Assembly (NCBI GenBank): GCA_963822445.1
Contig: CAWGHO010000002.1
Span: forward strand, 1,120,001-1,184,000
Length of the DNA: 64,000 nt
Origin: an uncultured Acidobacteriota bacterium
GTDB taxonomy: Bacteria > Acidobacteriota > Thermoanaerobaculia > Gp7-AA8
Direction of reading: 5' to 3'
Part shown: positions 1 through 64,000 of the stretch, in pieces
Numbering within the stretch: position 1 is the stretch's first letter
Layout: each line of letters opens with the position of its first letter
Notes under the pieces: model-generated
The model's database searches: none
Seen by the model: the letters and a program-made list of their open reading frames with translations, nothing else
Told to the model about the DNA's origin: nothing
Program-made: the position numbers and the translations under genes

Positions 1-697
1 GTCCGGAGAACGCGTAGAAATCGCAGCCGATGTCCTGCACGTCGACGTGGGTGTGCGGCATGCCCTGCGCGCCGTCGATGAGGATCAGCGATCCGTTCGC
101 GTGAGCCGCGGCAACCATCCGCTTGACGGGATTGATCGTGCCGAGGGCGTTGGAGGCGTGGCCTACCGCGACCAGTTTCACGCGCGGATTCAGCATCCGC
201 TCGTACTCGTCGATCAGCAGCTCACCGGCGTCGTTGACGGGGATGATCCGCAGCGTGGCGTTCTTTTCGGCGCAGAGCATCTGCCAGGGAACGATGTTCG
301 AGTGATGCTCGATGGCGGAGATGAGGATCTCGTCCCCTTCGCGCACATTCGCCCGGCCCCAGGCCTGAGCGACGAGATTGATCGACTCGGTCGTCCCGCG
401 CGTGAAGACGATTTCCTTCTCGTCGTTCGCGTTGATGAACCGCCGCACGAACCCGCGCGCGTTCTCGTACTCCATCGTCGCCACCTCGGAGAGGTAGTGA
501 ACGCCGCGATGAACGTTTGAGTTCTCTTCCGAGTAGTAGCGGACGATGCGGTCGATGACTGCCTGAGGCTTCTGTGTGGTGGCGGCGTTGTCGAGATAGA
601 CCAGACGCTTGCCGCGCGCGGTGCGAGACAGGATCGGGAAATCGCGGCGGATGCGCTCGACGTCGTAAGTCAGGCGTGCTTCGGCCAGGGCGCTCAT
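1..697 (-). CDS. sufS: Cysteine desulfurase SufS (5' part; runs off the window start)
   Basis: Manual translation [23 protein letters not shown]...VYLDNAATTQKP...SNVHRG...EHHSNIVPWQ...DFYAFSG; ATG overlaps the sufD stop. Confidence 0.95.
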   Translation of the reverse strand, partial: MSALAEARLTYDVERIRRDFPILSRTARGKRLVYLDNAATTQKPQAVIDRIVRYYSEENSNVHRGVHYLSEVATMEYENARGFVRRFINANDEKEIVFTRGTTESINLVAQAWGRANVREGDEILISAIEHHSNIVPWQMLCAEKNATLRIIPVNDAGELLIDEYERMLNPRVKLVAVGHASNALGTINPVKRMVAAAHANGSLILIDGAQGMPHTHVDVQDIGCDFYAFSG

Positions 698-1880
698 TTC
701 GTGGCTCTCCGTTCTGGCAACCGCTCCGGCAGCGTGCGGAACAAGGCGCGGCGGATCTGTTCGCGAACCGGCTCGATCTTCATCCGGTCGATGATCTGGC
801 CCGCGAAGGCGAGGACGAGCAGATTGCGGGCCTCGTCTTCACTGATGCCGCGCGATTGCAGGTAGAACAGCTGCTCGGCGTCGATCTGTCCGATGGTCGA
901 GCCGTGATTGCACTTCACGTCGTCGTTGTGAATCTCCAGCGTCGGTTTCGAGTCGACGATCGCCGTCTCGGACAGCAGCAGGTTGCGGTTCTCCTGTTTC
1001 GACACGGTCTTCTGCGCATCGGGCCGTACGATGATCCGTCCGTCGAAAACGCCGCGCGCGGTGTCGTCGAGGATGCCTTTGTAAAGCTCGTAGCTTTCGC
1101 AGTGCGGCTTGATGTGATCGATCACGGTGCGGTTGTCGAGATGCTGGCTTCCCGCTCCGACGAACAGACCATCCAGAACGATCGACGCACCTTCACCGGC
1201 GAGAGCAACATGCGTCTCGCTGCGCGCGAGTGCGCCGCCCACCATCACCGACCGCGAGGTCACACTGGCCGCGCGCTGCTGGTCGATGAAGACGTTGCCG
1301 ACGTGAAACGCGCTCTGCGACTCGCACTGGAGGCGGTAGTGATCGACGATCGCGTTCTCGCCGGCGATGATCTCCGTGACCGCGTTCGTGAAGTACGAGC
1401 CCGATCCGACATACGACTCGACGATCGTGACCTGGGCGTTATCGCCGACGACGATCACGTTCCGCGGATGCGACCAGATGCCGTCTCCTTGTCCAACGAA
1501 GAGGAGATGGATGAAGCCTTCCACGATCGCGTTCGCGGGAATCTCGATGCGCGCGCCGTCCTGCGCGTTCGCTGTATTGAGCGCGACCATGGCGTTGCGC
1601 TCCCAGTCGGCGATGCTGACGCGGTCCGGCGTTGCGAACGGCGATTCGCCGCTCTGCACGACAAAGCGCCCGTTGACGAACAGCAGCTCCAGCACGTTGC
1701 GACCGGCGAGCGTTGCCGTCGAATCGACGGCTTTCGGAGCGTCATCGATCCGCCAGTCGATCTTCTGCACCGGCGCGAGATTCGTGTAGCGCCACTCTTC
1801 GATCCGCGTGGTCGGCCAGCCGAGCTTTTCGAAGGTCTCGGCCGCGCGTTCGCGGAGGCTCGCAGGCATGGTCCCAACGG

Positions 1881-1884
<4 letters not shown>
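694..1884 (-). CDS. sufD: Fe-S assembly protein SufD
   Basis: EEWRYT N-terminal motif, [36 protein letters not shown]; GTG start overlaps the sufC stop. Confidence 0.93.
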
Positions 1885-4068
<2,184 letters not shown>

Positions 4069-4081
4069 AGCTTTTTCATCT

Positions 4082-4099
4082 CGAGCCGCAAGCGGCTCA
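4082..4099 (-). other. Stable stem-loop between rrf2 and sufB
   Basis: Minus strand UGAGCCG-CUUG-CGGCUCG, a G(CUUG)C tetraloop starting at the rrf2 stop codon. Confidence 0.55.
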
Positions 4100-4555
4100 A
4101 GAGGCCACCAGATGTTTCTTGTCGATCACGGGGATCGCCATTCCGCCACGCGCCAGGTCGGCGAGCGTGACTTGTTCGAAGGCGCCTTTGATTGCCCGGT
4201 TGATACCGAACATGAAGCGCCGGGAGGGGCAGGCGATCCTGATTGCACAGGTAGCGTCGCCATGGTCGTCGAGGGTCTCGCACTCGGTCAGGTCCCAGGG
4301 GCCTTCGAAGGCCTCGATGAGGTTGCCGAGGGTGACCATTTCGGGGTCACCGTTGAATGTGTAGCCGCCGCCCACGCCTCGATGCGAGCTGATCAGCGCC
4401 GCGTGCTGCAGCGTCTTCAGGACCTTCGTAACTACCGGCAAAGGCAGGTGATAGAACGCGGCGATCTCGCGGGCGGAGGTCACCTGTCCCGCGTGGCGGG
4501 CCAGGTAAACGGCGGCAAGAAGGCCGTAGTCGGTGAGTCTGGAGATCTTCAGCAT
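4097..4555 (-). CDS. Rrf2-family (IscR/SufR-like) regulator of the suf operon
   Basis: MLKISRLTDYG, SHRGVGGGY, three C-terminal Cys (ECE...TCAIRIAC); first gene of the suf operon. Confidence 0.9.
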   Translation of the reverse strand: MLKISRLTDYGLLAAVYLARHAGQVTSAREIAAFYHLPLPVVTKVLKTLQHAALISSHRGVGGGYTFNGDPEMVTLGNLIEAFEGPWDLTECETLDDHGDATCAIRIACPSRRFMFGINRAIKGAFEQVTLADLARGGMAIPVIDKKHLVAS

Positions 4556-4591
4556 CGGTGTGAAACCCTAAGGCGGGTTCGCGAGGGAGCG

Positions 4592-4616
4592 AAACCGTAC
4601 CACAGTGGTACGGTTT
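4592..4616. promoter_or_regulatory. Perfect 12-1-12 palindrome, probable Rrf2 operator
   Basis: AAACCGTACCAC-A-GTGGTACGGTTT, 36 nt upstream of the rrf2 ATG. Confidence 0.7.
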
Positions 4617-4789
4617 ACACAACCGATGCCTGAATGGGGGTAATCCCTGCGGGCTCAGCGGATGGGGGAGATGACGCGCGGACCGCGCGGAGGGTAAGTC
4701 GAAGCCGCGAATCAGATGCGCTTAGTCAGGAATCGGTCTCGCCATCATCGTCTCCGGTCTCGTGATTCTAAGGACTTACGTCCGCTCCG

Positions 4790-6262
4790 TCAAACAGTTG
4801 CAGCCGGTGAGCCAAGGGCGGGCGTCGTTCCGGCATACGCGTGCAACTGGGTCCCGAGGTTCCGCAATTCCTCCGACCGCGAGCCCGACAGGTGGGTGGC
4901 GAGACGCCTGCTCTCCGTTACGTCCAGCGGATCCTGAGCCGGATACCAATGCTCGTATGGACGGTTCATCTCGAACTCGGTCACCAGCGCGAACACCTCG
5001 AAGACCGGGACGATCGGGTCGAACGAATCGAGGTGCTCGTCGAAGATCGCCCGCATCTCCTTCACAGGCTCCTGGTTCATCACCGCCTCCCGGTATTCGG
5101 CGTAGGAAGCGCGCGGCGGCATGAGCTTCGTGCACGCGTCGCGGACCCCGCGGGTGAAGGTCTCATCGCACCAGTCGACAATCGTGGTCCACGCCAGGTC
5201 GACGAGTTTTTCGCCCGCGCGGTCCTTGAAATAGAAGCCGCCGATGGCCTGAGTCATCCGGCGCATGCGGGCGAGAAACTGTAGCAGTGAGAAGAAGGTG
5301 AGCTCGCGCAACGACTCGTCCGCGCGATCGGGGACCTTCGAGAGGTCTTTCCAGTACTCCACGATGCGGCCGGCCGTTCCGGCGAGTGGCATGTAGTGAC
5401 GCTCGGCGTTCTGATGGCTCTTGAGGAGCATCAGGTTCCAGGTCTGCTGCGTTTGCGCCGTTTTCTCGGCAGCAGCTTTCCGCTGCTCGATCCGCGCGTC
5501 CTCCTCCTGGCGGCGCTGCTGCGCGCGCGCCTCTTCCTCTTCGCGGCGGCGGCGCGCGCGATCCTCTTCTTCCTCCTTCCGTTGCTGGGCTCGGGCGTCT
5601 TCTTCCTGTTTCCGCTGGTGCGCGCGCGAGTCTTCTTTTTCCTTCAGCCAGAAGCCGACGAACGCCAATGCCAGCGGAAGCGCGAGATCCTTGAGGAAGC
5701 CCTGCAGCGCGCGTAGAAAGAGAAGGGTCTTGCTCCAGATCGGATGCTCGATGGTGATCGCCCGGAGGACCACAGGCTTTCGCCGGGTAATCGATGCGCC
5801 GACCTTCTGCCACGTGACCACCGACGAGATCGCGTAACGCCCGGAGTCCGCGGTCGCGCGGAGGTCGCCTTCGAACGTGAACGTCGCGCCGGCGTCGACC
5901 CGCACGGGCAACCTGGTCAGAGAGCGCGTGCTGCCGGAGCGCGTACAGACGGGCACGGAGCCGTTCCAGCACGGACCGATGCGTTTGAAGCCCGGCGTAT
6001 GAAAACTGGCGAAAGACACGAGGACCGGCGCGCTCGTGGGGTTGTGGATGCCGACCCAGAACGACAACTCGTCGCGATAGGACAGGCGGCTGGCGTCGGC
6101 CCAAACATCCAGGCGGAGATCCCCCGCGTCCGCGGCAGCGCTGCTGGAGCTGATCGCCGTCTGCGTGGACTGCGCCGACTCCTCCTGCACGGTCTGCCAA
6201 GTCCAGAGGGCGAGGAGGAAAATGGCGATTCCGCCCCAGACGAGCGCGTGTCGCGTGTTCAT
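4790..6262 (-). CDS. Hypothetical membrane protein: TM, beta-rich domain, TM, charged 11-aa repeats, helical C-terminal domain
   Basis: 490-aa ORF with hydrophobic segments ALVWGGIAIFLLALW and LALPLALAFVGFWL and an E/R/Q-rich repeat; no family recognised. Confidence 0.75.
   Translation of the reverse strand: MNTRHALVWGGIAIFLLALWTWQTVQEESAQSTQTAISSSSAAADAGDLRLDVWADASRLSYRDELSFWVGIHNPTSAPVLVSFASFHTPGFKRIGPCWNGSVPVCTRSGSTRSLTRLPVRVDAGATFTFEGDLRATADSGRYAISSVVTWQKVGASITRRKPVVLRAITIEHPIWSKTLLFLRALQGFLKDLALPLALAFVGFWLKEKEDSRAHQRKQEEDARAQQRKEEEEDRARRRREEEEARAQQRRQEEDARIEQRKAAAEKTAQTQQTWNLMLLKSHQNAERHYMPLAGTAGRIVEYWKDLSKVPDRADESLRELTFFSLLQFLARMRRMTQAIGGFYFKDRAGEKLVDLAWTTIVDWCDETFTRGVRDACTKLMPPRASYAEYREAVMNQEPVKEMRAIFDEHLDSFDPIVPVFEVFALVTEFEMNRPYEHWYPAQDPLDVTESRRLATHLSGSRSEELRNLGTQLHAYAGTTPALGSPAATV
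5471..5635 (-). repeat. Five degenerate 33-bp in-frame tandem repeats
   Basis: EDSRAHQRKQE / EDARAQQRKEE / EEDRARRRREE / EEARAQQRRQE / EDARIEQRKAA. Confidence 0.8.
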
Positions 6263-6286
6263 TCCGGCTTTCCGGCCGGAAGTCTA

Positions 6287-6463
6287 CTATCCTCGCGGTG
6301 CCTTGTCCGATCCGTTCCGCCGTCCCTCCCCGGGACGATCGCCCTTCACCGAGCGATCCTGGAGCTCCTCGCGGCTCTGCACCTTGCGGTTGTCACGGTC
6401 GGCGGTCGGCTCGTCTTTCGGGCTCTGGCTCGGTCCGCCCTGATTGTCGCGATCTTTGGCCAT
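6287..6463 (-). CDS. Small hydrophilic protein, 58 aa (absent from the ORF track)
   Basis: MAKDRDNQGGPSQSPKDEPTADRDNRKVQSREELQDRSVKGDRPGEGRRNGSDKAPRG; GGAGG six nt before ATG; GC3-rich codons. Confidence 0.7.
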   Translation of the reverse strand: MAKDRDNQGGPSQSPKDEPTADRDNRKVQSREELQDRSVKGDRPGEGRRNGSDKAPRG

Positions 6464-6487
6464 GGTCTTCCTCCGCCATCCGGTAGT

Positions 6488-6503
6488 CGCAAAATCAACG
6501 CCG
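6488..6503 (-). promoter_or_regulatory. sigma54-like promoter for the 58-aa ORF
   Basis: CGGCGTTGATTTTGCG (GG-N10-GC with TTGC). Confidence 0.45.
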
Positions 6504-6905
6504 GATGAACGTCCCGAGCATGGTCGCGACGACGCGCTCGTCGGACTCGATGTCCGCGGCGCAGACGCTCAGCGTTCCGCCCGAGCGGACCACGCGGCCG
6601 CGGGCGATGAGACGCCGCGCGAGCGCCGGCGCCAGCAGGTTGATCTTGAACTCGACACTCCAGACCTCGGCACCAGCAGGCATCAAGGTCAACGCCGCAT
6701 AGCCGCAGGCGGTATCGCCCATCGCCGCGAGGACGCCGGCGTGGAGAGCGCCGGATTGCTGGACGAGGTCGGCACGAAAGGGAAGCTCGAGATCGACTTC
6801 GCCAGGCGCGATACGGATGAGCGTGGCTCCAATGGAAGCCAGGAAAAGCTGCCGCGCAAAACTCTCGCGGACAGTAGTTTCGTAGCCCGGATTGGAAGGT
6901 CGCAT
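6495..6905 (-). CDS. PaaI-family hot-dog thioesterase
   Basis: QQSGALHAGVLAAMGDTACG, VEFKINLLAPA. Confidence 0.88.
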   Translation of the reverse strand: MRPSNPGYETTVRESFARQLFLASIGATLIRIAPGEVDLELPFRADLVQQSGALHAGVLAAMGDTACGYAALTLMPAGAEVWSVEFKINLLAPALARRLIARGRVVRSGGTLSVCAADIESDERVVATMLGTFIRR

Positions 6906-6917
6906 CCGCGGATTATG

Positions 6918-6933
6918 TGGCAAGCCGCTTGCG
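6918..6933 (+). promoter_or_regulatory. sigma54-like promoter for the Pro/Thr-rich lipoprotein
   Basis: TGGCAAGCCGCTTGCG (TGGC-N7-TTGC). Confidence 0.55.
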
Positions 6934-6955
6934 AAGGTTATTGGCAGCGGACCTT

Positions 6956-7532
6956 ATGAAAACCAAGCTGATTTGCTCACTGACGTTCCTGGTCGTGCTC
7001 GCCGCCTGCGGGAGCGACAAGGACAAGGCTACGGAACAGGCCAGCTACGAAACCGTGCAGGAAGGCTCCGCCGCCGGAGTGACGTCGACCATCCATGGAC
7101 CGGGCGAGACCATCCCGCCGATGACCGGCACGAACGCGGACACGACCACGGCCTTCGCCCTCAATCCGGCCGCGGTACCGGCCACCCAACCCACCGGCGG
7201 AACGTTCGCCGGCACGTTCCCCGATCCGACCGCGACCACGCCGCCGATGACCGGCACCTACCGCCCGCCGGTGCAGGCAACCCGCCCGGCGCCGGTGTAT
7301 CAACCCCCTGCGCAAACGCAAACCCAGCCCGATCCGCAATCGCCGCCGCCAACCGCGACGACCGATACGGCCGTGCCTCCGCCACCGACGGACACCACCA
7401 CGACCACCGCCACGCAGCCTCCGCCGCCCACGAACACAGCTCCTCCGCCGCCTCCGGCCGAAAAGCCGAAGAAGGAAGCCGAGGAACCGGAAGAGGGCGA
7501 ACAGACCGAGACCGCGCCGCCGCCGCCGCCCG

Positions 7533-7543
<11 letters not shown>
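6956..7543 (+). CDS. Pro/Thr-rich low-complexity lipoprotein
   Basis: Signal peptide MKTKLICSLTFLVV with LAAC lipobox, followed by a disordered P/T-rich chain. Confidence 0.8.
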
Positions 7544-7634
<91 letters not shown>

Positions 7635-7651
7635 TTTAGAATGCCCGCCCT

Positions 7652-8549
<898 letters not shown>

Positions 8550-8557
<8 letters not shown>

Positions 8558-10605
8558 GTACTTTTTCGAGCTCCTGACCGAAGAGATCCCGGCGTGGATG
8601 CTCCCGCATCCGCAACTGGAGGCGCGGCTCAAAGAGCTGAGCGAGAACATCACCATCAACTACTCGCCGCGGCGAATCGCCTTCGTCCTGCGCGACCTTC
8701 CTCTCAAACGTGAAGACGAGACCCAGGAGGTCAAAGGTCCGCCGAAACAGGCCGCGTACAAAGACGGCGCACCGACACCGGCGCTGCAGGGATTTCTGAA
8801 GAAGCGCAACGCGAAAATCGAAGACCTCATCGACAAAGACGACGCGTACGTCTGGATCCGCGAGACCGTCGCCGGGCGCCTGACCAACGATCTCCTCACC
8901 GAGACCATCCCCCAGATCATCGAAGGGCTGCGCTGGCCGAAGATGATGCGCTGGGGCACGGGCGAGCATTCCTACATCCGCCCCATTCACTCGATCATTT
9001 CGATTCTCGACGGCGAGCATCTGCCCATCGCGATCTTCGGAACGCGATCGGGAACAAGCACGGTCGGTCACCGCACCCTCGCGCCGCAACGATTCGAGGT
9101 CGCGTCGTACAACGACTACGTGACGAAGCTCGAGCTCGCGCGCGTGTACGTGGACGCCGATCGCCGCAAGCACGCCATGGCCGCGGCGGCGATCTCCCTC
9201 GCGAAAGAAGCGGAAGGCAAGCCCTCCGACGACGCGTCGATCTGGTCGCAGTGGCAGTACCTCACCGAGTACCCCGGCCTCGTGCGCGCGGAGTTCCGCA
9301 ACGAATATCTCGCTCTGCCCGAGGAGGTGCTGGTCACGGTGATGCGCGTGCATCAGAAGCAGCTTCCCGATCCGCGACGCGAACGGCCGGCTGACCAGCT
9401 CCTTCCTGGCGGTGCTCGACAACGAAGGCGATCCCGACGGCAACGCCGCGTACGGCAACTCGTTCGTCACCAACGCCCGCTTCGCCGACGCGCAGTTCTT
9501 CTACGACACCGATCGCCGGAAAAAACTCGAAGAACGCCTCGAGCAGCTCTCGCATCTGCAGTTCCAGGAGAAGCTCGGCGACTACCTCGACAAAACGAAG
9601 CGCATCGAGACACATCGCCGCCGCGCATCTGCGCGGAAGCAGGAATCGACGGAGCCGATGCCGCTGTCGCCGCGCGGCTCTGCAAGACCGACCTGGTCAC
9701 GGAGATGGTGAAGGAGTTCACCGATCTGCAGGGACAGATCGGCGGCATCTACGCGCGCGAGGAAGGGCTGCCGGAGACCGTCTGGCAGGCGATCTACGAT
9801 CAGTACCTGCCCGTCAATCTCGACGACGCGCTGCCGCGCAACCCGCTCGGGCGCCGTGGTCTCGCTCGCCGATCGCATCGACACGCTGGTCGGCTTCTTC
9901 TCCGTCGGCGCGAAACCGACCGGCTCGAAGGATCCCGTTCGGCCTGCGCCGCGCCGCTCAGGGCGTCGTGCAGATCCTGCTCAATCGCGACAAGCGCGAG
10001 ATCAAGGTCGGCATCGAGAAGCTGATCGACATCGGCATCGCCGCGTACGGCGAAGGTGCATCGCGCGTTCGACGAAGACCTTCTGGCCTTCTTCGCCGAG
10101 CGCGTCCGCACCATCCTCGAAGCGTCGGCATGGCAGCTCGCCTACGACGAGATCGCCGCGGCGATGGAAGCGGGATGGGCGACGTCGCTCACCGATCTCG
10201 TCGATCGCGTCAACGCCGTGAAGGCCATGCGCGACGAGGCGAACTTCCTCTCCATCCTCGACTCGGCGAAGCGCATCGCCAACATCACCGCCGGCCACAC
10301 CGCCACGCGCGTCGAGTCCGCGAAACTGGAGCAGGGCACCGAACGCCGTCTGGCCGAGCTGGCCGAGCTCGTGACCCAGCAGATCGACGAGCTGATCGCG
10401 CAGCGCCAGTACCGCAACGCGCTGGAGTCGTTCGCCGGTCTGGCCCCGGAGCTGGAGACGTTCTTCAAGGACGTGATGGTGAACGTCGACGACGAGGGCG
10501 TTGCGCGCAAACCGAATGTCGCTGCTGCGCAAAGTCGGCGGCGCAGTCATGAAGATCGCCGACGTCACGAAGATCGTCGTCGACCGCCGCGACTACCGCG
10601 CGTGA
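8550..10605 (+). CDS. glyS: Glycine-tRNA ligase beta subunit (several apparent frameshifts)
   Basis: [50 protein letters not shown] and KRIANI distributed across frames; ends [11 protein letters not shown]. Confidence 0.9.
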
Positions 10606-11853
10606 ACCGTTCGCCGCCGCGCTCGTCCTCGCCTTCTCGCTCTCGCCGGCTGCCGCGGCGCTGAGCCGCCGCAGCAGCCCGCGGCGGCCAGAAGCGAACG
10701 GAGCAGGACGCTCCCGGAGCGACTCGAGAGCGACAATCTACTGAACATCGTCTACGGCGCGGCGGTCGTCGTCGCGCAGCGATGAGCTCGAGCTCGAGCA
10801 TTCGTGCGCGCACGCGCATCGACGGGACGCGGAGACCACCGTGGCGTCCCCGCGCGCCGGCGGCAAACAGATCGCGGTCTTCTCCCTCGCCGCACCGGCG
10901 CGCATTGACCGGCGTCGGCGTCATCGCCGCCCTGGAGCGCGACGATGCCGGCGAGGGTGCGCTTCTCGAAACCTCGCCCGACGGAACGACCTGGACGTGG
11001 CCGCGAAGTCGCCGCCTGAACCACGAAGATCACCGCGAGCCGCAACTCTCGAATGTGACGCCGGTCGTGCACACGCTACCTCCGCGTCAGCGCGATCGAG
11101 CCCGCGACCAGTACGCACATCCTCTCGCATCCTCGCCATACGGAACCGAGACCGCGCCGAGTCGCGCAGCCGTCGATCGAAGGCTGCTGGACGATCAACA
11201 GCGGCGTCCCCGCGCGTTTCGTCCGGACCGGCGCGCGCGTCACCGGCATGATCGGCCAGATGACTCACTCGACGGCGGCACCGACGGCCGCGTGTACCGG
11301 CTGATGTGGCTGGAGAAGATCGATGTGGGGCTACGCCGCGGTGAGCATCTCCGCCGACGGCCAGCATCTCAGCGGCGTGCGCTGGCACGAAGAGGTCAAT
11401 CCGAAGAACAGCGGCGACGGCTGGATCGGGACGCGCGTGCCCTGCGAGCAGACGGTCGCGATCAACACCGCGAAAGTCGTCGACGACATCATCCGCCGCG
11501 CCGCTGTGTGGCGGCTTTACGGCATTCGTCTCGATGCCCAGGACAGGATCGTCGCCGCCGAAAGCGCGAACGCGCTCGACCTCGCCGCGAAGGTGATCCG
11601 CGAACACCCGAACCACCGCTTCCGGATCGTGGCCCGCGAGTTTCGCGAAGCGACGGAAGAGAAGAATCGCGCGCGCTGCAACGCCAAGCTCACCGCGATC
11701 CGCGAGGCCCTCACCGCCCGCGGCACCGACCTCGCCCGCATCGACTTCGCGGTCGCCGGCAGCGAGCGCGGGACCGCTCTCCGTCGACTTCACCTCGCTG
11801 CACGTGATGGACAGCGGCGTCGAGCTGCAAGTCGTTCCGTCGCGATGACATAA
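10602..11853 (+). CDS. Putative lipoprotein with discoidin-like and degenerate OmpA-like C-terminal domains (frameshifted; ends approximate)
   Basis: Hydrophobic leader with LAGC-like segment; beta-rich middle; C-terminal LYGIRLD...ALDLAAKVIREHPNHRFRIVA...AIREALTARGTDLARI resembles OmpA-C. Confidence 0.5.
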
Positions 11854-11862
11854 TCCCGCGCG

Positions 11863-14627
11863 ATGAGCGAGGAAAAATACGTCTACTACTTCGGCGACGG
11901 CCACGCCGAGGGCAACGCCAAGATGAAAGACGTCCTCGGCGGCAAAGGCGCAGGCCTGGCCGAGATGACCAACATCGGCGTTCCCGTCCCTCCCGGATTC
12001 ACGATCTCCACCGGCGTCTGTACGTACTTCTACGAGCACGACAAGACCTATCCCCCCGAGCTGAAGAACGCCGTCGCGGAGAACCTCGCAAGAGTCGAAG
12101 AATCGGTCGGCCGCAAGTTCGGCGATCCGCAGCAAGCCTCTCCTCGTTTCCGTGCGCTCCGGCGCCCGCGCCTCCATGCCCGGCATGATGGACACGATCC
12201 TCAACCTCGGCCTGAACGACGAGACCGTGAAAGGTCTCGCCGAATCATCGGGCGACGAGCGATTCGCGCTCGACTCCTACCGCCGCTTCATCCAGATGTA
12301 CTCCGGCGTCGTCCTGGAGATCGACCGCGACCACTTCGAGCACGAGCTGGTCGCGCTGCGCGAAAGCGTCGGCGTCGAAGAACGACGCTGAGATTCCCGC
12401 GGAGTCGCTGCGCGAGCTCGTGACGACGTACAAGAAGACTCGTGCACGACAAGCTCGGCAAAGACTTTCCGCAGGATGTGCACGAGCAGCTCTGGGGCGC
12501 GATCGGCGCCGTGTTCAACTCCTGGAACAACCAGCGCGCCATCACCTACCGCAAGCTCAATCAGATCCCCGACGACTGGGGCACCGCGGTCAACGTGCAG
12601 TCGATGGTCTTCGGCAACATGGGCGACGACTGCGCGACCGGCGTCGCGTTCACGCGCAATCCCTCGACCGGCGAGAAGAAGTTCTTCGGCGAGTACCTGC
12701 CGAACGCGCAGGGCGAAGACGTCGTGGCCGGCATTCGCACGCCGCTGCCGATCTCGAAAGCCCAAGTTGTCGACGCCGGCCAGGCGTCATCATCAGTGGC
12801 TGAGAAGTCGCTCGAAGAGACGCTCCCCGAGGTTTACGAGCAGCTCGTCGATGTCTACAAGAAGCTCGAAGGCCACTACCGCGACATGCAGGACATCGAG
12901 TTCACGATCCAGTCGCGGAAGCTGTATCTGCTGCAGACGCGTACCGGAAAGCGGACCGGATTCGCGGCGGTGAAGATCGCCTGCGACATGGTCGACGAAG
13001 ACCTGATCTCGCACACCGAAGCCGTCGAGCGCGTCGAGGCCGGCCAGATCACACAGATGCTCGCGCCGGTCTTCGACGTCGAAGAAAAAGGGAAGGCGCT
13101 GAAGGGCGGACGATTGCTCGGCCGCGGACTTCCGGCGGGACCGGGCGCGGCCACCGGCCAGATCGCGTTCAGCGCTGAGAACGCCGTGCGTATGGCCAAA
13201 GACGGCGCGGTGATCCTCGTGCGCATCGAGACGTCACCCGAAGACATCGCCGGCATGCACAGCGCCGCCGGCATCCTCACCACGCGTGGCGGACTCACCT
13301 CGCACGCGGCCGTCGTCGCGCGCGGCATGGGCCGTCCGTGCATCGTCGGCGCGGGCGCGTTGCGAGTCGATTACGGCAAAGGCGAGCTTCGCAGCGAAGG
13401 ACACGAGCCGCTCGAGGAAGGCGACTGGGTGTCGATCGACGGCACGACCGGCGAAGTCATCGGCGGCAAGCTCGCTACGCGGCCTTCCGAGGTCGTGCAG
13501 GTTCTGCTCGAGGGATCGATGAAGCCCGAGGATTCCGAGGTTTATCGGAACTTCGATCGTCTGCTGAAATGGGCGGACGAGATCCGCACCCTCGGCATCC
13601 GCACGAACGCCGACACGCCGACCGATGCGCGAGTCGCGCGTCTCTTCGGCGCGCAGGGCATCGGTCTCTGCCGCACCGAGCACATGTTCTTCGCTGAAGA
13701 GCGCATCCTGCGCGTCCGCGAGATGATCCTGGCCCGCAACGAAGCAGGCCGCCGCCGCGCGCTCGACGAAATCCTGCCGTTTCAGAAGAGCGATTTCGAA
13801 GGCATCTTCCGCGAGCTGGCCGGGCTTCCCGTGACCATCCGCCTGCTCGATCCGCCGCTGCACGAGTTCCTTCCCGCAGAGCGAAGGGCAGATCTCGGCG
13901 ATGGCCCGCGACATGGGCTGGGGCTTCGTCGAGCTGCGCGCCAAGGTGAACCAGCTCCACGAAACCAATCCCATGCTCGGCCACCGCGGCTGCCGCCTCG
14001 GCATCACCTATCCCGAGATCTACGAGATGCAGGTCCGCGCGATTTTTCAGGCCGCATGCGACGTGAAGAAGGATGGGCTCGACGTGCATCCCGAGGTGAT
14101 GATTCCGCTGGTGGGAACGGTGAAGGAGCTGCAGCTCACCACCGAAATGACTCATCGCGTCGCCAAAGAAACCATGGCCGAGACGCGACGTGCAGATCGA
14201 GTATCTGGTCGGCACGATGATCGAGATTCCGCGCGCCGCGCTGATTGCCGACCAGCTCGGCGGGACCGCGCAGTTCTTCTCCTTCGGCACGAATGACCTG
14301 ACCCAGATGACGTTCGGCTACTCACGCGACGACGCCGGCTCGTTCCTGCCGGAGTACGTCGAGAAGAAGATCCTGCCGAAGGATCCGTTCGAATCGATCG
14401 ATCAGGAAGGCGTCGGCCAGCTCGTGCGACTCGGAACGGAACGCGGCCGCGCGGCGAACGAGAATCTGAAGGTCGGCGTGTGCGGCGAGCATGGCGGCGA
14501 TCCGGACTCGATCCGCTTCTTCCGTTCGTGCGGCCTCAACTACGTGTCGTGCTCGCCGTACCGCGTGCCGGTCGCGAGACTCGCGGCTGCGCAGGCGGAG
14601 CTGGAACACAAGGCCTACGAAGGCTAA
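11863..14627 (+). CDS. ppdK: Pyruvate phosphate dikinase (several apparent frameshifts)
   Basis: [85 protein letters not shown]. Confidence 0.95.
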
Positions 14628-15199
14628 GTCGCTTCGCCTGCTTCTTCTTTCTTCTCCTTCCAGCGGTGATAGAGCCAGAAGGCGACCGCGACCACGATGA
14701 TCACGCCCAGCGCGTATTTTTCGATGTGCTCCACCCGTCCGAGCAGCGCTTCGATCGCGCGTCCGAAGTAGAAGCCGGCGAAGGTGATGGCCACCGCCCA
14801 CAACGCGCAGCTCAACGCCTCGTAGACCAGGAACTTCACCAGGCCGATCTTCGACATGCCGATGATCACCGCGCAGGTGATGCGCAGGCCGTAAATCCAC
14901 TGGGTGATGATGATCGCCGTCGCGCCGTAGCGCTCGAAGACGCGGATGCCTTTGCCGAAGTGACGCTTCATCCGGGGGAACCGGTCGAGCAGCTTCACGC
15001 CGTGCACCCGGCCGAGCCAGAACCAGAAGAGATGCCCCGCGTACGCGCCGGCGAACGCGACCACGGTCACGAGCGTCAGGCTGAGATAGCCGCGGGAGGC
15101 GAAGAACCCCGCGGCGATGAGGATGGCCTCGCCCTCCAGAAACGTGCCGACGAAAACGGCCAGATAGCCGAACTGTTCGAGCAACGCTTCCGCAGACAT
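14624..15199 (-). CDS. DedA-family membrane protein
   Basis: [31 protein letters not shown]. Confidence 0.88.
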
Positions 15200-15282
15200 C
15201 AGGCTCTTCCCCGTGCAAGATTCGGGACGCGCGTGAAATGCAGCCATGCCAGACTGGCATTACACGAACGGGAGAACGACAC

Positions 15283-15828
15283 ATGAAACGCGCCCTGACG
15301 ATCCTGGCCCTGGCCGCCGTGCCCGTTTTTGCTGACGAGCCGGCGAAGAAAACCGCTGCCGCTACCCAGACCGCTTCTGCAACCGAAGCCGCGCGGCCGA
15401 AGACCATCTCCGCGGCTCCCGCTTCCAGCGAGGACTCCCCGCTCGTCGCCGCGGCGCGCCGCACGAATCGCGCGAAGAAATCCAACGTCAAGATCACCAA
15501 CGCCAACCTCGGCAAGTACGGCTCGGGCTCGGCGCGCATCACCACGTCCTCGAATCAGGAGCCGCTGGTAATGCCCGCTCCGCTCCCTCCTTCGACGCCT
15601 CCGGCCGAGGTCAAGATCGTCGCGGCGCGTGAAGAGGCCCGCAAGGCCGCGCAGATCGAGGCGCAGAGGAAGAGCAAAGAGGAAGCGGAGCGCAGGCTCA
15701 AAGCTGCCGCTGCCGCGGAGCGTGCCGAGGAAGGGATGTACGGCGAGACGGATGCGGACGTCGGCTACGGCGAGGGCGAGCAGCAACAGGCACCGCGCCC
15801 GAAAGAAGAGAAGCCGCCTCAAAGCTGA
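15283..15828 (+). CDS. Secreted hypothetical protein
   Basis: Signal peptide MKRALTILALAAVPVFA; GGAGA upstream; charged helical C-terminal half. Confidence 0.72.
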   Translation: MKRALTILALAAVPVFADEPAKKTAAATQTASATEAARPKTISAAPASSEDSPLVAAARRTNRAKKSNVKITNANLGKYGSGSARITTSSNQEPLVMPAPLPPSTPPAEVKIVAAREEARKAAQIEAQRKSKEEAERRLKAAAAAERAEEGMYGETDADVGYGEGEQQQAPRPKEEKPPQS

Positions 15829-15837
15829 CGTCCCTGC

Positions 15838-16482
15838 TCACCGCTCTCCGCGGTGGGCACCCTCGCGTGCTTCCAGGGTGCGCAGGACCTTCTCCAGCAG
15901 CACCCACATCCGCTCGAGATTCTGTTCGATGCGCTCGAGCCTTTGATCGAGATCGCCGCTCTCCATCTCCGCGACGATGTCCCAGAAAATCGGATCGCTG
16001 GGCGAGTTGCGCTGCGGCCTTTGTCTTGCCGACAAGGTGTCTTCGCCGAGAACCGGTTCCGGGTAGCAGCGCTCGATCATCGTCGAGATCGAGCTCTCGG
16101 GCGCGATCAACGGCGTGACGGTCATCGCCGCGGCCGTCTCCAGTTTCTCGAGCACGTCCACATCGGTCGGATCGACCATCGCCACTTCGAGGCGGTCGCC
16201 GTCCATCCGCACGGGGATGGCCTTGCAGTCGATCACGACCGAGCGGGGGAGCTTGCGCAGGATCTTCTTGGGGATGTCGACATGGAGAAGGCTGATGCAG
16301 GGGATGTCGATCTGCTTGGAAAGGAACGCGGCGAGCACGTTCTCGTCGATGAACTTGAGGTCGACCAGCGTCGAGCCGAACCGCTTGCCCGTCCGCCGCT
16401 GTTCGGAGAGCGCGACCTGCATCTGAACTTCGTCGATCAGGTTCGCCGCCGTCAGCATTTCACCGAGGTTCTGCCGGTGCAT
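15838..16482 (-). CDS. Stand-alone MshEN/GspE-N domain protein with C-terminal coiled coil
   Basis: LGEMLTAANLIDEVQMQVALSEQRRTGKRFGSTLV and LEVAMVDPTD; no ATPase motifs. Confidence 0.8.
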   Translation of the reverse strand: MHRQNLGEMLTAANLIDEVQMQVALSEQRRTGKRFGSTLVDLKFIDENVLAAFLSKQIDIPCISLLHVDIPKKILRKLPRSVVIDCKAIPVRMDGDRLEVAMVDPTDVDVLEKLETAAAMTVTPLIAPESSISTMIERCYPEPVLGEDTLSARQRPQRNSPSDPIFWDIVAEMESGDLDQRLERIEQNLERMWVLLEKVLRTLEAREGAHRGER

Positions 16483-16494
16483 CGGCGCATCGTA

Positions 16495-16606
16495 GCAGTA
16501 GGCGGTTCGGCCGCCTTGCGGCGGCCTCGCAGTAGGCGGTAGGCAGGAGAAAAACGTTCAGAAACGATCTCCTCCACTGCCAACTGCCCACTGCCTACTG
16601 CCTACT
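16495..16606. repeat. Heptamer tandem-repeat palindrome with internal GCCGC hairpin
   Basis: GCAGTAGGCGG...GCAGTAGGCGGTAGGCAG, spacer, CTGCCAA-CTGCCCA-CTGCCTA-CTGCCTA. Confidence 0.8.
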
Positions 16607-16754
16607 AAGCCGTCCGGTGGCGCTTGAGCGCCCGGTAACCGCCGATCAGTCCGATGACCATTCCGAGCTTGCCGAAGCCGAGCATGCGGGCCGCGCCGCG
16701 GGCGCATTTCTGACCGACTCGGAACACGAGAAGTTGTTTGATGAAGTTCCACAT
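16605..16754 (-). CDS. Small basic amphipathic protein, 49 aa
   Basis: MWNFIKQLLVFRVGQKCARGAARMLGFGKLGMVIGLIGGYRALKRHRTA; strong AGGAGG upstream. Confidence 0.7.
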   Translation of the reverse strand: MWNFIKQLLVFRVGQKCARGAARMLGFGKLGMVIGLIGGYRALKRHRTA

Positions 16755-16781
16755 AGCGCGGTTCCTCCTGCCTCCAAATAG

Positions 16782-16797
16782 TGCAAGGCGAAGGCCA
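16782..16797 (-). promoter_or_regulatory. sigma54-like promoter for the 49-aa ORF
   Basis: TGGCCTTCGCCTTGCA. Confidence 0.6.
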
Positions 16798-16810
16798 CTC
16801 AATCTACGGC

Positions 16811-18247
16811 TTAAACTGCTGATTTGACGTGGGTTAGCCGCTCATGTAGGGCGTGGGCGGCAACGTAGCCGTAGCCGCTCACGAAGAGGGCCAGGAAGGG
16901 CAGAGACACCCAATGCTCGCGTGCGGCGAATGTTGCCACCGCGGCGATGAAAAGCAGGGTGAGGGCGATCTCCAGCCACGGCATGCGCGGCCGCCCGTCG
17001 CTCACGCGCGACGCGTGGTCGCCCTGCTTCGGCGTGCGGCGGAAGTAGCCGCCGGTGTGCACGAGCCCTTCGAGCACGGCAGCGGCGTTGCGGATCGACA
17101 TCCCCACGCCGACGGGCAACACCGCCAGCAATTCGCGAAGCGGCGGCAAGGGTCGTCCCGCCCAGCGTTGTCCTTCGCGATAGAAGAGCAGCACCGAGCC
17201 TGTCGATGCGGCGAAGAGAAAGAAGTCGGCGGTGAAGCTCCAGCCGAGGTCGTGGCGGTAGCGGATCAGCATCGAGGGGATGGAGAGGAACGCGAGCAGG
17301 ACGCTCAACAGGTACGCCGTGTTGTTCGTGAGATGAAAAACCGCCTCGGCCTTCACGCCCCTGCGCAGATCGTTGCGAAGAATCGATGGCAGCAGCTTGC
17401 GCGCGGTCTGGATCGAGCCTTTCGTCCAGCGATGCTGTTGCTCCTGAAAGCCGCTCAGCGCCGCGGGCAGTTCCGCCGGGACTTCGACGTCGGGCAGAAA
17501 CACGAACTCCCAACCCGCCAACTGCGCGCGATAAGAAAGATCGAGATCCTCGGTGAGCGTCGATGACGACCAGCCGCCCGCTTCCTCGATCGCCGCGCGG
17601 CGCCAGACACCGGCCGTGCCGTTGAAGTTGAAGAAACGTCCGCCGAAATTGCGCGCCGCGGATTCCACGGCAAAGTGCGCGTCGAGAAAAAGCGCCTGCA
17701 CGCGGGTGAGCATCGACGCCTCGCGATTGATGTGCGTCCAGCGCGCCTGCACCATGCCCACGCGCTCGTCGGCAAAGTACGGAACCATCTTCAGCAGGAC
17801 GTCGGGGCGCGGAACGAAGTCGGCGTCGAACACCGCGAACAGCTCGCTGTCGCTGCGGCGCATCCCTTCCGCGAGCGCGCCGGCCTTGAATCCGTCGCGC
17901 GACCCGCGCTGCACGTGCTCGACGCGAATGCCACGCGCGCGCATCGACGCGACCTGCATCGCCACGATCTCACTGGTGTGATCGGTCGAGTCGTCGAGCA
18001 CCTGAATGGACAGCGGGCCGGGATATTCGATGGCCGCGACAGCCTCCAGCAGCCGCGCGGCGACGTTTGGCTCGTTGTAAAGCGGAAGCTGGATGGTGAG
18101 CGGCGGAAAGACCTGCGCGGTGATGCGCGGCGGCTCCGGCGTGCGCCGTCTCAATCTGACAAGATAGAAACGATGGACGCTGTAGACGGCCAGGGCGCTG
18201 AGGACGGCGTAGTACAGCGCAAGGAGGACCGCTTCGACGGCGTTCAT
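16811..18247 (-). CDS. GT2 cellulose-synthase-like processive glycosyltransferase
   Basis: QLPLYNE, LDDSTD, GFKAGAL, FDADF, TLTEDLD, QQHRW (D,D,D,QxxRW) plus C-terminal TM helices. Confidence 0.92.
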   Translation of the reverse strand: MNAVEAVLLALYYAVLSALAVYSVHRFYLVRLRRRTPEPPRITAQVFPPLTIQLPLYNEPNVAARLLEAVAAIEYPGPLSIQVLDDSTDHTSEIVAMQVASMRARGIRVEHVQRGSRDGFKAGALAEGMRRSDSELFAVFDADFVPRPDVLLKMVPYFADERVGMVQARWTHINREASMLTRVQALFLDAHFAVESAARNFGGRFFNFNGTAGVWRRAAIEEAGGWSSSTLTEDLDLSYRAQLAGWEFVFLPDVEVPAELPAALSGFQEQQHRWTKGSIQTARKLLPSILRNDLRRGVKAEAVFHLTNNTAYLLSVLLAFLSIPSMLIRYRHDLGWSFTADFFLFAASTGSVLLFYREGQRWAGRPLPPLRELLAVLPVGVGMSIRNAAAVLEGLVHTGGYFRRTPKQGDHASRVSDGRPRMPWLEIALTLLFIAAVATFAAREHWVSLPFLALFVSGYGYVAAHALHERLTHVKSAV

Positions 18248-19354
18248 GGAGCGGCGCTGATTCTACTCGGCGCTGCGGTCGCCCTCGCGCCGGCGATCAC
18301 GGAGCGGTTCGGATTTCGCGGATTCGTTGCGGTTTACGCGATTGCGGCGGTGGCCTGGCTGCCGCTGCGCAATCGATCGATCCGGCTCGCGTACGCGATT
18401 GCCATCGCCGTCGCCCTTCGCGCCTTTCTGCTGTTTCCCGAGCCGCGTCTGTCCGGCGATGTCTATCGCTACCTCTCCGACGGTCGCGCGCTCGCGAGCG
18501 GGACGAATCCCTACTCGTACTACCCGACCGATCCGCGCATCAACCATCCGGAGATCCGCTCGATCTATCCGCCACATGCGCAACTGCTGTTCGCCGCCGT
18601 GCACGAGCTGCACTGGTGGCGCGTTCTGATCATCGCGTTCGATGTCGTCGCGATCGTCCTGCTTCGTAAGCGTGGACTCGCGTACGCAACCTGCCCGCTG
18701 GTGCTCTTCGAAGGGACGTGGAGTGGACACATCGACGTGATTGCCGGCGTGTTGCTCTTGATCGCGCTCACGCGACGGAACGGCGTGGCCGCGGGGATCG
18801 CGGCCGGATTGAAGATCATCCCGCTCGCGGCGGTTCCGGCGATCTTCGGCCGACGCGTACCGTGGACGTTCTTCATCGCCCTGATCGTGCCGGTCTTGTT
18901 CTTTCTCGGCGGTCCGATCATGCCCGGCTTCCGCGATTACGCGACGCGCTGGATCTTCAACTCGCCGCTGTACGACGCCGTGTTCAGCATCGTGGAACTC
19001 ATTCCGACGAAGACCATCTGGACGCATCACCCGCTTCGCTTCGAAGTGATCTCCGACTTCGTCTACCGCCACGTCTACCCCGATTTCGTGACCCGCGCGA
19101 TCATGGCCACGATCGCCATCGCCGCGATTCTTCTCGCGCGGCGGGCCTCCAGCGCGATCGCGGCTCTGCTTCTCTGCTCGCCGGCCATCCATCCCTGGTA
19201 CTGGCTCGCGCTCGTTCCCGCGGCGCTCGTGGAGAGGACGCGGTGGCTGTTGGTCGCGCTGGCAGCACCGGCGTCGTACCTGCTGTACGACAAGGCCCCG
19301 CCAATCCTCATCTACATCCTCTGCTACGCTCTCGCGCTTCGTCCGAACCGATGA
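18246..19354 (+). CDS. GT-C membrane glycosyltransferase, GT87-like (start uncertain)
   Basis: LSGDVYRYLSDG...NPY, SIYPP, SGHID, IHPWY; multiple TMs. Confidence 0.75.
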
Positions 19355-21339
19355 AACGGATCATCCTCATTTTCCTGGCCGTCGCCGCGCTCTACACCGG
19401 CGCGGGATTCGTTCCTGGCCGCACCTTCGCGCCGCTCGATCTGCCGCTCGACGCCGGCGCGTGGAAAGCCGATCCGGCGCAGCGCGTGCGCGTCTCGAAC
19501 TCGCTCCTCTCCGACGTCATCACCCAGTTCATCCCCTGGGAGCGGCAGATGCGCCGCCTCCTCGGCCAGGGAGAATTTCCGTTCATCAACCCGTACGCCG
19601 GTGAGGGCGGGATGCTGTACGCCGATCCGGGCGCCGGCCTGTTCTCGCCGTTCACCTGGCTGCGGATTGCGTTCGATCTCGAGGGCTGGGCCATCGCGGC
19701 GTTTCTGAAGATTCTCATTGCGGCGATCTGCGCGTACTGGCTCGCGCGCGAGCTGGACATCACCCGCAACGAAGCGATTCTTTCCGCGCTCGTCTTCGCG
19801 ACGTGCGGCTACACGATCGCCTGGCTGCTCTGGCCGCACAGCAGCATCTTCGTGCTTCTGCCGGGCTTCGCCGCGGCCGCGATTCGCCTGATCAAACAGC
19901 CTCGCGCGCGGCACGCGGCGTTGGTCATCCTCTTCGCGGCGCTGTGCACCGGCGGCGGCCATCCGGAGACGCTGTTCGTCGGCATGGTCGGCATCTGGAT
20001 CTTTCTGATCTGGGAGTCGGAACGCCAGCCGGGTCTCAACCTGATGGCCCTGATTCCGTCGGTCGTCGGCGCACTGCTCGGCTTTCTGCTGCTCTTCGTG
20101 CAGCTCGTGCCGTTCTTCGTCGTGGTCAGCGAGTCGCACGCGGCGGTGAGCCGTCCCGGGATCGCGCACCCGTTCCGCATGTGGGCCGCGGCATCCCAGG
20201 TCCTTCCCGGAATCCTCGGCAGCCCGCTGCGCGGCGAGCTCGATCTCACCGTTTACGCGCACGGCGAGAGCTTCAATCACCGCGCTGGCGCGTTCATCGG
20301 CGCGATCGTGCTCCTGGCGATCATCGTCTCGTTTCGCTCGCTCACGCCGACTCTGCGCCGCGGCCTGATCATCGGCACGATCGCGCTCGTTCTCTCCTGG
20401 TATCCGCCCGGCGTCTGGTCGGTCTTCCGTCACGTGCCGGTCTTTCGCGTGCTCGCCCTCGAATATGGGGCGGTGCTCTTCGCGCTCTTCGGATCGCTCG
20501 CGGCGGGACCGGCCATCGCCATCCTCGCCTCGCGGCCGCGACGGAAGAGCGGCGCGATGCTCATCGTCGCCGGCCTGGTCATGATCGCCAGCGCCGCGAT
20601 TCCGCGAACAACGCTGACTCGCGCCGCTCGCAGCGGTATCGAAACGCTGAAATCGCGCGGCCATCTCCAGCAGCCCGCCGCGGTGTACGAGCAACGACTC
20701 GGCTACTACCTCGATGCCGGCCGCGCCACGGCCGTGCGTCGCGTCGCGCTTCCCGGCCTCTGCTTCGCTCTCGCCGGAATCGGCTTGCTTCGCGGCCGCA
20801 AGTCACTCGTCGCCGCGGCCGCGCTCGCGGAGCTCATCGCCTTCGGCTACGGCTACAACCCGGCGGTGAAGATGACCGACGTTCCGCCGGAGCCGCGCGC
20901 GATCGTGGAAGTGAAGCGCCTCGATCCTTCGAGCCAATACCTGGTCGCCGCGCCGGCCGAAACCTTCGCCGCAAACCTCGGCACGCTCTACCGCGTTCGC
21001 GACGTCATCGCCTACGACGCACTCAATCGGCGAGCACGCATCGAGCAGCTCGTCGCCGCCGGATACGACCCGCATCTTCATTCGTTCGGACCGTCGTTCA
21101 CGCCCGAGCAGACCCGCGTGCTGGCGACGCTTGGCGTGAGGTACGTGATCGACCGCACGGGCACGATTCAGGAGCTTCCCGACGCGACGCCGATCGCGCC
21201 ACCGCCGAACACGCCGCCGCGCGGAATCGTGGCAGGGGCGATCATTTCGATTCTCGCGGCGCTGGCGAGCGTCGGCTGGCTGCGGCTCTACCGGCTGCCG
21301 GCGGTCACGCAGCCTCCGCCTTCAACGCACGGGTCATGA
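19351..21339 (+). CDS. YfhO-like polytopic GT-C membrane protein
   Basis: LSDVITQFIPW, PFINPYAGEG, FSPF, GGHPET; more than ten TM segments; ATG overlaps the upstream stop. Confidence 0.72.
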   Translation: MKRIILIFLAVAALYTGAGFVPGRTFAPLDLPLDAGAWKADPAQRVRVSNSLLSDVITQFIPWERQMRRLLGQGEFPFINPYAGEGGMLYADPGAGLFSPFTWLRIAFDLEGWAIAAFLKILIAAICAYWLARELDITRNEAILSALVFATCGYTIAWLLWPHSSIFVLLPGFAAAAIRLIKQPRARHAALVILFAALCTGGGHPETLFVGMVGIWIFLIWESERQPGLNLMALIPSVVGALLGFLLLFVQLVPFFVVVSESHAAVSRPGIAHPFRMWAAASQVLPGILGSPLRGELDLTVYAHGESFNHRAGAFIGAIVLLAIIVSFRSLTPTLRRGLIIGTIALVLSWYPPGVWSVFRHVPVFRVLALEYGAVLFALFGSLAAGPAIAILASRPRRKSGAMLIVAGLVMIASAAIPRTTLTRAARSGIETLKSRGHLQQPAAVYEQRLGYYLDAGRATAVRRVALPGLCFALAGIGLLRGRKSLVAAAALAELIAFGYGYNPAVKMTDVPPEPRAIVEVKRLDPSSQYLVAAPAETFAANLGTLYRVRDVIAYDALNRRARIEQLVAAGYDPHLHSFGPSFTPEQTRVLATLGVRYVIDRTGTIQELPDATPIAPPPNTPPRGIVAGAIISILAALASVGWLRLYRLPAVTQPPPSTHGS

Positions 21340-22303
21340 GTTTCTGAATGGACCCGCGCACGCTCTCGTCTTCGTAGAGCACGCGATACATCTCCGAGGT
21401 GATGGGCATCTCGATCTGATGGTGATCGGCGAGCTGCTTCGCCGACTTCGAAGTCTTGATCCCCTCGGCCACGAACTTCGCGTCGCGCAGGATGTCCTCG
21501 AGCTTCTTCCCCTGGCCGAGGAGGACGCCGACGCTGCGATTGCGGGAGAGCGCGCCGGTACAGGTCAGAACCAGATCGCCCATGCCGGCGAGGCCGGCGA
21601 AGGTTTCCGGCCGTCCGCCGAGAGCGATGCCGAGCTTGGTGATCTCGTGCAGGCCTCGCGTGATCAGCGCCGCGTTCGTGTTCGCTCCGAGGCCGAGGCC
21701 TTCGAGGACTCCGGCGGCGATGGCCACGACGTTCTTCAGCGAGCCCGCGAGCTCGACGCCGATGACGTCGCTGGAGTGATACAGCCGGAACGTCGAAGAC
21801 GACATGGCCTGCTGCATCTGTTGCGCGAGCTCGAGATCCGTCGAGGCGATGACCGCCGCTGTGGGATCGGCGCGCGCGCATTCGAGAGCGAAGGTCGGGC
21901 CGGAGAGCACCGCGAAGGCGCGAAGGCGTTCGCCGAGGACGTGCGAGGAGATCTGCGACATCCGCTCGAGGGTCTCGTTCTCGATGCCTTTCGTTCCCGA
22001 GATCACGCTCACCGGATGTGTCAGGTGCGCGGCCAGGTTGCCCAGGACTTCGCGGTAGTGATGGCTGGGGACGACCATGAAGAGCGTGTCGCTGAACGTC
22101 GCTGCTTCGACGACGTCGTTCGTCGCGCGCACGTTGTCGCCGAGCTTCACGCCGGCGAGGTAGTTCGGATTCAGCCCCGTTTCGCGAATCCCCGCGGCCA
22201 CCTCGGGATCATGCGCCCACAGCAGAACGTCGTTGCCCGCGCGCGCCGCGGCCGCGGCCATGGCCGTGCCGAATGCGCCCGCGCCGATGATGGAGATCTT
22301 CAT
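21305..22303 (-). CDS. gpsA: NAD(P)H-dependent glycerol-3-phosphate dehydrogenase
   Basis: GAGAFGTA, SGPTFA, LKNVVAIAAG, GMGDLVLTC, SRNR. Confidence 0.95.
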   Translation of the reverse strand: MKISIIGAGAFGTAMAAAAARAGNDVLLWAHDPEVAAGIRETGLNPNYLAGVKLGDNVRATNDVVEAATFSDTLFMVVPSHHYREVLGNLAAHLTHPVSVISGTKGIENETLERMSQISSHVLGERLRAFAVLSGPTFALECARADPTAAVIASTDLELAQQMQQAMSSSTFRLYHSSDVIGVELAGSLKNVVAIAAGVLEGLGLGANTNAALITRGLHEITKLGIALGGRPETFAGLAGMGDLVLTCTGALSRNRSVGVLLGQGKKLEDILRDAKFVAEGIKTSKSAKQLADHHQIEMPITSEMYRVLYEDESVRGSIQKLMTRALKAEAA

Positions 22304-22953
22304 CGCTGGTCCTTCTTCTGTCCCATCCTGCGTTCCGTTCCACCGACGAGCCTGGCGATGTTCGAGTGATGCTTGGCGATGACGGCGATGGCAATGGCGA
22401 TGCTGGCCACGATGTGCCAGAACGGCGCGTCTGACACGAGAAAACGCATGAACAACGGGATCGACGCCGCGGTGACGATCGAGGCGAGGGAGACGAAGCG
22501 GGAGAGGATCACCACGATCGCGAACACGATCAGCGCGCCGGCGATGACGATCGGATTCATCGCCAGAAACACGCCGCCCGCCGTCGCCACACCTTTCCCG
22601 CCATGGAACCGCAGCCAGACCGGATACATGTGCGCGAGGACGGCGATCAATCCAGCCAGCGCAACCCAGAACTCCCGCGATTCCCACGGCGCGGTTCCGG
22701 CCGCGAACGGCCATCCCGGCTGCGCAACCATCCATCGCGCCATCGCCACCGCGGCATAGCCCTTGGCGATGTCGAGCAGCAACGCGATGATCCCCGGAAG
22801 CTTGCCCACCGTCCGCGCGACATTCGTCGCCCCGACATTCCGGCTGCCCTCTTCGCGCAAGTCCCGCCCCGCCACGAGACGAACCACGAGAAAGCTGAAG
22901 GGGATGGAGCCGACGAGATAAGCGCCGACGATCAGCGCGACCGGCCAGATCAT
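22300..22953 (-). CDS. plsY: Glycerol-3-phosphate acyltransferase PlsY
   Basis: YLVGSIPF, GSRNVGATN, FHGGKGVAT, HHSNIARL. Confidence 0.95.
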   Translation of the reverse strand: MIWPVALIVGAYLVGSIPFSFLVVRLVAGRDLREEGSRNVGATNVARTVGKLPGIIALLLDIAKGYAAVAMARWMVAQPGWPFAAGTAPWESREFWVALAGLIAVLAHMYPVWLRFHGGKGVATAGGVFLAMNPIVIAGALIVFAIVVILSRFVSLASIVTAASIPLFMRFLVSDAPFWHIVASIAIAIAVIAKHHSNIARLVGGTERRMGQKKDQR

Positions 22954-22960
22954 GCGGGGG

Positions 22961-23437
22961 CTATTGTAGTGACTCAACCGCGCGTTTGATGGCAGGGCGA
23001 TCCATCATCACGAGCTCGACCTGCTCGAGTGCTACTTCCTTCACGAGGAAACCGGCCTGCACCAACTTCCGCACATCGGCCAGGTCTTTGACGTGACCGC
23101 GTTCGAGCCTGGCCAGGGTCTGCGCATAGAAGTCGAGATGGTGAAATGAAAGATCGCCTTCCCGCGCGATGAACGCACTGCGCTCCTGCCAACCGGGCGG
23201 CGCGAAACGCGGCAGCTCGCGATCGACGTTGACCCCAAGCTCATCACGCAGGCTCACGGCTGCGCGCAAGACATTGTCGTCGTCGGTGATCAGGTCAATG
23301 TCGATTGCAACGACGCGTAAACCAAGCAGCAAGAGCGACGCGCCACCAGTAACGTAAACGCGTCCCGATGCGCCGGACCGGGTACCAAGCTCGCGCAGAA
23401 AGTGATGGAGGATCGTGGCGTCTACCAGCTGACGCAT
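22961..23437 (-). CDS. DUF6036-like minimal nucleotidyltransferase
   Basis: VYVTGGAS...R...IDIDL pol-beta-type motif and RLERGHVKDLADV; 158 aa. Confidence 0.7.
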   Translation of the reverse strand: MRQLVDATILHHFLRELGTRSGASGRVYVTGGASLLLLGLRVVAIDIDLITDDDNVLRAAVSLRDELGVNVDRELPRFAPPGWQERSAFIAREGDLSFHHLDFYAQTLARLERGHVKDLADVRKLVQAGFLVKEVALEQVELVMMDRPAIKRAVESLQ

Positions 23438-23703
23438 TCGGCGGTCGACTCGAAACTGGCAAGCCTGCGGATCAACGCGTTGTATTTCGAGTGTGCGCCG
23501 TCCCCGTGAACATCAGCGAGTAGCGCGTAAAGCCGATTCTCGGGATAGTCCAGGGAATCCGGCACCTCCAGGCCGAGACGGCGCAAGCGCGGCCCGCCTA
23601 CAAGAACGAGCATTGCCTCGACAGATTCGAGCCCGTTCGCAAGATCACTCAGTCCCTCGCGAATGAGATCCGCGCCCGGCAACCTGTCGTCGATCTCGCG
23701 CAC
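23422..23703 (-). CDS. Small helical protein coupled to the nucleotidyltransferase
   Basis: 93 aa, LPGADLIREGLSDL...PRLRRLG...AHSKYNALIRRLASFE; overlaps the downstream start; own TATACT box. Confidence 0.72.
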   Translation of the reverse strand: MREIDDRLPGADLIREGLSDLANGLESVEAMLVLVGGPRLRRLGLEVPDSLDYPENRLYALLADVHGDGAHSKYNALIRRLASFESTAECVSW

Positions 23704-23719
23704 GAATCCGAGTATAGGG

Positions 23720-24859
23720 TCACACCCCGTCGAACGCGTTCTCGAGGTCCGCGATGACGTCCTCGACGTCCTCGATTCCCACCGAGATCCGCACCAATCC
23801 CGGCGTGATGCCCAGGCGGTGGCGCATCTCTTCCGGAACCGACCCGTGGGTCATGCTGCTCGGGTGGGAGATCAGCGTCTCCACGCCGCCGAGCGACTCC
23901 GCGAGGGAGCAGAGACGGACGCAGTCGAGGAACTTCTTGGCGTTCTCGTACGAACCGAGCTCGAACGAGATCATCGAGCCGAAGCCGTTCATCTGCTTCC
24001 TGGCCAGCTCGTGTTGCGGGTGGTCGGGAAGGCCGGGGTAGAAGACCTTCTTCGCCTTCGGCTGCCTGGCGATGTAATCGGCCACGGCCCGGCCGTTTTC
24101 TTCGTGCGCCTTCATCCGCACGGCCAGGGTCTTGATGCCGCGCAGGACCAGCCACGAATCGAACGGCGAGAGGATCGCGCCGACCGCGTTCTGCAGGAAG
24201 CCGATCTGTTCCGCGATCGCGTCGTCATTCGACACGACCACGCCGCCGACCGAATCCGAGTGCCCGTTGAGAAACTTCGTCGTCGAGTGCACGACGATGT
24301 CCGCGCCGAGCTCGATCGGCCGCTGCAGGTACGGCGAGCAGAACGTGTTGTCGACGACGACCAGCGCTCCGCCTTCGTGCGCCACATCGGCGCACGCGGC
24401 GAGATCGGTGATGGTCATCATCGGATTGGTCGGCGTCTCCAGGAACACGATCCGCGTGTTCGGCTTCATCGCAGACTTCACCGCGCCGGCGTTCGACGTA
24501 TCGACGTACGTGAACTGCAGGCCGTACTTTTCGAGCACGCGGCTGAACAGACGATACGAGCCGCCGTACATGTTCTCGCCGGCCACCACGTGATCGCCCG
24601 ACTTCAGCAGCCGGAAAACGGTATCGGTCGCCGACATCCCCGACGCGAAGCAGTGTCCGTGCTTTCCTTTTTCCAGCGCGGCGATGTTCGCTTCGAGCGC
24701 CGACCGCGTCGGATTCTTCGTCCGCGCGTATTCGTATCCCTTGTGTTTGCCGAGCTCCGGCTGCACGTAGGTCGAGGTCTGGTAGATGGGGATCGTGACC
24801 GCACCGGTCACCGGCTCCGGCTCCTGGCCGGCGTGAATGCAATCAGTTGAAAAGGCCAC
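23720..24859 (-). CDS. Cystathionine gamma-lyase/synthase (MccB/MetB family)
   Basis: PIYQTSTY, YEYARTKNPT, VDNTF, HSTTKFLNGHSD, AESLGGVE. Confidence 0.92.
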   Translation of the reverse strand: MAFSTDCIHAGQEPEPVTGAVTIPIYQTSTYVQPELGKHKGYEYARTKNPTRSALEANIAALEKGKHGHCFASGMSATDTVFRLLKSGDHVVAGENMYGGSYRLFSRVLEKYGLQFTYVDTSNAGAVKSAMKPNTRIVFLETPTNPMMTITDLAACADVAHEGGALVVVDNTFCSPYLQRPIELGADIVVHSTTKFLNGHSDSVGGVVVSNDDAIAEQIGFLQNAVGAILSPFDSWLVLRGIKTLAVRMKAHEENGRAVADYIARQPKAKKVFYPGLPDHPQHELARKQMNGFGSMISFELGSYENAKKFLDCVRLCSLAESLGGVETLISHPSSMTHGSVPEEMRHRLGITPGLVRISVGIEDVEDVIADLENAFDGV

Positions 24860-25813
24860 TCAAGACTCCTTGCGCCAGCGCGAGTAGATCCCCTTCGACA
24901 TGTAGCGCTCCGCGGCGTCGGGGATGATGGTGACGACGCGCTTGCCTTTGCCGAGGCGCTTCGCCACCTGGAGGGCGGCGGTGACATTCGCGCCGGCCGA
25001 GGATGCGCCGAGGATTCCTTCTTCGACGGCCAGGCGCGCGACCATGTCGAAGGCGGGATCGTCGTCGACGCCGATCACGTCGTTTGCGAGAGACATGTCC
25101 AGTACCGGCGGCACGAACGTCGAGGCGCCGATCCCCTCCACTTCATGCGGGCCGGCCTCGCCGCCTTTCAGAATCGAGCCCTGGGGCTCGACGATGTAGC
25201 ACTCGACGGCGGGCAGGCGCTCGCGCAGATAGCGCGCCACGCCGGTGAACGTCCCGCCGGTTCCCGCGCCGGCAAGCCACGCATCGACGCGGCCTTCCAT
25301 CTGCTCGAAGATCTCCGGTCCGGTCGTCTCGTAGTGCGATTCGGTGTTGAACGGATTCGCGAACTGCTGCGGCACGTACGCGCCTTCGATCTCGCTCGCG
25401 AGCTCCTGGGCCTTGGCGATGGCCGCCTTCATCCCCAGGTCTTTCGGCGTGAGGATGACTTCGCCGCCGAGGGCCTTCATCACTTCGCGCTTTTCGATGG
25501 AGAAGTTCTCCGGGACGCAGAGGATGACCCGATAGCCCTTCTGCACGCCGGCCAGCGCGAGGGCAACGCCGGTGTTGCCCGCCGTCGGCTCGATGATCGT
25601 GCCGCCGGGCTTCAGCAGTCCGGCACGTTCCGCGCGCTCGATCATCCCGACGCCGATGCGGTCTTTGACCGAAAGGCCGGGACTCATGAACTCCATCTTC
25701 ACGAAGATGTCGGCGTCCTCCGCGCCGGCGATGCGGCGCAGGCGCACCATCGGCGTGTTGCCGATGAGATCGAGGACGGAGTCGACGACGGGAGGGGCGG
25801 AGCGGCGGGTCAA
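24860..25813 (-). CDS. Cysteine-synthase-family PLP enzyme, MccA / O-acetylserine-dependent cystathionine beta-synthase-like
   Basis: SVKDRIG, EPTAGNTG, GAGTGGT, HEVEGIG; directly upstream of the gamma-lyase; TTG start. Confidence 0.88.
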   Translation of the reverse strand: MTRRSAPPVVDSVLDLIGNTPMVRLRRIAGAEDADIFVKMEFMSPGLSVKDRIGVGMIERAERAGLLKPGGTIIEPTAGNTGVALALAGVQKGYRVILCVPENFSIEKREVMKALGGEVILTPKDLGMKAAIAKAQELASEIEGAYVPQQFANPFNTESHYETTGPEIFEQMEGRVDAWLAGAGTGGTFTGVARYLRERLPAVECYIVEPQGSILKGGEAGPHEVEGIGASTFVPPVLDMSLANDVIGVDDDPAFDMVARLAVEEGILGASSAGANVTAALQVAKRLGKGKRVVTIIPDAAERYMSKGIYSRWRKES

Positions 25814-25832
25814 GCGGCGGGGATTCTAGCGG

Positions 25833-25866
25833 AAAAAACAAACGGCCCGCGTTTCCGCGGGCCGTT
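25833..25866 (-). terminator. Intrinsic terminator after the zinc-ribbon gene
   Basis: AACGGCCCGCG-GAAA-CGCGGGCCGTT followed by TGTTTTTT on the minus strand. Confidence 0.85.
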
Positions 25867-25897
25867 CACTCGTCGATTCGTTTTGTTGGGGGGATTC

Positions 25898-26218
25898 TTA
25901 CGCCCAGCTCGAAGGGCGGCTGTTCGAGCGGCGCTGGTTATAGCAATCGCGGCAGTACACAGGCTTCCCGCTGACCGGGGTGAACGGCACCTCGGTCGGG
26001 ATGCCGCAGCTGTCGCAGGTGACGCTCACCATCTGACGGGTGCGGCCTTCGCCGCCGTTTCCGTCGCGGGCGGTCTTCCGTTTGTCGCGGCAGTTCTTGC
26101 AACGCTTCGGCTCGTTGGTAAAGCCACGCTCGGCGTAGAACGCCTGTTCATTGCGGCTGAAGACGAACTCCTGACCGCAGTCGGCACAATTGAGGGACTT
26201 GTCGTTGAAAGTGTCCAT
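25898..26218 (-). CDS. Double zinc-ribbon protein (zf-trcl plus CxxC-x17-CxxC)
   Basis: CADCGQEFVFS..EQAFY..RGF...PKRCKNCR and CDSCG...VPF.P...KPVYCRDC; AGGAG SD. Confidence 0.9.
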   Translation of the reverse strand: MDTFNDKSLNCADCGQEFVFSRNEQAFYAERGFTNEPKRCKNCRDKRKTARDGNGGEGRTRQMVSVTCDSCGIPTEVPFTPVSGKPVYCRDCYNQRRSNSRPSSWA

Positions 26219-26503
26219 GAAACCTTGATCTCCTAACGGTTTGTTGCGAGTGATGACGGGTGCCGCAGCGGGTAAGTCATGTGCGGGGGCCGCGACCTGC
26301 CCCGCTGTGTTGGTGAGGACAACGGTGCGTTACGAATCGACCCCCTTCCGAGCTACGGAAACAAAGCAATCCCCAAACGAACGCCGCTGTCCGATGTGGG
26401 GAAGTATTCGCATTGGTTTCCGGTGCTCGACTTTTAGCATAGCCACCTGGTCGAAGCAACGAATTACCGGCTTCTCAAAATAAGCATGTCAAGGTATTGA
26501 CCA

Positions 26504-27343
26504 TTGAAAAACGGCAACTCGATTCGCGTCGGGCCGGCGGGCTGGAGCTACACGGATTGGGAAGGAACCGTGTACCCGAAGCACGGCTCGAAGTTCGATC
26601 ACCTGGCCTATCTTTCGTCGTTCTTCGACACCATCGAGATCAACTCGCCGTTCTACCGGATCCCTCCTCCGTCGCATGCGAAGAGCTGGGTCCGCCGCGT
26701 CTCCGGCAACCCCGATTTCAAGTTCACGACGAAAGTCTTCCGCGGGTTCACGCATGACAAAGCGACATTCACCGCGACCGACATCAAGGCTTTCCGCGAC
26801 TATCTCGATCCGCTGATGGACGCGAATCGCCTCGGCGCGATCCTTCTGCAGTTCCCCTGGAGCTTCAAGAACTCGCCGGAAGCCTGCGCGAAACTGGAAA
26901 CGCTCTTCGACGCGTTCAAGGGATATCCGCGCGCGCTGGAAGTGCGGCATTCCACGTTTCAGAACGAGGAGTTCTTCCGCTTTCTCGACGAGCACGACGT
27001 CGCCTGGGTGAATGTCGATCAGCCGCTGTTCGACAACTCCGTCAAGCCATCGGACACCGTCACCGGCCCGCTGGCGTACGCGCGGTTCCACGGCCGCAAC
27101 TACGAGAAGTGGTTCGCGCACGAAGAGTCATGGGAGCGCTACAACTACCTCTACTCGGAGAAGGAGCTCGAGCCGTGGGTCGCGCGGATCGAGAACATGG
27201 CCAGGAGCAAGGAAACGTTCGTGATCACCAACAATCACTTCCGCGGCCAGGCCATCGTCAATGCCGGGGAGCTGAAGGAAGCGCTCGGGCAGGAAGGAAA
27301 GCTGCCGCCGCAGTTGAAAGAGGTCTATCCCGATCGCGGCTAA
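26504..27343 (+). CDS. DUF72 (YecE-like) protein
   Basis: GPAGWSYTDW, EINSPFY, LLQFPWSF, EVRH, YARFHGRN, YNYLYS. Confidence 0.9.
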   Translation: MKNGNSIRVGPAGWSYTDWEGTVYPKHGSKFDHLAYLSSFFDTIEINSPFYRIPPPSHAKSWVRRVSGNPDFKFTTKVFRGFTHDKATFTATDIKAFRDYLDPLMDANRLGAILLQFPWSFKNSPEACAKLETLFDAFKGYPRALEVRHSTFQNEEFFRFLDEHDVAWVNVDQPLFDNSVKPSDTVTGPLAYARFHGRNYEKWFAHEESWERYNYLYSEKELEPWVARIENMARSKETFVITNNHFRGQAIVNAGELKEALGQEGKLPPQLKEVYPDRG

Positions 27344-28029
27344 CGTCCCACGAAATCGAAGATCTTTTCCGTCTTCGGCCCCAGGGGTGTCCGTTCCGGA
27401 TTGACGCCGCAGATCTCCTGCACCTGCTTCTTGAACCACATCGCGAACGGATCGGCGGCACGCGCAACGCGATCCGCTGTCTGCAACGGATCGGGCATCG
27501 CCCCGACGGCGATGGCGATCGGGCCGTGGTCGGTCTGCTGCACGTACCAGGCTGCGCGAACTCCCATCTGCTCGTAAAACGCGCGCGTCTCGTCGGGTCG
27601 CTGATGCAACTGATCGACGAGCTCTTCGATGGCCTCGCGGCTCTTCAGCGGATAGGCACGAACGACCAGCGGCTCGCCGTGACTGATGCGGGCGCCGCCG
27701 CCGGAGTCGAACACGAGGTCGGTTGGCGGTCCAAGCGGTGTGACGTTCGGGTCGACGCCGGTCACGTCCATGACGCGCTGTTTGAACCAGGCCGCGAATC
27801 CTTCGCGGGCCGCGGCGTACTCGTCCGCGTTCTCGCGCACCGGCTCCTGCGCCTCGGTCACACCGATGACGATGTCGCCGTAATCCCAGCTCTGAAAGAA
27901 CCAGGCCTCGCGGGTGATGCCGAAGCTGTCGAAGAACTGCCGGGCCTCGTCGGCCCGCTCGTTCAATTCGCGAGCGAACTGCTCGACTGCCGCGCGACTC
28001 CGAACGGAAAACGCACGCACGATCAGCAT
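27340..28029 (-). CDS. Hypothetical protein made of two homologous ~110-aa halves
   Basis: Both halves read VRA..SR.A.E....L..R.DE.R.F...G...AW..Q ... F..WFK..V....GV.P..TPLGP.T...FD. Confidence 0.8.
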   Translation of the reverse strand: MLIVRAFSVRSRAAVEQFARELNERADEARQFFDSFGITREAWFFQSWDYGDIVIGVTEAQEPVRENADEYAAAREGFAAWFKQRVMDVTGVDPNVTPLGPPTDLVFDSGGGARISHGEPLVVRAYPLKSREAIEELVDQLHQRPDETRAFYEQMGVRAAWYVQQTDHGPIAIAVGAMPDPLQTADRVARAADPFAMWFKKQVQEICGVNPERTPLGPKTEKIFDFVGR

Positions 28030-28085
28030 CTGTGCCGGACCTCCACCTCTCCGGCGCAGTATCGCACGCGGTAGGATGCGCGGCC

Positions 28086-29966
28086 ATGCCTCGAAAGAAG
28101 CGCGTCGTGGGCACTGCCGGCCACATCGATCACGGCAAGACCTCTCTCGTGCGCGCGCTCACCGGAATCGACACCGACCGCCTTCCCGAAGAGAAGCGCC
28201 GCGGCATCACCATCGACCTCGGATTCGCGAGCTGGTTCACCGACGACTACCAGATCGGCTTCATCGACGTCCCCGGCCACGAGCGCTTCGTGAAGAACAT
28301 GCTGGCCGGCATCGGCGGCATCGACAGCGCGTTGCTCGTCGTCGCGGCGGACGAATCGATCAAGCCGCAGACGCGCGAGCATTTCGCGATCTGCCGCCTG
28401 CTCGGCATTCCCACGGGCGTCATCGCCATCACGAAGAGCGACCTCGTCGAGCGCGACATCCTCGAGCTGGTCCGGCTGGAGATCGAAGACCTCGTCGTCG
28501 GCAGCTTTCTGCATGGAAAGCCGATCGTGCCGGTCAGCAGCACCACCGGTGCCGGTCTCGACGATCTCCGCAAAGCGCTGCTCGAATCGGTGGCGGGCGT
28601 CGACGATCGCGATGCGACGACGCGCGTGTTCCGCCTCCCGATCGATCGCGTGTTCACGATGAAAGGCTTCGGCTCGGTGATCACCGGCACGACGTACAGC
28701 GGCCGGGTGAAAGTCGAAGACGAAGTGGAAGCGCTGCCGGGCAGCCTTCGCAGCCGCGCCCGGGCGATTCAGGTTCACCGCGAAGCGCGCAACGAGGCTT
28801 CGGCCGGCGAGCGCACGTCGATGAACCTCGCCGACATCGCGCTCGAGGACCTGCGCCGCGGCCAGCAGCTCGTGCACGTCGGGACGTTGCGTCCTTCGCA
28901 GATCATCACCGCCCGCGTCGATCTGCTGCACGACGCGAAACCGCTCGAAGAACAGACGCGGATTCGTTTCCACCACTTGTCGGCGGAGCTGCTCGGAACG
29001 CTGCGCTTCGTCGACGACACCGGCAAAGCCATTCAGCCCGGCACGAGCGCGTTCGTGCAGTTTCGTCTCGAGTCGCCCGTGGTTGCTGTGGCGGGCGATC
29101 GCTTCGTCATCCGCCGTTACTCGCCGGCGACGACGATCGGCGGCGGCCAGATTCTCGATGCGCACCTGCCCAAGCTCAGCCGCCGCACGCGCCGCGAATT
29201 GCTGGAAACGCTCGAAGACGGCTCCCTGCCGGCGCGCGTGGAGCTCATGGCGAAGCTGCAGGGACTGCGCGGATTGACGATGGAGGAAGTGCAGGTGCGG
29301 ACGGGCATCCGCACGGCGACGCTCGCGAAAGAGCTGAAGAAGGTGCCGAACGTTGCCGACGTCGGCGGCGCGCGCTGGATTCACAACGACGTTCTCACCG
29401 ACTTCCGCCGCCGCTCGATGGACTTCCTCGAGAATTACTTCAAGGAAAACAAGGTCGCCTCGAACGTGCCCAAGGGCGAGTTCGTGCAGAAGCTGATTCC
29501 CAGCGGCGCGCCGGTCAACTTCCTCCTCGCCGATCTCGCCAGCGAGCGCATTGCCGTCGTGCAGGGCGACGCCCTGGACATCCCCGGCCGCTCGAAAACC
29601 CTCGGCGGCGCGGAAGGTGAGCTGGCGCGGGCGATTGAATCGCGTTACGCCGAAGCCGGACTGCAGACGCCCGCGACCTCGGAGATCATCAAAGCGATTC
29701 CCCAGAAGCCGAAGGTGATCGAGGGCGTGATCGCCTACCTCGTGAAACAGGGAATCATCGTGCGACTCGCGGAAGGCGTGTACCTGCACCGGGACACGCT
29801 CAGCGCCGCGCGGGAGAAGCTGGCTGCGAAGAAGGGCGAGACGATCGACGTCGGCGAGTTCAAGGATTTTTTCGGAATCTCGCGGAAGGTGGCCATTCCG
29901 CTGCTGGAGTATCTCGATCAGCAGGGAGTGACGAAGAGGATCGGGGATTCACGAAAGGTCGTTTAG
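28086..29966 (+). CDS. selB: Selenocysteine-specific elongation factor
   Basis: [33 protein letters not shown]-terminal winged-helix [13 protein letters not shown]...TKRIGD.R. Confidence 0.95.
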
Positions 29967-30602
29967 TAGCGCCATCACGCGCTCCGTCACCCGATCGCAC
30001 CGCCCACTCCCGAACGGATACACCGCCTGCAACGTCTCTCCCGCGCGTCGCGCGATTCCATCGCGAACCATCGCTCGCGCGCGATGCAACCGCGTCTTCA
30101 CCACATCCTCAGAAACACTGAGCGCCTCCGCGGCCTCGGCAGTGCTCAACCCTTCGACATCGCGCAGCACGAGCACCGTTCGGTAAGTCGCCGGCAGTGC
30201 GGCCAGCTCCATCTCCATCACTTCGCGCATCTGGGACGCCTGGGCCTGTTGTTCCGGGTCGGGAGCGTTCGATTGCAGTTCCATGTCTTCGATTTCCCAC
30301 TCCGCGCGGCCCCGTTTGCGCAGACGCGCCAGCGCTTCGTTCACCGCGATCCGGATCAGCCACGTCGAGAACTGTGCGCGCTCGGCGAACTGGCCGAGGT
30401 GGGCGAAGGCGTTGAGGTAGGCCTGCTGCATTGCGTCTTCGACCTCGTCGTCCGTTCTCAGCACGGAGCGCACAGCGCGGTAAACCCGCTGGTTGTAGCG
30501 GCGGATGAGAATCTCGAACAGCGCCGTGTCGCCGTCGAGGACGCGCCGGACGACGTCCGCGTCGGAGAGCTGATCGGTGGCGATGGCTGGAAGAACGCTC
30601 AT
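29949..30602 (-). CDS. ECF sigma factor with C-terminal RCD extension, no adjacent anti-sigma
   Basis: FSTWLIRIAVNEAL, VLRDVEGLS, VKTRLHRAR, tail YPFGSGRCDRV. Confidence 0.9.
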   Translation of the reverse strand: MSVLPAIATDQLSDADVVRRVLDGDTALFEILIRRYNQRVYRAVRSVLRTDDEVEDAMQQAYLNAFAHLGQFAERAQFSTWLIRIAVNEALARLRKRGRAEWEIEDMELQSNAPDPEQQAQASQMREVMEMELAALPATYRTVLVLRDVEGLSTAEAAEALSVSEDVVKTRLHRARAMVRDGIARRAGETLQAVYPFGSGRCDRVTERVMALLNDLS

Positions 30603-30607
30603 GACTG

Positions 30608-30667
30608 ATTGGAGTCCCGCCGCGCGAAAAGGTGACAGGTCACCAAATCGCGCCCGTCCACTCTGAT
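30608..30667. promoter_or_regulatory. Mirror-image pair of candidate ECF promoters
   Basis: Plus GTCACC-N15-ACTCTGAT and minus GTCACC-N15-ACTCCAAT around the palindrome GGTGAC-AG-GTCACC. Confidence 0.65.
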
Positions 30668-30688
30668 GGTGGCAGGAGGAAAAATCCA

Positions 30689-31084
30689 ATGAATCGACAC
30701 CTTGAGTCCGCATGGTGGACGCTGCGCATCGCGTTCGGGGCAACAGCTTTCCTGGCCGGTCTCGACAAGTTCTTCAATCTGCTCGCCGACTGGGAGGCCT
30801 ACGTGAGCCCGCTCATGACCAGCATCCTGCCGCTCTCGGCAGGCGTACTGATGCGGGTTGCGGGCGTGATCGAAATGATCGCCGGCATCGCCGTTCTCGC
30901 CGGTCTGACTCGCCTCGGCGGCTACGTGATCGCCGGCTGGCTCACGCTGATCGCCATCTCGCTGGTGACCACCGGACACTACTTCGACGTCGCGGTTCGC
31001 GACCTGGTGATGGCCGCGGGTGCGTTCACGCTCGCGCGGATCAGCGAGACGCGGGAGACTTCGCCGGCACCGGCTTCGGCGTGA
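30689..31084 (+). CDS. DoxX-like membrane protein
   Basis: LRIAFG..AFLAGLDKF, GVIEMIAG, DVAVRD; AGGAGG SD. Confidence 0.8.
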   Translation: MNRHLESAWWTLRIAFGATAFLAGLDKFFNLLADWEAYVSPLMTSILPLSAGVLMRVAGVIEMIAGIAVLAGLTRLGGYVIAGWLTLIAISLVTTGHYFDVAVRDLVMAAGAFTLARISETRETSPAPASA

Positions 31085-31772
31085 GATCGCGATAGTCGCG
31101 GGGAATGGTGAGCATCGCCTCCGGCACCTGCCGCGGGGCGATGCCGATGACCGCGCGGTCGATCACGCTCTTGCCCTTGCCGAACGGCAGCTCCGCCTTG
31201 TCGGCGAGCGGAAACCCGCGTGCGCGCAGCAACTCTTCATCGACGCGCTGCATGATCGGCGCGAGCGGCGACGCCGGCGGATCGCTGGCCAGCATCATCG
31301 CGAACAGCCCGTCGGGAATTGACGGGTGATCGCCGATCCAGAGCTCGCGGCGATACGCGCCGACCTCGATCACCGTCTGCTGCGCGTTCACGCCGTTCAT
31401 CGTCTTCCGCGAGCCGTGTGTCAGCTTCGCGCGCGGGTAGTGCGAGGGAATCGCCGCGGCGAGCGTGGCGCGGCGTCGATTGAGGAGCGTCTCCACTGAC
31501 TCCGTGCGAAAGGTCTTGTCGATGTCATCGACGAACGTGACGGTGTTCGCCTTCGTGTCGAAGAGCCGCCAGACGTCCTGCTCGCCGGTGCTGCGCGCGC
31601 GGCCGTTGGCGATGACGATCTCGTGATTCGTGGTCTGTTCGCCGATCGCCGTCCGGACGGTGACGACGGTCGCCGCAAGCTGCGGCCCGGCCCCCGGTTT
31701 TGGAGGCGGCTTCGGGGCGGGCTTGCACGCGATGGCGATCGCGAGGAGAAGTAGAAGAAGTCGGTGGCTCAC
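31041..31772 (-). CDS. Lipoprotein, DUF4412-like beta-rich
   Basis: Signal peptide with IAC lipobox, then beta-rich chain ending LTIPRDY. Confidence 0.65.
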   Translation of the reverse strand: MSHRLLLLLLAIAIACKPAPKPPPKPGAGPQLAATVVTVRTAIGEQTTNHEIVIANGRARSTGEQDVWRLFDTKANTVTFVDDIDKTFRTESVETLLNRRRATLAAAIPSHYPRAKLTHGSRKTMNGVNAQQTVIEVGAYRRELWIGDHPSIPDGLFAMMLASDPPASPLAPIMQRVDEELLRARGFPLADKAELPFGKGKSVIDRAVIGIAPRQVPEAMLTIPRDYRDLTPKPVPAKSPASR

Positions 31773-34414
31773 TCTTTGGCGTCGTACCAGCTTTTTCCCC
31801 AGTGCGCGTCCACTGCCAGCGGCACCGCGAGCGGGAAGACGTTCTCCATGGTCTCCTTCACGATCCCCGCCACCTCGGCCGCGCTCGCCTCGGGCGTCTC
31901 GATGACGATCTCGTCGTGCACGGTCAGCAGCATGCGCGGACCGTCGCGTCGCGCGCCGAGGTTCTTCTCCAGCGCGATCATGGCCATCTTGAGGATGTCG
32001 GCGGCCGTTCCCTGAATCGGCGCGTTCGTGGCCATCCGCTCGGCGTTGCCGCGAACGGTGAACGAGCGATTCTGAATCTCAGGGATGTAACGCACCCGCC
32101 CGAACAGCGTCGTGACCTTGCCCGTGTTGCGCGCTTCGTTCAGCGTTCGCTCGAGGTACTCGTGAATCATCGGATAGCGCGAAAAGTACGCGTCGATCCA
32201 GTCCTTCGCCTGCGCGGTAGAGATGCTCAATTCGTTCGACAGCCGGAACGCGGACATGCCGTAGAGCACGCCGAAGTTGATGACCTTCGCCGCGCGGCGC
32301 TGCTCCGCGGTCAGCTCTTCCGGCGGAATGTTGAACATCTTCGAGGCCGTGGCCCGATGGATGTCCTCGCCGCGGCGGAAGGTCTCGATCAGCGACTCGT
32401 CATTGGAGATGTGCGCGAGGATGCGCAGCTCGACCTGTGAGTAATCCGCGGAGAGCAGCGACCAGCCTTCATCGGCGATGAAGGCCTTGCGGATCTCCCG
32501 GCCGGCCGCGGTGCGGATGGGGATGTTCTGCAGATTCGGATCGGAGGACGAGAGCCGCCCCGTCGCCGCGACGGCCTGGTTGAACGTGGTGTGCACGCGT
32601 CCGTCCTTGCCGACGATCTGCGGCAACGCGTCGACGTACGTTCCCTTGAGCTTGTGCAGCTCGCGATGCTGGAGGATGAGCTGCGGCACCGCGTACCCGT
32701 GCGACGCGAGCTCTTCGAGCACTTCCACGCTCGTCGAGTAGCTTTTCGTCGTTTTCGTTTTCTTGATGACCGGGTACTGGAGCTTCTCGAACAGGATCTG
32801 TCCGAGCTGCAGCGGCGAGTTGATGTTGAACTCCTGCCCCGCCTCGGCGTAGATCCGCGTCTCGAGCTCGGCCATCTGCTTGCCCATCGTGTTCGACATG
32901 GAGCGCAGCAGATTGGCGTCGATGCGGATGCCCCGCTCCTCCATCGCCGCGAGCACGGGAAACAGCGGCATCTCGATGCGCTCGTAGATGTCGACGAGCG
33001 CCGGTTCGCGGCGCAGCTCGGGCTCGAGAGCCGTGCGCAAGGCCATGGCCACGTCGGACTTTTCGCCGAGGTAATCGACGTAGGGGCCGAGCTTCGTGGC
33101 GCCGATCTCGTGCTCGAGCGCGAAGAGCGGCGCGGTCTTCGCCACGTCCTTGCGCACGAGGACATCCTGCTTGAGGCGGTCGCGGGCGATGTTGCCGAGG
33201 GCGTGGCTGGGGAGGCCGGGGTTGATGACGTAGGAGATCAACATCACGTCGACCCAGCGCGTCGGAACGGGCCAGCCGGCCGCGGCCAGTCGTCGCGATT
33301 GCGCCTTCGCGTCGTACGTCACGAACTCGCGGTCCTGCGCGAAGAGCTCCTTCAGCGCGGGAACGAATTCGGGTTCGTTCGGAACCAGCAGCGACTCGGA
33401 AGGTTTGATCGAAAGCGAGACTGCCATCGGGGCGTCGAAGCCTTCGATCGTTTCCGGCTCGATCCAGACCGCGACCGCGCCGTCGCCTTTCACGAATTCG
33501 CGAACGTCATCGGCCGACGCGGCAATGCGGAAGTCCTTCGGCACCGCCGGCGCCTCGGGCAGAAACTCCTGCATCAGCGACGCGAACTCGAGCCTCGAGA
33601 AGATGTCGTGCAGCTTCGCGCGATCGGGCTCGGTGCGCTTGAGCGTCTCGAAGTCGATGTTCAGATCGAGATCGCATTTGATCTTCGCCAGCTCGCGGGA
33701 GAGGAAGGCCTTCTCGCGATTCTCCTCGAGCTTCTTGCGCATGGCCGGCTTGCCGACCTTGTCGAGATTTGCGTAGACGTCTTCGAGCGATCCGAACTCC
33801 TGGATGAGGCCTTTCGCGCCCTTCTCGCCGATGCCGGGGACGCCGGGGATGTTGTCGATGGCATCGCCCCAGATCGCCATCACATCGACGACTTTCTCCG
33901 GCGGCAACCCGAACGCCTCGGCCACGCCCTTCGCGTCGTACATCACCTCGCGGCCGGTGTGGTACAGGCGGATGCCGTCGCCCACGAGCTGGAAGAAGTC
34001 CTTGTCCGAGGTGGCGATGACGACGTCGTAGCCGCGGTCGCGGGCGGTGCAGGCCAGCGAGCCGATGAAGTCGTCCGCTTCCCATTCGATCGAGCGGATG
34101 ACGGGGATGCGAAAGCCGTCCAGGACCTCGTAGACCAACGGAACCTGCACGACCAGGTCGTCCGGCATCGGCTTGCGGTCTTTCTTGTAGTCGGCGAACT
34201 GGGAGGTGCGGGCCGTTTCCTGCCCCTCATCGAAGGCGACGGCGATGCAGTCCGGATTGTTGTCCTTGAGGAGCTTGCGGAGGGTGGTGACGAAGCCGTA
34301 GACCGCGTTCGTCGCGAACCCGGACGAGTTCGTCAGGTTCCGGATGGCGTAGTAGGAGCGGTAGATGTTGTTCGAGCCGTCGATGATGAAGAGGCTCGGG
34401 CGTTTCGAGGGCAT
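31769..34414 (-). CDS. polA: DNA polymerase I
   Basis: IIDGSNNIYRSY, EADD, GDAIDNIPGVPGIGEK, TGRLSSSDPNLQNIP, DYSQVELR, AKVINFGVLYG, VHDE. Confidence 0.97.
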   Translation of the reverse strand: MPSKRPSLFIIDGSNNIYRSYYAIRNLTNSSGFATNAVYGFVTTLRKLLKDNNPDCIAVAFDEGQETARTSQFADYKKDRKPMPDDLVVQVPLVYEVLDGFRIPVIRSIEWEADDFIGSLACTARDRGYDVVIATSDKDFFQLVGDGIRLYHTGREVMYDAKGVAEAFGLPPEKVVDVMAIWGDAIDNIPGVPGIGEKGAKGLIQEFGSLEDVYANLDKVGKPAMRKKLEENREKAFLSRELAKIKCDLDLNIDFETLKRTEPDRAKLHDIFSRLEFASLMQEFLPEAPAVPKDFRIAASADDVREFVKGDGAVAVWIEPETIEGFDAPMAVSLSIKPSESLLVPNEPEFVPALKELFAQDREFVTYDAKAQSRRLAAAGWPVPTRWVDVMLISYVINPGLPSHALGNIARDRLKQDVLVRKDVAKTAPLFALEHEIGATKLGPYVDYLGEKSDVAMALRTALEPELRREPALVDIYERIEMPLFPVLAAMEERGIRIDANLLRSMSNTMGKQMAELETRIYAEAGQEFNINSPLQLGQILFEKLQYPVIKKTKTTKSYSTSVEVLEELASHGYAVPQLILQHRELHKLKGTYVDALPQIVGKDGRVHTTFNQAVAATGRLSSSDPNLQNIPIRTAAGREIRKAFIADEGWSLLSADYSQVELRILAHISNDESLIETFRRGEDIHRATASKMFNIPPEELTAEQRRAAKVINFGVLYGMSAFRLSNELSISTAQAKDWIDAYFSRYPMIHEYLERTLNEARNTGKVTTLFGRVRYIPEIQNRSFTVRGNAERMATNAPIQGTAADILKMAMIALEKNLGARRDGPRMLLTVHDEIVIETPEASAAEVAGIVKETMENVFPLAVPLAVDAHWGKSWYDAKE

Positions 34415-34444
34415 GGACGCGGGATTTTATAGCTATGCCCTGAA

Positions 34445-34760
34445 AGCACTAACGGAGCCTTTCGGCTCCGTTTGTGGTAATGCGTTGGACCGCTGCGGCC
34501 AGTAGGTGGGGTTCAAGGAAGCTAAGTGAGTAATCGTCCAAAATCGGTCCAATAGTCAAGGAGGGAGCCCGCAGCGGCCACTTGGCGCAGGCGAATCAGA
34601 TGGGACCCGCGCAAGTGCGGTTTCGAGGTCTTGTTCGAAACCTGAATCATCGTGATCCTCGTCACTGCTAGATAGCTGCCAACTTCGGATTCCTGGCCGG
34701 AAATCGCGCCTGGTCGCGTCGCATCCAGCGAGCGCAACCGCCGAACTCTCAGCAATCAAG
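34445..34760 (-). ncRNA. Candidate structured non-coding RNA (family not recognised)
   Basis: Six near-contiguous hairpins ending in a GAAA-capped hairpin; wobble pairs form only on the minus strand; no convincing ORF. Confidence 0.45.
34451..34472 (-). terminator. Terminator-like hairpin just upstream of the polA -10 box
   Basis: AACGGAGCC-GAAA-GGCTCCGTT; the U tract is weak. Confidence 0.6.
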
Positions 34761-34835
34761 ACAGATATGGCGGTCGCTTGTGAAAAAAAGCGCAACCGAC
34801 CCGGTTCCGTATTCGTTGGAAACTTTTTCCATCAC

Positions 34836-34851
34836 TGGCTCTACGGTTGCA
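34836..34851 (+). promoter_or_regulatory. sigma54-like promoter for the outer-membrane protein gene
   Basis: TGGCTCTACGGTTGCA, 16 nt before ATG. Confidence 0.6.
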
Positions 34852-34867
34852 ATTCTGACCACCCGCC

Positions 34868-35533
34868 ATGAAGAAAAAACTGACCATCCCCTTCCTCCTG
34901 CTGGCTTTCGCCCTCCCGGCCGCCGCCCAGAACTGGAGCATCGGCGTCCGCAGCGGGGCTTTCGTCTTCGGCGACTTCGTCGAGCGCAGGCTCCGGCCGG
35001 CCGCCGGCGGGTCCGGAGATGAGCCAGTCACCTACACCCTGTCCGCGGAGACCCGCCCCGGGCTGGCCGTCGACCTCGAGCGCCAGCTCGGAGAGCGCTG
35101 GGCTTTCCGCCTGGAAGGCACGTTCACCACCTCCCCGCTGACCTTCGAGGACAGCTCCGAGAACGGCACGGACATCCGCTCCGGCGACATCGACGTCACC
35201 ACCTTCACCGTCCCGCTCGTGTTCCGGATCAACCCCAAGGGCGCCTTCCGCTTCCACCTCATGGCCGGGCCGGCCTACGCGATGTACAAATTCGAGCCGC
35301 CGGACCGCATCACGCCGATCACGGTGGCCGAAAGGACCCGCAACGAATGGGGTGCGATGGCCGGCGGCGGCATCACCTGGCACGTCAGCGAGCGATTCGG
35401 GATCGAAGGATCGATCTCCGACATCGTGACGACGTCGCCATTCGACGAGGGGGACACCGAGGACCTGCCCGGATTCGACATCCCCAAACCGCACAACATT
35501 CACACGACGGTGGGGATCAGATATCGCTTCTGA
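34868..35533 (+). CDS. Outer-membrane beta-barrel protein (OmpW-like)
   Basis: Signal peptide, alternating amphipathic strands, C-terminal GIRYRF. Confidence 0.85.
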   Translation: MKKKLTIPFLLLAFALPAAAQNWSIGVRSGAFVFGDFVERRLRPAAGGSGDEPVTYTLSAETRPGLAVDLERQLGERWAFRLEGTFTTSPLTFEDSSENGTDIRSGDIDVTTFTVPLVFRINPKGAFRFHLMAGPAYAMYKFEPPDRITPITVAERTRNEWGAMAGGGITWHVSERFGIEGSISDIVTTSPFDEGDTEDLPGFDIPKPHNIHTTVGIRYRF

Positions 35534-35541
35534 CGACCAGC

Positions 35542-35614
35542 GAGTTACGAGGTCGCGGGGTTACGAGGTTTCGAGGTCCCACCCCGTAACCTCGTAACCC
35601 CGTAACCGCAACTC
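35542..35614. repeat. Octamer tandem-repeat palindrome (GGTTACGA)n ... (YCGTAACC)n
   Basis: GAGTTACGAGGTCGCGGGGTTACGAGGTTTCGAGG then CCCCGTAACCTCGTAACCCCGTAACC, between convergent genes. Confidence 0.8.
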
Positions 35615-35807
35615 ACTCAACCAGCGAATTCAGATCGCGCAACAGCCCCTCCAGCGGGATGCCGTACCCGGTCGCGACCTCTTCGAGCGTCTCGCCGCTC
35701 GCCCGCTCGCAGCCGTTGCAGCCGCCGATGTGGTACGCGGCAAAGACCCAGCGCGCCTTCGGATGAAGGGTCAGCGCGTCGGCAACCACGGTCTGGGGCT
35801 CGAACAT
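35613..35807 (-). CDS. DUF1858/ScdA-N-like small CxxC protein
   Basis: 64 aa: VADALTLHP...VF...GGCNGC...ETLEEVA..YGIPLE.LL.DLN. Confidence 0.75.
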   Translation of the reverse strand: MFEPQTVVADALTLHPKARWVFAAYHIGGCNGCERASGETLEEVATGYGIPLEGLLRDLNSLVE

Positions 35808-35816
35808 CGGGGCGTA

Positions 35817-35832
35817 ATTCTATCGATAGAAT
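35817..35832. promoter_or_regulatory. Bidirectional -10 palindrome
   Basis: ATTCTATCGATAGAAT gives TAGAAT on both strands, 9 and 7 nt before the two divergent ATGs. Confidence 0.7.
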
Positions 35833-35839
35833 GCCGGTC

Positions 35840-36085
35840 ATGAAGGTCCGGCTGCTGTTTTTTGCCGTGCTCCGCGACATCGCCGGCGCCGACCGCCGCG
35901 AGCTGTCTTTGCCGAACGGAACCACGGCGCGGGACGTGTGGCAATCGCTGCAGACGGAGTTCGCGAAGCTCGCCGACTTCACCCAGCCGCCGATGACCGC
36001 CGTCAATGAGAGCTACGCCGATCCCGACGTGGTTTTGCGCGATGGCGATGAGCTGGCGTTCATCCCCCCGGTGGCGGGCGGATGA
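35840..36085 (+). CDS. moaD: Molybdopterin synthase sulfur-carrier subunit
   Basis: LFFAVLRD, AVNESY, C-terminal PPVAGG. Confidence 0.92.
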   Translation: MKVRLLFFAVLRDIAGADRRELSLPNGTTARDVWQSLQTEFAKLADFTQPPMTAVNESYADPDVVLRDGDELAFIPPVAGG

Positions 36086-36498
36086 CCTACCTCACCGACG
36101 AACCGATCGACGCGAAGGCCCTCGTCGACCAGGTCATGCGCAAATCCGACGGCGCCTACGTCCTCTTCGAAGGCGTGGTCCGCAATCATCACGATGGAAA
36201 AGCAGTCGAGTCGATCTTCTACGACGCCTACCGTCCGATGGCCGAAAAGGAAATGGACAAGATCGTGCGCGAGGTCGAAGCGCAGTTTCCCGACGTCGCC
36301 GTCACCGTCGTCCACCGCCTCGGCCACCTCATCATCGGCGACTCGTCGATCGCCATCGTCGCGGCGTCGCCTCATCGTGCCGAGGCTTTCGGGGCTGCCC
36401 GGATGATGATCGATCGGATCAAAGAGACAGTGCCCATCTGGAAGAAAGAGCGCGGCCCCGGCGGCGAGGAATGGGTGGGATGGCAGGGCCGGTGCTGA
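36082..36498 (+). CDS. moaE: Molybdopterin synthase catalytic subunit
   Basis: FEGVVRNH, HRLGHL, SPHRAEAF, PIWKKE. Confidence 0.93.
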   Translation: MTYLTDEPIDAKALVDQVMRKSDGAYVLFEGVVRNHHDGKAVESIFYDAYRPMAEKEMDKIVREVEAQFPDVAVTVVHRLGHLIIGDSSIAIVAASPHRAEAFGAARMMIDRIKETVPIWKKERGPGGEEWVGWQGRC

Positions 36499-37007
36499 CG
36501 CCCCTTCCCGCCGCGAGCGTCATCGTGCTCCGCGACAACCCGCTCGAAGTGCTTCTGCTGCGCCGCAACGAGAAGAGCTCCTTCGTGCCGAATGCGTGGG
36601 TGTTTCCCGGCGGCGTGATCGAGCGCGACGAAACGCCGGAGGCCGCCGCGGTGCGCGAGACGTTCGAGGAAGCGGGGCTGGTGATCGATCCCGCGTCGCT
36701 GGTCCTCACCTCGCGCTGGATCACCCCGGTCGGCATCCCGAAGCGATTCGACACCTGGTTCTTTCTGGCGAAGGCGGAACGCGACGCAGAAGTCACCATC
36801 GATCAGCAGGAGATCGTCGAGTCGATGTGGATCGCGCCCGCGGACGCCCTTTCGCGTCGCGATCTGAAGCTCGTCTTCCCGACGATCAAGAATCTCCAGG
36901 CGCTGACCGGTTTCGGCTCCGCGGCGGCGGTGATGGCCTCGCGCGCGAACGCGATCGTCGAACCGATCCAACCGATCCTCGTCGACGGAAAACCGACGCT
37001 GCCATGA
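36492..37007 (+). CDS. Nudix hydrolase
   Basis: VFPGG...AAVRETFEEAG Nudix box; WITP...RFDTWFF. Confidence 0.88.
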   Translation: MLTPLPAASVIVLRDNPLEVLLLRRNEKSSFVPNAWVFPGGVIERDETPEAAAVRETFEEAGLVIDPASLVLTSRWITPVGIPKRFDTWFFLAKAERDAEVTIDQQEIVESMWIAPADALSRRDLKLVFPTIKNLQALTGFGSAAAVMASRANAIVEPIQPILVDGKPTLP

Positions 37008-37744
37008 TCATCCGCAGCATCACCGCGCCGAATCCCGGTCCCTTCACCCTCGACGGCACCCAGACCTACCTCCTCGGAGAAACCGCGGTGCTCGATCCCG
37101 GCCCGAACATCGATTCGCATGTCGCCGCGATCCGCGCCGCGCTGCCCAATCTTCGCTTGATTCTGATCACCCATCGTCACGGCGATCACGCTCCCGCCGC
37201 GCTGCCGCTGAAGCAGGCCACCGGCGCGCAGATCCTCGCGCCACGCAACGTTCTCGAGGATACGCAGGTCGATCGTCGCATCGTCGGCGGCGAGACGCTG
37301 CACATCGAGGGCGTGGACATCGACGTGATCACCACGCCCGGGCACACGAACGAGCACGTCTGCTACCTCACGTCCGAAGGGGACCTCTTCACCGGCGACA
37401 CGATCCTCGGTGCCGGCACGACAGCGATCTTTCCACCCGACGGACACATGGGCGATTACCTCCGCTCCCTGCACACGCTCCGCGCGCGCAACCCGAAGCG
37501 GATCTATCCCGCACACGGTCCGGTTCGCGAGGACGCGATCGCGCTGATCGACCAGTACATCGCCCACCGCCTCGAGCGCGAGCGGCAGGTGCTGGCAGCG
37601 CACGAATCAGGCGCGAGAACGCCCGCGGCCATGCGCGCGCGGATCTATCCCGATCTCGATGAACGGCTGCACGGCGCCGCGGAGATTCAGATCGAGGCGC
37701 ACCTGGTGAAGTTGAAAGAAGAGGGGCGGATCAGCGCGGGATGA
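37004..37744 (+). CDS. MBL-fold metallohydrolase (LACTB2-like)
   Basis: APNPGPFTLDGTQTY, THRHGDH, TPGHT, TGD, PAHG. Confidence 0.9.
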   Translation: MIIRSITAPNPGPFTLDGTQTYLLGETAVLDPGPNIDSHVAAIRAALPNLRLILITHRHGDHAPAALPLKQATGAQILAPRNVLEDTQVDRRIVGGETLHIEGVDIDVITTPGHTNEHVCYLTSEGDLFTGDTILGAGTTAIFPPDGHMGDYLRSLHTLRARNPKRIYPAHGPVREDAIALIDQYIAHRLERERQVLAAHESGARTPAAMRARIYPDLDERLHGAAEIQIEAHLVKLKEEGRISAG

Positions 37745-38186
37745 CGCTCCGCAAAAACGACTTGTTCACGTAGTACGTCTGCTGATCGTCATCGTCAATC
37801 CGCAGAAAGAGCTCGTGCGTGTCGTTCAGCACGTCCGAGATGCGCGACTGCTCCCGCGGGCGATCGATCGGAATCACTCCCTCGATACGCGTTCCGTCGC
37901 TCAGCTCGACGATGGTCAGCTTCTCGATGATGGTCATCTCCAGCTCGACCACATCAGGCAGCTTCTCGTAGCGCACCCAGAGGATCTGCTCGCGGTTGAT
38001 CATCTTCGGCACGCCCGCGGCGACCATCGGGAAGAAGCGGCGCTTGCCGTTGAGATAGTCGGCGACGGTCTCCGGACCCTCGCGGCGGTCCGAAAACGGG
38101 GCGAGGTACAGGAAATGCTCCTCAGGCTCGAGACCCGAGAGAGCCACCGTGACGGCGACCTCGATCATCGGAACCTGAAAAGCCAT
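37731..38186 (-). CDS. Hypothetical protein with internal duplication
   Basis: ETVADYLN..RRFFPM...MINREQILWV is echoed by SRISDVLN..ELFLRI...YVNKSFLRSV. Confidence 0.72.
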   Translation of the reverse strand: MAFQVPMIEVAVTVALSGLEPEEHFLYLAPFSDRREGPETVADYLNGKRRFFPMVAAGVPKMINREQILWVRYEKLPDVVELEMTIIEKLTIVELSDGTRIEGVIPIDRPREQSRISDVLNDTHELFLRIDDDDQQTYYVNKSFLRSVIPR

Positions 38187-38208
38187 CGCCGGAGATAATA
38201 CGCGCCCT

Positions 38209-39141
38209 ATGGCTCACAAAGACTTCATCGAAGTACACGACTACACCGCAGACGAAGTGCGCGAGATCTTCGAGCTCGCCCGCGACATGAAGGCGAACCG
38301 GCAGAAATACGCCGACGCGCTGAAGGGCCAGACCCTGGCGATGATCTTCGAGAAATCATCGACCCGCACGCGCGTCTCCTTCGAAGTGGGCATGTACCAG
38401 CTCGGCGGTCACGCGCTGTTCCTGTCCGCCCGCGACATCCAGCTCGGCCGCGGCGAGCCGATCACCGACACGGCCAAAGTCCTCTCGCGCTACGTCGACG
38501 GCATCATGGCCCGCACCTTCGCCCACAAGACCGTGACCGATCTCGCCGAATACGCGAGCGTCCCGGTCATCAACGGCCTCACCGATCTCTCCCACCCCTG
38601 CCAATCGATGACCGATTACTTCACCGCCTGGGAGCACTTTGGCGGCGAGCTGAAAGGCCGCAAGATCGCCTACGTCGGCGACGGCAACAACATGGCTCAC
38701 TCGCTGATGTACGCCGCCTCGAAAGTGGGGATGGACATCACCGTCGCCACGCCATCCGGTTACAAGCCCGACGCGGAAGTCGTCGCGATTTCCGAGGCGG
38801 ATGCGCAGGCTGCGGGAACGAAGATGCATGTCACCGATTCGATCGAAGAAGCGATCGCGGATGCGGACATCGTCGAGACCGACGTCTGGGCGTCGATGGG
38901 ACAGGAAGACGAAGCCGAGAAGCGCCGCCGTGATTTCGAAGGCTGGATGATCGACGAGCGGCTGATGGGGCTCGCGAAAAAAGACGCGATCTTCCTGCAT
39001 TGCCTCCCCGCGCATCGCGGCGAAGAAGTGTCCGCGGCGGTGATCGACGGACCGCAGTCGGTGATCTACGACGAGGCCGAGAATCGCCTGCACGTTCAGA
39101 AAGCGATCATGTACACGCTGATGAAGGACCGCCGGAAGTAG
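38209..39141 (+). CDS. argF: Ornithine carbamoyltransferase
   Basis: SSTRTRVSF, HPCQ, GDGNNM, HCLPAHRG, AENR. Confidence 0.96.
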   Translation: MAHKDFIEVHDYTADEVREIFELARDMKANRQKYADALKGQTLAMIFEKSSTRTRVSFEVGMYQLGGHALFLSARDIQLGRGEPITDTAKVLSRYVDGIMARTFAHKTVTDLAEYASVPVINGLTDLSHPCQSMTDYFTAWEHFGGELKGRKIAYVGDGNNMAHSLMYAASKVGMDITVATPSGYKPDAEVVAISEADAQAAGTKMHVTDSIEEAIADADIVETDVWASMGQEDEAEKRRRDFEGWMIDERLMGLAKKDAIFLHCLPAHRGEEVSAAVIDGPQSVIYDEAENRLHVQKAIMYTLMKDRRK

Positions 39142-40141
39142 ATGGCCGACGCCGCAACGCGCCACGGTCGAGGCCTGGCGGTCGTCATCGCCCTGGCCCT
39201 CGATCTTCTTCGTCCTCCTCGGCATGATCGTCCTGAGGAGCGGCAAGGGCGATGACGGCGAGGTGGCCCGCGGCACGGAGACTTTGACCGTTCTGCCGAT
39301 GCGCATCCGCATCCGCACCGAGCCGCATGCGCGCGCGGCCGTCGTGACCACCGCTACCAGCGGCGAGCAACTGACGCTCGTCGAAGACCGCGGCGGCTGG
39401 GTGCAGGTGAAAACGAATGACAACCTCACCGGCTGGGCGGAGCGCGCCAATCTCGAGCGCATCGCCGAGACCAAGCGCCGCATCGCGCGTTACGAGGCCA
39501 TCCGCAAGCTTCCGCCGCTCAAAGGCGTGATCACCGAACGGACGCAGCTGTACGCGGGGCCAGGCATCTTCTATCCGCTCGTCGGCGACGTGGCCGACGG
39601 CGCGGACGTCGTGGTCTACACCCGCGATCACGATTTCTACGCGATCGAGCATGGAACCGCGGTCGCCTACGCAAGTGTCGAAGCAGTGGACGTGACGGCC
39701 TCGGGATCGCGCCAGCTCGACGTCCAGACCTCGAGCACCGCGCCAACGATCACCGACACGACCGCGACCTTGCCGCCGATCGCCGAAACGGCGCTCGAGC
39801 CGCCCATTTCAGAGACGGTCAGCGAGCCCACGCCGGTCGAGACCTCGCAGGTCTACACGGCGGTTCCTGTCGGCGGGACGCAGCCCGAGGAGGTTGATCG
39901 GGTTGTTCCGCGTTACCCGATGGCTGCGCGAAATGCTCGCGTGCAGGGGCCGGTCGTCGTTCGCGGCATCGTCCGGCGCGACGGCACCATCGACAACGTC
40001 GAAGTCATCAAAGACCTCCCGTACGGCCTCGGCGATGAAGCGCGCCGCGCCGTAAGCCGCTGGCGTTTCCGTCCGGCGACGTATCGCGGCGAGCCGATCG
40101 ACGTTTACTACACGGTGACCGTGAATTTCAGACTGCAGTAA
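39142..40141 (+). CDS. Membrane-anchored SH3b plus TonB-C domain protein (apparent frameshift near 39200)
   Basis: N-terminal TM, two SH3-like modules (GWVQVKT...TGW), YPMAARNARVQGPV...WRFRPA. Confidence 0.8.
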
Positions 40142-40158
40142 CGCGTTCAAACGCGTCC

Positions 40159-41088
40159 ATGTCCCGCTTCGCTTTTCCCGACGCACCCGGCGACCTCATC
40201 GGCGCGCACCTGTCCACCAAGGGCGGGCTGCACACGATTTTCGACCGGGCCACGGAGATCAACGCAACTGCCGCGGCGCTCTTCGCGAAGAACTCCAACC
40301 AGTGGAAAGGCAAGGAGCTGACCGACGCAGACTGCGCGCTGTTCACCGAGAAGCGAACCGTCCGCCCTCTGCTGACGCACGCGTCGTATCTGATCAACCT
40401 GGCCACGACGAATGCCGAGTTTCATCGCAAATCCATCGCCGCCATCGCCGATGAGCTCGACCGCGCGGAACGCCTCGGCATTCACGCCGTCGTCCTGCAT
40501 CCCGGCGCGCACATGGGAGCGGGCGGTGAGGCGGCCATCGATCAAATCGCGCGGTCGCTCGACACGGTTCACGCGATGCTGCCCAACCACCGCGCGGTGA
40601 CGTTGCTCGAGACCGCGGCGGGCCAAGGCTCCTGCGTCGGCTGCACGTTCGAAGAGCTGGGACAGATGATCGCCCGCGTCGACGACAAGCGCCGCGTCGG
40701 CATCTGCTTCGACACCTGCCACGTCTTCGCGGCCGGCTACGACCTGCGCACGCGAGACGGGTACGAACGGACCATCGATGAAATGGAGCGCCACGTCGGC
40801 CTCGACAACGTCGGCGCCTTCCACCTGAACGACTCCAAGAAGCCCCTCGGCTCCCGCGTCGACCGTCATCAGCACATCGGCGAAGGCGAGCTCGGACTCG
40901 AGCCGTTCCGCTTCCTGCTCAACGATCCCCGCTTCGCTCGCATCCCGAAACTGCTGGAGACGCCGAAGCCGGTGGAGCATGAGTCGGATCGGAGGAACCT
41001 CGCGGTGTTGAGGTCCCTCGTTGGGGAGTCGCAAAGTCGCAGAGTCTCAAAGTCGCAGAGGCCGGCCGCCCGCCGGGTTTCTCTCTGA
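40159..41088 (+). CDS. nfo: Endonuclease IV
   Basis: GAHLS, HASYLINL, LETAAGQG, DTCH, HLNDS, DRHQHIG, LETP. Confidence 0.95.
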   Translation: MSRFAFPDAPGDLIGAHLSTKGGLHTIFDRATEINATAAALFAKNSNQWKGKELTDADCALFTEKRTVRPLLTHASYLINLATTNAEFHRKSIAAIADELDRAERLGIHAVVLHPGAHMGAGGEAAIDQIARSLDTVHAMLPNHRAVTLLETAAGQGSCVGCTFEELGQMIARVDDKRRVGICFDTCHVFAAGYDLRTRDGYERTIDEMERHVGLDNVGAFHLNDSKKPLGSRVDRHQHIGEGELGLEPFRFLLNDPRFARIPKLLETPKPVEHESDRRNLAVLRSLVGESQSRRVSKSQRPAARRVSL

Positions 41089-41118
41089 GACTCTGAGACT
41101 TTGAGACTCTGAGACTTT
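41026..41118. repeat. Octamer tandem-repeat palindrome (AGTCKCAR)n ... (YTGAGACT)n overlapping the nfo 3' end
   Basis: AGTCGCAA AGTCGCAG AGTCTCAA AGTCGCAG, spacer, CTGAGACT CTGAGACT TTGAGACT CTGAGACT. Confidence 0.85.
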
Positions 41119-41137
41119 CGTCTAAAGTCCCGGCGCC

Positions 41138-42370
<1,233 letters not shown>

Positions 42371-42373
<3 letters not shown>

Positions 42374-42410
42374 GAGTGCGGCGGCAAAGCCGCCGCTTTG
42401 GTAGGGGCTC
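42371..42410 (+). repeat. Left REP of the RAYT locus
   Basis: TA-GGAG-T-GCGGCGGC-AAA-GCCGCCGC-TTTG. Confidence 0.85.
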
Positions 42411-42464
42411 TACTCGCCGTAGAGAAACGCTCGGTCTCCCAGTTCCCGAGGGATCCTCGGATTC

Positions 42465-42989
42465 ATGGAAGACTGGCCACACGCCCCAATCCACCGCTTC
42501 GGCGACGAAACGACTTTCTTCATCACCGGCGCGACGTATCAGAAGCAGCACTTCTATCGCGACGCCACTGCCCTGGACGAACTGCAGGCGATCCTTTTCG
42601 CGAAAGCGCAGGCGCACGGATGCTGGCTCCAAGCTTGGGCGCTGCTTTCGAACCACTACCACCTGGTGGTTCGGTCGCAAGGCGGCGACAACATCCGCAG
42701 AATGCTCAATCGCGTTCATGCCGAAGCCGCGATTGCGCTGAATCGGCGCGACCAAACAGCCGGGCGTCAGGTCTGGTTTCAGTACTGGGATAAGACGCTG
42801 ACGTTCGAAGCCTCGTGGCTCACGAGACTTCGCTACACCCATGAAAACGCGGTTCATCACGGGCTCGTACGAGATGCGCGGAAGTACCGATGGTGTTCGG
42901 CGGGCTGGTTCGAGAGGACGGCGCCACGGACGTTTGTGGCGACCGTTGCGCATATGAAGATCGATCGCCTGAATGTCTACGAGCCTTAG
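42465..42989 (+). mobile_element. REP-associated tyrosine transposase (RAYT, Y1 HUH family)
   Basis: FFIT, HUH motif NHYH, QVW..YWD, RYTHENAVHHGLV...YRWCS; flanked by inverted REPs. Confidence 0.88.
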
Positions 42990-43019
42990 CAAAGCGGTGG
43001 CTATGCCACCGCACTCCTA
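42981..43019 (-). repeat. Right REP of the RAYT locus (inverted)
   Basis: Reverse complement TA-GGAG-T-GCGGTGGC-ATA-GCCACCGC-TTTG. Confidence 0.85.
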
Positions 43020-43897
43020 AACTCCAGAAACCAGGGTTCGCGGCGGCCGAATTTGGTGGCGAGGGCTACACCTACGCCGAACACCGAGGCCAGGCCCCAC
43101 ACCAGCGTGCCGATCACGGGGATCAGGCGGATTCCGCCGAGGATCAGCACCCCAACCACCACCATCGCCAAATCCCCGCGGAACCATTTGCGTTTCGCGA
43201 GTTGATCGCGACTCCGCGAGCCGGCGATGAGGGTGCCGATGGCGTGGAACATCGCGATCATGCCGTAGACCTTGGTGAGGATGGCGAAGACGCCGAGCGC
43301 GGCGAGGAGCGGTATGCCGATCACGTACGGCACGAGGTACGAGAAGGCGATCGCGGTGAGCACGAACGAAGTGAGGGCGACCAGGCCGAGCACGAAGCAA
43401 TGCAGCGCGCTGGTGCGAACCTCCACCGACGACAGGCGGATCTCGCGGCCGCTCATCAGCGTCACCACGATCGCGGCGAAGAGCCACACCAGCAGCAGCG
43501 AGGCGACGATCGCGTTCTTCGTCAGCGACGCGGCCGCACCTTCGAGCGACGCCAGCGGATAGACGCGGCCGCCGACGCGATTCTCGGCACCGCGCACCGT
43601 GCTCGCGGCATGAATGAGGTTTCCGTTCACCCGTCCGCGGCCGGTGAAGGCGACCGTTCCGCCGAGAACGAGCAGGTCGCCGGTGATGACTTCACGAACC
43701 TGGACCGAGCCGCCGTAAACCTGCACGGTTCCCGCGATCGGCGCGTTGACCTCGCCGTCCTGATTGAAAAAGTACGAGTCCCTGCCCGTCGAGATGCCGT
43801 CCCGCTCCGCGCCCGTCGCGCCGGTGGGCGACAAAACACCGAGCAGCGCGAGAAGCGCGCTGATCGTGATCAACGGAACGACAAGCCGCCTATACAT
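43001..43897 (-). CDS. Membrane protein with bactofilin-like beta-helix and several TMs
   Basis: Signal/TM, VQVYGGSVQV..VITGDLLVLGGTV..GRVNG, then hydrophobic helices; third gene of the ECF operon. Confidence 0.75.
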   Translation of the reverse strand: MYRRLVVPLITISALLALLGVLSPTGATGAERDGISTGRDSYFFNQDGEVNAPIAGTVQVYGGSVQVREVITGDLLVLGGTVAFTGRGRVNGNLIHAASTVRGAENRVGGRVYPLASLEGAAASLTKNAIVASLLLVWLFAAIVVTLMSGREIRLSSVEVRTSALHCFVLGLVALTSFVLTAIAFSYLVPYVIGIPLLAALGVFAILTKVYGMIAMFHAIGTLIAGSRSRDQLAKRKWFRGDLAMVVVGVLILGGIRLIPVIGTLVWGLASVFGVGVALATKFGRREPWFLEFRSAVA

Positions 43898-44336
43898 CGA
43901 TTCCCTTCGGCGCGCGGCGCAGCAGGAGGAACAGGATCGTATTGATCGCCACGAACGACACCGCGATCGCGACGTGCCACGCCATCGGCGCCTTGTGCAG
44001 CGCACCGCCGGCGAGATGCGAGAGGTTGACCATCAGATCGAGCGACGGAACCGCCGAGGTCACCGCGCGCGCGATGCCGCTCAGCGGCGAGATGCCCGCG
44101 GCCAGGAACAACACCACGGCGAGAATCATCATCGCCGCCACACCAGCCGCCACGAGCGGCCACGTGCGATGCGACGCACCTTCCCACGCCGCCATCGGCA
44201 GCGCGTCGAGCGCAATCGGACGCGCCTGCACGACGATCTCCTCGTCAAGCTCCTCGGTGATGGCGCGGCACGCCGCACACGACTCGGCGTGCGCCGCATT
44301 GGCCTCGGGATCCTGCAGGTATTCCTCACAAGTCAT
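43890..44336 (-). CDS. Zinc-binding anti-sigma factor
   Basis: MTC...HAESCAAC (HxxxCxxC) plus two TMs, coupled to the ECF sigma. Confidence 0.82.
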   Translation of the reverse strand: MTCEEYLQDPEANAAHAESCAACRAITEELDEEIVVQARPIALDALPMAAWEGASHRTWPLVAAGVAAMMILAVVLFLAAGISPLSGIARAVTSAVPSLDLMVNLSHLAGGALHKAPMAWHVAIAVSFVAINTILFLLLRRAPKGIDV

Positions 44337-44920
44337 AACGGTTCCACGAATGATCCGAGCGCCTCCTTCAGTAGATTACGCGCTCGGAACAGCTTGTTCT
44401 TGACGGTGCCGAGGGGCAGCTTCTTCATCGAAGCGATCTCCTCGTAGGACAGCTCGGCGAAATGCCGGAGCTGGATCAGCTCACGATAATCCGGCGGCAG
44501 TTTCGCCACCGCGGTATCGATCGCGGAACTGAGTTGCTTGTTCTTCAGGGCCCGGTACGGCGAAACGCCGCCGTCCGCGAACTCACGCTCTTTGCCCGAC
44601 GGCTCGTCTTCGGTCGGCCTGGCCAGAGGAACTTCGGAGATCGACTTCTTCCGCAGCGCGTCGATGGCGCTGTTCTGGGCGATCCGGAAGAGCCAGGTCG
44701 AGAACTGGTACTTCGGATCGTAGCGGTCTAGGGCCAGGTACACCTTGACGAAGATCTCCTGCGTCAGATCGTGAGCCTCTTCGTAGCGATGGGTGATCCG
44801 GTAGACGTAATTGATGAGCCGCTTTTCGTAACGGGACATCAGTACGCCGAAAAGATCCCGGTCGCCGCCGAGGACCCGCGTCACTAAGGCGCGGTCATCG
44901 AGCTGCTCACGCTCTGCCAT
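44333..44920 (-). CDS. ECF sigma factor (SigW-like)
   Basis: DLTQEIFVKVY, FSTWLFRIAQN, LSYEEIA, GTVKNKLFRAR. Confidence 0.92.
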   Translation of the reverse strand: MAEREQLDDRALVTRVLGGDRDLFGVLMSRYEKRLINYVYRITHRYEEAHDLTQEIFVKVYLALDRYDPKYQFSTWLFRIAQNSAIDALRKKSISEVPLARPTEDEPSGKEREFADGGVSPYRALKNKQLSSAIDTAVAKLPPDYRELIQLRHFAELSYEEIASMKKLPLGTVKNKLFRARNLLKEALGSFVEPL

Positions 44921-44926
44921 CGGTTC

Positions 44927-44952
44927 TACGGTTCCGGCCGCGGAAGGTTGCC
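44927..44952 (-). promoter_or_regulatory. Candidate autoregulatory ECF promoter
   Basis: GGCAAC-N16-CGTA ending 6 nt before the sigma ATG. Confidence 0.65.
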
Positions 44953-44980
44953 AATCGGGGGCGATGATAACCTGCGTGGA

Positions 44981-45700
44981 GTGATCGAAATCCGTGATCT
45001 GACAAAGAAATACGGCGCGTTCACCGCCGTCGACGGGATCAGCTTCCGCGCTGTCCCCGGTCAGATTTTCGGCTTCCTCGGCCCTAACGGCGCCGGGAAA
45101 ACGACCACCATCCGGATCGTGGCCGGCCTTTCCCTGCCGACGTCCGGAACCGTGCTCGTCAACGGGATTGACGTCGCCGCGGAGCCCGTTCGCGCGAAAG
45201 CGGTCATGGGTTACGTGCCGGACCGGCCGTATTTGTACGAAAAGCTGACCGGCCGCGAGCTGCTCCATTTCGTCGCCGATCTCTATCGGAAAGAGTGGCG
45301 GACGTGCGAGCCCGGCGCGGTCGAGCTTCTCCGCTACTTCGGCCTCGGCGACTGGATCGACGCGCGGATCGAGAACCTCTCCCACGGCATGAAGCAGAAG
45401 CTCGTGCTCGTCTCGGCGCTGGTTCACGACCCGGCGGTGCTGGTGATCGACGAGCCGATGGTCGGCCTCGACGCGCTCGCGCAACGACAGGTCAAAGTGC
45501 TCTTCCGCCGGCTGGCCGGCGAGGGCAAGACCGTGCTGCTGACGACGCACACGCTTTCGGTCGCGGAAGCTGTGTGCGATCAGATCGCGATCATCAACCG
45601 CGGGCGGATCGTCGCCACGGGCACGACCGCCGAGCTGAAGAAGGACACCGCCCTCGAAGACGCTTTCCTGGAGCTGACGTACGACACGAATCCGGCTTGA
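44981..45700 (+). CDS. ABC-2-type ATP-binding protein (no adjacent permease)
   Basis: GPNGAGKTT, LSHGMKQK, IDEP, TTH. Confidence 0.9.
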   Translation: MIEIRDLTKKYGAFTAVDGISFRAVPGQIFGFLGPNGAGKTTTIRIVAGLSLPTSGTVLVNGIDVAAEPVRAKAVMGYVPDRPYLYEKLTGRELLHFVADLYRKEWRTCEPGAVELLRYFGLGDWIDARIENLSHGMKQKLVLVSALVHDPAVLVIDEPMVGLDALAQRQVKVLFRRLAGEGKTVLLTTHTLSVAEAVCDQIAIINRGRIVATGTTAELKKDTALEDAFLELTYDTNPA

Positions 45701-46496
45701 CGACCTTCGCGCGCATCACCGCGAGGACGCGCTGCAGCGCGGTGTGAATCCGCGCGACGTCGACCTGCTCCTCACCGACCTCCTCGGCAAGTCGATGACC
45801 TTCCTCCTGGCGAACGGCGAGATGCTCGTCGATCCGTTGCCACTCGAGCCGTTGCTGCAGCGGCGCTACTCGGGCGAGCCGCTGCAGTACATCCGCGGGA
45901 AGACCGAGTTCTACTCGCGCGAATACCTCGTCGACGATCGCGTGCTCATTCCGCGGCCGGAGACGGAGCTGCTCGTCGAAACGGCGCTCGAGCGCGCCCA
46001 AAAAGGTGCGCGAGTCCTGGACATCGGAACGGGAAGCGGTTGCGTGGCCATCTCCATCGAGCGCGAGCGCGGCGATCTGCGCGTGACGTCCGTCGATCGA
46101 TCCGTTGACGCGTTGGCGGTCGCGAAGAAGAACAGGGACCGCCTCGCATCGAACGTGAGCCTCGCGGCCTCGGATCTCCTGTCGTCCCTGCGCAACTCGT
46201 TCGACGTGATCGTCTCGAATCCGCCATACGTGCCGCTCGCGGAGTACGAGGAGCTCGTCGACGAGGTGCGGGTTCACGAGCCGCGCATGGCACTGACGCC
46301 GGGCAAAAAGGGGACGGAGATCATTCAGCGGATTCTGAAAGAGGCCCGCGCGAAGCTGGTGATTCTCGAGGTCGGATACGGACAGGAAGCGGCGATCCGC
46401 AAGCTCGCCGCGGCGACGAAATGGAACGTCGACGACTTCCTCCCCGACCTCGCGGGCATTCCGCGCGTTGTCGTACTATCGCCGCATGCCCGCTAA
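45697..46496 (+). CDS. prmC: Release factor glutamine methyltransferase (probable frameshift near 45720)
   Basis: GEPLQYI, LIPRPETE, DIGTGSG, SNPPY. Confidence 0.92.
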
Positions 46497-46839
46497 CGAC
46501 AAATGCCTCTTCTGCCGCATCGCTTCCGGCGAGATTCCGGCGAAGAAAGTGCACGAAGACGCGGACGTCGTCGCCTTCCACGACATCAATCCGCAGGCGC
46601 CGACGCATGTGCTGGTCATTCCCCGCAAACACATCGCCATGCTCAATGACCTGAGTGACGCCGATGCCGCGACGATCGGCACGACGATCGTGCGCGCGTC
46701 AGAGATCGCCCGCGACTTGCGCCTGCACGATGACGGGTACCGGCTCGTGGTGAACAACGGGGAGGGGGCCGGGCAGACGGTGTTTCACATTCACGTGCAC
46801 ATCCTCGGGGGACGTGCATTCGGTTGGCCGCCCGGCTAA
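46486..46839 (+). CDS. hinT: Histidine triad nucleotide-binding protein
   Basis: CLFCRI, DINPQAPTH, GQTVFHIHVH, GWPPG. Confidence 0.93.
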   Translation: MPANDKCLFCRIASGEIPAKKVHEDADVVAFHDINPQAPTHVLVIPRKHIAMLNDLSDADAATIGTTIVRASEIARDLRLHDDGYRLVVNNGEGAGQTVFHIHVHILGGRAFGWPPG

Positions 46840-48716
46840 GCCGGGGGCGGGACGCGGAATCGCGTCCCCTGGAACGTCATCCTGCCGCTCTTCCGCCGCG
46901 CACCCTTCCGCTGCGCGACGAAGTCTTCCTTCGCTTCGCGCAACGTGCTGGGCACATACGTCGCGCCGGCATTTAGGGTCTTGCTGCGATCGCGCGAGAA
47001 CGCTGAGCCGCCGGCGACGATCGCGAGATCGGGGAAATTTGCGGACAGCAACTGCAGCAGGGCGATGCCCTGGTCGAGATGGTCGGAGTTCGCGCAGGAC
47101 ACGAAGACCGCTTCCGGCTTGACCTCGTTGATGAACGCGACCAGCTCCTGCTCGGGCAGGTCGGTGAAGTAATCGGTCGTATACCCCTCGGTCCGCAGGA
47201 GTTGCGTGAGCATCAGCGTGCCGAGAGAGAGGCGCTCGCCGGCGACGGAGACCGCGACGATGTGGCGCTCCGGATCGGGTGTGCCGGCGTTGCGGTCGCC
47301 GAAGCGGATGATCAGCTCGCGCACGACGTCCTTGATGAAGTGATCATGCGCCGGGGTGATGCGCTTCCGCTCGAGCTCTTCCGCGGCGAACGTCAGCGTG
47401 GGGATGAAGAGATCGGTGAACATCTCTTCCATCGTCGCCGACTCGGCATAACGGTCCGCGATCGCAATCGCGCCCGTTCGATCGCGCAAGAGCAGCCGGT
47501 TGTAGAAGCTGAGGTAGCCCTCGAGCGGATCCTCGCTGCCGAACATGATCGAGAAGATGCGCAGCGCCGGGATGAACTCGCCGCCGACGGTCAGGCACAC
47601 GACGATCGGAGTCGCGAGGAGCAGTCCGACCGGTCCCCACAACCAGCCCCAGAAGATGGCCGCGAAGAGCAGCGCGATCGGTGAGACGCCGACGCGATGG
47701 CCGACCACGATCGGCTCGATGAAGCCGCCGATGAGTTGATCGCTGAACACGAACAGGCCGAGGACGGCCAGGGCGGTGTACCAGTTCGGAAAGACGGCGA
47801 AGGCGAGGAAAGTCGGCGCGGCCGCGCTGAGCACCGCGCCGATGTACGGAACGAAACGGAGCAATCCCGCGAGCACGCCCCACAACGCGGCGTGCGGCAC
47901 CTGCAGCAGCCAGAGTCCGAGCCCGATCAACACGCCGAAGCCGAGATTGAGCAAGGCGATGGTCAAGAGATAGCGGCTGATGCGTTGCGAGGTCTCGCCG
48001 ATGGCCTGCGTGGTGACCGTGAGATGCGCGCGGCCGGCGAGGCGCAGCAATTTGTCGCGGAGTTGCTCGCGATCCCTGAGAAGAAAGAAGACGACCACCA
48101 CGACCAGGAATCCGGCCGCGACTGCTTCGACAGTCGGAGCTACTTCTTCATATCGATCGCCGAGGGTCTTCCGGTCGGGGATCACGCGGACTTTCAAATC
48201 TTCGCGTTCCGGACGATCCCGAGCTTCGGCCACGCGTTGCAGCGTGCGCTCGACCACTTCGAACGTCCCGCCGCCGGTGCGCCGAATGAACTGCAGCTTG
48301 CGATCGACGTTCGCGTTCGTGGCCGCGGTACTGACCGTTTTCGCGACCGCGCTGAATTGCTGATAGAGCCACCACCCGCCGAACGCGAGGGCCGTGCTGG
48401 TCAGGCCGAGGGCCAGAACGATCGCGCCTGTGCGGCGGATGAACGTCCGCTCGAGCCGCACCACGATCGGCGTGAGCATGAACGCGAAGAGGATCGCCAG
48501 AGCAATCGGAACGACGACCGGCTTCGCCAGATGCAGCACGGCCACGACGATGGCCGTGCCGAAGAGGATGCGGCCGCTGGACGCACGACGGCTCTCCGCG
48601 CGCTTATCGCCTGGCTGCTCGAGCGTCGGCTGGCGCGCGGTGATCGTCGGCCGCCGCATGGACAGCGTGCGATCGAACCGATCGGTATCTTCGTTTTCGT
48701 CGTCGTAGTTGGGCAC
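46836..48716 (-). CDS. AI-2E-family transporter fused to a cobalamin-binding-like domain
   Basis: LRFVPYIG, IEP, WGWLWGPVGLLLATP; C-terminal helical cap plus Rossmann domain GERLSLG...AGGSAF. Confidence 0.85.
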   Translation of the reverse strand: MPNYDDENEDTDRFDRTLSMRRPTITARQPTLEQPGDKRAESRRASSGRILFGTAIVVAVLHLAKPVVVPIALAILFAFMLTPIVVRLERTFIRRTGAIVLALGLTSTALAFGGWWLYQQFSAVAKTVSTAATNANVDRKLQFIRRTGGGTFEVVERTLQRVAEARDRPEREDLKVRVIPDRKTLGDRYEEVAPTVEAVAAGFLVVVVVFFLLRDREQLRDKLLRLAGRAHLTVTTQAIGETSQRISRYLLTIALLNLGFGVLIGLGLWLLQVPHAALWGVLAGLLRFVPYIGAVLSAAAPTFLAFAVFPNWYTALAVLGLFVFSDQLIGGFIEPIVVGHRVGVSPIALLFAAIFWGWLWGPVGLLLATPIVVCLTVGGEFIPALRIFSIMFGSEDPLEGYLSFYNRLLLRDRTGAIAIADRYAESATMEEMFTDLFIPTLTFAAEELERKRITPAHDHFIKDVVRELIIRFGDRNAGTPDPERHIVAVSVAGERLSLGTLMLTQLLRTEGYTTDYFTDLPEQELVAFINEVKPEAVFVSCANSDHLDQGIALLQLLSANFPDLAIVAGGSAFSRDRSKTLNAGATYVPSTLREAKEDFVAQRKGARRKSGRMTFQGTRFRVPPPA

Positions 48717-48737
48717 TGAGCGCGTAGTTTAGAGGAG

Positions 48738-50840
48738 TCAATGGCGCGCGGCGCGGCGTTTCGGAGCGGCACATGTGTTGATGCGCGGGAATCCCGCGTC
48801 GAGCACGTCCGTGGCGTCGTCGCCGTTGAAGTCGCCGATCCGGGTCTCGCGGGCAGTGGAACGGAGCTTCGGCTGCAACAGCAGCCGGCCGGTACCATCA
48901 CCGAGCATCAGGGCCATCCAGCCCTCGTCCGCGGAACTGCCGCCTTCGGTGACCAACACGTCCGGAATCCCGTCGCGATTGAAGTCCCGGACGTGAAGAG
49001 CCGTGACGTTGACACCGGCGGCGTCGACGGTGAAGTCGGCCGTTTTAATGAAACCGCCGGCCCGGCCGAGGTAAACGCGAACCGTGCTGCCTACGGTTGT
49101 GATGAGGTCCAGGCGGCCGTCCCGGTTCATGTCGGCTACCTGAACCCGCTCCCACTGCTGGAACGGCGTCAGTGTGAACGCACCCTTGCCGTCATTCATC
49201 GCGAGCCAACCGTCGTTGACGGCGAGGTCGATGTCGCCGTCACCGTCCAGGTCACCAGTGGCCACGGCACCGCTGAAGACGGCCCCGTGAGGAGAGGCGA
49301 CGAAACCACCCTTCCCATCGCTGAGCGCGATCGCGGTTTCCTGAGATCCCGTAAGAATTGCATCGAGATCCCCATCGCCGTCCACATCCGCGACGGTCAG
49401 GTCGTCCTTGTTTGTACCCGTCCGATACAGCGGGCCCGCGGGCCCGAGACCGCCACGACCGTCGCCGAACCGGACCACCAGACCGCGCGTAGCCAGGTTG
49501 CGGTTGCCGTACAAAACGACGTCGAGATGGCCGTCGCCGTTCATGTCCGCGGCGTGCGCCAGTCGATAACTCTTGTTGACGTAGTACTCCGCCTCGGAGA
49601 TCGCCGTGAACTGTCCGCGCGAATCCGCAAGGCGCAAGCCGTATTCATCGATCAGATCGTCGCGGCCGTCGTCATTGAAATCGCCGACCGCGACCGCTTC
49701 GGTCGCGAAAGGGGGGCTATCGAACGCACCCTTTCCGTCGTTTTTCAGAATTGAGAAGCCGTCCTCCGTGACGGCGGCGACGTCGATGTCTCCGTCCAGA
49801 TCGACGTCGGCGACAGCGATGCTCCCCCCGAGATCGGTGTCGGGAACCCAGTGACCTGCCGCCGGCAGTTGCATGGTGCCGCGAGAGCCGAACAGCACGC
49901 TGAGCCCGAATGTGAAATCGCGCTCCGCCAGGTCGTCGATCCCATCGCCGTTGAAGTCGGCCACTGCGGACGGGGCAAAGCTTCCGGGTGGCGTCTGTAC
50001 CGTGATTCGCTCGACCTGGCTCTCGGGATTCGCCGCGCGCCGAATCACGTCCAGCCAGACATTCGGCGTGAAGAAAGCGATGTCCTTTGCACCGTCGCCA
50101 TCGATATCGCCGATCCCGATGCTGGTCGGGTACGGCTGCGTTGTGGGGATGACGCGAGGCGCGCCGAGGCCGTCCGGTTCGCCGCGAAAGATGAGCAATT
50201 GACCGGTGGTCGCGGATTCCGCGCGCCCCAGAATCAACTCGTCGCGCCCATCTCGGTCGAGATCGCCCGCCGCGTGGCCCCCGACGGTACCCGCGGCAAG
50301 CAGCGTTTCCTGTTCGAACGTGCCGTCGCCGCGACTGAGGAACAACTGCGCTCCGATAAAAAAGGCGGCAAAGTCGTCCCGGCGGTCGCCGTTGAAATCG
50401 CCGGAGACCACGTACAGGAAGTCCTCGGATCCCACATTGGCGAGAAGGCCCGTCTGGCGCAGGGTTCCGCCCTCATTCATCAGGATATGGACGTCGCGGA
50501 AGCTGGTGTAGACGAGGTCATCGTCGCCATCGCCGTCAAAGTCTCCAGCCGCGATATCGGTGACGCGGTGAGGGAGAGCGATCTCCTGCGAGGCGTTCCA
50601 GGTCTGACCGTTGCCGGGAATGACCAGGATGCTGCCTATGCGATCGTTCGGTTGCGAGCCGGCGATGATGAGGTCCGGCCAGGCATCGCGATTGAGGTTG
50701 ACGAAGGCCAGCGTCCACGGGGTTGCCTCCCCGCCGTACAACTCAGCGACGCCGGAAAAGCCGACGGTTTCGCACCCTGCGCCGGCGACAGGCGTGGCCG
50801 CGAGCAGTAATGCCCACAGCATCAGCGCCCGCCCGGACAT
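48738..50840 (-). CDS. Secreted FG-GAP/VCBS repeat protein
   Basis: Signal peptide; more than ten GD(F/L)(N/D)GDGxxD motifs; ends APKRRAARH. Confidence 0.9.
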   Translation of the reverse strand: MSGRALMLWALLLAATPVAGAGCETVGFSGVAELYGGEATPWTLAFVNLNRDAWPDLIIAGSQPNDRIGSILVIPGNGQTWNASQEIALPHRVTDIAAGDFDGDGDDDLVYTSFRDVHILMNEGGTLRQTGLLANVGSEDFLYVVSGDFNGDRRDDFAAFFIGAQLFLSRGDGTFEQETLLAAGTVGGHAAGDLDRDGRDELILGRAESATTGQLLIFRGEPDGLGAPRVIPTTQPYPTSIGIGDIDGDGAKDIAFFTPNVWLDVIRRAANPESQVERITVQTPPGSFAPSAVADFNGDGIDDLAERDFTFGLSVLFGSRGTMQLPAAGHWVPDTDLGGSIAVADVDLDGDIDVAAVTEDGFSILKNDGKGAFDSPPFATEAVAVGDFNDDGRDDLIDEYGLRLADSRGQFTAISEAEYYVNKSYRLAHAADMNGDGHLDVVLYGNRNLATRGLVVRFGDGRGGLGPAGPLYRTGTNKDDLTVADVDGDGDLDAILTGSQETAIALSDGKGGFVASPHGAVFSGAVATGDLDGDGDIDLAVNDGWLAMNDGKGAFTLTPFQQWERVQVADMNRDGRLDLITTVGSTVRVYLGRAGGFIKTADFTVDAAGVNVTALHVRDFNRDGIPDVLVTEGGSSADEGWMALMLGDGTGRLLLQPKLRSTARETRIGDFNGDDATDVLDAGFPRINTCAAPKRRAARH

Positions 50841-50843
50841 GGC

Positions 50844-52349
50844 TTACTTTTCCTTCCACCGCAAAATCGGCTGTCTCGCGGCCCGCGCCTCATCCAGCCG
50901 GCGCACCGGCGTGGTGTGCGGCGCGCTGCGGACGAGCTCCGGGCGCTCCTGGGTCTCGCGGGCGATGGCGATCATCGCGTCGCAGAACGCGTCGAGCTCT
51001 TCCTTCGGCTCGCTCTCGGTGGGCTCGATCATCAGCGCTCCGGAGACGATCAGCGGGAAGTAGATCGTCGGCGGATGGAAGCCGTAGTCCATGAGCCGCT
51101 TGGCGATGTCGAGCGTGTGCACGTCCTTCGGCGACTGGAGCTTGTCCGAGAACACGACCTCGTGCAGCGACGGCGCGTCGTACGGCAGGTGATACGTGCC
51201 TTTGAGCCGCGCGCGGATGTAGTTCGCGTTGAGCACGGCGATCTGCGCAATGCGGCGCAGGCCGGTCGGACCCATCGAGCGCATGTACGTCAGGGCGCGC
51301 ACGAGCACGTTGAAGTTGCCGTTGAACGCGCGCATGCGGCCGATCGAGTCGGGGTGATTGAAGTCGGTGTAGAACGTTCCGTCTTCGTGGCGCTCGATGG
51401 TCGGCGTCGGCACGAACGGAATCAGGGCCTTGCTCACACCCACCGGTCCCGCGCCCGGCCCGCCCCCGCCGTGCGGCGTGGAGAAGGTTTTGTGCAGGTT
51501 CGAGTGGATGACGTCGATGCCCATGTCGCCGGGGCGGGCGATGCCGACGAACGAGTTGAGATTCGCGCCGTCGCAGTACAGATACGCACCCTTCGCGTGA
51601 AGGATGTCCGCCATCGCTTTGATCTCGGACTCGAACACGCCGAGGGTGTTCGGGACGGTGATCATCAGCGCGGCGCAGTCTTCGGTTACGGCGGCTTCGA
51701 GCGTCGACAGATCGACGGTGCCTTTGCTGTTCGACTTCAGTTCCTTGATCTCGTAACCCGCGAATGCTGCCGACGCGGGGTTGGTGCCGTGCGCCGAGTC
51801 GGGGATGAGGATGTACTTGCGCGCGTTGCCGCTCTTGGCGAGGGCCTTGTGCACCATGAGGATGCCGGTGAGCTCGCCGTGCGCGCCCGCGACGGGCTGC
51901 AGCGTCACCCGCGGCATGCCGAAGATCTCCTTCAGCGTCTGCTCGAGATGCCAGAGCAGCTCGAGATTGCCCTGCACCTGATGATCGGGCTGCAGCGGAT
52001 GCGACAGCGCGAAGCCGGGCGTGCGCGCGATCTCTTCGTTGATGCGCGGGTTGTGCTTCATCGTGCACGAGCCGAGCGGATACAGCCCGGCGTCGATGGA
52101 CATGTTCAGTTTCGAGAGGCGGGTGAAGTGGCGGATGACGTCCGCTTCGGAGACTTCCAGCTCACCGGCGATCTCGTCGCGGCGCATCGAGGCGGCGAGC
52201 AGATCGTCGAGCGGCTGCTCCGGGACATCGAGAGCGGGAAGCTGATAGCCGCGGCGGCCGGCTTTCGACCGCTCGAAGATCAGCGGCTCGAGGGCCGATT
52301 TCGGCGCGGTTTCTTTCTGTTCGGTGGGCGGTTCAACGATCGACGTCAT
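50844..52349 (-). CDS. gcvPB: Glycine dehydrogenase subunit 2
   Basis: YPLGSCTMK, AHGTNPASA, NLHKTFSTPHGGGGPG, MIEPTESE. Confidence 0.95.
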   Translation of the reverse strand: MTSIVEPPTEQKETAPKSALEPLIFERSKAGRRGYQLPALDVPEQPLDDLLAASMRRDEIAGELEVSEADVIRHFTRLSKLNMSIDAGLYPLGSCTMKHNPRINEEIARTPGFALSHPLQPDHQVQGNLELLWHLEQTLKEIFGMPRVTLQPVAGAHGELTGILMVHKALAKSGNARKYILIPDSAHGTNPASAAFAGYEIKELKSNSKGTVDLSTLEAAVTEDCAALMITVPNTLGVFESEIKAMADILHAKGAYLYCDGANLNSFVGIARPGDMGIDVIHSNLHKTFSTPHGGGGPGAGPVGVSKALIPFVPTPTIERHEDGTFYTDFNHPDSIGRMRAFNGNFNVLVRALTYMRSMGPTGLRRIAQIAVLNANYIRARLKGTYHLPYDAPSLHEVVFSDKLQSPKDVHTLDIAKRLMDYGFHPPTIYFPLIVSGALMIEPTESEPKEELDAFCDAMIAIARETQERPELVRSAPHTTPVRRLDEARAARQPILRWKEK

Positions 52350-52361
52350 CGGGGTTCCTCT

Positions 52362-52471
52362 CGTACGGCGGCCGTCCCGGCCGCTTCGCGACGGGCGTTC
52401 CGCCCGGCGCACTTCGGAGATGTCGCCGGGCGAGACGCCCGTCGATTTGCGGGCGGGACGCCCGCCGTACG
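52362..52471. repeat. Nested inverted repeat (REPIN-like) between gcvPA and gcvPB
   Basis: CGTACGGCGGCCGTCCCGGCCGC pairs with GCGGGCGGGACGCCCGCCGTACG; inner arms CGACGGGCGTTCCGCCCGGCG / CGCCGGGCGAGACGCCCGTCG. Confidence 0.8.
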
Positions 52472-52473
52472 GC

Positions 52474-53871
52474 TCATCGGCGCTCCCGTGAGATTGCGGC
52501 GCTGAGCGCTGCGGCGTAGTGATCGAGCTGCTCCTTGGTGTGCAACTCGGTGACGGCGACGAGGAAGTCGCGGTCGGAATCGGGGAAGAACGTCGACAGG
52601 GGAATGCCGCCGAGGATCTTTTCGTGCTCGAGATCGGCGAGGATCGTCGCGGCCGGGAACGGCGTCCGTACGACGAACTCGTTGTAGAACGGGCCGTTCA
52701 TCGGGAACTCGACCGACTTGATGTCGCGCAGCTTTCCGCGAAGGTAATTCGCCTTCTGCAGGCATTGCGTACCGACCTCGCGCAGGCCTTCGCGGCCCAT
52801 CAGCGAGAGATACATGTTCGCGGCGAGGGCGATCAGTGCCTCGTTCGTGCAAATGTTGGAGGTCGCTTTCGCGCGGCGGATGTGCTGCTCGCGCGTTGCC
52901 AGGGTCAGCACGTACGCGCGCTTGCCGTCGACGTCGACCGTCTCGCCGACCAGCCGCCCGGGCATGTGGCGTTTGAGGTGATCGCGCACGACCATGAAGC
53001 CGACGTACGGCCCGCCGAACTGCGGCGGCACACCCCAGGCCTGGCCCTCACCGACGCAGATGTCGAAGCCGTGCTGGCCGGGAGGCGTGAGCACGCCGAA
53101 CGACGTCGCTTCGGTGACGACGGAGATGCGGGTGATGTCCGGCGTGGCCTTGGCGACTGCGTCGTAGTCTTCGATCACGCCGAAGAAGTTCGGCGACTGC
53201 ACGGCGATGCCGAAGACCTGATCGTCGATGGCGCGATGAAGCGCGTCCATGTCGATGCGTCCGTCTTCGCGCCAGCCGACTTCGACGATCTCGATGCCGA
53301 GGTTCTGGATGTAGGTGCGAACGGTGGCCAGGTAGTGCGGATGAATGGACTTCGCCAGGATGATCTTGTTCTTGTTCTTCGCCACGCGGTCGGCGAGCAG
53401 CACCGCTTCGCACAGCGCCGTCGATCCGTCGTACAGCGACGCGTTCGCGACGTCGAGCCCGGTGAGCAGGCACTGGTGGGTCTGATACTCGAAGATCGAC
53501 TGCAGCGTCCCCTGCGAAACCTCGGGCTGATACGGCGTGTACGCGGTCAGGAACTCACCGCGAAGGAGCAGCTGATCGATGCACGCGGGCTGGTAGTGGT
53601 GATACGCGCCGCCGCCGAGGAATGAGGCGTGATCGACGGCGGTGACGTTGCGGGCGGCGAGGCCGCGGAACCAGCGCCGGCTCTCGATCTCCGACCAGGG
53701 GCCGGGGATGTTCAGCAGGCTATCGAGCTTGACGTTCTGCGGCAGCGAGTCGAACAGCCGATCGATCGAGTCGACGCCGATGACCGCGAGCATCTCGCGG
53801 ATGTCCTCGCCGGCGTTGGGGATGTAGCGGTGGGAGTTGGATGGGTCGGTGGGATCGGGAAGATTGGTCAT
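52474..53871 (-). CDS. gcvPA: Glycine dehydrogenase subunit 1
   Basis: TAYTPYQPEVSQG, NASLYDG, QFGGP, REQHIRRAKATSNICTN. Confidence 0.95.
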   Translation of the reverse strand: MTNLPDPTDPSNSHRYIPNAGEDIREMLAVIGVDSIDRLFDSLPQNVKLDSLLNIPGPWSEIESRRWFRGLAARNVTAVDHASFLGGGAYHHYQPACIDQLLLRGEFLTAYTPYQPEVSQGTLQSIFEYQTHQCLLTGLDVANASLYDGSTALCEAVLLADRVAKNKNKIILAKSIHPHYLATVRTYIQNLGIEIVEVGWREDGRIDMDALHRAIDDQVFGIAVQSPNFFGVIEDYDAVAKATPDITRISVVTEATSFGVLTPPGQHGFDICVGEGQAWGVPPQFGGPYVGFMVVRDHLKRHMPGRLVGETVDVDGKRAYVLTLATREQHIRRAKATSNICTNEALIALAANMYLSLMGREGLREVGTQCLQKANYLRGKLRDIKSVEFPMNGPFYNEFVVRTPFPAATILADLEHEKILGGIPLSTFFPDSDRDFLVAVTELHTKEQLDHYAAALSAAISRERR

Positions 53872-53882
53872 CGCAGGCGACG

Positions 53883-54284
53883 TCAGTGTCCCGCTTCTTT
53901 TTCGAGAAACTCGTCGTACTCCTCGGCGCTCATCAGGTCGTCGTGCTCGGTGTGGTCCTTGACGCGGATCTTGACGAGCCAGCCGTCGCCGTATGCGTCG
54001 TTGTTCACGAGCTCGGGGCGGTCCGTCAGGGCCTCGTTGATCTCGATCACTTCCCCGGAGACGGGGGCGAAGAGATCGGAGACGGCTTTCACCGATTCGA
54101 TCGTGCCCATCTCTTCGTTGGCGTCGAGCTGCGTGCCGACCTGGGGAAGCTCGACCGCGACGACGTCGCCGAGCTCCTTCTGGGCGTGATCGCTGATGCC
54201 GATCGTGGCCACGTCCCCTTCGAGATGCGCGTACTCGTGCGTCTTGGCGTAACGGTTGTCTTCAGGAATGGACGTGGCAGCCAT
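53883..54284 (-). CDS. gcvH: Glycine cleavage H protein
   Basis: THEY, GISDHAQKELGD, lipoyl site IESVKA. Confidence 0.95.
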   Translation of the reverse strand: MAATSIPEDNRYAKTHEYAHLEGDVATIGISDHAQKELGDVVAVELPQVGTQLDANEEMGTIESVKAVSDLFAPVSGEVIEINEALTDRPELVNNDAYGDGWLVKIRVKDHTEHDDLMSAEEYDEFLEKEAGH

Positions 54285-54313
54285 CGGATACTCCTCCGGG
54301 GCGGGGCATCCCG

Positions 54314-55405
54314 CTATTTCGCTCGTTTGTAGAAAGGTGTTGGAACGACCCGGGCCCGGGCTTCTTTTCCGCGGACAAGAATCGTGAACTCGTTGCCCTG
54401 GCCCGATTTGTCGAGCGGAAGATATGCGAGGCCGATCGCTTTTTTCAATGTCGGCGAGTGCGTGCCGCTGGTGACCACGCCGACCTCTTCCGAGCCGTCG
54501 ACGACCGGGAAACCATGACGGGCGATGGCCTTGTCGATCATCTCGAAGCCGACCAGCTTCCGCGGAGGCCCCTGGTCCTTCTCCCGCGCCAGCACGTCGC
54601 GGCCCGCGAAATCACCCTTGTCGAGCTTCACGATCCAGGCGAGATCGGCCTGAATCGGGGTGGTCGTGTCGTCGATGTCGTTGCCGTACAGAGCCATCTT
54701 CGCTTCGAGGCGGAGCGTGTCCCGGGCGCCGAGGCCGCAGGGCTTCACGCCCCTGGCGACGAGCTTCTTCATGATCCTCGGCGCGTCGTCGGGTGAGACG
54801 TAGATCTCGAAGCCGTCCTCGCCGGTGTAGCCGGTGCGGGAAACGATCGCCTTCGCGCCGTCGACGGTGCCCTGATCGAAGCGGTAGTACTTGATTGCGG
54901 GCAGATTCACATCGGTCATCGTCTGCAGAACCCGCTCGGCCTCCGGACCCTGAATCGCGAGCTGCGCGTAATCCGCGCTGACGTTCTTCACCTCGACGTC
55001 GAGGCCCGTGGCTGCATCGCGGAGCCATTCGAAGTCTTTTTCGGTGTTCGAGGCGTTGACCACGACGAAGTAATCATCGGCGGACATTCGGTAAATCAGG
55101 ATGTCGTCGACGAAGCCGCCGTTCGGATAGAGCAGGCCGTTGTACTGGGCGCGGCCGTCTTCGAGCTTCGAGACGTCGTTGCAGGTCGCTTTCTGCAGAA
55201 GCTCGACCGCGTCTTTGCCGCGAACGATGACCTCGCCCATGTGCGAGACGTCGAACACGCCGACTTTCGTGCGCACGGCCTCGTGCTCGTCGAGAATCCC
55301 GCTGTACTGCACCGGCAGCTCCCAGCCGCCGAAGTCGACCATGCGGCCGCCGAGGTCCTTTTCCGTCTGATTGAGCGGGGTTTTCTTGAGGGTTACGTCA
55401 GACAT
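54314..55405 (-). CDS. gcvT: Glycine cleavage aminomethyltransferase
   Basis: DFGGWELPVQY, FDVSHMGE, SRTGYTGEDGFE, GLGARDTLRLEA. Confidence 0.96.
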   Translation of the reverse strand: MSDVTLKKTPLNQTEKDLGGRMVDFGGWELPVQYSGILDEHEAVRTKVGVFDVSHMGEVIVRGKDAVELLQKATCNDVSKLEDGRAQYNGLLYPNGGFVDDILIYRMSADDYFVVVNASNTEKDFEWLRDAATGLDVEVKNVSADYAQLAIQGPEAERVLQTMTDVNLPAIKYYRFDQGTVDGAKAIVSRTGYTGEDGFEIYVSPDDAPRIMKKLVARGVKPCGLGARDTLRLEAKMALYGNDIDDTTTPIQADLAWIVKLDKGDFAGRDVLAREKDQGPPRKLVGFEMIDKAIARHGFPVVDGSEEVGVVTSGTHSPTLKKAIGLAYLPLDKSGQGNEFTILVRGKEARARVVPTPFYKRAK

Positions 55406-55433
55406 GAGGGCGTAACGTAGCACAATGGTTGCC

Positions 55434-56336
55434 GTGACCAACGAGATCGGCCAGTTCCTCGATTACCTGACTTACGAGCGGAACGTTTCGGGCAACACCA
55501 TCAGCGCGTATCGCGACGATCTCGAGTCCTTCATCGGCTTTCTCTGCAACGACTACTTCACCATGGGGCGCGATCAGATCGAGCTGCGCCGCATCGATCA
55601 TCTGGCCGTCCGCTCGTATCTCGCGCATCTGTCCCGCCGCAAGCTCGCGCGGGCGTCCGTGGCCCGGCATCTGTCGGCATTGCGGTCGTTTTTCAAGTAC
55701 CTGGTTCGGGAAGGAGTGGTCGAGGCCAATCCGGCGCGAACGGTTTCTTCGCCGAAGCGCGAGAAGCACCTGCCGTCGGTGATGCAGCCCGCGGATGTGA
55801 CCCTGTTGCTCGAACAGCCCGACACCTCGACGACGCTCGGCATTCGCGACGCAGCCTGGATGGAGTTGCTGTACGCATCCGGATTGCGCATCAGCGAGCT
55901 GGTGGGCATCGACGTCGACGACCTCGAATTGCGCTCGCGGCTGGTCAAAGTGCACGGCAAGGGATCGAAAGAGCGGATCGTGCCGTTCGGGTCGAATGCG
56001 GAGGAGGCGGTGCGCGCGTACCTGGCGGTTCGTGGCGAGATCTGTCGCGATGTCGATGAGCAGGCCGTGTTCGTGAACTATCGCGGGCAGCGCATCACGA
56101 CGCGAAGCGTGCGGCGCCTCTTCGACGGATACCTGCGAAAGGCCGCCCTGCGAGTGGGCATCTCGCCGCACACCATGCGCCATTCGTTCGCCACGCATCT
56201 GCTGAACGCCGGAGCGGATTTGCGCGGGATTCAGGAGCTGCTCGGGCATGCTTCGCTGTCCACGACGCAGAAGTACACCCACCTCAATGACTGGCAGCTG
56301 ATCGCGGTGTACAAGAAAGCGCATCCGAGGGCGTAG
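55434..56336 (+). CDS. xerC: Tyrosine recombinase XerC
   Basis: LYASGLRISE, GKGSKER, SPHTMRHSFATH, LGHASLSTTQKY, HPRA. Confidence 0.9.
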   Translation: MTNEIGQFLDYLTYERNVSGNTISAYRDDLESFIGFLCNDYFTMGRDQIELRRIDHLAVRSYLAHLSRRKLARASVARHLSALRSFFKYLVREGVVEANPARTVSSPKREKHLPSVMQPADVTLLLEQPDTSTTLGIRDAAWMELLYASGLRISELVGIDVDDLELRSRLVKVHGKGSKERIVPFGSNAEEAVRAYLAVRGEICRDVDEQAVFVNYRGQRITTRSVRRLFDGYLRKAALRVGISPHTMRHSFATHLLNAGADLRGIQELLGHASLSTTQKYTHLNDWQLIAVYKKAHPRA

Positions 56337-56433
56337 TAGGCGGTAGGCAGTAGGCGGTACGCCGCTTCGCGGCTCGCAGGAGGCCGCCACCCATCCACGA
56401 TGACGTCCCTCCCGCCTACCGCCTACCGCCTAC
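56336..56433. repeat. Heptamer tandem-repeat palindrome with internal GCCGC-TTC-GCGGC hairpin
   Basis: TAGGCGG TAGGCAG TAGGCGG ... CCGCCTA CCGCCTA CCGCCTA. Confidence 0.82.
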
Positions 56434-56443
56434 AATCCCCCTC

Positions 56444-58288
56444 GTGATCCGCGCCATCGTCCACCACGGCTTCGTCGGCGAAGCCATCGAGTACTTCGCC
56501 GTGGTGGCAGGCCCGGACGTCGATCGCCGCTTCTTTTTCGAGCAGATCAACGCCCAGCGCGGGGACGTGGTGCGCTACTTCGGCGGCAATTCCGAGATCG
56601 TCCTCAATCCCGAAGGCGTGCGGTTCCGCGGGAACGGCGGGATCTTCGGCGAGTACATGTTCGGCGGGCATCTGCCGGTCGGCGATCTACTCAACGAACA
56701 GGTCGTCAATCGGCTGATCCTCTTCGGCACGACCATCGAGCCCCGCACGCACGAGCTGCGCTTCACCACGCACACGGACGGCTTCGAGACCTGGGACAAC
56801 CTCTTCCTGCAGGGCAACGCCGTGGCGAACTACTTCTTCTTCATCGACGACCGCAAGCGGATGCGCGACGTCGGCGATCGCCAGGAACAGACCCTCAAGA
56901 GCGTCGGGAAGCTGCTCAAACGCTCGCGCAAAGTCGGCGCGGGGCAGTTCCTCGCGCTCGCGCACGAGTTTCTGGAAACGCTCAAAGAGCCCGAGTCGAC
57001 GGTGGTGATCGTCCGGGCGGTTCATCGCGCGAATCAGCAGCTGGCCGACCTTTGCCAGAAGGCCTACGCGTCGGCGAAATCGCTCGAAGACGTCTCCGCG
57101 GCCCTCGTCGACCTCGACATCGAGCCGTACCAGCGCGAGCGCATTCAGATCGACGTCATCTACCGCCATCCCGACAATCAGGAGCTGATCGACGAGTACA
57201 AGCGCATCCTCGCGTCGTGCGCGGGCTCGGTCATCGACTCGTCCGCGCGGGCGCGGCTGATGCGCCTGCGCACGCTTTCGCTGCGCAACGAAGTGCCGCT
57301 CTCGATCTTCGACAACCTCGAGGAGATCGTGCTGCAGGAGCCGCGGGGAGTCGTAGCGAAACACGACGAGCCCGAATACATTCAATCCACCCGCGAGATC
57401 CTCGGCGGCTTCCTTCTCGGCCGCAACATCACCCGCAAGCTCTCCTCGCTCGACCTGGTGCAGCTCATGGAGAACAAGCAGAAGGCCGCCGCGAATCGCG
57501 ATCAGACCTTCGAAGAGCTGCTGCTCGAGACCGGCCGGCTGATCGACGAGATCGGCCGCGAGGAAGAGGACTTCGAGCGCCTGGAATCCTTCGGCGAGCT
57601 GGTGACGCTCTTCGATCGCATCGATCACACGACCACGCTGATCAACAAGCTCGCGTTCATGGACGACATCGAGATGACCCAGGAGCAGATCCGCTCGCTC
57701 CTCGGCAACATGCAGGTCTTTGAGAAGCTGCAGCGCGGCCTCTTTCAGCAGCTCTTCATCGACCCGGTCGTGAACAACGAATACGCGCTGGCCTACGGGA
57801 AGAAGAAGCTCTACTCGCTGACACTCGGCCTGATCTCGATCGAGAACAACGAAGAGTCGATCGCGGGCGTGGTGGAATCGATCGTGGCCATCAATCGGCA
57901 CGAGCGCGCGTACTTTGCCGCCTACAACCTCGCCCGCCGGCGCATGGCCAACTTCTACCTCGAGCTGAACACAGCGGAAGGCCGCGAGACGTTCCGCCGC
58001 GAGATCAAGGCGGAGATCGCGCACGACCCGGAGCTGCACGAGCTTCGCGAACAGGTCACCGAGGGCTTGCTCGAAGAGGTGATCAACAAGATCCGCCTCG
58101 AGGCGTTCTACATCAATCAACTGCTGCCGAAGATCGTCGAGGACCAGGACGCGCGGATGCGCGAGGACTTCCTGTCCAACTCCGGCCTCGATCGCTTCCA
58201 GGTCGAAGAGCTGGAGAGCGAGTACTTCGAGATGAGGTCGTTCCCGCCGCAGTTGCTCGATGTGATTCAGCGGCCTTCTCTGCCCTGA
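56444..58288 (+). CDS. TIGR04442-like uncharacterised protein, 614 aa
   Basis: N-terminal HG...IEYF...RFF and RGNGGIFGEYMFG...VVNRL, C-terminal REDFLSNSGLDRFQVEELE; the family name is from memory and not searched. Confidence 0.65.
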   Translation: MIRAIVHHGFVGEAIEYFAVVAGPDVDRRFFFEQINAQRGDVVRYFGGNSEIVLNPEGVRFRGNGGIFGEYMFGGHLPVGDLLNEQVVNRLILFGTTIEPRTHELRFTTHTDGFETWDNLFLQGNAVANYFFFIDDRKRMRDVGDRQEQTLKSVGKLLKRSRKVGAGQFLALAHEFLETLKEPESTVVIVRAVHRANQQLADLCQKAYASAKSLEDVSAALVDLDIEPYQRERIQIDVIYRHPDNQELIDEYKRILASCAGSVIDSSARARLMRLRTLSLRNEVPLSIFDNLEEIVLQEPRGVVAKHDEPEYIQSTREILGGFLLGRNITRKLSSLDLVQLMENKQKAAANRDQTFEELLLETGRLIDEIGREEEDFERLESFGELVTLFDRIDHTTTLINKLAFMDDIEMTQEQIRSLLGNMQVFEKLQRGLFQQLFIDPVVNNEYALAYGKKKLYSLTLGLISIENNEESIAGVVESIVAINRHERAYFAAYNLARRRMANFYLELNTAEGRETFRREIKAEIAHDPELHELREQVTEGLLEEVINKIRLEAFYINQLLPKIVEDQDARMREDFLSNSGLDRFQVEELESEYFEMRSFPPQLLDVIQRPSLP

Positions 58289-58318
58289 AGCGAGAGCGCA
58301 AGGATAGAGTTTGAACCC

Positions 58319-60304
<1,986 letters not shown>

Positions 60305-60318
<14 letters not shown>

Positions 60319-62377
60319 CCGCGTCCCTGAACTCCGGCCACTTCACCATCCGCCCCGGAATGCGCGAGCGCGGCAGCGCGAGCAGCTCGCGTTCTTCATG
60401 CGGCGCCGGAGCGCGATCGAGCAGCGCCGCGAACGCGTTCTTCAGAAACACGCGGTCGTTCTGACAATCGGGTCCCCAGGTCACGGTTTCCGCGAGATTC
60501 TCGAGCCTCACCTCGCCGCTTTCCAGTCGCGGCCAGACCGTTTCGGGATGAAATCCGAGGCGGGCGATGAGCGGGACCACGGCCTCGCGATCGAGACGCT
60601 CCGGCGGGAAGTTCGTCTTCGAGTTGCGCCACGCCGTCTTTGCGTCGATCAAAGCCGGGAGACGAACGAGTGGCTCGCCGATGTCGATGTCCGCGAACGC
60701 GGCGGCGAGAGCGCGCTGATCGGCGGCGCCGGGAACGCGGACGAAGTCGAAGTCGAACGCCAGCGTGTTCACGCCGTCGATCCAGAGTCGCGCCGGTGCG
60801 TTGAACGACTGTTCGCTCCATTCATGCGGAAGGGCGAGCTCGCCGAGCGCGTGACCGTTGAGCGACACGCGCATGGTCTGTCCCGCGGCGACGGGAAGCA
60901 CGCGCATGCGGATGACGTCGTCGCGCGAGCTCCATCGCGGCATGGTGATCGTCGCCCGTTCCGCGGTCGCCCAGCGGAAATCGCGTTCCGGGTCGCCCCA
61001 ACCCTCGCTGTGAAACCAGGTCGCGTTGCCGTCGATCTCCGGCGTCGCGTAGTGCAGCCGGAAGTTCTCCAGCGATGACGCGAGGACGACCGGATAGCCG
61101 CACATCCAGTTGCGCGATTCCGGCTCTGAAGTGAAACCGGCTGTGACGAGCCACGACGCGCGATTGGTCCGGCGCTGCACGTCCGCAACCTCCGCCGCGA
61201 AAATGTGGACGACCTTCACCCGCGGCGGCAATCGCATCAGGTAGTAGCGAAGCGAGACCTCGGACCACGGCTCGGCGGCGATCACCAGATCGCCTGGCTT
61301 CGAGTGATTCCAGATCGTCAGCGCGATCTGCCGCCAGTCGAGTTTCTGAAAGGAATCGTTCCGCGCTGCAGCCCACGTTTGCGACGCGATGACCCCCGCA
61401 ACGAGCACGGCCAGCCACTCCCGTCGCACGATCGCGGAGATTCCAACGGCCGCGAGCAGCACGAATCCGATCAATGCCGGCGTGACGTAGCGCGCCGCGA
61501 AAAAGTGGTCGAACACGCGCAGGGAAGCGATGGCGATGACCAGCGGCAGCACGGTCATCCCGATCAACACGATGGCCTCCGTCGGCTGCCGGCGAGCGAT
61601 GACGACTGCACCGACTATCGCGAAGATAAGCATCGCCACGGCAACGCGTCCGCCGACGGACATGCCCAGCGCGGAAACGGTGAAGGTTCGGAGCAGCGGA
61701 TCGAAGAAATCCGAGCTGAGGCCTGGAAACCCGGGCCACGCGGCGTCCTCGACGGGGTTTGCGGCATAAACGACGCGGAACAGAACGAGTGTCACCGCCG
61801 ACGCGGCCGCGGCGCGCCAATACCAGCGCTCACGCGTTCGCAGCGCGCACAACACGGCGACGATGAATGCCGACGCGACGACCGGCGCGGCCACCGCGGC
61901 GGTGTAGAGCATCGCCACGAGAATGGCGCACAACGCGCTGAACCATTTCGCGCGCAACAGCACCAACACCAGCGCGGCCGTCAGGAACATCAGCAGCGCA
62001 TATCCGCGGGCTTCGCGGCTGTAATAAACGTGCAGTGGCGAAACGGCGAGAAGGATGGCCGCGGCGCGCGTCGATTTCGATGCGAACCAGACCAGGGGAA
62101 TGGTCGCGACGCCGAACAGCGCCGCCGCCGAACGGCCCGCGGCTTCGCTCGTCCCGAACAGCCGCGTCGCCAGTTGCGTCAGGTAGTACAGGCTGCCGTG
62201 CTCGTCGTGCAGCGACGTGATCCAACGCCACCAGACCTGCTCGCCCGCGCGCGTCGTCAGTTCCTGATGAAGGATCTCGTCGAGCCAGTAACTCGGTTCG
62301 CCGAGCGCGTCGAAACGGAGAAACGCGGCTACGCCCACGATGGCGGCCAGCAGCACCCAGCGAGCGGCGGCGGTCAC
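60305..62377 (-). CDS. PMT/ArnT-like (GT39/GT83) membrane glycosyltransferase
   Basis: SYWLDE, SPLHVYYSREARGYAL, ARY, DWR; many TMs plus an extracytoplasmic C-terminal domain. Confidence 0.82.
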
Positions 62378-63588
62378 GGACTCTTCGGCGCGACTACCCA
62401 ATCGGTCCAGACCCGCGCGCTCTCGTTGCCGCTCTTGTCGATGGCCGTGACGGCGTAGCGGTAGGCGATGCCGAGGGCCACTCTCACATCGACGAAGTCG
62501 GTGGCTGTGAAGATCTGGCCGCCCTCGATGGGAATCGTCCCGACATCCTTGATCTCAGCCCCATGCCCAGCCCCCTCGGCACGATAGAGCTTGTAGCCGG
62601 CCAGGTCCGCCGCCTCGACCGCGGGCCAGATCAGGCGCACCGCTTTCGTTTCGATGAGCGGAGTGAGCGACGCCGGAGCGGGAGGCGGAACGAGATCGCG
62701 GAACGTCGCCTTCACCGGCAACGACATCTCGCTCTGCAGCAGCGGCGGTCCGGCGTTGCCGACGGCGGTGATCCGGTACTCATGCTCGCCGTACGGCGGA
62801 ACGTCGGTGAAGGACGTCTCGGTAATCAGGCCCGCGTTTACGGGCTGGGCGAAATCGGGAACGGGCTCGCCGGGGGCGGCGCGGTAGATGTTGTAGCCGG
62901 CGATGATCGGCGGGTCCTGCGTGACCGACGTCGATGGCGCGGTCCAGGTGATCTTCACCCCTTCGGCCACTGGTGTCGCGACCCCGTCTTTCGGCGGCGC
63001 GGCGACGGGGAGCGGAACCAGCGAGACCATGTTCGAGATCTCGCTCTTCGCGGTCTTCCCGATGGTGACCAGCGCATACGTGACGCGCACCGGGCGGCCG
63101 TCCTGGGCGCGGAAAGGGGGGTTGTCGGCGTAGTAGAGCTTCGCGCCGGCGGTCGCGGCCGCCAGATTGGCCTTGTCTATGCTCTCTACCTCGCTGCTGA
63201 GCTTCGCAAACTGGGCCTGCGGGATCGTCGGAATCTTCGCGAACAACGCAACCGCCTGCGGCACCGACGGATCGGCGTTGCCGGGCTGCATGCTGTCGGG
63301 ATCGCGGCCGCCGGCCGGGACGGGAAGCTCTTCGACGTAGCGGTAGACGACGATGCGCTCGATCTCGGTGAGACTGCGGCCGGCCGTCGTCAGCGAGGGA
63401 TAGCTCCACGACAGAATCACCTGGCCGGCGCGCTGTGCTACAACGAGGTCGCTCGTCGCCTGCGGGATGACCGGAACGGGCGGTCGTGGATCGCCGCGTT
63501 TGCCACAGAAGAGGGTTGCGACGAACAGTAGCGCCAGGAGGCGCTTCGATTGATGATTGATGAATGATGATTGATGACTCGGGATCAC
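62374..63588 (-). CDS. Lipoprotein with fibronectin type III-like domains
   Basis: [37 protein letters not shown]; start codon uncertain. Confidence 0.8.
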
Positions 63589-63618
63589 TCATCGATCATC
63601 ACTCATCACTCATCAATC
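63548..63618. repeat. Heptamer tandem-repeat palindrome (TGATGAW)n ... (TCATCAC)n
   Basis: TGATGAT TGATGAA TGATGAT TGATGAC ... TCATCAC TCATCAC TCATCAA. Confidence 0.82.
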
Positions 63619-63635
63619 GCCAAGGACGACAAACC

Positions 63636-64000
63636 ATGTGCGGAATCATCGGATACGTCGGCACGCGTGATGTGGTGCCGGTACTGATCGGCGGCCTGAA
63701 GAAACTGGAGTACCGCGGCTATGACAGCGCGGGAATTGCCGTGGTCAATGGCAACGGCGTGGATGTCGTTCGCGCCGAGGGAAAGCTCTCGAACCTCGAA
63801 GGCAAGCTTGCAGACAGAGACGCTCAAAGGCACGTTCGGCATGGGCCATACCCGCTGGGCGACCCACGGGAAGCCGAACGAAAACAACGCTCACCCTCAC
63901 CGCGACTGCACCGGCAACGTCGTGGTCATTCACAACGGGATCATCGAGAACTTCCTGCCGCTCAAGCAGCGCCTGAAAGCGGCCGGCCACGAGTTCAAGA
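63636..64000 (+). CDS. glmS: Glutamine-fructose-6-phosphate aminotransferase (5' part; apparent frameshift near 63810)
   Basis: Manual translation MCGIIGY...[10 protein letters not shown] then GHTRWATHG...NAHPH...HNGIIEN. Confidence 0.95.

Follow-up and report, generated by a model that had tools for sequence, protein, structure and literature searches.

A previously undescribed structured RNA family, often found upstream of polA in one order of Thermoanaerobaculia, with a sigma-54-type promoter element and a short open reading frame

The gap between polA and an outer-membrane protein (OMP) beta-barrel gene of an uncultured Acidobacteriota bacterium carries a real, previously undescribed RNA family. 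The region was analysed within a window of 64,000 nucleotides (the whole stretch of DNA under study, to which all coordinates refer unless another contig is named), taken from a genome of 6.0 Mb and 64% G+C whose relatives are labelled as Thermoanaerobaculia or Acidobacteriota MAGs, from soil for the most part. The original prediction, an unrecognised structured RNA in this gap, is largely confirmed. We put at about even the chance that the locus is a stand-alone, single-copy, sigma-54-dependent gene for a dual-function sRNA of about 215 nt. The features on which the argument turns are as follows.

31769-34414, minus strand: polA, encoding the DNA_pol_A and 5'-3' exonuclease domains
34441-34655, minus strand: predicted transcript of about 215 nt, placed from the start of conservation, the covariance-model match and the fold z, both ends being predicted
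34443-34476, minus strand: putative terminator, made of a 9-bp GAAA-capped stem (34451-34472), a CAC/GUG extension (34474-34476 with 34447-34449) and then CUUU
34488-34579, minus strand: SL3, in which 11 bp (34569-34579 with 34488-34498) enclose a pyrimidine-rich loop of 70 nt (34499-34568)
34513-34520, minus strand: anti-SD-like box 2, UUCCUUGA, in conserved columns just 3' of the stop codon
34522-34650, minus strand: 42-codon ORF (MIQVSNKTSKPHLRGSHLIRLRQVAAAGSLLDYWTDFGRLLT, then the stop), with a conserved AUG at 34650 and its TAG inside the loop
34532-34552, minus strand: tandem UUGGAC boxes, UUGGACCGAUUUUGGACGAUU
34556-34567, minus strand: anti-SD-like box 1, CUCCCUCCUUGA, which makes up, jointly with the first UUGGAC box, the sequence that is complementary to a wza-like leader
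34585-34612, minus strand: SL2 hairpin, GCGCGGGU / GCCUGCGC
34619-34642, minus strand: SL1 hairpin, GGUUUCGA / UCGAAACC
34666-34681, minus strand: TGGCAGCTATCTAGCA, a promoter element of the sigma-54 type whose GG (−24) occupies 34680-34679 and whose GC (−12) occupies 34668-34667
34868-35533, plus strand: OMP beta-barrel gene of 221 aa

The RNA belongs to the minus strand, as had been proposed from imperfect pairs that read as G-U on this strand and as A-C on the other. The minus-strand fold of the whole 453-nt gap is better than those of its dinucleotide shuffles (z −3.44, none of 100 shuffles being as good), against z −0.66 (23 of 100) for the plus strand. For 34441-34655 the corresponding values are z −4.22 (none of 200) and z −1.02 (33 of 200). 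Pairs that are G-U on the minus strand and A-C on the other are frequent among homologues, for instance at alignment columns 104 and 207 in 95 of 102 sequences.

The extent of about 310 nt first given to this RNA has to be corrected to about 215 nt, from 34655 to 34441. Conservation in other genera, as seen by BLAST, starts near 34658, and the covariance-model match in the genome of origin spans 34439-34661 of the window. The segment 34656-34800, which holds the three upstream hairpins of the original series (34688-34705, 34712-34739 and 34739-34754), shows no excess of folding over shuffles (z −0.85, 39 of 200), and the stretch 34688-34754 varies even inside the genus, is unmatched outside it and lies upstream of the predicted promoter; these observations together reduce the unit to about 215 nt. 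We infer that the RNA starts near 34655, a position set 12 nt past the C of the −12 element, and that its 3' end lies just beyond the terminator.

The other four hairpins of the series, at 34619-34642, at about 34585-34612, at 34488-34498 with 34569-34579, and the GAAA-capped one at 34451-34472, were retained on comparison with relatives. The invariant loop motif, used as a query on species-representative genomes, yielded 110 stretches. These were reduced to an alignment of 102 sequences by discarding duplicate and truncated loci as well as two chance matches to the pattern (L110, from a Henriciella-labelled MAG, and L148, in both of which the rest of the RNA is absent), and by omitting two loci from genomes flagged as unpublished. 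The flagged genomes G025, G002 and G166 were excluded from this alignment, from the covariance model and from the frame, stop and indel tests of the ORF; they were counted in the BLAST tallies of the gap and of the wza-like leader and in the class-level covariance-model tally, and their loci also entered the within-genus comparison and the promoter, polA-neighbour, synonymous-change and divergent-hit scripts, with no claim resting on them.

On this alignment, the four helices have standard pairs in 96.1% of 3637 cells, compared with 34-40% when the 3' partners are slid by one to three columns, a comparison biased in favour of the structure since the latter was taken from the sequence of origin itself. 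Both sides have changed in 20 of the 36 pairs (146 cells), and none of 500 shuffles reaches any of the observed measures; the many GC-to-AU and CG-to-UA double changes are independent of the bias in the slid-control comparison. SL1, whose arms match the perfect stem GGTTTCGA/TCGAAACC originally noticed at 34619-34642, is paired in 91.7% of cells, with two-sided changes in seven of its eight pairs. SL2 is paired in 99.5% of cells and shows GC-to-AU double changes at three pairs (in 18, 25 and 24 sequences), while the SL3 stem is paired in 98.5% of cells and carries a CG-to-UA double change in 21 sequences. The terminator stem has double changes in six of nine pairs, going from GGAGCC/GGCUCC to GGACCC/GGGUCC or to GGCGCC/GGCGCC. 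An alternative helix at the foot of SL3, pairing UUGGACCG with CGGUCCAA, was rejected, as the two strands are complementary here and not in the relatives G038 or G065.

No known RNA family accounts for the locus. Searching the whole window against Rfam 15 at gathering thresholds gave no match, in line with the original statement that signatures of tmRNA, RNase P, SRP and 6S RNA are missing here, and a search of 34300-34950 with E values up to 10 returned only snoR118 (18.4 bits for a threshold of 44) and P31 (17.1 bits for a threshold of 40). The tmRNA, RNase P and 6S RNA genes were each found elsewhere in the genome. We searched the literature for sRNAs of Acidobacteria or Thermoanaerobaculia and came upon no relevant report.

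The family was seen in one order of Thermoanaerobaculia only, among the genomes searched. When the gap was compared by BLAST with 61 related genomes, 37 gave a match, including 33 of 34 genomes of the genus (74-82% identity over about 430 nt); in the three other genera with a match (two in the family, one in a sister family), only the part from about 34658 to 34438 is matched. The covariance model found exactly one copy in each genome with a match. In a class sample of 151 genomes, it recovered the genome of origin, 33 of 35 genomes of the family (f1), the single genome of the sister family (f3) and none of 114 genomes of other Thermoanaerobaculia families; in a phylum sample of 151 genomes, it recovered the genome of origin, 4 of 4 and 1 of 1 from the same two families, and none of 145 genomes elsewhere. 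Neither of the two sampled genomes of genus g34 gave a match, and the single genome of a third family of the order (f2) was positive by BLAST. The search filters were strict, so that weak relatives may be missed.

Sequences from RNA libraries overlap the predicted transcript. Six soil metatranscriptome runs contain 27-41% of the sampled words of the stretch, and in all four runs examined parts of 34448-34641 are represented by short contigs (147-182 nt), of which one per run is at least 99% identical to it. Three contigs end at 34640/34641 and 34509/34511, where they are flanked by letters that look like Illumina adapter, and one ends at 34448, just beyond the hairpin. Positions 34659-34867 had no contig cover in the runs examined, which does not count as a sign of absence, these runs having been picked for holding the RNA stretch. 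This cover is compatible with an abundant short RNA, bearing in mind that the runs were selected for the stretch, that the contigs carry neither strand nor level, and that RNA libraries can contain DNA.

The RNA seems to have its own sigma-54 promoter, to judge from sequence. The element TGGCAGCTATCTAGCA sits just upstream of the onset of inter-genus conservation. Of 106 unique homologous loci, 104 have a TGGC-N9-GC motif ahead of the RNA, and TGGC-N8-TGCA stands at the same place in all eight divergent covariance-model matches; GG, GC and their spacing are fixed while the bases between them vary, the −12 region of the genome of origin reading TAGCA and not TTGCA. The genome encodes RpoN (Sigma54_DBD match of 225.9 bits, C3:1663596-1664072). 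Sigma-54 promoters obey a −24/−12 rule (PMC2831329), and experimentally bound Salmonella sigma-54 sites, including those of glmY and glmZ, have the same GG/GC spacing as the element found here (PMC3844500). No enhancer site shared by every genus turned up upstream of the RNA; the blocks TTTTCACAAGCG and GGAAAAAGTTTCC, conserved at the genus level, are confined to loci that have the OMP gene next to the RNA (35 and 22-28 of 79 loci, respectively). A simple scan of 34300-35000 flagged no sigma-70-like promoter, and the −10 box originally attributed to polA was not confirmed.

At the other end of the transcript, the minimum-energy fold includes the CAC/GUG extension of the terminator. The tail reads AGUGCUUU here, or CUUU after the extended stem, and relatives have runs of three to five U; a simple terminator scan did not flag the 34451-34472 hairpin, the U-run of which is short in this genome.

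From the following lines of evidence, we conclude that the RNA is encoded by a stand-alone gene for which synteny with polA is frequent and not obligatory, as the original prediction had it when it preferred an sRNA to a polA leader. First, the RNA is bounded by its own promoter-like element and its own terminator hairpin. Second, of 106 loci, 73 have polA after the RNA and on its strand, which makes this the usual though not the universal arrangement, and two have it upstream and divergent; in the remaining loci, polA was absent from the available flanks, which extend over only 300 nt for about 30 loci. Third, one locus with full flanks has a SelD-like gene downstream of the RNA and a MoaD-like gene upstream of it.

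These data also bear on the proposal that the RNA is a cis-acting polA leader, in which a leader ORF and the terminator would attenuate read-through. We regard this as quite improbable. It would fit the frequent presence of polA on the same strand, which follows the RNA even in relatives whose PolA is only about 55% identical, and the end of the terminator about 27 nt before the polA start in the genome of origin. It is contradicted by the two loci with a divergent upstream polA and the one with a SelD-like gene, by a spacer between RNA and polA that ranges from about 25 to more than 250 nt, and by the lack of any covarying alternative pairing: a candidate antiterminator, pairing a GGCUCC of the loop with the 5' arm of the terminator, was rejected, as this loop sequence stays unchanged when the arm becomes GGACCC and no covariation is seen.

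The stand-alone RNA also carries a 42-codon ORF, which is rather likely to be translated, judging from how its start and frame are kept. Its codons extend over SL1 and SL2, then over the 5' arm of SL3 and the boxes. The AUG is 17 nt past the −12 C and about 5 nt from the predicted RNA start, so that a leader would be nearly absent. An ATG occurs 14-20 nt past the −12 C in 99 of 104 loci, and the AUG column reads ATG in 96 of 102 aligned sequences, five of the six others having an in-frame ATG or GTG either 3 nt or about 13 codons downstream. In 92 of 102 sequences, this frame has 30 or more open codons ahead of the boxes, compared with 26 and 31 sequences for the other two frames. Between the AUG and the boxes, the 95 unique sequences contain 11 stop trinucleotides in the ORF frame as against 203 and 84 in the others, about 90 of the 203 being TGA trinucleotides that overlap the ATG. 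Upstream of the AUG no frame is favoured (no stops in 58, 58 and 31 of 90 sequences), and a longer 77-aa frame beginning with TTG was rejected as unsupported. Among divergent representatives, 17 of 19 keep at least 37 codons open from the AUG, with internal segments in different frames, where shuffles lead one to expect 5.3, a contrast that a naive binomial value overstates since these representatives are related to one another. The geometry extends beyond this locus: across the genome, TGGC-N8-TGC[AT] sites are enriched for an ATG 15-18 nt past the −12 C, as seen at the neighbouring OMP gene, at a prepilin-like one and at several genes for signal-peptide proteins.

The peptide itself is not conserved in distant relatives, the C-termini of which are unrelated. 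We thus read the ORF, outside the core clade, as conserved in its existence and apparently not in its sequence. No match to the peptide was found in Pfam, NCBIfam or the ESM Atlas, and the ORF has been called as a gene 12 times among 5.8 billion proteins. Codon-position entropy is flat (0.56/0.52/0.57), and codons that are rare in the genome are used, chiefly TTT GGA CGA TTA ... ACT. Distinct indels of a multiple of three nucleotides are not in excess in the ORF (8 of 44, compared with 15 of 59 in the 3' part of the RNA, p 0.48), and the frame counts (90 of 102) owe most of their weight to three 3-nt indels that many sequences have in common, and to shared ancestry. In-frame stops occur in five unique sequences, and one subgroup stops after six codons.

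Two simpler explanations of the ORF have to be weighed. According to one, which we consider unlikely, the transcript is simply an mRNA with almost no leader that encodes a protein of about 42 aa, and its hairpins and loop serve only stability or translational control with no role in trans. The conserved AUG, the frame-specific openness, the 3-nt length of the widely shared indels and the 12 proteins proposed by gene callers point this way, as do the alternation of the stop between TAG and TAA and the variation of some codons (CTN, ACN, CCN) at the third position only. This explanation has to contend with a peptide that is not conserved, codon-position entropy that is flat and no match to a protein family. 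Furthermore, the invariant 21-nt boxes occur in three frames among lineages, six of their codons show no synonymous change in about 100 species, conservation runs on beyond the stop, and compensatory changes in the stems lead to non-conservative replacements.

According to the other, which we hold to be unlikely too, the RNA is a purely non-coding sRNA and the ORF a by-product of strong nucleotide conservation at high G+C, as the flat entropy, the lack of an excess of 3n indels among distinct events, the rare codons, the strong constraints at the RNA level and the members that stop after six codons would allow. Such a by-product would hardly give the 17 of 19 divergent members with at least 37 open codons (5.3 expected), the bias of stops (11 versus 203 and 84) or the distance between AUG and promoter fixed in 99 of 104 loci, with no frame favoured upstream of the AUG. 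The structured RNA of the original prediction stands, and its purely non-coding character is called into question by the ORF, which that prediction had itself listed as a possible refutation and which is kept open across the family, a situation better accommodated by a dual-function RNA than by a plain non-coding one.

The loop of SL3 is the other conspicuous part of this dual-function candidate. Its 70 nt are rich in C and U, poor in G and nearly invariant within the genus, and they contain CUCCCUCCUUGA, UUCCUUGA and the two UUGGAC copies as first noticed. The six codons that span the UUGGAC boxes show no synonymous change across 98 homologues while neighbouring codons vary, an absence that is partly an effect of ascertainment since the homologue scan used the loop motif as its query; the boxes are also kept in the divergent members found by BLAST and by the covariance model. 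One relative (G038) has three UUGGAC copies, another (G065) has them at another spacing, and several lineages have them in another reading frame, which indicates that the constraint on the boxes acts on the RNA. A sponge for CsrA/RsmA was considered and rejected, as the genome, which is 94.7% complete, has no match to CsrA (PF02599) and the loop has only two GGA boxes. The search for Hfq gave a marginal match (29.5 bits).

The loop has a single above-chance second match in the genome, of 28 out of 29 nt (C2:2430923-2430951, E 5.5e-5). This match is flanked by a BBP2_2 beta-barrel gene on one side and a Poly_export/SLBB (Wza-like) gene on the other, in the orientation that makes the wza-like mRNA complementary to the RNA over about 26 nt. 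The orthologous leaders of five other genomes of the genus have diverged overall and keep GGTCCAAT...AGGAG(G/T)GAGCCCGTTCCGCC. Predicted duplexes between RNA and leader beat those with mononucleotide-shuffled leaders in 5 of 5 genomes tested, namely the genome of origin and four of the five others, each with its own RNA (z −3.9 to −5.9, none of 200 shuffles as good). The exact element occurs in 4 of 124 family genomes, with a few more found by BLAST, and a search for loop targets in five genomes of a second genus returned only chance-level matches, the best of them inside a coding region. Thus, the wza-like leader, a plausible lineage-specific candidate target by its complementarity, cannot explain the family-wide invariance of the loop.

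The block shared with this leader might also be read as a promoter-like element, GGAAC-N14-16-GTCCAA. An ECF-type promoter was rejected here because of its variable spacing (14 to 16 nt) and the poor fit of the plus strand of the window. That block, along with two divergent sigma-54-like elements and conserved upstream palindromes in the gap, would be what one expects if there were no RNA at all and the conservation reflected only DNA-level signals (promoters and protein-binding sites) between polA and the OMP gene. This explanation is hardly credible in view of the compensatory changes in four helices, the G-U pairs that fit one strand only, the unit that moves whole to other genomic contexts and its presence in contigs from RNA libraries.

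By combining these features, we propose the following course of events for the dual-function sRNA. RNA polymerase with sigma-54 and an enhancer-binding protein would start at about 34655. The RNA would fold into SL1, SL2 and the long-range SL3, and would end at about 34443, at the hairpin terminator before polA. The 70-nt single-stranded C/U-rich loop of SL3, with its two UUGGAC and two CCUUGA boxes, would be the working surface, which may pair with G/A-rich mRNA leaders, the wza-like polysaccharide-export leader being the candidate, or might alternatively bind a protein. From the AUG near the 5' end of the transcript, the nearly leaderless 42-codon ORF would be translated, and, more speculatively, the passage of ribosomes and the binding of the loop could be mutually exclusive.

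The ORF being kept and its peptide not being kept in distant relatives, the act of translation may outweigh its product. A bolder variant of the dual-function proposal, which we put forward as a doubtful one, holds that the ORF is kept for ribosome traffic and that its translation status gates the loop. Ribosomes would melt SL1 to SL3 and slow down on the invariant rare-codon tract UUU GGA CGA UUA, which is also the UUGGAC surface, so that the translation status of the cell would decide whether the loop captures leaders (that of exopolysaccharide export among them) or a protein. The RNA could then be one case of a broader and so far undescribed tendency in this lineage to combine sigma-54 promoters with leaderless mRNAs.

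Acidobacteriota are abundant in soil and few have been cultured; to our knowledge, almost nothing is known about RNA regulators in this phylum. In the present family, which is missed by genome annotation since it is absent from Rfam, the type of promoter is clear and the structure defined; polysaccharide export provides a candidate target, and the mini-ORF has no conserved peptide. This last feature prompts one to ask whether an sRNA can be selected for being translated as such, and the promoter geometry suggests that sigma-54 promoters may drive leaderless messages in this lineage.

As regards known systems, Qrr, CrcZ and NrsZ are sigma-54-dependent sRNAs, like GlmY and GlmZ, and we know of no report of a conserved ORF starting from the 5' end of any of these five. 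The sigma-54-dependent sRNAs have no homology to the present RNA and belong to another phylum. For GlmY and GlmZ, a −24 GG and a −12 GC with identical spacing stand before the sRNA gene (PMC3844500), as is the case here. Acido-1 (RF01686) and Acido-Lenti-1 (RF01687) are, like the present RNA, ncRNA candidates from comparative genomics in the same phylum (PMC2864571). Both are in Rfam, and neither matches the region at E values up to 10.

In leader-peptide attenuators and arrest-peptide leaders such as tnaC, the translation of a short ORF sets the fate of a structured RNA. The likeness to our locus is that translation rather than its product could matter, and that a C-rich, G-poor tract follows the stop; the differences are an inconstant downstream gene, the lack of a supported alternative pairing, a putative terminator of its own and the behaviour of a mobile stand-alone gene. 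The E. coli spf gene, which encodes Spot 42, is a small dual-function RNA gene beside polA, located downstream of it and controlled by a CRP-dependent promoter. Both RNA genes adjoin polA, whereas the present one lies upstream of it in most loci and has no Rfam match, and the neighbourhood that they have in common is probably coincidental.

Dual-function sRNAs (SgrS/SgrT, SR1/SR1P, VcdRP and Spot 42/SpfP) are not related to the present RNA in sequence or through Rfam. The present ORF differs from theirs in overlapping the putative pairing region and three of the four helices, and the promoter type and the near-leaderless start differ as well. The RNA and peptide functions of SR1 are both conserved across its homologues, unlike the peptide of our distant members, and the dual-function sRNAs combine, as the present RNA would, a short independent transcript ending in a terminator with an ORF of fewer than 50 codons and a conserved segment suited to base-pairing (PMC3526287, PMC12310071, PMC12612679, PMC8672173).

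The outer-membrane beta-barrel (OMP) gene, which faces the predicted minus-strand structured RNA across the gap, carries a sigma-54-like element of its own. This element is near-invariant within the genus, where the alignment of the gap shows it as the conserved block TGGTCAGAATTGCAAC. Hence, the two genes, for the RNA and the OMP, would form divergent sigma-54 units, both promoters being predicted. The elements lying between the RNA's promoter and the OMP gene are as follows:

34775-34792, between the divergent promoters: conserved palindromic block, CGCTTGTGAAAAAAAGCG
34794-34806, minus strand: terminator-like site, AACCGGGTCGGTT then GCGCTTTTTT, from a simple terminator scan
34818-34832, between the divergent promoters: conserved palindromic block, TGGAAACTTTTTCCA
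34836-34851, plus strand: sigma-54-like element of the OMP gene, TGGCTCTACGGTTGCA

Since the ATG of the OMP gene (34868) is only 18 nt past the -12 C of this element, an mRNA started there would be nearly leaderless and devoid of a Shine-Dalgarno (SD) sequence. A genome-wide scan of the same organism, in which the distance to the ATG was counted from the -12 C, returned 321 TGGC-N8-TGC[AT] sites. ATGs were enriched 15-18 nt past the -12 C (14, 6, 3 and 8 sites, respectively, versus about 3-4 per position in the background), and many of them start long ORFs, among which are those for a prepilin-like protein (C3:110335), for signal-peptide proteins and for a response regulator. This enrichment suggests that transcription of leaderless mRNAs from sigma-54 promoters is common in the organism.

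The two palindromes, which may be sites for an activator or an architectural protein, occur in 35 (CGCTTGTGAAAAAAAGCG) and 22-28 (TGGAAACTTTTTCCA) of the 79 loci, almost exclusively where the OMP gene is the neighbour. The site at 34794-34806, the sole terminator-like site found in the gap by the simple scan, is located upstream of the promoter of the RNA, in a stretch that overlaps the conserved TTTTTTTCACAAGCG block. As its hairpin is not conserved among the relatives in the alignment of the gap, this site probably does not act as a terminator.

Concerning the 5' end of the RNA, a subgroup of homologues (L050, L053, L078, L083, L112, L155, L217 and L089) carries an SD-like sequence, AAAGGAGG or AAGGAGG, at the very 5' end, and in some of them an early stop occurs within the loop of the first hairpin, SL1. 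L050, L053 and L078 have ACG in place of the 5' ATG, and an in-frame ATG directly 3' of SL1, where L083 has an in-frame GTG. This combination of a 5' SD-like sequence and a start after SL1 is reminiscent of a ribosome-binding site in two parts, with the hairpin bridging them.

One contig from the metatranscriptome run X19 joins position 34448, just past the terminator hairpin, via five extra letters back to 34594 (147 nt back; depth 150.8). Possible explanations for this junction are a chimera, template switching, and a circular or concatenated form.

As for RNA-binding proteins, the search of the organism's genome gave a single, marginal Hfq-like match (29.5 bits for a cut-off of 27; C2:2424184-2424342), located within a 173-aa open frame, and the profile search gave no match to CsrA.

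The leader of the wza-like gene, the candidate target of the RNA, harbors a conserved GGAACGGTAG-like element (GGGACGGTAGC in this genome; L031, about 1530-1560, on C2) directly 5' of the RNA-complementary block. This element is similar to the ops/JUMPstart consensus known from polysaccharide operons and is thus a candidate element of that type. If it is an ops/JUMPstart element, the leader would be transcribed and would be a site of antitermination control.
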